Source: Octopus sinensis
Lineage: Eukaryota
Length of the DNA: 64,000 nucleotides
Assembly: GCF_006345805.1 (NCBI RefSeq)
Contig: NC_043010.1
Span: 53,754,001 to 53,818,000, forward strand
Reading direction: 5' to 3'
Below are positions 1-64,000 of the stretch, piece by piece. Position 1 is the stretch's first letter; each line of letters begins with the position of its first letter. A program made the position numbers and the translations under genes. The notes below the pieces were generated by a model that saw nothing but the letters and a program-made list of their open reading frames with translations, did not search any database and had not been told where the DNA came from.

Positions 1-13376: not shown

Positions 13377-15756
13377 GGTCTTGTGCTAAATATGAAACCA
13401 AATAATAGATTTTCACTGGAAACCTTTATCTGTTGCATCTAACCGTACCAGCTATCAAATAATTATACCAAACTAGTTTCTCAATTAAAATTCTATCCAA
13501 TATTAAAATTCCACAGGATTTATAGATTCTTCTAAAATAGTTATGAAATAAATTCTACAGCTGAAAGATCGTTCAGACTCAGGCACCTACTTTTCATTAA
13601 ACAACTAGTCACTTCTTTTCTTACTATTAAAAATATGAACTATAAAGACGATTTAATTTTATGATAATAAATTTAGTATATTATACGATTTTAAAGCATT
13701 TATAATTTTTTCAGTAAAGCAATCTAACACGTGAATACGAGATATTTGCCAGTGATATATCTTATTCAATATTTAGGCCATCTTTTACATAAACACATCT
13801 GACTTAAAAATTTTACATATACTCCGTTAAAATTCCACATATACAGCCTTAAATTTAGAAACTCCATTTAAAGGTGTAAAGTCATCTTGGTGAATGCATT
13901 TCTCATAACATCATAATCAGTAACTGATCTTATGTAATTCGAAATCTTTAGTGAAATGACCAAGACACTTTCTATATTCCATTTTTGACAAAAAGGTGAA
14001 CTGGTAAAGGTCTGTTGCTATATTTCTTCCTATATTAAGCCCGAAGTTAACTTTGTTTCCTGTTTCCTCTTTGATTCTTCTTCTTTCTTACTTTTCTATC
14101 TAGTAGCATTCGTTTTTCTTATCTCTTTTTTTTCCTTTCACGCAAAAATTATTCGAAAAATTGACACCAAAAAAATATATTTCTGTGTCTGTTGACTTAT
14201 TAATGTCGACTTTTTTTCTTCTCACGATTTCTCTAAGAAATGGTAAACACTGATGTTAATATATATCAAATACATAAATAAATACAAGAAAAATGTCTAT
14301 TTCATAAGTAAATTTTACAAACTTTCCATATTTAGAAGTATAACAGGAATAGCTCCTCCCACTTTTAAAGAGGTACAGAAAATTTTTATTAATTTTGTTT
14401 ATTTTCATTAATTTTCCTTCCAAATTAAATTTCCATCGATAATATCCTCATTTGGAATGCGATTGGTATATATTGCGAATTAAAAGATATAATTTTTAGA
14501 ATGCAATCATTTGTGTTCGAGTTTGAGGGGGGCTCTCTTGTATAAGTGCAGTAAACATTCGTATATATGTGCGCGTGTCCACTGTGTATATGTTTTTGTG
14601 TGTTTGTGTGTGTTTGTGTGTATACTTGTATACGGCGCATGGCCAAGTGGGTAGAGTGTTGTACACCCGATTGCGTTATCGTGTTTCAGTTTTCTAATAC
14701 TTGACAGTTTTCTAATACTTGACATTAATAGATCTTTTGCCGTCTTAACTGCAGTTTCAAACACAGTCTTTCGTAACGTATTTTCAACTTTGTCACCATT
14801 ATATTTTGCTTCCAGCAACACATCATTAAGTATGTTTGAACTGAATTAAATATCTGCTCATAAGTACCCTGAGATTATACTTGCTCCTTTAAGAAACCCA
14901 TATCACATTTCCATTTTGACATATAATCAAATTATATATATCATTAATACAAATTAACTCATAAACTTAATTTTGTGGTATTTCACCATTCCTAATATTC
15001 ATCTTGTACACTTCCTTATCATTTCCTGTCTTGCTCTTTCCAGTTCTATTATTTTTTGCAACACCTAACTTCTAATGGGGAATAAATCCCAGTCGTAGCC
15101 ATTACATATATGTTTATGATTACATATATTAAATGACATTGTTCTACCATCAACTGCTACTTCAGTGTAATTATCTAAACTTTTTCTGATCTCTTACTAC
15201 CGATCAATATAATATTCGAGTAGTCTTTTATCGACTATTAATATATTTTAAAATACTACCGTTGTCGTATGTACGATAGAAAATTACACTAAGGTTAATT
15301 TCAACTATCAGATTATCCGTTTCGGTTATAAAGTTCCAAAGTGCCGAAGGATATTCGCATTGTCATTTTCCGAAAATAGCAGATTGACAGAGGAGTCATG
15401 AAATAAATTGTTACTGTAAGATGAGGTGGAAATATAAAGTTGAATATGATGCTGGCGATGCTGATTTTGATGATGATGATGATGATGATGACAGCGGTGA
15501 CGGTGAGGATGATGGTCCTCATAAATGAAGACGATAGCGGGTAATGATGATGGCGATGACGAACACATAGGATGAAAGAGGTAACAGTGCAGAAACAGGT
15601 GGAAGACAAAATGAGGAAGAGGCAGAGAAGACGAAAAAGACGAAAAAGAAGTAGAGGGAGAAGAGAAAGGAGAAGATGGAGAAGAATGAGTAGGGGGAAG
15701 AGGATAAGAAGAAGATGATGATAATGAAAAAGATGAGCTCGAAGATGATCGTGTAT

Positions 15757-15782
15757 CATTATTATTATTGTTATTGTTATTA

Positions 15783-15874
<92 letters not shown>

Positions 15875-15944
15875 CATTATTATTATATTATTATTATTAA
15901 TATTATTATCATTATTATTATTATTATTATTAATATTATTATTA
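15757..15944. repeat. (ATT)n microsatellite
   Basis: Directly visible. Confidence 0.95.
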
Positions 15945-16469
15945 TTGAGTGAGAGAGCAGTACATGCCATCAAAGTGACACTGGGGTAAAATATACGAAG
16001 CCCAGCATACCCATCATGACTACCCGTCTGATAAGGGTACAGTAGGCACATGCATCACAATCAAATGCGCGCGACATAGTGATCTCATATCAAGATAAAC
16101 AGCACATGACCTTGCAGGTGGGGCCCAGTTAGAATTTTCTAGTCCCTGAATAAAGGTTGTTTAAGGATGTTGAATGAACCACCCATGTTTCCAATGGCGA
16201 ATTATCCAAACCTGCAAGAATCACTCCCAACACATGGCTATGATGCTCCCCACTACTTCTGCTCGTGATCAGATATGCACATATTGTCAGCGACTAAGGG
16301 ACATGCTCAACTGGTTAAGGTCTTACAACTGACAAGCAAATCTGTGGTATTGAGCAGAATATTTGCTGTAGCCCATCTTTTATACCAAGACAAAACAATG
16401 TACATGATAACGTTTCCAATCAGTTAAGATCAGCAGCCATGAGAGCCATTGCCTGGTACTGCATCAGGG

Positions 16470-16470
<1 letters not shown>
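15945..16470 (-). mobile_element. Non-coding element inserted in (TAA)n, probably mobilised by R4/Dong
   Basis: Flanked on both sides by (ATT)n. A partial second copy lies at ~16678-16810, and the shared tip ttgatggca.. + (TAA)n also appears at ~34905-34960. Confidence 0.6.
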
Positions 16471-16504
<34 letters not shown>

Positions 16505-16506
<2 letters not shown>

Positions 16507-16630
16507 AGCTTATTTTACTGGTATGATAGAAAGTGTCAGCTGTCCACAGCCAGCAGACTAAGGGGACACTCTTTTACTGGTCATGCTTGAAGATCTCAGC
16601 AAAGGATTCTTGCAGTTCCAAACAATGTTC
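16505..16630 (-). mobile_element. R4/Dong-type non-LTR retrotransposon 3' end
   Basis: The minus frame reads TLFGTARILC*DLQA*, matching the LLGTARILR C-terminal motif of the REL endonuclease. A short UTR and (TAA)n tail follow. Confidence 0.7.
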
Positions 16631-16631
16631 C

Positions 16632-16665
<34 letters not shown>

Positions 16666-17454
16666 TCATTATTATTTAATGAGAGAGAAACGAGTGCCAT
16701 CAAAGTGACACTGGTGTACAAATATACGAAGCCAAATATACCCGACACGACTGCCCGTCCAATAAGCGTGGACAGGAATCTGCATCACATCACAGTCATA
16801 TATAGGCAGACGATTCTAATAATGATTATGATGCTTATGTCGTTGAAGGCCGAAATGGAATTGAAAGAAAGATCTACAAAATGTATAGGAAACAGGAAGA
16901 AGAAGCAAGTATGGAGGCGTACAAAGCATAAAGAATTGCTTAGTAATCTATAGCATATATTACAAAATACAGAGGAAATACATACACTTAATAATTAGAT
17001 ACGTATCTAGCTAGAGAAATAACCAATCTAGTATTAGCGTTAGTTATATTACTCAAGTGGTAGTTGTTGTTGTTGTTATTGTTGTAATATGCCGGTAATA
17101 ACAACAACGTTGCTAATATTATAACTATTAATCTTAATAGCATTGTTAATGTTTTATTTTTCTGCTTACATTTTTGCTTTTTGCTTTTTGTTTTTATCTC
17201 GTTACCTGTTATGAACATGTGAAATTTACGAAAGTAGCACAGGATGGTTTTTAAGTTGAAATTTTTGAATTTCTGCATTACTCTCTGTTTTTCATTTTTC
17301 AAATACGTTCAACCAAAAGAAGACAAACATACTCTCGAAATATTGCTCCTTTGAATAAATAGTGTCAATCTATATTTTATTACGTATCATATCGCTCTAT
17401 TCTCATTAGGCATTTATTTTTTTTTTTGGAGTCGTACGTCAAGCTTCGTGTAAT

Positions 17455-17478
17455 ATAGTAATAATAATAATAATAATA

Positions 17479-17511
<33 letters not shown>

Positions 17512-17874
17512 TAATAATAATAATAATAATAATAATGATAATAATGATAATTTTAATAATAATAATAATAATGATATTTTAATAATAATAATAATGATAA
17601 TAATAATAATAATATAATATAATAATAATAATAATAATAATAAAATAATAATAATAATGATGATGATGTTAATAATAATAATGATAATTTTAATAATAAT
17701 AATAATAATAATAATTTTAATAATAATAATATAATGATAATAATAATAATAATAATAATGATAATAATAATATAATAATAATAATAATAATAATAATGAT
17801 GATAATAATAATAATGATGATAATAATAATATAATAATAATGATAATGATAATAATAATGATAACAATATAATA

Positions 17875-17905
<31 letters not shown>

Positions 17906-17919
17906 TAACAATAATAATA

Positions 17920-17959
<40 letters not shown>

Positions 17960-17970
17960 TATTATTATTA

Positions 17971-18008
<38 letters not shown>
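17455..18008. repeat. Long (AAT)n array switching to (ATT)n at 17958/17959
   Basis: Directly visible. Confidence 0.95.
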
Positions 18009-18009
<1 letters not shown>

Positions 18010-18267
18010 CCACTTCTTTCATTTTTCTTCCATTTCTTATATAGTGTCTTCCAGACGTCTAGCGCAAAGAAACTCATGTATACATAGGTAGACCATTACA
18101 ATAAACGTACAAGATTGTTCATGTACAACGTCACGTGATAGAAAAAGGGGAAGAGAGAAATTGAACTCAAAACGTATAGTCGGAAAATGCCACTAAACCT
18201 TTTTATCTGGTGAGATTACCATGTTGATGATACCGATAATGACTACTACTACTCTACTACTAGTACT

Positions 18268-18578
18268 TTTTTTTTATTTATGCGCCCTTTGCAAGCCTAG
18301 CCAGGCTCACGGGCCTGGTTCCCCGGTTTCTGTGGCGTATGTGTTTCCCCCCAGCTGGACGGGACGCCAATCCATCGTAGCGTTACTCAAGAAACAGGAA
18401 GAAAGATTGAGAGAAAGTTGGGGCGAAAGAGTACAACATGGGTCGTCACTACCTCCTGCCGGAGCCTCGTCGTGTTTTAGGTGTTTTCGCTCAATAAACA
18501 CACACGCGCCCGGTCTGGGAATCGAAAGCGCGATCTTCAGAGTCCGCTGCCCTAACCACTGGGCCATTGCACCTCCAC
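18268..18578 (-). mobile_element. SINE family B
   Basis: Reverse of gtggaggtgcaatggcccagtggttagggcagcgg...; A-rich tail; TSD tagtact. Confidence 0.9.
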
Positions 18579-19795
18579 TAGTACTACTTCTACAACTAAA
18601 ATTGATAATAGTAACAAGAATGAAATCTAAAAAGAAAAATTCAAAGGAAGAGACAAACAAACATTATAGAGTCGAAGTGGTGTCTCTGCTTGAGAATTGC
18701 GATTCTACAATGGAATTCTTTAAACGTAAACGTTTGCTTAAATAAAGAAATACAAACGAGTGGGAAAGTTGTTTAGTTTAATACATCCGCGAGCAAACTC
18801 AAACAGGTTGTGGCGGATTAGGACGAAAATCAAATGTCATCAAACCTGTTGAAAGACAATCTTATAGAAACAACATGAGAATGTTCTTGAGATAGCAAAG
18901 CGAATAGAAAGAAAGTTTTGATAATGTTTATTCTCCAAACAGGCTTCTGTAATTGTGGTTCTAAGACAGATTACAACACAAATGGTAAGAACGGAAGAGT
19001 CTTTCATTTTGAACAAATAATGATAGCGCCATTTTGGTGCCATGTATTATGACAGTAATTCAGGAAATGGTGAGAATAATTGTTATTTTATGGACAGTTT
19101 TATTGGAAGTGGATCTAGAAACAGAAGCGGAGAGTGAAGTCGAGTCGATATCATGGCTGTGTAGAGTATAAAAGTTGAACTGATCGTTTCCAGTAAACGG
19201 TGATGGACAACAACATATTAGATAAAGTGGTCCCCTGCAGCGTATCCTCTCGCTTCAAAGAATGGGGTTAACGACGTCTAGATGAGTGGTTTCTAAAACT
19301 GAGAAAAATGCGTCTAAATCTAACAAGTGAGGTATTGACTGGAGTGGCACTACGTCAGTTACGACGACGAGTGATTCAGTTGATACTATCAGCTTAACGG
19401 TATGCTCGTGAAATTAACGTGCAAGTGGCTAAGCGCTCCACAGACACGCAATTTTCAAGGAGATTCATTGTAATAGAGAACGGTTACTGGTACAAGTAAT
19501 TTTTGCCAGCTGGGTAAACTAGAGTAACATTAAATAAATCGCCTTGCTCAGGGGCACAACTCGCCACCAGGAATCGGACTCATGACCTTAGCATCGTGAG
19601 CTGAATACCCTAGCCACTAACACATGCATGAGGCATTGGCAGTGTGCTAGAACGCTAGATAATATAGCGTGCTAAGGTCACTTTTCATGTTATCTTTCTG
19701 AGCGCGATAAAAAATGCACCAACATAGAGCGGCAGGCCGGTGGAACTGTCAAAACGTGAGACCCCCCAGCACACCCCACCACGACATGCCAACTT

Positions 19796-20189
19796 ATTTC
19801 TTTACTGCCCACAGGGGGCTACACACAGAGGGCACAAAGAAGGACAGACAAACGGATTAAGTCGATTACATCGACCCCAGTGCGTAACTGGTACTTATTT
19901 AATCGATCCCGGCGGAATTTGAACTCAGAACGTAGCGGCAGACGAAACACCTATTTCTTTACTACCCACAAGGGGCTAAACACCGAGAGGACAAACAAGT
20001 ACAGACAAACGGATTAAGTCGATTACACCGATCCCAGTGCGTAATTGGTACCTATTTAATCGACCCCGAAAGGATGAAAGGCAAAGTCGACCTCGGCGGA
20101 ATCTGATCTCAGAACGTAGCGGCAGACGAAATACCGCTAAGAATTTTGCCCGGTGTGCTAACGTTTCTGCCAGCTCGCTGCTATAGTCA
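19796..20189 (-). mobile_element. SINE family A with an internally duplicated body
   Basis: Two core and tail units. 12-bp TSD acatgccaactt at 19784-19795 and 20190-20201. Confidence 0.9.
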
Positions 20190-20862
20190 ACATGCCAACT
20201 TGGTCGTGTGGACTTAACCTCTCGCTCGTTCTAAGACCGACTCATAATCCTTAGTTGTCTCTAACAGAGACCACTCTGGCGCCAGAAGTCTCAGATTTGA
20301 GGATACCTTCCAACCCCTTTATACACACGTGAAAGAGGCTTTAGAAGGAACATAGGTATTGCCTTCTTTACTGGATAAAAAATAAAATGGAAAATATTAT
20401 TGCAATATCGTTTTGTCTTCATTTTTATTAATGAGAAAACAAATTGGAAATTACATCTAGACAATTCTTCCCTGTTTGTCATAATTTTATCAGATTTCTC
20501 CTCTTGAGTGTGGAGAGCACGTCGCATGTGAATAAGTAGATTAGAATACGGCTGACCATTTGATCAGGACTGTTCGATATCATGTTTGTTCTAAAACAAT
20601 TGTTGCATCACTAACAAAACACCACCACCACCATATAAGTTGATAGTAAACACATACCGTTTCGAAGTTACAGTTCGCTATCACAATTTTTAATCAAAGT
20701 AGAGGTACAGTAACATCTACCTAATAACTGAATGAGCCAGCCACAGTCGCCATACTCTCCAATAATGAAAAAAAATGAAGACGATTCATTAACTTACAGT
20801 ATCCAAGATAGTCAATGACAACTGAAACGTGATAATTTTGCGTCTTACCCGCAGATATATAT

Positions 20863-20894
<32 letters not shown>

Positions 20895-21506
20895 ATATAT
20901 ATATATACTATCACACTACCTGCTTTTTCTTTTCATTATGACACCAGAAGTGGATTTGAGTGAAATGTGGTTCTTATTTTTCGTAGATTAAATGTTTAGT
21001 TAGAGGTCTTCTCACCGGATTAAAAGTAATGTTAACAAATGCTGGTGGAGTTTAACAATTTCAAAGTATAAGCGACGGGTATTCAATATATTCGAACGAT
21101 TGTCAACGCCCTTTGCTAATATTTGTTTGCTGCATGTCTCTACAAGAAGTCAAGTTAATATTCTCATAGCGTTAAAGTGACGTGCTGGCTGTATCGTTGG
21201 TACCATGGGTAAAATGGTTAGCGGCATTTCATCCATCCATACGTTCTGAGTTCCAATTTTTCATTGGCCGACTTTCTCTGTCATTCTTTCGGGTTCGATT
21301 TAAATAAGTACCAGTTGAATACTGTGGATGGTGTAACCGAACAACCCCCAAATTGCCGGTTTTGTGCAAACATTTACAACCAATATGCTATCCAGGATTC
21401 GATTAGATTATACTACTACTACTACTACTACTACTACTACAACACACGTATACAAATATTTAAGGATTTATAATCATACATATTTATGTTTGTGTGTGTA
21501 TATATA

Positions 21507-21546
<40 letters not shown>

Positions 21547-21604
21547 TACACACACATATTATACGTTCTTATACACATATGTATATTTATATGTACGTAT
21601 GTAT

Positions 21605-21643
<39 letters not shown>

Positions 21644-22397
21644 GCACACAAAAGCACATATATATTCAGATTTGGACAACGTGTTCTGCAAGCTTACCAC
21701 CTCAGCCATTTACTATACTATCACAAACTTGCAGATCTGATTTATAATTTCTCGTAAAAACTCCCCTCCTCTATCATCATTCATCCCAACCAAACATTGA
21801 TCTTACGTGACTCTCTCTATATATTTCAAATTCAACAGCGGATGTGTTGCATGAAAGGGGATTTCCTCTACTGAAATTGGATTCCTGTCTACATCTGATA
21901 GTTTCCGTTGAGTGTCTGCCTTAATTACGGTCGCTCTTCTTGCTGCTGTTAGCTTTGTCAATGTCACTTATTGCAACGACCGCTGTTATCGTTGTTGTTA
22001 CTTTCGCTGTTGATGTATTCGTTAATTTTCTTGTTGATTTTTGATGAATGTTGCTCTTATTATAAATAATATTTATGCTCCTCCTGACTATTACTCTGAT
22101 GGTGTTATTTCTTCTTTTTACGTTTGTCATTGTTTTGTATAATTTTTTTCCAATCGTTCATCATAGAATTATAGCGTCTGGAAGCCTCGATATCATTTTT
22201 CTGTTATGCTTCTTTCTTTTCTTTTCAGGATGATGCTTCAGTGCTATTTTTATATGATGAGATATTATAGAAACACTATACAAAACTATACTAATATCTC
22301 CAAATATTTCAGCATCATTTACTAACCGCTTCTTAGTGTGAATGAAAGACGATTCTTTTGTCCGTTCGTACCTCACTATATCTCTGGTAAATTGTGG

Positions 22398-22709
22398 AAT
22401 TTCAACCGTGTTTCGTGGTCTGCTACCACAACAGCTCCTTTATAGGATCCAGTTAGCTCAAGACATCATCAGGAGGAACCACGACCTGTTTCGGCCCCTA
22501 CTCCTCTACCGTTTTGACGTGACAGCCACCCCCTTTTCGGAGGTGTCTTCAGCTCTGGTGTTGGGTGCATGTCTTCTTTCTTCTGTTCCCTGGCCTCTTC
22601 GATGTAGCGTCAACGAGTGTCAGCGGGCGACTGACTGACTTGTCAAATTTTTCCCCTTTAAATACCTGCTGCTAGGCTCCAGTAGGTAGCACCAGCAGCA
22701 GGTATTTAA
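22398..22709 (-). mobile_element. Putative PLE-derived element with two degenerate hammerhead-like motifs and a terminal 16-bp inverted repeat
   Basis: The minus strand has CTGAAGA...GAAACAGGTC and CTGATGA...GAAACACGGTT. The inverted repeat is ttaaatacctgctgct/agcagcaggtatttaa (22658-22709). Confidence 0.45.
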
Positions 22710-22732
22710 TATAATATTTCAGTAGTCAATAA

Positions 22733-22952
22733 GACGGCGCGCTGGCAGAATCGGAAACACGCGGTGCTAAACGCATAGCAGGATTTCGTCCGTCTTCATA
22801 TTTTGAATTCAAACTACACCAATGTCGTCTTTGCCTTCCATAATATCGAAGTCTGTAAAAATATGTAGCGGTTGAGTACTGGGATCGATGTGACCGACTT
22901 ACTCACTCCTCGAAGGTACTGGGTTTGTGCCACAATTTGAAACCAATAAATA
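22733..22952 (+). mobile_element. Degenerate SINE family A
   Basis: Starts ggcgcgctggcagaatcg; TSD agtagtcaataa at 22721-22732 and 22953-22964. Confidence 0.8.
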
Positions 22953-24289
22953 AGTAGTCAATAACTATATGGAATACCGCGAATAGTATTACTTCCACGA
23001 TGAATACATATTTCTTGAGATTATCTGCGCATCAGATAATACTTACGGTATGACTAGTGGATGATCTTTCTGCAATAAGAAAGACTACATCCAGATGTTA
23101 GTTATGCAAATAATAGGAAACAAATTGTCAGTAATCCCTGTACGACAGTCACCGTCTCATAACAATAATGTTCTATCAGTTTTTGTTTTCTATGTTTTTT
23201 TTTTTTGCATTTATAGTCAGAGTAAATGTGACGACATCACATGCGGTATTTGTTCCGACTCTCTGAACACTGGGATCATAACATCGCTGAGGTCAACTTT
23301 GTACTTCATTTTTTCCAGGTCGATATAAATATACTGCAGAAGAGTAATTTGGCGATACCTTTAAAGACTTGGGTGATATATCTTGTAGTATCAGTCTAGG
23401 CCCGATCATTTCTGGTATCGCCCTTTTCCACAACAAGGTAAAGTTCATGCGAGAGGTGTTGCCTGTACTTTGATCAAAATTAGTAAAAGACAGGAAAGAA
23501 ACTTTCGTGCATGAACAGCTACCAGTTAGCAATAAAACATCCTTGTCCAGGCCTACGTATAACCAAAACGTTCCATCCAAATGGACGCTGTTCCCTTGCT
23601 TTTTACAAAATGGCTGCCAGCTTACAAACACTCGACGTTACTGTCTTACACCGCATACACTACCCAAAATTCGTACTCAGTTTCAACATCTAGAACCTTC
23701 AAAATTGGACATAAAAATCATTTCTAACATTCCATTCCTTCCTCTTATTTCCAAACGACACAACCCATATTTTAGTATATCGTTTAAATTTGTTTCTTAA
23801 AACTCTTTCAAAATTAACTCGTATTTCCAACCGTATTCAAGTACAAATAGCCTCAATGCTATAAAATGCATGTCTTTTCCTTTAAAATTTTCGTTATTAG
23901 TTTTACAGCACTTACTAGCCTCCATGGCATTTCTGCTTTTGATGTTTTCTTTATTCAGACTCAATTCCATCGATATTTATCGGAACTATAGTCAAAGTCA
24001 ATAATTCACCCGTGATAATCCCGTCGGCGATCAAGGCTCTCCATGCTGCCAAGATCTAATGTTTCAATAATTCATTGGATCTTTCCTTTGCCTTTTGTTA
24101 GCTTATTTGCAGTTTACTCTGTTAGTCTCTTGATTTCCTGATTGTAAACTTCAGCCACGGTTCCTATTTAGCTAGAGGCAAACGAACTGATTCACCTGAT
24201 ATGATATAACTGTACACCTACAAGGATACATACAACGAAATAACCTAAAAAGAGGAAAAGAAAATGTTCTTCCTGGCCATACATAACTT

Positions 24290-24629
24290 TATGTATGTAT
24301 GTATGTATGTATGTATGTATGTATGTATGCACGCATGCATGCATGTATGTATGTATGTATGTATGTATGTATGTATGTATGTATGTATGTATGTATGTAT
24401 ATATGTACGTATGTATGTATGTATGTATGTATGTATGTATGTATGTATGTATATATGTACGTATGTATGTATGTATGTATGTATGTATGTATGTATGTAT
24501 GTATGCACGCATGCATGCATGTATGTATGTATGTATGTATGTATGTATGCATGTATGTGTGTATATATGTGTGTATGTATGTATGTATGTAAGTATGTAT
24601 GTATGTATGTATGTATGTATATGTGTGTA
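24290..24629. repeat. (ATGT)n microsatellite
   Basis: Directly visible. Confidence 0.95.
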
Positions 24630-25294
24630 TGAGGCCAAAACTGAATACATAAACAAGTGCCTGTCCAACAGTGATTGCATCATCCATACTCTCAACAATG
24701 CGCCCTTAAATATGGTTTCTGATTACAAATATCTTGGATCATACGTATCATCATCTGGAAAAGACTTTCTATCTAGAAAGGGTATGGCCTGGTCAGCCTG
24801 TAATGACATGCATAAGATCTGGTCATCAAATCTAAGTAGAGACTTCAAACTAAGTAGAAATCTTCAAAGCCACAGTCGAACCAATTCTACTATATGGCTC
24901 AGAAACCTGGACGTTATCAAAGAAGCTTGAGAGGCGGTTGAATGGAAACTACACTCGCCTCCTTATGAGAGCTCAAAATCTCTCGTGGAGGCGCCATCCA
25001 ACCAAAATGCAAATATATGGGAAACTATCACCTGTGTCATCTCTTGTGAAAGGTAGGAGAGTCCAGTTTGCTGGACATTGTTGTAGAGCTGAAGAAGAAG
25101 TAATTTCTACTCTTCTCCTCTGGAAGCCATCTACTCGCAATGCCAGAGGGCGCACACTCTCCTACCCTGATGTAATCTCCAGCGATACAGGCATCCACCA
25201 ACAGGACCTCCGTAATGCCATGATGGACCGTGAAGTCTGGCGTAGCATGGTAAATTCCATTGTCTCGACCACGGTCGAACAATGATGATGATGA
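24630..25294 (+). mobile_element. 5'-truncated RTE-clade LINE (RT C-terminus with (TGA)n tail)
   Basis: AKTEYIN...VSDYKYLGSYV...AWSACNDMHKIWSS, a frameshift to VEPILLYGSETWT, then QFAGHCCR...MMDREVWR. Stop at 25285 followed by tgatgatgat. Confidence 0.9.
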
Positions 25295-25307
25295 TATGTG
25301 TGTGAGT

Positions 25308-25376
25308 ATGCCAGGCTGAAAAAGAGAGTCCAGAAGAACAGAAAACTGACTACAAACACTAATATCTATATGCATG

Positions 25377-25412
<36 letters not shown>

Positions 25413-25800
25413 TGTATGTATGTATGTATGTATGTATGTATGTATATGTATGTATGTATGTGTGTGTGTGTGCATGTATGTATGCATGCATGAATGTGTA
25501 TGCGTGTGTATGTGTGTGTGTGTGTGTGTGCGTGCCATGCTGAAGAAGACAATCTCGAAGAATAGAAAACTGACTACAAACACTAATATTGCGTCCTTAG
25601 CACACTACAGTAGCGAGAAATGGAGCGTCTACTCCAGACAGAAAGGACATATCAACGGCTTCTACCTACGTGGACTGAGACGCATCGTCGATATCAACCA
25701 AGGGACCCGACCGAATCAGCACCACTGAAGTCCTCAACCACGCCAAGATACCCAACATGTTCACCCTGCTCGAACAGAGCCGTCTTGTCTAGCTTGGTCG
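25308..25800 (+). mobile_element. Decayed RTE/BovB-like LINE fragment interrupted by a microsatellite
   Basis: ARLKKRV..NRKLTTNT, CVLSTL, SEKWSVYSRQKGHINGFYLRGLRRI. Confidence 0.75.
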
Positions 25801-26264
25801 CGTATTTGATATATTTGTACACACACACACACACACACCACACACACACACACAAACATTCGGTTTACAGGTTACAATACATTTCGATATTTGATACAAC
25901 TGAGATGCATAAAATACTTTTGAATAAAATATTTACCAACTGATTCTCGACAAAAGCAATAAGCGGAAGATATCCAGATACGTAATTCTTATACGGAATG
26001 AAATTCTTTCAAAGAAAATTGATTTTTTAAAAAGATTTCTTTCTTCTGTCTGACGTAAATACCACTAACAACGTCAGTGTTATCGGACTCTATGTCACCG
26101 CAGTTTCTAAAGAGAGAACCATTATGTTGCTTCCTGTATATAGATAACCTGAATCAATATTGAAGATATGTCAACTAATTGGAGATATCTCTCACAGAAA
26201 ACAGAATTTCCGAATCATAAATTTCCATACATACACTCACAACCACACAAATATATGTAAATTT

Positions 26265-26326
<62 letters not shown>

Positions 26327-27185
26327 TATATATACTTATATACTTATATATATATTATATGTATATATATATATATATGTATGTATGTATATATATATAT
26401 ATATATTATGCATATATGTATATGCTTTGTACTTTGTATTCAGGTATTTTAGGAAGTGAAACTAACATGATTAAAATCAACAAGGCGGCAACAATGGCAT
26501 TGGAAATGGTCAGAGAAACTGAGAGAAATTAATAACGATATCACTGCAATCACACACTATTGACAAAAGCCTAGGCGCATGTAGTGCTACACAATTAAAA
26601 GGATATGATTGCCGTGGTTGTAACAATTTGATCATGGCTCTACTAAATCAGGGTCGATCGATGACGACCAAATAAATGCATATGTAATGAGATCGCATGC
26701 AAATATAATCGGACATTACATTAGAACATTCATACACGCATGCATACACCCATATACACGCAAATACTCAGACAGCGACAGATCCAGGGGTTGAACGGAC
26801 AATATGATAGAAACATATTGTTAAATGGAAATTTTATTTTCCAATTCGGTGTTGGTTCTTCACAGCTTTAATACGCTGAGGAATTGACTCTGTACAGGTT
26901 CTGAAAGTTTGTTACGGTATTTGGAAACATTCTCCAAGTAAAGTGTGTTTTAGTTCCATCAGAGGCGATATTGAGTGTACGCAGATCTTCACCTGCTACT
27001 TCAAAATACGCGATAAATATTTGATTATATTGAAAACCGGTGATCATGGAGAATGGGCGGGTGGTAATATCCTCCATTTCACTTATGTGTACTTCGTTCC
27101 AAATTTGAATAACACTAGGCATATGAATCGACGTATTTTCAGGATTACTCAACTACCAGGGAACAATATTTGTACCATAGAATAG

Positions 27186-27604
27186 GGCGGCGAGCTGGCA
27201 GAAACGTTAGCACGCTGAGCGAATAGTATTTCGTCTTTCGCTACGTTCTGAGTTCAAATTCCGCCGAGGTTGACTTCGCTTTTTATCCGTTCGGGGTCTA
27301 TTAGATAAGTACTAGTTACGCACTGGGGTCGATGTAATCAACTTAATCCATTTTTCTGTCCTTGTTTATCCCCGCTATGTTTACCCCCTTGAGGGCAATA
27401 AAGAAATAAGAAACGTTAGCACGTCGGGCGCAATGCTTAGTGGTATTTCGTCTGCCTTTACGTTCTGAGTTCAAATTCCCCCGAGGTCGACTTTGCATTT
27501 CATCCTTCCGAGATTGATGAATTAAGTACCAGTTGCATACTGGGGTCGCTCTAATCGACTGTCCCCCTCCTCAAATATTAGGGGCCTTGTAGATTAGAAA
27601 AGAA
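27186..27604 (+). mobile_element. SINE family A dimer
   Basis: ggcggcgagctggcagaaacgttagcac, with a second unit starting at ~27410. Confidence 0.9.
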
Positions 27605-27979
27605 TTACCTAAAACCTGTCTGTAGTATTTTGTTCAACCCCTATATAAACGCACACACAGTAATCATATACAGTAAGCAACGCCACATAAGTTTGTCGTT
27701 TACAAAATTTCATACACTCGCAAGCTACCAAGCGTAAAAATACACCCTGACACAATCATCTACACATTTTTTAACACCAGTTTTCTAAATTCATTTCATA
27801 GAATGCTATTTTACGCTAGTTCACAGCTTTTCATCCGTTGTCGTGTTTTCCCATATTTTGTTCGCACAAACTATCTTTGTATATTTCCCTCTCTCTCTGT
27901 TTCATCTTTCGCCACTTTTCCTCCTGACAATAGACTTATACCCGAAGCGTCAGTGTTACTCATCTCTATCTCTTCAGAC

Positions 27980-28407
27980 TTATTCTTTTATTCTCTTTCT
28001 TGTTTTAGTCTGCGGCAATGCTGGAGCATCGCCTTAAAGGGTTTTTTTCTTCCCTTTTAGCGTAACAAATATACCCTAGAACTCGTTTCGTAAGCCTAGT
28101 ACTTATTTCATCTATTGTTTTTTGCCGAACCGCTAAGTTATGGGGACGTAAACACTCCTTGAGAAGCTGTCTAGCGGTAATTGAGAGACAAACCCACACG
28201 CAGATATATGTATATACACACACACACTCACATATATATATATATATGTATACACAACGGACTTATTTCAATTTTCGTCTACCAAATCAACTCACAAGGC
28301 TTTGGTCGGTCCAAGGCTATATTAAAAACACTTCCCCCCAAGTTGACACGCAGTGGATCGAACCCGGAACCATGTAACTGGAAAGCATGCTTCCTACCAC
28401 ACAGCCA
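27980..28407 (-). mobile_element. SINE family C
   Basis: Matches the 48124-48520 consensus in reverse and carries the internal microsatellite. Confidence 0.8.
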
Positions 28408-29822
28408 CGAACACATTATATATTTCATTGCTTCACATTTTAGTTCTGTATTTGTCATTCAACAATTATATTGCATTTTTATTTTAATTTTGCTTTCTAT
28501 AATCTAATTCGTTCAAAGTTTCTATATTAGTTGGAATCTGGAAAATACTGAATATTATTAAGAAATGACCAAAGAAACATTAAAACGAAATCAAAAGAAT
28601 ATTCTGTGAAATATGAAGACAATGTAAATTAATTATAAAAACGTCACTTTGTGCAAAATGGAAATTATAAAAACGAGAATAATTCACTATAAATCTATTA
28701 TTGGCAGCCGAAGGATTATGTCTTAAGTACGTGTCGGAATCTGAATCCGATTCTAATGAGTGGATTAATGACATTACGATGATGTGATATTTCTCTGACT
28801 TCTGAGCGTTAAATTGGCTTTCTCTGTTATGTATCAGTGTGTACGATTAATTTGAGATCATTGAAGAGGATTACACTACACAATAACATCAAATGTCTTG
28901 TGGGAAAAACATATCATTTACGGAGATACTATTTTCAGATGAGCGGATCCTAGAGGCTCTGTACTACCTTCCGAAGTTGCTAGAAAGTTCAGCCACTTGT
29001 CCTTCATTCCGCATTTCTTTCCATGTTAGAAAATGGGTTACGTTATATAATGTGATCATAGGGAACATATTAAAGTGAATCATGGTTGAAAGTTTTCTGC
29101 CCAGTCAAGTTTTTCATTCATCAAACGGTAAAATTGGTTTAGATACCAAAATCTCAGTCCAGTGCAATGGAAGAGCAAAATAATCAGAGCGACGGACAGG
29201 ATATTTTGTGTGATTTTATTTGACTGTGTTCAAATGCAAACACGCTCTTATTGAACTATCAGAACGTTTGCCGTTATTCGGAAGCAGTATTCTGATTTCG
29301 GGATACTTTTATTCACTAAAATTCTTTCTCAACGCCTTTAAAATCTGCAACATTAATAAATAAATTCATAAATACATTTGCAGACTGCTTTTTTAAAGGG
29401 GAAATCAGGGAGAATATGCAGATATTAGAAATGAATGTCGACAAGAAACATACTCAGCATTTCAATACACGTCGTATCTAATGTGGTGAGCTGGTAGAAT
29501 CGTTAACACACCGGGCGAAATGCTCAGCGGGCATGTCACTGTCTTTAGGTTCTGAGGTGAAATTCCGAAGAGGTCGCCTTTGCTTTTCGTTCGTTCGGGG
29601 TCGACAACATGATTACTAGCTGAGTACTTAGGTCGACGTAATTAATTTACTCCCTCCCTTAATATTGCCGGCCTTCAGTCATCATTTGAAACTACTATGT
29701 GAGGTATCTTATCTTTTAAATTATACGCATTTCAGTGATTGTACTACGGCCATACTTGTTGGACAGCCTTAATTTGTTGACAACATCGGTATATATTTAA
29801 TTGATGTCATTTTACGAACCGC

Positions 29823-29989
29823 CACGCTTTTGGAGGATGAATAAACCTACACCTGCTTTCAAGAGGTGAGGTGGAGAAACACAAATAAAAAGATACCTGT
29901 GTGCGCACAAACACACACATACATGTACTCGCATGCACACATACACACTCCTGCATGCAACTCTCTGAGTATCCCTGTCTTTCTGTGTG

Positions 29990-30026
<37 letters not shown>

Positions 30027-30041
30027 ATATACATGTATATA

Positions 30042-30089
<48 letters not shown>

Positions 30090-30320
30090 ACATATAACAT
30101 ATAAGTTATATATATATATGATACATGTATATATACATAGATTGATAGATAGATAGACACACAGACAGGGATACTCAGAGAGTTGCATGCAGGAGTGTGT
30201 ATGTGTGCATGCGAGTACACGTATGTGTGTGTTTGTGCGCACACAGGTATCTTTTTATTTGTGTTTCTCCACCCCACCTCTTGAAAGCGGGTGTAGGTTT
30301 GTTCATCCTCCAAAAGCGTG
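29823..30320. repeat. ~500-bp palindrome (inverted duplication) abutting a LINE 5' junction
   Basis: cacgcttttggaggatga...gagtatccctgtc is mirrored by gacagggatactc...tcatcctccaaaagcgtg, with a few substitutions and a (TA)n centre. Confidence 0.92.
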
Positions 30321-30747
30321 TTATATGGTAGTGAAACATGGGCTACCACAAAGAGAGAAGAGAAAAGACTGGTAACGGCTCAAAGAGCCATGGAAAGGTC
30401 AATGCTTAGTATCTCGTTGAGAGAGCACATAAGTAGCAAGATCATCAGAAAGAAGTCCGGCGTGAGAGATGTCATCGCAGAGTATACACGCAGCAAGTAT
30501 AGATGGGCTGGACACGTCGCCCGGCTCACCGATAATCGGTGGACGCACGCAGTTACCAAGTGGTAGCCGCGTGAGCGGAAAAGACCACCCGGAAGACCTC
30601 CACGACGGTGGAGTTACGATTTCAGGAGGACGATTGGGATCACGTGGATGAGAAAGGCGCGATCCAGAGAGGAGTGGACAGCGTGCTGTGACCAACGGTG
30701 TCAAATAGACGCCTCACGGACTGGTTGGTCAACGTGATCAAGGTGAT
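30319..30747 (+). mobile_element. 5'-truncated RTE LINE 3' end
   Basis: LYGSETWATTKREEKRLVTAQRAMERSML...RWAGHVARLTDNRWT...W*PRERKRPPGRPPRRW. Confidence 0.92.
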
Positions 30748-30751
30748 ATAT

Positions 30752-30782
<31 letters not shown>

Positions 30783-31187
30783 GTATGTATATATATATAT
30801 ATATGTAAATGTTTTTTTTAAATTTTCTCCTGTTTACGGAATTGATCTTTATTTGCGGTTGAAGCTTTGGCTGTTATTTCTAGTGGGTGAATGGCCTATT
30901 ATGGCCGTTCCTTGATTGTTGATGTTGAACTTAAAATGGTCTATGACTATTTAATTTTTTCCCACTAGGCCGCTGGTGGCAAAAAGAATTCTACAAAATT
31001 TTTTTCACCACCCTATATTGATTAATTATGAATTTTCTGGTTAATTCCGTAATGGAATCGACGGCTTATATTTATTTGCTTGCTGCCGATAAATTTGGCG
31101 CGAGTGCGACGATTTGAAAATTTTAGGTCAGATATTGCCTTGGCAGTGTCGGAAATGCCTCGTGAAAATATCTGTTCCGACTTGGCT

Positions 31188-31294
31188 ATTTCTTGCTGAA
31201 GAATCTGAGGGCCTATGGAAGATTGGCTTGATTTAATTTAATCAGGTTAGTTTACCATTAAACAGCAGACGAAACGGTGCATCGTACAAGAAAT
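31188..31294 (+). ncRNA. Type I hammerhead ribozyme, copy 1 (predicted cleavage after GUA, A31286)
   Basis: Stem I ATTTCTTG/CAAGAAAT; CTGAAGA at 31196-31202; stem II TCTG/CAGA (A.C at 10.1/11.1) with a long apical extension; GAAA at 31271-31274; stem III CGG-TGCA-TCG; UA. Confidence 0.88.
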
Positions 31295-31678
31295 TACAGG
31301 GTAAATGTTTTTTTAAATTTTCTCCTGTTTACGGAATTGATCTTTATTTGCGGTTGAAGCTTTGGCTGTTATTTCTAGTGGGTGAATGGCCTATTATGGC
31401 CGTTCCTTGATTGTTGATGTTGAACTTAAAATGGTCTATGACTATTTAATTTTTTCCCACTAGGCCGCTGGTGGCAAAAAGAATTCTACAAAATTTTTTT
31501 CACCACCCTATATTGATTAATTATGAATTTTCTGGTTAATTCCGTAATGGAATCGACGGCTTATATTTATTTGCTGCCGATAAATTTGGCGCGAGTGCGA
31601 CGATTTGAAAATTTTAGGTCAGATATTGCCTTGGCAGTGTCGGAAATGCCTCGTGAAAATATCTGTTCCGACTTGGCT

Positions 31679-31785
31679 ATTTCTTGCTGAAGAATCTGAG
31701 GGCCTATGGAAGATTGGCTTGATTTAATTTAATCAGGTTAGTTTACCATTAAACAGCAGACGAAACGGTGCATCGTACAAGAAAT
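31679..31785 (+). ncRNA. Type I hammerhead ribozyme, copy 2 (predicted cleavage after A31777)
   Basis: Identical in sequence to copy 1, 491 nt downstream. Confidence 0.88.
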
Positions 31786-31905
31786 TACAGGGTAAATGTT
31801 TTTTTAAATTTTCTCCTGTTTACGGAATTGATCTTTATTTGCGGTTGAAGCTTTGGCTGTTATTTCTAGTGGGTGAATGGCCTATTATGGCCGTTCCTTG
31901 ATTGT

Positions 31906-31959
<54 letters not shown>

Positions 31960-32014
31960 GTATATATATATGTATAGATATATGTATCTATATATGTATG
32001 TATATATGTATGTA

Positions 32015-32060
<46 letters not shown>

Positions 32061-32892
32061 GTATGTATGTATGTATGTATGTATGTATGAGGGTACATGG
32101 CTTAATGTTTAGTGTGTTGCATTCACAACCGCTAGATCGTGAGTTTAATTCCTGGATCGGGTGGTGTGTTGAGTTCTTGAGCAAGACACTTCATCCCACG
32201 TTGCTCTGTGATCACACCTCTCACGTGACGCAGAAAGTGAGCTAATGTGCGGCACGAACAATATGTGTGTGTGGGGGTGGGGTATACACGACAAGCTTTC
32301 ACACACTTTCTGTAAACCAAACTCACTTACAAGTCATTATTCGGTCTAGGGCTATAATAGAAAGACCACGTTGCCTCTAAGTGGGACTGAACCCTTAAAG
32401 CCGTTGAAGCAGCCTTCTCCAAAACCGTATTCAATGCGACAAATTTAAAATTTAAAATCACCAAAGAAACTTCAACTATCAGAAAGAGAATTGGTTAGTC
32501 ACATACCACACAACCAGATTTATATTTAGATTATTTTCACAAATTCAATTAGAAAGTGATGAATGGGAAAGCGATAGCGTAAAAAGGAAGAAAACGTTTC
32601 CAAGGAATTTTCAACCAATGACAGAACAACGAATTTAATGAAGAATGTAAAACTAAAAACAAAACGCTTGAATAATGTCTTTGAAATCGATTACCCGGAT
32701 GCATCCGTGCGTCGCCTTAGTGAACACACTGAATGTAACATATGCCCGAATTGGCTCCTCTGTATTGGTGAAAACACACTTGTTGAAACAGACGGGGTCA
32801 TATATACACACATTCACAAGTGTGCAACGCAGGTATGTATACATATGCATACATACATACATACATACATACATACATACACACACCACACT

Positions 32893-32964
<72 letters not shown>

Positions 32965-33179
32965 CTTGTGTAGCTGATATTTATAGAAAAACAAAAGACG
33001 AAGACCGGTGTATGAACGACAAGCAAGTGCATTATTTTGACGCTAGGGAAACAAAAAAAGTCTCGAACCTAGGCCCGTCAACAGCAAGGAATATGCGAAA
33101 ATTAACTTATAGATTTCAGCAGTCCAGAATGGCGTGTATATATATATATATATATAATATATATATATATATAATATAT

Positions 33180-33565
33180 GGTAGATGTGGGACCTGCAGC
33201 ACCCCACCTACAAATACATAGAGAGCAACAGAGAGATAAGATTTAAAAATGGTGTCATATTCAAAGTAAATGCAGATATGAACTGCAAGACGCAGAACGT
33301 CATATACTGCATAACCTGCCCCACATGCAAGGAGAATTACGTAGGAGAAACTGGTAATTCTTTGTGCCAGCGAGCCAGGATCCACCGACAACATATTCGG
33401 CAGGAAGAACTACGCAAAATACCACTAAGCACACACCTAGCTACATGTGGAGAAGGAAAATTTAAGATATTTCCCTTCTACAAGTGTCCGAAGAATGACA
33501 CCCCCTTCAGGAGGAATATGGAAAAACATTTCATAGCTAAGTTCTCCCCCCAATTAAATGGCTGA
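33180..33565 (+). pseudogene. Penelope-like element GIY-YIG endonuclease fragment (5'-truncated at (TA)n)
   Basis: RCGTC cysteine linker (frameshifted), then MNCKTQNVIYCITCPTCKENYVGETG...R...H..H...E..FI..F.P.LN*. Confidence 0.92.
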
Positions 33566-34199
33566 AACTTTACTCACATACATTGAAGGAAAAATCTGTG
33601 TGTGTGTAGATGTGTGTATTGCCTGTTATATACATCATATTATATTATTATCTTTATAATTCACTTCCATCTTTACCCTTTAATTGTCACTTTAGTTTTA
33701 ACTTTCCTATGACATACAACTTTCAAGATGGTATAATTTGGTTGTTCATTTTGAACCGATAAAAAGGTTTTTTTCAAATATTTTATGTATAAGTCTGTGT
33801 GTGTGTTATATATATGTGTTGGTATAAATATCAACACACAAAAATATTTTTTCTTCTCCACTTCCTCCCTTATTTTTATTTTTATTTTTATTTTTATTTT
33901 TTTTTATTTTTTATTCTTTATATTTTTATTTATTCTTTATATTTTTTTATTTTATAAAACCACAGGGGGTCCAGCAGACCAACGGAAATAACACAGTTAT
34001 GTACCCATGCGAAGACTTCCTCACTTAAAGGTGGCGCTCCAGCATAGTCAAACGACAGAAACATATAAAAGAATAAAAGGCTATGTATACATATATACAT
34101 ACATACATATATATATATATGTATATGTATATATCAACACACACACACGCACACATATATTATCCGACTATATATATATGTATATATATAACCGAGTTT

Positions 34200-34900
34200 T
34201 TATGATTATCCTCTAGAGATGATCGAGCAACTTCTCTGTTCGAGACTTCACTGAACTCCAAAAGCATGCGTACTCCATCGTTGAAATTTTCGCAAATTTT
34301 ACCGACCGAGCATAGCACTTCCTTCTCCACTCTCAGTTTCCTTTTTAAGTGAAATATTAAGAAGTCAATGAGAGCTCTACCAAAAAGGAATACGTCTGCC
34401 CTCATGGTTTTCAGACTTGTCCACTAAACAACCGCTTTTGCCAAAGCCACCAGAAAAAGGAAAACTGCTTTTTCTGCCCCAAATGAAGGAGTACGGCGGG
34501 GCGATAATCACTACAGACTCGGCCAACAGACGGATCCGTTCCACATCTGTTCGATATAACCCCCCACAAAGCAGCAATGCCCGGACACAGAACGAGGACG
34601 TGCAGAACGGTTCCGTCACTCTGCGCGCACCTCGCATAATCCCATCTGACAGCACATCCATGCCTGTAGAGTTTATCCCGAACCGGCAGTGACGCTCAGT
34701 CGCACTGCCAGGCCAAAGACATCTGGAAATTATCCATGATGGTTCCCGACCGGAAAGTCTACCGGAAGAGACTGACCTATTCGTTTCCGTCGGCTCCCAG
34801 AGACTCCCCGAGAACATCGTTGCACTTCCCTACCACCAGTCCTCTATAAATTTCTAAACAGAACACCACCGATCCCATTGCCCGATTGGTAGAGGACTGA
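34200..34900 (-). pseudogene. Tx1/L1-clade LINE ORF2 C-terminal (zf-RVT) remnant
   Basis: The minus frame reads IYRGLVVGKC...DNFQMSLAWQC..SLPVRDKLYRHG...ARCAQSDGTVLHVLVLCPGIAALW...GRALIDFLIFHLKRKLRVEK, with stops. Confidence 0.85.
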
Positions 34901-34948
34901 GAGCACTTGATGGCATTGTAAATAAATGAATAAATAAAAAAATAAATA

Positions 34949-35002
<54 letters not shown>

Positions 35003-35232
35003 TGATAATGATAATAATAATAATAATCACTCAGCTGTAGAAATGAGTTGCGACGTCACAGGTGCCAAGCTGTATCGGCCCTTGCCTTTCCCTTGGACAA
35101 CATCGGTGACGTGGAGAGGGGAGGCCGGTATGCATGGGCGACTGCTGGTCTTCCATAAAACAACCTTGCCCAGAGGGTATCTCTCTAGGTGCAAACCCAT
35201 GGTCAGTGCCTGACCGAAGGGGGTCTTTTTAA

Positions 35233-35263
<31 letters not shown>

Positions 35264-35271
35264 TAATAATA

Positions 35272-35327
<56 letters not shown>

Positions 35328-35335
35328 ATAATAAA

Positions 35336-35413
<78 letters not shown>

Positions 35414-35706
35414 ACTAATAATAATAATAATAATAAGAAGAAGAAGAAGAAGAGAAGAATATATTTGTTTATTAGCCACACAGGGTTGAACACGGAGGGG
35501 ACAACTTATAAAGTAGAATTTTTCTTTTTCGGGAGAAAAAAAAAGAAAGAGGAGAAGAATAGAAATGGTAGGAACAACAATAAAAATACGAATAACTACA
35601 ACAACAACAAACAGTATAACAATATTATAATTGTTCCGCTAATACGAACACAGTCTGTTCGTTGACGTCATTATCATTCGAGAAGGCGACACTTTTATAT
35701 ATATAT

Positions 35707-35743
<37 letters not shown>

Positions 35744-36959
35744 GATATACATACATAAAAATATATATATACACATACACGCACACTCACGCACGGACGC
35801 ACGCACGCACAAACACACACACGGAAACACACGTACTCGCACATACATATGAAGCAACTTTGTCAACACAAAAATGTTGCTATGTTGAAAGTTCAGCTGA
35901 TTAAATTTTGTAATTTGTCATGTTGGTCTTCGTGTATTTTTTTTTTGTTGTTTTCTGCTGTCTTTATGATTTACAGAACTTACTTACATAGCGTTGCACA
36001 TTTACCGACACACATAAATACATACATACAACTATACATATATACGTACATACATACATAGGAATATACATACGTATATACCTATACCTATATAGAAACA
36101 TGCACGCACGCACGCTCGCACTCTGTCTCACACACACATATATATTGCTATAGAATTAAACATTTAGCAGCAAATAAACACGAACAATGAAAAACGGGCG
36201 CAACTAAGACGCAGATCCCGACCAACACAGTCCCCCCTCCATCCATTTGGCCATCTATTCATCCATCAATCTATCCATTCATCCAAATATACATACATAG
36301 TTACATACATATAAACAGACTATTTTCTGCTGAGGACACCTAATAAAACTGAAGCATATCTGTAACTGTCATCTTGCTGGTTCACAAAGATTAAAATTTG
36401 CCCTAAAGCACGAAAATTTCAGTTACAGTGAAATTAATTTCTACTTTCTTGAAATTATCTCTTTCTTTCAGCGTCACCTAGTAGTGATTCTTGTTTTTTA
36501 TCTTTTCACCAAAGAAGGAACAATTTTCTTAAAATTTATTACGTGTTCTTCCTTTCGTTTTTTTTTATTTTTTTGTATTTGGCATACGCCATTTACTATA
36601 ATGAAACCTGAATGAAAGATACACATTCTTATTAATAGCCCACTTTAATTATTTCCCCCGGAGAACATTTTGTAATTGGACAATTTATTCTGTTCCTGTT
36701 TCTATCAAATTCATTTTTAGTTGTGAATAAACCTCTTTATTTCTCTGATTAAGATATGAATGTGATAACTATTCTGCGCATTTACTCAATGGAACACTGA
36801 AACTGGCTAATATCTATTATCTCCCTTGATAAAAATGTCAAATAGCTTCATGTGCCAAAAAGCAATATTGGTCAGAATTCGTGTGTTCAAACTAATGTCA
36901 AATTATATGGGAAGTTATTTGTATTTGTCTATACACACACACACACACGCACATACGTG

Positions 36960-37021
<62 letters not shown>

Positions 37022-37023
<2 letters not shown>

Positions 37024-37240
37024 CTTTTAGTATGTGACCTCGTCTGTATCACTAGCGATTTTTTTCCCCTCTGTCTTCCCTTCTCGGGATCTTTCCTTCT
37101 CCTATGTTTCCGACGAAGAGCTCCGCTCGAAACGTCAAACCCTCCTTCTTCCCTTCTTTCTTGAGCATCCAATAATACTTTATTTGTTCCACGTCCTCAG
37201 GTTGTTGTATTTTTGTTTTCTTGTTTGGATTAACATTAAC
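37022..37240 (+). mobile_element. TA-flanked PLE terminal-repeat-like element
   Basis: Bounded by (TA)n, with relatives at ~40365-40465 (+) and 55984-56133 (-). Contains a minimal hammerhead. Confidence 0.7.
37106..37140 (+). ncRNA. Minimal hammerhead motif (core U4 changed to C)
   Basis: GTTT-CCGACGA-A-GAGC.TCC.GCTC-GAAAC-GTC-AAAC. The sister copy at 56072-56094 (-) has the canonical CTGAAGA. Confidence 0.65.
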
Positions 37241-37242
37241 TA

Positions 37243-37289
<47 letters not shown>

Positions 37290-37363
37290 TATATATATAT
37301 TAGACCGAATTAGGTTAGAAATCCAAGGCTGTGAGGAGTTTTCAAGTCATTTATAAGGAAATA

Positions 37364-37411
37364 GTCTTACAGCTTTTTCTGGGATATTATGGATATCCCT
37401 TCGTCAGAGAC
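37364..37411 (-). ncRNA. Minimal type I hammerhead ribozyme near the end of a ~0.9-kb element (~37302-38220)
   Basis: Minus strand: GTCT-CTGACGA-A-GGGATAT.CCATA.ATATCCC-A-GAAA-A.AGCT.G-TA-AGAC, with one mismatch in stem III. Confidence 0.75.
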
Positions 37412-38518
37412 GGGTGTGAGTAAATATATGAGTTCGAATTAGTGTAGAAAAGGAGGAGATAGGGAATATAGAGGGAAATAAGAGAATGAAAGTAGAAATA
37501 AGATGTATAAAGATATTGTAGTTGCAGTTCCATTATTCGAGGAAAATGGTGTATAGAAGTGGTAAACATGTTTCTTGTACATGGTTTGTAAGATCCAATA
37601 GCAGTTCATGTTCAGTCATTTCAAAGCATGGAGCCGTGGAATCGGTGTTGCTCGTTCGAAAGTGTTTTGTGGTGTTAATAAAAATTTGAGAATGTATTGG
37701 TCGTATTCATGGATAGATGGAGGGCGACAGGAGAGATGTGTATGATTAGAAAGAGGAGATAGGTCAAATTTAAAACAGGAAGAGAAAATGAGAGGAAGAA
37801 AGAGAGAAAAAAGAAAAAAAAGGGAAAAGGAGACAAAAAGACGAAGAGTGAAGAAAAGAAAAAAGAAAAGAGAAGAAAGGGTGGAGGAAGTGAGAAAGGG
37901 AGTGTTAGTTGGTGGTCAAGATAACGTAATGGGAAGATGGGAGATGTGTGGGGTGGGGATAGGAAGAGATGAGGGGATAAGGACTAAATGAATGTAAGAT
38001 ATGTGAGTAGGGGTTATATGACAGAGTCGCATTAAGGGATGGGTAGAGAAAAGGTAGAGAAAAGTTATGGGTAGGGTGATAACGAAGTGAGTAGTAGTTT
38101 TGGTTGTAAAATTTGAGGTAGAGTGAAGAATACAAAGATGTCAAATTACTATAGATAGACGTATCTTATAGGTTAGCGTTATGAAGGAATAGGAAAGGAG
38201 GAAAGAATGTATAATATCATACCTACGCATGCGCTCACATACATATATATATATATTTGCGAATATGTATACATATACGATCACACATAAGTATAGACAT
38301 ATACATACGCCTATACATACACACACGTATATACACGTGCATGCTCACGCGCATCCGTAAATATATTCATACACGAATATGTGTGCGCATACATGTATAT
38401 ATACATGCACATTCACATACGTGCGCGCAGTTGCACACGCATTTAGTCGCATGCATGCGTGCATACTGTACTTACGTATATATGTATATACATATATACA
38501 CATTCATTCATATATACT

Positions 38519-38559
<41 letters not shown>

Positions 38560-38752
38560 ATATATGCAAGCACACATACATACGTATACACAAATATCCA
38601 CGGATTTACAGTGTAGATGAACGTTAACTTGGGAAACTACTAAAACATTACTTGGAGTTTTAATCTAAGTAATATCGTCAACCTGGTGTGCCTACGGAGA
38701 GTTAAGATAGTATTCTGCCCAGATTGATAATCCCTCACTCTTTGTTGTCGGT

Positions 38753-39162
38753 CTCTTTTACTCATTTACTTGTTTCAGTCCTCTGACTGTGGCCATGCTG
38801 GAGCACCGCCTTTAGTCGAGCAAATCGACCCCAGGACTTATTATCTGTGAGCCTAATACTTATTCTATCGGTCTCTTTTGCGAAACCGCTAAGTGACGGG
38901 GACTTAAACACACCAGCATCAGTTGTCAAGCGATGTTGGGGGGACAAATACAGACACACAAACATATATACACACACATACATATTTATATATATACAAA
39001 TATACGACGGGCTTCTTTCAGTTTCCGTCTACCAAATCCACTCACAAGTCTTTGGTCGGCCCGAGGCTATAGTAGAAGACACTTGCCCAAGGTGCCATGC
39101 AGTGGGACTGAACTCGGAACCATGTGATTCGTAAGCAAGCTACTTACCACACAGCCACTCCT
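38753..39162 (-). mobile_element. SINE family C, full length
   Basis: tRNA-like head, CORE-like accttgggcaagt, internal (TA/TG)n and a gtaaaaga-type tail. Confidence 0.9.
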
Positions 39163-40181
39163 CCATAAAATAATCACGCATTTATGCCTCCGATGTGTCC
39201 CTCAGTTTCGAATCATTATCTTCTGCAATTCTGCATTTAATTATCCACAGTCTCCCGTTCGCTCAATTCACTGCAATTAAACTGCCTGAAAAAATATTTT
39301 TATTTTCCATTGTAACATTTGTTTAGTATAGGTTGCGTACCTTTAAAGATTCTCTCCATCCTTTTTAAAGTGCTATTATTATTAGCTCCATTTTTCTTGT
39401 TTTATTTTGCAAAACCGTGTATTTACTACTTAAATAGAAATAAGCGGTATATGCGGATATATTATGCTTTTAAATGTATCTATTTCAACGAAGTTTTATG
39501 TTTCCATTGATAACAAGTATTTTTTTCCTTGCTAACTCTATTATATACTTTTGTTTTTTCTTTTGTTTTTGAATTGTCTGTATTTGAATGCTATATATTC
39601 GGGTGTGTATTTTCTAAGTGATATATATAGTCAAATACTTTACATTGAAACTCTCATTATTGTGATTTATGTATCTCTTTGACAGTCAACCATTTCAAAG
39701 TTATTTCTTAGAGAATTTGCAATGGGTATTCACATTAATGCATTCCCAAATGTTATCCACGCAAACTTTGCTTTAAAAATAATTCTTACTTTTTGGTTTG
39801 AATACAAATTCCTCTTAAACTCTTTTTTTCAATTCACAACAGTATTTTCACATTGTTTTAGTTTTATTAGTTTATTTTTTAACAATATATTTCCATTAGT
39901 TCTCTACTACTGTTACACATTTTTATCCATATGTTGCCTCTTTAAGATTATATATCTGTAGATGTGTGTGTGTATGTGTGTTTGTGTGTGTTTGTGCACG
40001 TGAGTATTTGTGTACTATTCATGACTAAGTTTATATTTATTACTGCATATGCCTAAAGAGTACATAGCTGTACATGATATTGCTTAGCTAGATTTCCTCT
40101 CTCATTTATATATAATATATATAGATATGTATATATTACATATATACTATATATATACATATTATATATATATATATATAT

Positions 40182-40237
<56 letters not shown>

Positions 40238-40515
40238 TATATATACATATATATGTATATAATATATATATTAATATATATATAATAATAATATGAGGGA
40301 ATATTAATCCAAACTTATATGGAAAAATTCTATTTAGAAATACTAGATCAAATTTCACAGAATATAAACGTTCTTTGTTTCCTCTTGAGCGTCCAAAAAT
40401 ACTACACTCGTGCCACGTCCTCGCGTTATTGTGTTTTTTTAGTATTTTCATGATCAGATTCACTAATATATGTATAATATATGTATGTATGTATATATCT
40501 ATGTATACATATATA

Positions 40516-40574
<59 letters not shown>

Positions 40575-40635
40575 TAATATACATATATATATATACACGT
40601 ATATATATATATATTATCGTATATATATGTGTGTC

Positions 40636-40666
<31 letters not shown>

Positions 40667-42893
40667 GATTATATATATATATGTAATCAAAACATCAACA
40701 AGGAATCCAAGGTAGTGTAGTACAATCGTTTTATGCTACTTCATTTTATTAAACACTGTAAGTATTACATCAGTTTTATTATGCCGAGCAATCTCCAGCC
40801 ACATTTAGAATTTTTTAATTAAACGGACAATGCACATTTTTATACGTATTTCATTTGCCAACATTACAAAGAGGGTATATATATAGACAGAGAGGTTAAT
40901 TTCCTCATTAAGAACATGATGGTAGTATAAATCTACAGATGGAGAAGAACATATCTACTCCGTATTTCGAGCAATTCTCGACAATATGTGACTTTAAGAA
41001 AACAGCTGTTCCCGCAAACCAAGATACAATTGGGGTTTTCGCAGAGGGTCAAAACTGGTAACAAAAACAGGATAGTGAAACAATTGTGAGGGCTGCTAAA
41101 CCAGGTGGGGTAAGAGGTGGCGAACGCTGAGGAACATACTTTGACAGGAGAAAAGGTAGAAAAGGAGACAGACAAGAATACATTTGGTCTCTGCAACAGA
41201 CCAAAGAAGAGAAAGATGAACGCATGTGGAAATAATTTTACTATTCTTGGACACTATACCTTATTACAGGTGCAACACGTATTACCGGTTAGAACTTGTT
41301 TACGATTCGTTTCTGTTTTGCTTTTAAATATTTCTCCATCATATTTCTTGTCTTATTACAATGAGTGGTGAGATGCGGAGGAATCGGTGGAGTACCTGAC
41401 AAGTTGGGTTGCAGAATTTTATTACTGCCTTTATTGTTTAGAAAAATGGCTTGATATATTGCAAAGATGTCCCTTACGTTCTGACATAAAATTCTTTCGG
41501 GGTCGATTTCAAGAAGTCCCTGGTGTCGGTATAATCAACAGTTTCACTCCACGTCATTTCTCGATTCGTTTCTGTTTGAAACCAATGCTACCTTTATTAG
41601 CATATGTGTTACCTGTTCTTGCATGATATAATTAATTTCTGAACCTATTTTGGGATTACATTTGATTGCATTTTTAAAAACAGGATTCATATTTTTTGTC
41701 ACATTTGTAAAGAATCGTTGCAGGACAGTGAAATGCATGTGCATTAGTTTAAGCTGTTGCATTTGAGCAAACAACAATCTCTAAATAGACAACCTCTAAA
41801 AATATAAAGCTTGTAAAAGCTAGCACCCATGGGATCGATGGAAAAATCTTGTGATCGTACCCCACCATCAAGACAAGAGTTGGACAACTACGAGACATGT
41901 TCCGTGCCCCCAATGTCAGGACATGCAATTGTAAGGATGGAGATCAAACGTATTTTCTTGGGAGAACGACTTAGGGATTTAGACAAATCCTTATATCGAT
42001 TAGCACAGAGAACGACTAGGTAACAACAACGTCTTCACCACACTGCAAACTATACAACATCATAAATTGCACTAATTCGGACAAATCTGATACTTAATTC
42101 CTAATATTATTTCCTTTTGATCGTAAATAGGAAGAGAATAATGCATGGTTAGGTGGAAGGAATGCGGGAAAATAAATGCTGCACTTGATAAGACATGGAG
42201 AAATAGCCTGACCCAACGCTGGAATTATACATTCTAGGGCTTCATAAATAAAGCGTGTGCGTGTATATGTGATTGTATATGCAGGCGAACATGGACTTAT
42301 CTGTGTGAGATAGGTGTCTGTGAGTAAGGAAGAAAGACATCATTGCACGATGGGGAGAGAATAACAGAGATGAAATATGTTTGCGAGTGAAATTAAAAGA
42401 AACAGTTGCAGACTGAAAAATAAAACGAATTTGAAATAAAATTGAGAATTCTACCTCTAAATGATATTAACACATTTATTTTATTTTATTGACGTTTCAT
42501 TACAATTATCAAACCTCCACAATCTCTTTCCATGAAGTCATCTTGTTTACAACATCGGCTTGTCTCGGACTGGGATTTAAAAAAAAAATTTTATCATGCC
42601 TTGTAATCCAAAATATCAGATATGTGTGCCAATGTTTGCAAAGATTACTTTTTTTTTTTGAGAAATGGTGGCATTGTTTCAAAACAATAATGAATACTGG
42701 AATATATAGGTAAACTGATACGTTTTTATAACACAACGATAAAGATTAGCCCGCGCTAGACTGAATTTATTGATATACAGCTATTGTTGTTTAATGATAG
42801 TGCGTGTTTCTGACTGCGTAGTTCCAGGTACAGACTTAAACTTTTTCACACCTACGGATTACAAATTCAAGTAAACAGCTTTAAGCGTATGTT

Positions 42894-42938
<45 letters not shown>

Positions 42939-43219
42939 GTGCGCGCGCGAGTATGTGTGCGCGCGCGAGTATGTGTGCGTGTATGTACACATATATGAAT
43001 ATGTATGTGTATATATATATGTATATAATATATCGGTAATATATATATGTAAATATATGTATATATATGTATATATCTACATACATACATACACCACACC
43101 AAGACATATATTATATATATATATATTATATATATATATATATATTATATATGCACCTACATATACACACATATATTCATATACATCAAGTATACTTATA
43201 TTGCACCTAGAAACCCACG

Positions 43220-43273
<54 letters not shown>

Positions 43274-43291
43274 GATATATATACACCAAAC

Positions 43292-43323
<32 letters not shown>

Positions 43324-43852
43324 GTATATATGTATATATATCTACACACATACATGTTTGTGGTTTATGTACACATACATATGTATGCGTATATAACACT
43401 CGACACAGTCACAGAACAAACACAGAACCATGCGCAGACGTATGAATAGGCACATCAGAATAAACAAGCGCAACCATATTAAACAACCAAGTGATCTGAA
43501 ACGCCGTTTCACAGAGCCAACGCTACTGTGCTATTTATATGATTTACACATTTAACTTCTGTCTTAAATATGTGCCCTTGCTGTGAATGTACTAAGCATA
43601 GTATTTACATGATATGAATATCGATATATATTGTTTTGTCTATTGTTCTTGCTTTCTGAAATGTTGTATATTTGTTAGGTGTTCATAAGAAATACGTCAC
43701 TACGTACGTTTTAATATATTGTTGTATTAGTGATTGAATGACAAATGCAGTAAGAAATTATACATATATAGACACACACACACAGAGACACGTATATATA
43801 TACGTATATATCTGTACATATTTATGTTTGTTTGGTGTGTGTGTGTGTGTGT

Positions 43853-43892
<40 letters not shown>

Positions 43893-43909
43893 TGTGTGTT
43901 AGGTATTTA

Positions 43910-44123
43910 CTCTTTTACGCTTTTACTTGTTTCAGTCATTTGATTGCGGTCATGTTGGAGCACCGCCTTTGGTTGAGAAAATCGACCCCAAGACTTATTC
44001 CATTGAAAGGCTAGTACTTATTCTATCGGTCTCTTTTGCCGAACCGCTAAGTTACGGGGACGTAAACACACGAGCATCGGTTGTCAAGCGCTGTTGGGGG
44101 ACAAACACAGACACACAAACATA

Positions 44124-44168
<45 letters not shown>

Positions 44169-44358
44169 CGCATCTATATATATGCATATATACGACGGGC
44201 TTCTTTTCAGCTTCCGTCTACCATATCCACTCACAAGGCTTTGGTCGACCCGAGGCTATAGTGGAGGACACTTGTCCAAGGTGCCACGCAGTGGGACTGA
44301 ACCCGGACCTATGTGGTTCGTAAGGAAGCTACTTACCACTCAGCCACTCCTACGCCTA
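43910..44358 (-). mobile_element. SINE family C flanked by 160-185-bp direct repeats
   Basis: Full-length copy; flanks 43725-43909 and 44359-44519 are homologous. Confidence 0.9.
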
Positions 44359-44967
44359 TATTAGTGATTGAAAGACAATCACAGTAAGAAATTATACACA
44401 CATACACACACACAGACACGTATATATACATATATATCTATACATATTTATGTTTGTATGTGTGTGTGTGTGTGTGCGTTTGTGTGTGTGTGTATGTGTG
44501 TGTGGGCATTAGGTATTTATTGAATTTTTTTTCAAAATTGGTAAGCCAAGTAAACAAAGCTTGTATATCACCGATAGAAACATGTCAAATAATAATATCA
44601 CAACCGTCACGACCATCAGCAGCAACACAAAGACCAACATCGCTATCATTAACAACAACAATGACAGCGATCAAAATCCCCTCCCCTAAAACGTCTGGCC
44701 TTGTGCCTAGAAGTAGAAAAGATAATAAATGTTGATGCAAAACTACGTCAGAGGTGTACTGGAGGGCACTTTGATGTTGGAATTCAATTGTTGTTGAACA
44801 TATAGCCCCCAATGTAAAGTTACTCAAGAGTACGCAAACAGAGATTCATATAATACATACACACGTACGCACTCATAGATACAAACGTACACGCATGTGC
44901 TTATCATATATACGTACATACCGATGTATATATAAATATATAAATACATACATATACATACATACAT

Positions 44968-45000
<33 letters not shown>

Positions 45001-45005
<5 letters not shown>

Positions 45006-45700
45006 GAAATATTAAAATTACTAAGTCTCTCTAAAGGAGATTACGGCAGCGTTACTGGAAATTAATAGTTATCGCCATACTAATATGGCAGTCTTATAAA
45101 TATAAGACTAAAGCTGTCGCTGATTAGCTCCATGAGGCCACCGCCTCAAGCTTGATATTTATCACACAAACTGCGTCCATTATAAACCTTCGAACAGGGG
45201 AGGTCAGCCGCTTCATCCTGCCAGTCAGACAGCTGCAGACATTGTTTCACGGTATCTGCCCTTTATCAATGCAGCGTAGTCAGACCCAGCAGGTGTCGCT
45301 ACTGACTGTCCCTGTTCGAAGAATCTATTTACCTAGTTTCAGTGGAATACATCCACTTGTTTTCAATAATAGAAATATTAAAATTACTAAGTCTCTCTAA
45401 AGGGGATTACGGCAGCGTTACTGGAAATTAATAGTTATCGCCATACTATTATGGCAGTCTTATAAATATAAGATATAGGGTAAAAAAATATTAATTTATA
45501 ATTAATAAATTTCACCAAGTAGTTTCGGTATGGAAAGGAACCGTTTTCGGTAAAAACTTATACAAGAAGTTTTATATATAATTATGACAATAGTTAAGGG
45601 TTTAGCAACGAGTTGCTTAACCACATACCGAAAAATTTAGAAATAGCAGCCAAAAGACCGTTATTTCTGTTCGCTACAAAATATGACTCTACTGACAAAC
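45001..45700 (-). mobile_element. Partial-tandem PLE-like non-coding element with variant hammerhead motifs
   Basis: 107-bp direct repeat at 45001-45107 and 45367-45473 (366-nt period), abutting (TA)n. Hammerhead-like folds at 45233-45274, 45325-45372 and 45510-45555. Confidence 0.65.
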
Positions 45701-45780
45701 CTCTCTGTAACTCACACTGACAAGAAAGAAGGAAAATAATGAAATCAAACAGACTTCAGTTAATTATGGACGCGTTTTAA

Positions 45781-46349
45781 TACCTATTTCTTTACTTCCC
45801 ACAAGGGGCTACATACAGAGGGGACAAACAAGGACAGACAAACGGATTAAGTCGATTACATCGACCCCAGTGCGTAACTGGTACTTATTTAATCGACACC
45901 GAAAGGATGAAAGGCAAAGTCGACCTCGGCGGAATTTTAACTCAGAACGTAGCGGCAGACGAAATACCTATTTCTTTACTACCCACAAGGGGCTACACAT
46001 AGAGTGGGCAAACAAGGACAGACAAACGGATTAAGTCGATTACATCGACCCAGTGCGTAACTGGTAATTATTTAATCGACGCCGAAAGGATCAAAGGCAA
46101 AGCCGACCTCGGCGGAACGGCAGACAAAATACCTATTTCTTTACTACCCACAAGGGGCTACGCATAGAGTGGGCAAACGGGTTAAGTCGATTACATTGAC
46201 CCCAGTGCGTAACTAGTACTTAATTTATCGACGTCGAATGGATGAAAGGCAAAGTCGACCTCGGCGGAATTTGAACTCAGAACGTAACGGCTGACGAAAT
46301 GCGGCTACGCATTTCGTCCGGCGTGCTAACGTTTCTTCCAGCTCGCCGA
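45781..46349 (-). mobile_element. SINE family A multimer (one head, three body/tail units)
   Basis: tacctatttctttact.cccacaaggggcta repeats at ~45781, 45965 and 46130. Confidence 0.9.
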
Positions 46350-47100
46350 CTACCATCTTTGTTATATTGTAATCCTCACACATGCACAGAAGAACATAAA
46401 CACACACAGACGATATATACTCACAGATACTTAATGGATTCGTAGTAAAAAATATATATATATTTAAAATAATGTTAAATTAATTAATGAGTAAAATTTA
46501 TTATTAAAAAAAAATTATGCACTCTGTTTTCGCTTCTTGCTTGCTTTGAATTCTTTTTAAGCACTAAGCTAGAAACGAAATCTGCGATATACATCAGCGA
46601 TAAATTTTCTACACCGTATATGTGAAGCGAAGCGAAATATATTTTTTTAACGAAAATTATCTGACAGTGACAAAATTTTACTTGATTTCAAGTACGGGCA
46701 ATGTATGGAAATTTAATTTCTTTTGAAGTTGAAAGGAGATTAAATAATTAACTGAGAGGTGCGTAAATATTGTAGTGATATCTTATAAACTGTTCGTTAA
46801 TCTGTGTTAGATGTTGGGGATATGGCTAATATAATAATTGAGGAACAACGACAAAGTAAATAGAGAAGGAATACGTTTATGGCTGTGATGAAGAAGCTAT
46901 GTGGTATTCGTACGTTTATGTATGTGTGTGCGTGTGTGTGCATGTATACATGTTTATGTGTACTTGTCATCGCGTATGTTGCCAAATAAATAACAATTAA
47001 ATATACACACATATGTACATACACACACACGCACACACACACTCACAAACACACAGACATATATGTATATATACGTGTGTGTGTGTGTGTGTGTCTGTGC

Positions 47101-47132
<32 letters not shown>

Positions 47133-47136
47133 ATGT

Positions 47137-47408
47137 GTGGAGGCGCAATGGCCCAGTGGATCGGGCAGAGGACTCGCTGTCTTGGGATCGCGGTTTCGAT
47201 TCCCAGACTGGGCATTGTGAGTGTTTATTGAGCGAAAACAGCTAAAGCTTCACGAGGCTCCGGCAGGGAGTGCTGGTGAATCCTGCTATACTCTTTCACT
47301 ACAACTTTCTCTCACACTTTTTTGCGCTGTTGCACCTGTATTTCAAAGGGCCAGTCTTGTCACACTCTGTGTCACGCTGAATCTCCCCGAGAACTACGTA
47401 AGGGTATA
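47137..47408 (+). mobile_element. SINE family B (alternative 3' module), truncated
   Basis: gtggaggcgcaatggcccagtgg head and gtcacactctgtgtcacgctgaatctccccgagaactacg body. Confidence 0.88.
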
Positions 47409-47496
47409 TATATTAAGTTAGACATGGCCTGGGCCAAAAATGGCCGAAACCTATCAAAGTATCAAAGTATCAAAGTATATATATATGTATGTATAT

Positions 47497-47542
<46 letters not shown>

Positions 47543-48123
47543 CACACACAACGGAAGCCTTTCAGTTCCAGTCTACCAAATCCGCGCACAATGTCTTGAT
47601 CGACCTGATGCTATAGTAGAAGGCAGTTGCACCAAGTGTCACGCAGTGAAACTGAACTCGGAACCATGTGGTTGGGGAGCAAGCTTCTTATCACACAGCC
47701 ACAGATCGTATATACTAAATTAGTTTAATTACAATATACGTAGAAATCAGCATCTTTTCGCAATTATATACTATTCATAAAAGACATATTAGTGATTCAA
47801 CTATGTATTCTTTTAATCATCTTTTCTTCGAAGGCCAAAAATATCTAGGGCCTTGTTGAATAAATACATATTATATTATGTAAAGGAGAATAGTGTAGTC
47901 GGTATGCAAGTATTTACGGTATTAAGACAAATGCACCTTGACATATTTTTAGGTATTCCATGTAAATTCATACATTATACATCCTCTGTAACATACATGT
48001 GTTCATTTTTATAATATACACATCAAATATAAAGTGTATAAAGAAACGTGCCTATGGAAAAATGTACGCGTGTATTACACCCACCGTTTACTTTTATTTT
48101 ATATAAATTTATATTGAATAAAC

Positions 48124-48520
48124 AGGCGTAGGAGTGGCTGTGTGGTAATTAGCTTGTTTACCAACCACAAGGTTCCGGGTTCAGTCCCACTGCGTGGCAC
48201 ATTGGGCAAGTGTCTTCTACTATTGCCTCGGATCGACCAAAGCTTTGTGAGTAGATTTGGTAGCCGGAAACTGAAAGAAGCCCCTTATATATATATGTGT
48301 GTATATGTTTGTGTGTTTGTGTTAGTCCCCCCAACATCACTTGACAACCGATGCTGGTATGTTTACGTCTCCGTCACTTAGCAGTGCGGCAAAAGAGAGA
48401 GATAGAATAAGTACTATGCTTACAAAGAATATGTCCGGGGTTCGATTTGCTCGACTAAAGGCGGTGCTCCAGCATGGTCACAGTTAAATGACTGAAACAA
48501 GTAAAAGAGTAAAAGAGTAA
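48124..48520 (+). mobile_element. SINE family C, full length
   Basis: aggcgtaggagtggctgtgtggtaa...gggttcagtccc head and (gtaaaaga)n tail. Confidence 0.9.
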
Positions 48521-48569
48521 ACAAGCATAAAATATTGATTTCAAATTTTGGAATAAATCTAGTAATTTT

Positions 48570-49476
48570 GCGGCAGTAAGAAGTCGTAACATCGACCCCA
48601 GCGCTCCGTTGGTGCATTTAAAAAAAAATGAAACTCGAAGTAATTGAAGGTGGTGCCGACAGCGGCGGAATTTGAATTTAGAACGTAAGAACGGACTAAA
48701 TGCCACTGAGCATTCTGCCTACCGTGCTTACGATACGGCTAGCTCGCCGACTTAAAAGGTACTCAAATGGTACTTAATTTATCAATTCCGAAATGATGAA
48801 AGATAATGTCGACCTGGCGGAATTTGAAAAAATAGACATAAAATATCAGTTTCGAATTTTGTCACAAGGCCAGCAGTCTTGGGGGAGGGTTTAAGTCCAT
48901 TACATCGGCCCCGACGCTCAGCTTGTGCTTTTTCCTTTATCGAATCCGATAGGATGAACGTCAAAGTCGACCTCGGTGGAATTCGGACTCAGAGCGTAAG
49001 GACGGACAAATTGCAACCAAGAACTTTACCCAGCGTGCTAGCGATTCTACCAGCTCACCGTATTGACTAAGCATAAATTATTTTTTTCTACTCTAGGCAC
49101 AAGGATCGAAATATTTGGGGAGGGGGACAGTCGAGTAGACCGACCCTAGTACGCAACTGGCACTTAATTTATCGACCCCGAAAGGATGAAAAGCAAAGTA
49201 GACCTCGGCGGAATTTGAACTCAGAACGTAGAGGCAGACGAAATACCTATTTCTTTACTACCCACAAGGGGCTAAACACAGATGGGACAAACAGGACAGA
49301 CAAACGGATTAAGTCGATTATATCGACCTCAGTGCGTAACTGGTACTTATTCAATTGATCCCCGAGAGGATGAAAAGCAAAGTCGACCTCGGCGGAATTT
49401 GAACTCAGAACGTGACGACAGACGAAATACTGCTAAGCATTTCGCCCGGCGTGCTAACATTTCTTCCAGCTCACCA
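48570..49476 (-). mobile_element. Cluster of three to four SINE family A copies of different ages
   Basis: gtcgacctcggcggaatttgaactcagaacg and its variants recur. Confidence 0.8.
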
Positions 49477-50442
49477 TCAAATGAGGCATAAAATATTGCA
49501 TTTCCTTATATGAGTATATTCTTTTGGGATATAACTATATCTATCGTTATCTAAATTATGGAACGTATGAATTGAAAAAATTTACAAGTGTTATGGGAAA
49601 AAATTTACAAGTGTCAACCCATTATATATTTTACCTATTTCTCAATCTTTATTTTTAAAGAGGCAACTATAAATATTCGATTTAATCTTAAGTATATGCA
49701 AGACTTTAGTTACAACACAGTGATACATGGAGACAATATAACGTTATTAGCATATACCGGAGTCAACTGCACACTTATAAATCATCCATTAATTTATTTT
49801 CATTCAAAGCTATTTTGAAGTACGTTATTTGTTTCAGGACAAAAATTTATTATAATACATGTAAATAACTAATATATATATATTTGAGAAATGCTAATAT
49901 ATGCATATATGTGATATGACTGCATAACTATTTAAACATATTCAAGAGAATTCGGCATCAAACAACACCATGTAATATTTATATTTTTCCAATTTCTTTA
50001 TGTATATTTAACTTATTTTATCTGCCATCTTCAATTCGTTCAATGTTGTTAAGATTAAGGTTAATCTTTGCATATCGACAATTTGAATTGCGTAAAAATT
50101 TAATCGCTCTGGAGACTGCGTTCCCGTTGACGCCTTCAATGTGTATTTTATATTGTGCACGCCCGAGGACCGATAGAAGATGAATTATAACGTATATATA
50201 GATGGGAATAGGAAAGCGAGTCCTTGATTACATACACAATCACACTCACAAACACACACTTACACGCACACGCACACTCACACACGCACTCACACACACA
50301 TACATACTCACGAACACACACGTACGCACACACATACGTATCGTTTATTCTTTTACTTGGTTCAGTCATTTGACTGCGGTCATGCTGAAGCACCGCCTTT
50401 AGTCGAATAAATCAACCCCAGGAGTTTTGCCGGACCGCTAAG

Positions 50443-50476
<34 letters not shown>

Positions 50477-50829
50477 GGAGAGAGACTGAGGGAGAGAAAG
50501 AGGGAAAGAAACATAAAAACGAACGTAGAGACGTTTATATATATACACATATAAACATAGTTCAGTGTGCAAATGCATGTGTGCATAACGTGTGTATGTG
50601 TGTGTGTGTTTATATATATTTTACTTAAAGAAATTTCAACTCTGATTTTCATGTTATATTTACAAACTTATAATAATATAAGATAATATAATGTAATGAA
50701 ATAATTGACTATAAAACATGAAGCCGCATGGCTCAATGACCGGATTTTCCCGGACTTGTGCCTAGGAGGGTGACCTTGTCGGTGTAATCCTATGATCCGA
50801 AGGGGATCTCAGAAATGTATATTCTGTTA

Positions 50830-50872
50830 GAACTAGTACTTTCATGCTTTTAACTATGCAATCTTCAGGTTC
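50830..50872 (-). ncRNA. Minimal hammerhead ribozyme motif
   Basis: Minus strand: GAAC-CTGAAGA-TTGC.ATAGTTAAAA.GCAT-GAAA-GTAC-TA-GTTC. Confidence 0.7.
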
Positions 50873-50915
50873 ACAGTTGTAAACTGTAGGACATAACTGT
50901 CACCACTACTACATG

Positions 50916-50956
50916 AACCTGAAGATTGCATTGTTTAATGCATGAAAGTACTAGTT
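50916..50956 (+). ncRNA. Minimal hammerhead ribozyme motif (predicted CUA site at A50953)
   Basis: AAC-CTGAAGA-TTGCAT.TGTTTA.ATGCAT-GAAA-GTAC-TA-GTT. Confidence 0.7.
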
Positions 50957-51081
50957 GAATAAGAAGGGAGATTTAATATTCTCTCATTTCATTAAATTAT
51001 CTTATATTATATTATTACAAGATTGTAAATAAAACGTGAAAATCAACGTTGGAATTTCTTTGAGTAATATATTCTTCTATA

Positions 51082-51424
51082 AAAGGCGGCGAGCTGGCAG
51101 AAAAGGTTAGCACGCCGGACGAAAAGAGTACCAGTTACACACTGTGGTCGATGTAATCGACTTAATCCCTTTGTCTGTTCTTCTTTGTCCCCTATATGTT
51201 TAGCCTCTTGTGGACAGTAAACAAATAAGAAACATTAGAATGCCGGGCGAAATACTTAGCGATATTTCGTCTGACTTTACGTTCTGAGTTCAAATTCTGC
51301 TGAGGTCGACTTTGCCTTTCATCCTTCCGGGGTTGATAAATTAAGTACCAGCTGTATACTGGAGTCGATCTAATCGAGTGGCCCCTCCTCTAAACTTTCG
51401 AGCCTTGTATATAGAGGAGAAAAC
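51082..51424 (+). mobile_element. SINE family A dimer
   Basis: 16-bp TSD aatatattcttctata at 51066-51081 and 51425-51440. Confidence 0.9.
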
Positions 51425-51854
51425 AATATATTCTTCTATACACAATCATATATATATATATATATATATATATAAAGGGGTGAGTACGATTGTGTATGGA
51501 TGAATATATTCTTTTCTTCTGTAGGGACCGGGCTCGAAAGTTTTTGGGGAGGAGGTGCAAAGCATACGGTGATTGGTACGTCTTTCAATTTAACACTTAA
51601 TTTAAAAGTAAATTATACAACATAATTAGTTAATTATGGTCATTTTAATTAACTAATTATGCTGCATAATTACCTGTTAAACTAAAATAAAAATGTGAGT
51701 ATGGCTCAGTCCCCATATTCTTTGTAATTATTTTGGATTCCCCCCTCCCCAAAATACTGGTACTCCAGTAACGGATAATGGTCGGTGTGTTTATTTAAAA
51801 AATCCCAAAATATAATAATTTACACTTCCATACAAGCAATGAAATAATTGTTCT

Positions 51855-52058
51855 CTTTTCTCTTTTACTTTTTTCAGTCATTTGGCTGCAGCCATACTGG
51901 AGCACCGCCTTTAGTCGAACCAATCGACCCCAGGACTTATTCTTTGTAAGTGTAGTACTTATTCTATCTGTCTCTTTTGCTGAACTGCCATGCTACGGGA
52001 CGTAAACACCCCAGCATAGGTTGTCAAGCGTTGTTTTGAGGACGAACACAGACACACA

Positions 52059-52117
<59 letters not shown>

Positions 52118-52287
52118 TTATATATACATACATATAGACGACGGGCTTCTTTCAGTTTCCGTCTACCAAATCCACAGACAAGGTTTTGGTCGGCCCGAGG
52201 CTATAGTAGAAGACAAGACATTTTCCTTAGGTGCCACGTAGTGGGACTGAACCCAGAACGATTTTGTTGGTAAACAAAATACTTACC
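51855..52287 (-). mobile_element. SINE family C
   Basis: Matches the family consensus in reverse, with an internal (CA)n. Confidence 0.85.
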
Positions 52288-52491
52288 GGCCAGTAATTTC
52301 ACCATTCCCTCTCATAGACGAAGAGCTTAACAGTTTAGACAATACGGATAAACTAGGAATTGTGTAATGCGTATAAACGAAGGAAGCGAAGTGGAATTGA
52401 ATTTGAAGGTTATAAACCACCCCGAAGCATTATCTGGTAAGAGCAGCCGCACAATATACTCACTTGTTCATTTTTCAACGATGCAACTGGC

Positions 52492-52591
52492 NNNNNNNNN
52501 NNNNNNNNNNNNNNNNNNNNNNNNNNNNNNNNNNNNNNNNNNNNNNNNNNNNNNNNNNNNNNNNNNNNNNNNNNNNNNNNNNNNNNNNNNN
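52492..52591. other. Assembly gap (100 N)
   Basis: Run of n. Confidence 1.
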
Positions 52592-52717
52592 AACACCCGT
52601 CTTCGACTTTTGTTTTTTTTTTTGTAAATATCACTCGTATATACATACATGCACACATATATGTGTGTGTGTGTATATGTAGGTATATACACACACATAT
52701 ACATATATAAATACACA

Positions 52718-53168
52718 CAGTAATTGCTCGACTATCGCGGGGGTTACGTTCCAAAAATAGGTGAAGTTGGGCGAAGTAGAAATAATACTGGTGTGTATAT
52801 GTATATATTGTTATTTTTATAGTTTGTATAAATTTTATTTTATTATGGACGCAAAACAACACCACACACTCTCCTCCCGAGTTTCATTTTCCATACAGTA
52901 CGTGCGATTCTTTGTTTACTCATCAACGGTACACTAAGCATTTTCCTTTAATATATTTTAATTAATATGTTATACAGTGCAGTACTATACTGTTTGTTTG
53001 TTCATTAATTAATTTATTGATTTTTGGCGAGAAAATGCTTATTTTACCATAGAAATAATTAAAATAGAAAAAAATATGAATATCTATCGGCCACAGAAAA
53101 CCGCGATATACTGAGGAGACCGCGATATACATTTATATATATTCACCGTGATATGGCTGAGGGATTAC

Positions 53169-53170
<2 letters not shown>
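52718..53170. mobile_element. Tigger/pogo-like MITE
   Basis: Degenerate TIRs cagtaattgctcgactatcgcgg and ccgtgatatggctgagggattacgg|ta, with internal ccgcgatatac repeats. Confidence 0.7.
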
Positions 53171-53207
<37 letters not shown>

Positions 53208-53234
53208 TATATATATATATATATGTATATAACT

Positions 53235-53665
53235 TCTTTTACCGCTTCATTCATTTGACTGCGGCAATGCTGGAGCACCACCTTGAATGGTTATAGTCGA
53301 ACAAAGCGACCCCAATATTAATTTCTATCTTTATGCCTCGTACTCATTCTATCGGTCTTTTGTCAAGCCCTAAGTTAGAAATACGTAAGCACACGAACAA
53401 CGGTTGTTAAGCGATGTGGGGGGCGGGCGCAAACGCATATACAAAGACACAGACATACCACACACACATACAAACTCAAATATATATACATATCGTTCAA
53501 TTTTCGCCAACTGAATCTACTCATAATACTTTGGTCGGTCTGTAGTTATAGTAGAAGCTTTCACGGTCGGTCTGTGGCTATAGTAGACGCTTTCACGCAG
53601 TGGGACTGAACACGGAACCATGTGGTTGGGAAGCAAGCTTCTTACTCCCAACCATAGCTACGTCT
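53235..53665 (-). mobile_element. Degenerate SINE family C
   Basis: gcaatgctggagcacc...cgcagtgggactgaac.cggaaccatgtggttggg. Confidence 0.8.
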
Positions 53666-53766
53666 ATATATTATATGAAAAATGAAAATTAAAAACGATC
53701 ACTGAGAAGGAAGCTTAGGTCTCGTGCTTGCAGATTTAAGTAAGAATCATCAATTTCATTTTCAGT

Positions 53767-53800
<34 letters not shown>

Positions 53801-53838
53801 ATATCTATATATATATATATATATATAGTATATATATA

Positions 53839-53892
<54 letters not shown>

Positions 53893-55379
53893 TATATTGT
53901 ACACACACCACACCACATATATAGTAATAGATGAACATGTGCATTCAGATAAGCACATATCTCTGAAAATTTCCAGTTAGATATTATTTAAGTGAATGCT
54001 GTATGTTATAGGAACGTAAATGTTCATATACAAATACTTGGAAACAAAAGATACTGCATACTGTCACGAAAGTAATCACTCCTGAATATGCATAACATCC
54101 TCAACTTCCGACTCACATTTATGGTCACGCATTACATGTCCAGGTAACGTAATCCTGCTAATGGTGTTCTTTAAGCTCCAGCTATGTTTAGCGAGTGTTA
54201 AAACCCCTCATTTTGATGCTCGAACATACTTTACTCTGTGTGGTTTCCCACATAATTTTTAAGCGTTGTTCTCTTTCTGTTTTCTATTTCCTAAATCGCA
54301 TCTGCCAGTGAGGAATTGATTGTGTATAGTTTCTTTAGAAAGGCAAATGCCATTTAGAAGCACGATGGTACAATTATGAGAATTGAGAGTGAAACTCGTA
54401 ATTTCTTTTCCTTGTTCATGTTTGTAATAATCCTTATACATTTATTCATACATGCATTCCTGTGATACTCCATTTTAGCTATCCGGAGTGAATGGATATG
54501 CATATTAACATATTCATATGGAATATACACACATGCGCAAATACTAACTAATGACATTCAATCGCAGTGTGCAGAATAAATATGCAATACACTACGAATG
54601 CAAATTTGCGTACATTGACACAATATACGGACACAGTCTCGTATACACACATAGCAACATGTTCAGATAAGCACGAACCCTGAGAGATGGCATGAATTAG
54701 AGAAATGAACGTTGATTCTATGATAACGAACGGTTTGAATTCTGTGAAAGAAAAAATATAAAGCGTAAAGAAACACTCAAACCTCCCGCATACAGAGACT
54801 CTCACATAAACGCATAAGGTTATATATATATATATATATATGAAGAAGATAGGACAAGATAGAAAATGGTAATATAATTTTATCATGAAGATTTTATCAT
54901 TTTATCATTTTAGTACCTGTTCTAGCCTTTGCAACTTTTTCAACTTTTTCAAGAGTAAAACATGAAAAAAAAATTAAATTGTGGAAAAATTGAATGAAAT
55001 GTATTTAAAAAATATTTCCATAGTTTTCAAATACGTAGGACATTTTCCTTTTAAATGTCTGCCTGAAGATATATTTTATGTGAGGGATGTTGGTTCTGGA
55101 TTTTGATTGTTTAAGCAGCAGTAGCCGAGGAAGGAATCGGCGCAGAAGCAGAAGTAGAAGAAGAAGAAGAAGAAGAAGAAGAAGAAGAAGGAGAAGGAGG
55201 AGGAGGAGAGGAGGAGGGGAAGGAGAAGAAGAAGAAGAAGAGGAAGAAGAAGGAGGAGGAGGAGGAGGAAAAGAAGAGAAATAATAAAAAGACTCGAGTG
55301 ATATGACAGTAGTAGACTGTTGGTAGAATTTTTTTAAATGGTCAAGTGACCTAAAAGAAGGGCTAAAGATGTCGTAAAG

Positions 55380-55566
55380 GGTTAAAATTCATCTGGGAAA
55401 ATAACTTCTTCGTCTTCAAAGGCAACTTCTATTGACAAAGATGGGAACAAAAATTGCCCTATGCTTTGCTAATCTAGTCATGGGATATCTAAAAATCAGT
55501 CTTTATCGTAAGGTACTAGAAAAATACGGCAACCCATTCTCCCTCTACATAGGAGATAACCGAAAG

Positions 55567-55568
<2 letters not shown>
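55380..55568 (+). pseudogene. Penelope-like reverse transcriptase fragment
   Basis: LKFIWENNFFVFKGNFY*Q then MGTKIALCFANLVMGYL, the PLE N.F.F....Y.Q..G.AMG...AP..ANL.M motif. Ends in (TA)n. Confidence 0.85.
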
Positions 55569-55597
<29 letters not shown>

Positions 55598-55607
55598 GTA
55601 TATATAT

Positions 55608-55651
<44 letters not shown>

Positions 55652-55983
55652 GGTAGATTTTTTTAAAATAACAATGCAATTCAATGGTTTATTGTATTAT
55701 ATTCAGTCCATTCAGTCGATTCCTCATCTGCGATTATATATCTGTGATTAGGTCTCTTGCTTTAAATCTGTCTAATTATTTTTAAGAACGAAGTGAATAT
55801 TCGTGTAAATATATGTTTGTGCTAAGTTTTACATGGTCAGCATTTTTACTGTTCTCTTTAATAGATTTAATGAACTTTTACAATACTTCGGCCGTGCAAC
55901 GCATCCTCTCTCTCACTCTGTGTGTGTGTATGTGTGTATGTGTGTCTGTGTGTGTGTATGTGTGTCTGTGTGTGTGTGTGTAT

Positions 55984-56133
55984 AGTTAATCCAAATATGA
56001 ACCTGGAAGAAAAAACAACAACGCGAGGACGTGGTACAAGTACAATGCTATTGGACGCTCAGCAAAGGAAAGAGCGGAGCTCTTCTTCAGAAATATAAGA
56101 AAAAGTCCAAAGAAGAGGAGACGGAAAAAGAAA
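55984..56133 (-). mobile_element. Second copy of the 37022-37240 element with its hammerhead partly deleted
   Basis: The minus strand reads tttCTGAAGAagagctccgctc, lacks GAAAC, and continues ccacgtcctcgcgttgttg...ttggattaact. Confidence 0.75.
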
Positions 56134-56624
56134 CACACACACACACACACTAATATATATATATATATATATATTCAATATTGTGTTGCTTTCTGTTGAG
56201 ACTAAATAGTTAGAGCCATATCTCTTTCCGATATCTTTGTACTCGTTTATAATTCAGTCGATATGTTTCTCTACTTGATCCTACAAAATTTCCGATTTGT
56301 ACCTGTTTATAATTTGAATAATTTCGTGTATTGGAACTCAATATATCGCCCTCTTTAATGCAATAACCAAGAAAATTTAGATAAGCCTATATGAACATAC
56401 ATTGAGTAAAGCTGTGTGATCAAAGATATTACAAACCTATCAATATTGTTGCCGTTTGTACTGCTTACCTATGATATAACACAATGCGCGTTCCCCTCTT
56501 TTTCAGCAGTAAGGTGTGAGAAAGAAATTTATTATATATAGTGTATAATGGATCGATCAACAGCGTATAGCCTCTCTCGTTCATATTTGGTTTCTTTAGT
56601 TGCTAGTATCGTTCGTTTTATTAT

Positions 56625-57012
56625 TAGATGAAGCACTCCGTCGGTTACGACGACGAGGGTTCCGGTTGATCCGAATCAACGGAACAGCCTGCTCGTGAAA
56701 TTAACGTGTAAGTGGCTGAGCACCCCACATACACGTGTACCCTTAACGTAGTTCTCGGGGATATTCAGCGTGACACAGAGAGTGACAAGGCCGGCCCTTT
56801 GAAATACAGGTACAACAGAAACAGGAAGTAAGCGTGAGAGAAAGTTGTGGTGAAAGAGTACAGCAGGGATCACCACCATCCCCTGCCGGAGCCTCGTGGA
56901 GCTTTAGGTGTTTTCGCTCAATAAACACTCACAACGCCCGGTCTGGGAATCGAAACCGCGATGCTATGACTGCGAGTCCACTGCCCTAACCACTGGGCCA
57001 TTGCGCCTCCAC
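56625..57012 (-). mobile_element. SINE family B (long 3' module), full length
   Basis: TSD tcgttttattat at 56613-56624 and 57013-57024. Confidence 0.92.
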
Positions 57013-57346
57013 TCGTTTTATTATAACCTGCATAATTGTATCTGTTGTTATTGTACTTGCAGTGTTCTTTTTCGCAATTGTTTCTCAAGTTGCTCCTTAT
57101 TACTTACTGGCACTAAATATTGTCTTTGCCTTCTTGCTTCTATAATTCTTCTTTCTTCTTTCCGAGTTATTTGCAGAAATATTCTTTTCTAGGGCGAAGA
57201 TTTGTCAGAAACCTTTGAGCATCAGACATAATATCTTGCTATATTCCTCACACCTCTGTATATCATGATTTGAAATCCTGCCTTCCTCAACCTTAATTTT
57301 GTCTTCTGAGAACCAGCAAAGAAATCTGCCAGGTAAGTATTAAACG

Positions 57347-57651
57347 GTGGAGGCACATGGGGTAGTGGTTAGAGCAGCGAACTCGCGGTCGAGAGATCGC
57401 GAGTTCGAATCTCAGACCGGGCGATGTGTGTGTTTATGAGCGAAACACTTAAGCTCCACGCGGCTGCGGCAGAAGGTAATGACGAACTTCTGCTGACTCT
57501 TTCGCCACAACTTTCTTTCACTCTTTCCTCCTGCATCTTGCAGCTCACCTGCAACGGACCGGCGTGCCGTCCAGGTGGGGAACCTATTCGCCAAGGAAAC
57601 CGGGAAACCGGTCCTTATGAGCCAGACGTGGCTTGAGAAAGAACAAACAAC
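57347..57651 (+). mobile_element. SINE family B
   Basis: TSD aagtattaaacg at 57335-57346 and 57652-57663; same subfamily as 13072. Confidence 0.92.
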
Positions 57652-60600
57652 AAGTATTAAACGAGATGAAAGATACTAAACTCCTCACCTTAAAATTCTG
57701 GACATATCTACATAATCTGTTATCATTCTCCTATTTAGTTGGCACAGGGTCTGCTCAGATTGAGCGGAGCTATGTCCAAGTGTTCTGCGTTTGTGATCAT
57801 CTCATTCTTCAACTTTACATTTCCAAATTTATCTAGAATTATATTATCGAAAGTATACTTTTAATACACAGTGAAGAATGAAGCTGCCTCGCTTAGTGGT
57901 TAGAGTATTTGGATCTTAACGTCATGTGTTCGATTCCTGACTGCGTATCGTGCGTAAAACACTATTTCATGTTGCTGCAATCCACTCAGCTGCATCTGTA
58001 TTTCAAAGGACCAGCCTTATCACATTCTGTGTCATGCTGATCTCCCTGAGAACTACTTTAAGGGTACACTTGTCTGCGGAGTGCTCAGCCACATGCGCGA
58101 TAATTTCGGGAGCTGACTGTTACGTAACCGAGGAAGCGCCAGTAATTAATAATTAAGTGAAGATTTTAGGTCAATTAGGCGACTACTTTTAACAGATTGT
58201 GCAACTAAGTAGCTACATCTTCCCTTGGCTCGTCTGTAATCGAAGTTTTGCCCAGACTAGTGACAATGAAAACGACCTTGCTGGTGTTGTCTTATTGCTA
58301 TCTGTGTCCTGCTTTCTTTAAAAGGCAGGTAATAATTTGAAAGATATCTCGCTACAATTTTTAGCACATCTAATAACAACGCGGATTCTCCATTTCACGT
58401 TGAATATGTCGTCAAATGCAATCTATGCATGATTATAACGTATTTGTTTTATCTCGAATGAAAGTTATCCATTCGATTCAGTCTAAATATGTTAACGGTT
58501 TATTTGGGAGATGTTTGGTTGCTCTTTCTAGCAACGCTATTAACCACGTTAGTTGACATGTTATCAAAGTCATTGTTACATATGTCTTGAGGTGGTATTG
58601 CTTTCGTATTTGCGCCTTTGTTCCTAATGCCTTTGTTAATATATATGTTGTCTCTAAATCACTCGATTTACCGCCGGATCTATAGAAGTTATTGTTTGAC
58701 TGTATGCATTTATAATGGCAGGATTGGTAGTTTCCGTGTTAATATACAGTATCTCTCAATATACTTTTGAAGCAAACCACACGGGCGAGTTAATTCGCTT
58801 TTATTCGTCTTCTTTGTATTCCGGTAATGGATGTTTAAAAACCATAGGTCTTCAGGGCAGCACCGATAAGTTGGTCATCGGATTATCTTTCAACGGATCG
58901 TGCTTGAAAGCAAAGGCATCCTTTGTCTGTTTGTCAAATTGCTTTTGAAAATTATCTACTGGTAAATTTCGTGATGACATCCAGCATTATAGCTTCATGT
59001 ACCAATGTATACGGGTTACATAAAACACGGAGAAAAATAAAAGCGAATACGTCCGTTTCCATTCTCTCCTTCGTATTTCTCTTACGTATGTTTAAAAACC
59101 TATAGTTGTTTAGGGCATGACCAATATATCGACCGTCAGCAGGATACCTTTCAATTATCCGTACCTGAATGAACAAGCAGCATTTTTGTGTTCTATTTGT
59201 TTTATTACTTTCGAAAAGTATCTATTTTATTTTGTTTCGTTTTATTTTAATTTATTTTATTTCAGAACGCACGCGAGAGCTTACAGAAAGCAGAGCGTAG
59301 TTATAAAATCGTAGAAAACCAAAAATAAAAATAACGTAAACAAAGACAGAATAAAAATGCAACAAAATATTAAGGTGTTGTTACGAGTTCAGAAAGTCAA
59401 GTAATTGTATTATTAATGGCTGATTTATTCAAATTGCTATTATGCAAAACTCTAGGAAACAGTTATAATGCAAAAATGTTTCATTGCTACTATAAAGCTA
59501 AAATGTCGAATCCAATCAGAAAACCACTACATAACCGCACAATTTGCATGAAACAACATCTGAATATTCCTGTAAATCACACATTATTGCCTTAAAAATG
59601 GAAAAATACATTTAAACATTCGACTCCTTAGATTCTCTGAAACGGTAATATAGTGAATCACGGAATGTACATGATCATAAGAACTGCTCGATTTAATATC
59701 ATAAAGCGTTATGCGTAAAGTGTTGGTTGATCATAAAGTCACTACAACAAACTGACTTATACGATGCTATAAAATTTTAAATTTAGTTTAATGAGACTTC
59801 ACAATCACTTGAAACGCTCGTATATTGCTTTCTATTTTGATGAGGTGTATCTCTATTTTCCAGTCTTTCAACTATCATGCACCTTGTCTTCGACATCTCC
59901 GAGTTCTCCGTGCTTCCCGGCACACACTTTAAAGATAATTTAAGTACAAAAAATGCATCCTTTGCAATTTGTAGTCTGCAACACATTACATCAACTATTC
60001 GTATCTGAGACCCATACTCAATCAAATCAAACACCCGTCTTCACATAATATACCCAAACAGTAACTGCCGCAGATCGCCACATCGAGACTGCCCTACTAC
60101 ATTTCTATAATACACAGCATGCGCAATCACTCCTAGACCCTACAACACTTCAAGGCAGTATCGTAGAATCACGCTCTAGGGCGCGCCATTCCAAAGAGAG
60201 ATTTGTCCCTTGTACCATGAATTCCATGTTTCTCATGAACTTTCACATTTCTAACTAATTTAATAAGATTTCATGGATTTAAGTTAAGCAAACATAAGTG
60301 AAATATTGAAATCATTCACTTGAGAGCCAGTCACAGAGTCTCTGTAAGGTCCCTCAACCAGCTAGAAATTGTGTATCAGTTTTCAACAAATCCCTTACCA
60401 TAGTTTTTCAAAAATTTTATCATTCATTAGATTATATAGTTCTAGATGATTCTAAGACGTCGAGGATTGCTTTTAATCGCTGGATTGCTTTTAATCGCTG
60501 ACCTACTCAGTGAGAAATATTTTCGGTGGCTCTAACAAAGAGAGCAACACCAACAGAATAACATATTTGTGCAAAATCTCTTTCATACCATCAAAAATTA

Positions 60601-60835
60601 TTTGAAAATTTTAAGCTGAACATATTTAGTCTGAAATCATCAGTAATACAACACAAAAAATGACTGGAATGTCAATTCAAATGTTTAAGAATTTGTTTTG
60701 AATCTATGAAAATATGGATTTGCAACATGTTCATATTTGTTGTGTTATTACAATTTTTTTTTCTGTTATATACATAATTGCTTTTCTAAAACTAAGACGT
60801 CAGATGTTTAACAAAAATATCTCCCTTTCATAGTA

Positions 60836-61347
60836 CCGTAAATTCTCGAGTATAGTCCGCCCTTGAGTTTAATACGCAGGGGAATTTTAGGAGGCTGTTC
60901 CTCTGAAAAACCTAAACCTTGTGTATAATACCCACCCCTTCTTACATGTGGGTCAAGGAGGTCTATATAACGTCCTTGGTTTGTAAAACTGTATACGGTA
61001 ACGTCCTTTATTATTATTGTATATATAACATAATGCAAACGTGTAGCATTTTTGTGCATTTTGTTTGCAGAAAATGAAGAAATAACAGTAATAACGTTTA
61101 ATAAATGTTGCTTACTGCAAGCTATAGATGGTTCTTTTGTGACTTCATTGCTGTCAGCGTTAGCTTACGGTATTTTCGCGCCCGATATCACAAAATGTGT
61201 ATGAATAAACATTGCCGGACAGCAAATAGAGACTCGGACATTGCTTAGAAAATAAATTTCATTTTCAACCTCGTATATAGTACACACTAGGGATATTGAC
61301 CTTTAAATTTTGGGAAAAATGTGCGGATTATATACGAGGATTTACGG
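60836..61347. mobile_element. pogo/Tigger-type MITE
   Basis: TA|CCGTAAATTCTCGAGTATAGTCCGC ... GCGGATTATATACGAGGATTTACGG|TA. Confidence 0.88.
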
Positions 61348-61944
61348 TATTTAAAAGGAAACATATAACAAAAGCTTTAACTGTAATTCTCACCGTATAT
61401 TGTATTCATGCTCCGGTAATATATCTGTTTCAAGGATTTCTACCATTGTATAGATGCAATCACGAAACCTACGTCCACAACGAAAATTTTCGTTATCTAT
61501 GCTTGATTATATTTATACGCCATTAAACCTCAAACCTGATTTTAACGTTGAGGAAATAAATATTCTTATATACAGATAACTTACTCTTTGTACGTTTGTT
61601 TTACCTCAAAGGATCCTGTGAACAGTATAAGACACTGCATGCGAATTGATAATCACACGTAAACCCGCGTGACTCGTCATCAGCAATGAGAACATCCTCA
61701 GTGTGCTGGAATTGTCTGAAAACACCTATACATTATTCGGTTAAAGGTTTCATGTAGGTAATACGTCTATATAGAAAATCCACTGCAATCCCTTCACAAA
61801 TTAATATATGTTTCTACAAAACCTATGTTTATAGGAAGATAAAAAAAACAAAACAATTGTGAACAAATAAAAGAAAAAGGGTATTTTAAATAATAGCAAT
61901 AGAATGATACGGAAAAACGTATGGTGCGGCAAAAGTAACAATAA

Positions 61945-61966
61945 AACAACAACAACAACAATAATG

Positions 61967-62008
<42 letters not shown>

Positions 62009-62430
62009 TAATAATAATGGTAATGATAATAATAATAATGATAATAATAATAGTAATAGTAATAATAATAATAATAATGATATTAATAATGATAATAATA
62101 ATAATCATAATAATAATAATAATAGTAATAATAATAATAAGAAGAAGAAGAAGTAGAGGCGGAAGAAGAAGAAGTAGAAGATGGAGAAGTAGAAGAAGAA
62201 GATGTAGTAGTAGTAGAAGAAGAAGTAGTAGAAGAAGAAGACGTAGTAGTAGAAGAAGAAGAAGTAAAAGAAGAAGATATAGTAGAAGAAGAAGTAAAAG
62301 AAGAAGAAGATATAGTAGAAGAAGATATAGTAGAAGAAGAAGAAGAACAACAACAACAACAAAAACAACAACATCAACAATAATAATGATGATAATAATA
62401 ATAACAATATCAATAATAATAATAATGATC
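61945..62430. repeat. Compound (AAC)/(AAT)/(AAG)/(AGT) microsatellite
   Basis: Directly visible; another (AAT)n lies at ~63140-63265. Confidence 0.95.
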
Positions 62431-63150
62431 GTATAAAAAGAGCAAAGAGAAACAACAACAGCAAATGAGCTCAGCAGGAACGGAAATGAAAAACAAGGAG
62501 GAAAATAATGAAAAAAGCGATGGATGCCAGGAAAGGGAAAAATACACGAAGACAGGGAAGATGGTAAAGGCTATAACAATCAACTACAAAAAAAAAAAAA
62601 GACATGCGATTCAGTAGGCTTTTGTTTATGCGTTTCGTTTCTGTTTTTTTTTTTTTTTTTTTGCTTTCTTCTAAAAATCAAACCAAAGTCTTCATATGGG
62701 TTCAGGCAAATTTTCTGGCATCAGATATAGAAAGTGGTTGGCACTAATATAACACACAGTTAAATCAAACAAATAGGGAACAAATAAATAGTGTGGGCAA
62801 CAACAACAACGACAATAAATACGTAATACGAAAACAAATACGAAAACAAATATATACATATAAACATATATATATACTTAAAGAAAAATTACATTTCGGT
62901 AGTTCGTGCTCTTTATTATTATTATTTTTTTTTTTTTTTTTTTGTTTTTTTTTTACTTTTGGGGATTTGTTGCATTTTTATCGGAGTGTATTTAGTAGTG
63001 AAATGGGATGTCAGAAAACTGTAAGGTAATTAAAGTCTCTGAGTCGTTGAATGTGCGATAGAATTGAGTCAAGATGAGAATGGGGAGATTTTTCAATTAA
63101 AACAACGCTGAAATGTAGAAAAATATATACGAAAAAGAAATAATAATAAC

Positions 63151-63236
<86 letters not shown>

Positions 63237-63916
63237 TAATAAATAATGATAATAATAATAATAAAACACAAACAATAAAATAGTTTGAGAGAGAATTTAC
63301 TAAGGGAAAACACGCACGATTTACAGGGAGAATTGGAAAAAAGGGGAAAAAAATAGGTGGATCGAAATGGTAATATAATGAAGATGTCAAGATAATACGT
63401 ATGCAAGGGAGAAGAAAAAAGAAATGAAAGAATTACAGATGGAATAAGACAATACATAACATTAAGTGCATTGAATAGAAATGCATGCAGTGTGTATTAC
63501 ATGCACGTAGTATCACTTTTTTCCTCTTGGTCTCTATCAATATACATGTATAGGTGTGTATGGATGTATATATATGTATAGGCATGGATCCACACACACA
63601 TGCACATACATATGTTAACCATATATATATGGGTGTGTGTACGTGCGTGTCTTTGTGTGTGTATAATGGTACAGGGGATGGGGTAAATGTACGTGATCGC
63701 ATGGTCGTTAGTTCGATAACCTTTATCTGTGGTGGAATAACCTTCTCACCATTGTAGAAAATATTGCACCCTTAGTCGCGTCGCTAGAAAGGAATGGAAA
63801 CTGGAATAAGCTCTACCGAAAGGGAATAGAGATTCGAAACACTCTGTGACTATAAACATCCCCATCAAACACACACGCACCATACACACACACACATGCA
63901 CACACACGCACACACA

Positions 63917-63972
<56 letters not shown>

Positions 63973-64000
63973 GTATAGAGGCAGGCGTGGGTGTGTGGTA

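Follow-up and report, generated by a model that had tools for sequence, protein, structure and literature searches.

Metazoan non-LTR retrozymes, described from coral, mussel and axolotl, are built of units of 150-450 bp (Cervera and de la Pena, 2020, PMC7229834), and those of vertebrates, 51-972 bp in length, have been presented as derivatives of Penelope-like elements (PLEs), with 24 of the 57 Xenopus families matching a Repbase element (Li, Clavereau and Pollet, 2026, preprint 10.64898/2026.07.22.740005). In the accessible text of these two sources, the mobilizing enzyme of animal retrozymes and the circle as its template are both treated as hypotheses; a target-site duplication, according to the accessible retrozyme literature, is longer than 4 bp when present (further sources for comparison of non-LTR retrozymes, each in its accessible part, are PMC7761336 and PMC4209133). 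Endonuclease-bearing PLEs leave an inverted 5′-truncated copy and a 30-40-bp tail at one end and show a bias toward microsatellites (accessible parts of PMC8557442 and PMC3846280). The tail is the stretch between two internal reverse transcription start sites and has been called unique to PLEs (PMC11167929). In the same study, purified PLE protein cut and extended both target strands, and the single PLE assayed in vitro could do without hammerhead cleavage, its main template being uncut RNA (PMC11167929).

The locus described here lies in the window, i.e., the whole stretch of 64,000 nucleotides of the Octopus sinensis genome that was analysed (contig NC_043010.1), and is a young non-LTR retrozyme insertion; it was likely placed in a TA tract by an enzyme of the Penelope type that copied a single, probably circular, RNA of 491 nt. 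An array with a period of 491 occupies 1105 bp of the + strand (30805-31909) and comprises 482 + 491 + 132 nt, that is, 2.25 units with 99% matches and TA tracts on both sides, much as in the original prediction of about 2.2 nearly identical non-coding units between (TA)n tracts. With the monomer numbered q1-491 (31287-31777), the array runs from q15-491 (unit 1, 30805-31286, exceeding the matching part of unit 2 by 5 nt) through q1-491 (unit 2, 31287-31777, the predicted cleavage-to-cleavage monomer) to q1-132 (partial unit 3, 31778-31909), all on the + strand. The insertion as a whole is one-armed, truncated on the 5′ side at q15, and stops on the 3′ side at q132, a start site denoted B, where it is fused to (AT)n; neither edge coincides with a predicted cleavage site. 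The left (TA)n target tract (30746-30804, unstranded) directly follows the 3′ end of a decayed LINE fragment (30299-30745), which we take to be RTE-like, with one in-frame stop, and it is the tail of this LINE that received the array. The right (TA)n/(TATG)n tract (31910-32088, unstranded; the repeat scan places the start of the TA tract at 31908) is followed immediately by what is presumably a SINE-like head with tRNA-like boxes (32089-32230). Both ends of the array thus lie within (TA)n, which would hide a target-site duplication. Another LINE fragment is present at 24854-25282 of the window. Contigs of four runs, the kinds of which are guessed or uncertain, cover the unit and the adjoining LINE fragment alike, and nothing is concluded from them on transcription or circles.

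The unit is non-coding, the longest ATG frame on the circular sense unit being 55 aa, and lacks the RT + GIY-YIG frame of an autonomous PLE; its G+C content is 37%, and its copies are dispersed in the genome with no LTR arrangement. On the testable features, the element is a non-LTR retrozyme: like those of other metazoans, it consists of tandem, dispersed and self-paired non-coding units with one type I hammerhead each and a G+C content below 50%, from which it differs in the length of the unit (491 nt versus 150-450 bp) and in a long insertion (~58 nt) in stem II (accessible text of PMC7229834). Circles have been shown for metazoan retrozymes (PMC7229834), whereas here the circle is predicted from genomic DNA. 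Tandem hammerhead units that co-occur with PLEs are shared with the vertebrate retrozymes, within whose reported range of 51-972 bp (10.64898/2026.07.22.740005) the unit falls; against the 150-450 bp of PMC7229834 it is long, in line with the original description as a rather long member.

Two identical type I hammerheads offset by 491 nt are found on the + strand at 31188-31294 and 31679-31785, with predicted cuts after 31286 and after 31777, respectively. In the first of these, stem I consists of 8 bp (31188-31195 with 31287-31294) and is followed by the core CUGAAGA (31196-31202), stem II (31203-31270), GAAA (31271-31274) and stem III (31274-31285), a 12-nt near-palindrome with 4 bp and a UGCA loop, and then by GUA. 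The canonical components of type I, namely the core CUGANGA, GAAA, UH and three helices, are all present. The cut positions and the 491-nt monomer foreseen in the original prediction agree with this layout, as do the core, stems, GAAA and GUA that it had assigned to each unit as a complete hammerhead; it had missed the insertion in stem II and the mismatch at the base of this stem (pair 10.1/11.1), which in the window copy is A·C rather than G-C. A mismatch at this place has a precedent in axolotl HHR_Amex2 (accessible text of PMC7229834). Among the checks proposed with the prediction, the Rfam search detects the hammerhead in both units (RF00163, Hammerhead_1) at 18 bits and E 0.48, below the gathering score of 34, and returns nothing at the gathering level; the Rfam miRNA matches are TA-repeat noise. 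The folding check came out as expected, the 121-nt motif adopting stems I-III with z = -4.08 and the whole monomer being strongly self-paired (z = -4.35).

A survey of the motif over the 100 loci mapped here yielded 259 full-span copies in 82 loci, of which 240 could be parsed. At N7, the free position of the core, 218 of the parsed copies have A, 16 have U and 6 have C; H17 is A in all 240, and 239 have one of two palindromes, UGCA or UAUA, as loop III. The changes in the stems are paired. The pair 10.1/11.1 is A·C in 167 of the 240 copies and A-U in 64, the A-U pair belonging to sister subfamilies, and the window subfamily departs from the canonical G10.1-C11.1. In a pairing test on 36 hand-picked copies (20 of them distinct), two-sided changes were found in 5 of the 17 pairs, and 97% of the cells were paired, compared to 36-48% in slid controls, which were preferred to a shuffle control that ignores relatedness. 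These compensatory changes in the sequence indicate that the hammerhead fold is kept under selection.

In the predicted circle, the pairing probability of stem I is only 3-4%, and the active fold lies 3.3 kcal/mol above the minimum; together with the A·C at 10.1/11.1, the low predicted pairing of stem I implies that cleavage may be weak. A ribozyme closed off in this manner would also be in keeping with a stable circle. Stem III of the window copy is predicted to pair with that of a second copy over 12 bp (-17.5 kcal/mol), and cleavage as a dimer, as reported for amphibian hammerheads (PMC7229834), is plausible by analogy. Of nine Xenopus retrozymes assayed in vitro, eight failed to cleave (preprint 10.64898/2026.07.22.740005).

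The dispersed tandem family that had been predicted is readily recovered from the genome. The 23-nt core has 227 exact matches, end motif A has 884, and the two variants of end motif B have 471 + 485 = 956, with no matches in any of the controls; core variants in which N7 is not A add 1759 matches (control 0), a count that excludes N7 = A by design of the pattern and covers sister subfamilies only. The family accordingly numbers at least roughly a thousand insertions, the older subfamily apart. The similarity and motif searches, the genome check proposed with the prediction, led to the 100 mapped loci: the window itself, 59 found by similarity or by the hammerhead motif, 20 that have an A end but lack an exact B in the vicinity, 16 chosen for their A/B pair and 4 in which a B motif stands unpaired. 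The predicted youth of the insertion is borne out by the genomic evidence.

Across these loci the insertions have two fixed outer 3′ ends, A at q230-243 and B at q126-137. Head-to-head arrays with one A and one B end account for 72 of the 100 loci (13 preselected as pairs, 59 not), and there is neither an A+A nor a B+B array; among the others, 4 have one aberrant end, 2 have an end in an assembly gap and 22 were scored as one-armed. An inverted 5′-truncated copy in head-to-head arrangement is thus seen in 78 loci and is absent from the window copy, which represents the minority form. Seven of the 22 loci scored as one-armed hold a second arm or a stub of 10-20 nt, all of them A+B, which leaves about 15 truly one-armed loci, the window included. 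TA runs adjoin 170 of the 174 A/B ends. The two sites are 106 nt apart, the length of the tail, and each falls, 13-17 nt downstream of a hairpin, in a stretch predicted to be single-stranded: in the monomer, the hairpin of site B (q98-119) and the run to q132 occupy 31384-31418 (+), and the hairpin of site A (q183-221) and the run to q238 occupy 31469-31524 (+), each being a putative start of reverse transcription. The counterparts of site B in the other units of the window array are at 30923 and 31909; site A is unused as an end in this copy, and the homologous copy of its region ends at 31029.

This insertion anatomy is a PLE footprint. As in PLEs, the copies are head-to-head with an extension at one end, the targets are (TA)n, and a type I hammerhead lies upstream of the ends; unlike PLEs, the unit has no coding frame, both arms may be multi-unit, and the tail, at 106 nt, is three times the usual 30-40 bp, so that it functions in the manner of a PLE end without being of the standard kind. 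Whereas a PLE in vitro made no difference between strands in the start site used (PMC11167929), here each insertion has strictly one of each. Mobilization by a PLE, as originally proposed, is highly probable because two internal starts with a genomic tail have been reported as unique to PLEs, and the 72 A+B loci, with two fixed ends that are never alike, speak directly to this point. For vertebrate retrozymes, the link to PLEs consists of co-occurrence and similarity of terminal repeats (accessible text of 10.64898/2026.07.22.740005); here it consists of the insertion anatomy.

LINE-1 twin priming produces an internal inversion with short overlaps, a single fixed 3′ end with poly(A) and arms that do not overlap. 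The present arrays share with it the internal inversion and the joins at short overlaps but differ in having a fixed internal site at each outer end and the same sequence repeated in the two arms.

What kind of RNA was copied can be addressed from the variation among units. Substitutions per site amount to 0.006 within an arm, 0.007 between the arms of an insertion and 0.026 between insertions. When insertions are tabulated against the 41 sites informative on lineage, 2494 cells prove uniform and 17 mixed, 16 of these by a single unit, where random draws would give 724 mixed cells; opposite arms agree in 1646 comparisons and disagree in 3. The 52 well-covered insertions carry 24 haplotypes, and of 13 private alleles fixed in at least three units, 12, in 6 insertions, extend across both arms. 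Further arrays among the N7-not-A matches show the same uniformity by eye. The uniform haplotypes of both arms imply that the sequence of each insertion goes back to that of a single unit, and they point to a template of one unit that would have been copied repeatedly. This result weighs against the first alternative, namely that a PLE used the same two internal starts on an uncut linear multimer from a master array, the hammerhead being dispensable or acting later. Uncut RNA was indeed the dominant substrate of a PLE in vitro, where hammerhead mutants inserted normally (PMC11167929), and such a template would fit the weakness at the base of stem II and the small share of molecules predicted to adopt the active fold; but as the units within an array differ by ~0.6%, mosaics would be expected, and instead new alleles are fixed in both arms. 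Given also that arrays with as many as 8 units in an arm turn up repeatedly in different subfamilies and that the hammerhead pairs covary across subfamilies, this explanation is unlikely.

A self-cleaved linear monomer, on which the reverse transcriptase would jump from the 5′ end to the 3′ end of the same molecule without a covalent circle, would also yield a single-unit bottleneck and is to be judged by what happens at the cleavage site. The arms cross this site about 270 times; TA[C/T]AAG is intact in at least 263 of 272 crossings, with no added bases, and the remainder differ mostly in neighboring runs. No clear excess of arm ends was found at the cleavage site: arms stop throughout at about 1.3 per 1000 nt, and 11 stops fall within q487-q10 versus 5.5 expected (p 0.025 before correction for 25 windows). 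This mild enrichment suggests that some templates may be linear. As a general account, however, the linear monomer is quite unlikely, considering that the roughly 270 crossings occur without bases added or lost at the cut, that 96% of the passes continue, and that jumps between molecules would mix haplotypes. In a single locus (L126:873-1825), the units lack q447-491, a deletion of 45 nt that removes half the ribozyme and ends in both crossings at q1-3, the predicted cleavage site; this one case looks as though a broken monomer had been joined to its own cut 5′ end, and a 3-nt microhomology at the deletion offers a DNA-level explanation.

Arm lengths span 0.05 to 8 units. In the end-pattern sample of 71 arms, from which the 3.3-kb arm of L129, with its rearranged 3′ end, was left out, the median is 304 and the mean 459 nt, and the distribution is compatible with a single exponential; 17 arms exceed a full extra unit compared to about 16 expected by hand arithmetic. 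Lengthening of short PLE-type insertions in place, by unequal exchange or slippage with homogenization by conversion, is reminiscent of the satellite birth proposed in the preprint 10.64898/2026.07.22.740005 (accessible text). Adjacent or every-second units do share private changes in several arrays (L034, L048, L050, L062, L087 and L129), a sign of local duplication, of a two-unit template or of assembly polishing, and L068 contains a local duplication; local duplication or polishing therefore also contributes to the homogeneity of arrays. In-place growth as the source of the arrays is nevertheless improbable in view of the single exponential that fits all 71 arm lengths and of the private alleles that span both inverted arms. 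A circular template, which most simply explains the bottleneck, the crossings and the arm lengths together, is thus the rather probable one.

The 77 junctions between arms comprise 48 with an overlap, often of 1-7 nt, 6 that are blunt and 23 with inserted bases. Were a single primed cDNA to fold back and copy itself, a self-priming process discussed in PMC3846280 (accessible text), the second fixed end would be a site of resolution, not of priming, and matching haplotypes in the two arms would follow automatically. Both arms stop at the same template position in 10 of the 77 junctions, as either such a process or two primings would have it, but 67 are asymmetric, the longer arm may carry either end, both ends are fused to TA alike, and two reverse transcription starts have been measured directly for a PLE (PMC11167929), all of which makes fold-back very improbable. 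The assembly is error-prone, with homopolymer indels and gaps, but that the tandem arrangement or the inversions are artefacts is a negligible concern for about 100 loci on many contigs with unique junctions, locus-specific haplotypes and the same two ends.

Under the preferred reading, that of a circular template copied by a PLE, the array would be transcribed and the hammerheads, to judge from their conserved structure, would excise the monomer, which may then be closed into a circle by analogy with the RtcB ligation of PMC7229834 (accessible text). A PLE protein with RT and GIY-YIG domains, possibly a dimer, would cut both strands of the (TA)n, the target seen in nearly all insertions; cDNA would be primed on a single RNA by both cut ends, by one at site A (q238) and by the other at site B (q132), in keeping with the fixed ends and the one-of-each rule. 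Each cDNA would circle the template for a roughly random length, past the cleavage site, giving the observed 0.05 to 8 units per arm, and the two cDNA ends would be joined, often at an overlap of 1-7 nt, into the head-to-head array; in the window copy only the B-primed arm is visible. The specific version of this scheme in which one circular RNA is held by an enzyme dimer that primes on it from the two cut strands of the TA tract, at different fixed sites 106 nt apart, and rolls round the circle in both chromosomal directions is offered tentatively and has slightly less than an even chance of being correct.

If true, this scheme would show for the first time at the level of a genome that the circles of animal retrozymes serve as the template of retrotransposition, and the two PLE start sites would be strand-assigned, one per subunit. 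A tail confined to one end has precedents among PLEs. What the present data add is that retrozymes have it too, and at this length, that the one-of-each rule is strict and that there is a single-unit bottleneck. The accessible text of PMC7229834 describes no head-to-head arrays with two fixed ends for metazoan retrozymes, and the words 'tail' and 'head-to-head' are absent from that of the preprint 10.64898/2026.07.22.740005. In the literature covered, which includes few subscription papers and no repeat databases, neither such retrozyme arrays nor the window family were found described, and the family may stand catalogued as an unnamed or Penelope repeat. The window copy by itself is an ordinary family member; the enzyme and template questions become directly testable because about a thousand young insertions carry the PLE signature and the bottleneck, and because one genome supplies the RNA in defined form, the mapped positions of both starts, an uncomplicated target in (TA)n and candidate enzymes with intact frames. 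The strict one-of-each rule constrains the use of two start sites by PLEs, and for RNA-templated genome writing the interest lies in a small RNA able to direct target-primed insertion from two sides.

The genome contains at least 5029 PLE candidates, of which 150 were scored and 147 have intact RT + GIY-YIG frames. Intact frames include P0001 (781 aa) and P0002 (775 aa), which are 47% identical to each other, and young, Neptune-like PLEs (L160-L168 and L210-L239) have intact RT + GIY-YIG frames of 762-883 aa, an upstream overlapping frame and, near the 3′ end, a minimal hammerhead-like motif in which U3 and A8 replace C3 and G8. The resident PLEs carry a CX4CxxC linker, of the kind tied to Neptune (accessible text of PMC8557442). 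One resident family ends on (AT)n with an optional tail of ~33 nt, and among its 30 loci all three inverted insertions with both arms in view combine one end with the tail and one without. Comparison of the monomer with three PLE families, that is, 80 PLE loci out of the at least 5029 candidates (30 further loci lay outside this comparison), revealed neither a PLE similar to it nor a homologous terminal repeat; the best matches (E 0.02-0.08) are short and A/T-rich, and one of them lay in another inserted element. The 20 unpaired A-end loci, considered as a potential autonomous partner, all proved to be the retrozyme family itself. Two PLE fragments are present in the window, at 33185-33565 and 55376-55566, one a GIY-YIG end and the other an RT piece; the GIY-YIG end is 55% identical to P0002 and 98% identical to other copies of a third PLE family.

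A second hammerhead repeat in the same genome, with a 479-nt unit and an A-U pair at the base of stem II (L193:1024-1980, i.e., G000:C2 near 106.10 Mb, and L180-L209; 4136 first-look candidates), is likewise arranged head-to-head in (TA)n, with two fixed ends ~85 nt apart. Among the 30 loci fetched, inspection by eye gives 12 distinct A+B, 2 aberrant and none with like ends. It has no significant similarity to the monomer, the global score being 177 versus 155 ± 13 for dinucleotide-pair shuffles. The signature of two fixed ends is thus common to the retrozyme, the resident PLE and this second repeat, and if the proposed scheme is true, at least two unrelated hammerhead repeats in the genome would use the dimer/circle route. 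Ahead of the mapped ends (sites A and B, the second repeat and the PLE tail), a hairpin followed by C, U and 9-14 mostly A/U bases can be discerned by eye; a common start signal is possible.

An older subfamily of the window repeat (L270-L299, e.g., L282:930-1713; 2678 first-look candidates), 72-75% identical to it, retains the fold with different pairs in all three stems, with 17 motifs in 15 of 28 loci. These motifs have the core CCGAUGA, a GUC site and a perfect 12-nt palindromic stem III, and 15 of the 17 have G10.1-C11.1; the pattern that detects them admits C4, and a pattern requiring U4 finds no hammerhead there. The longest run identical to the window repeat is q218-237, the block before site A. 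The older subfamily also ends at the same two sites: by eye from the listing, 14 of 16 distinct inverted loci are A+B and 2 are aberrant. Elsewhere in the window, at 2544-3205, a 190-bp unit built of microsatellites is repeated in 3.5 copies that are 94% identical.
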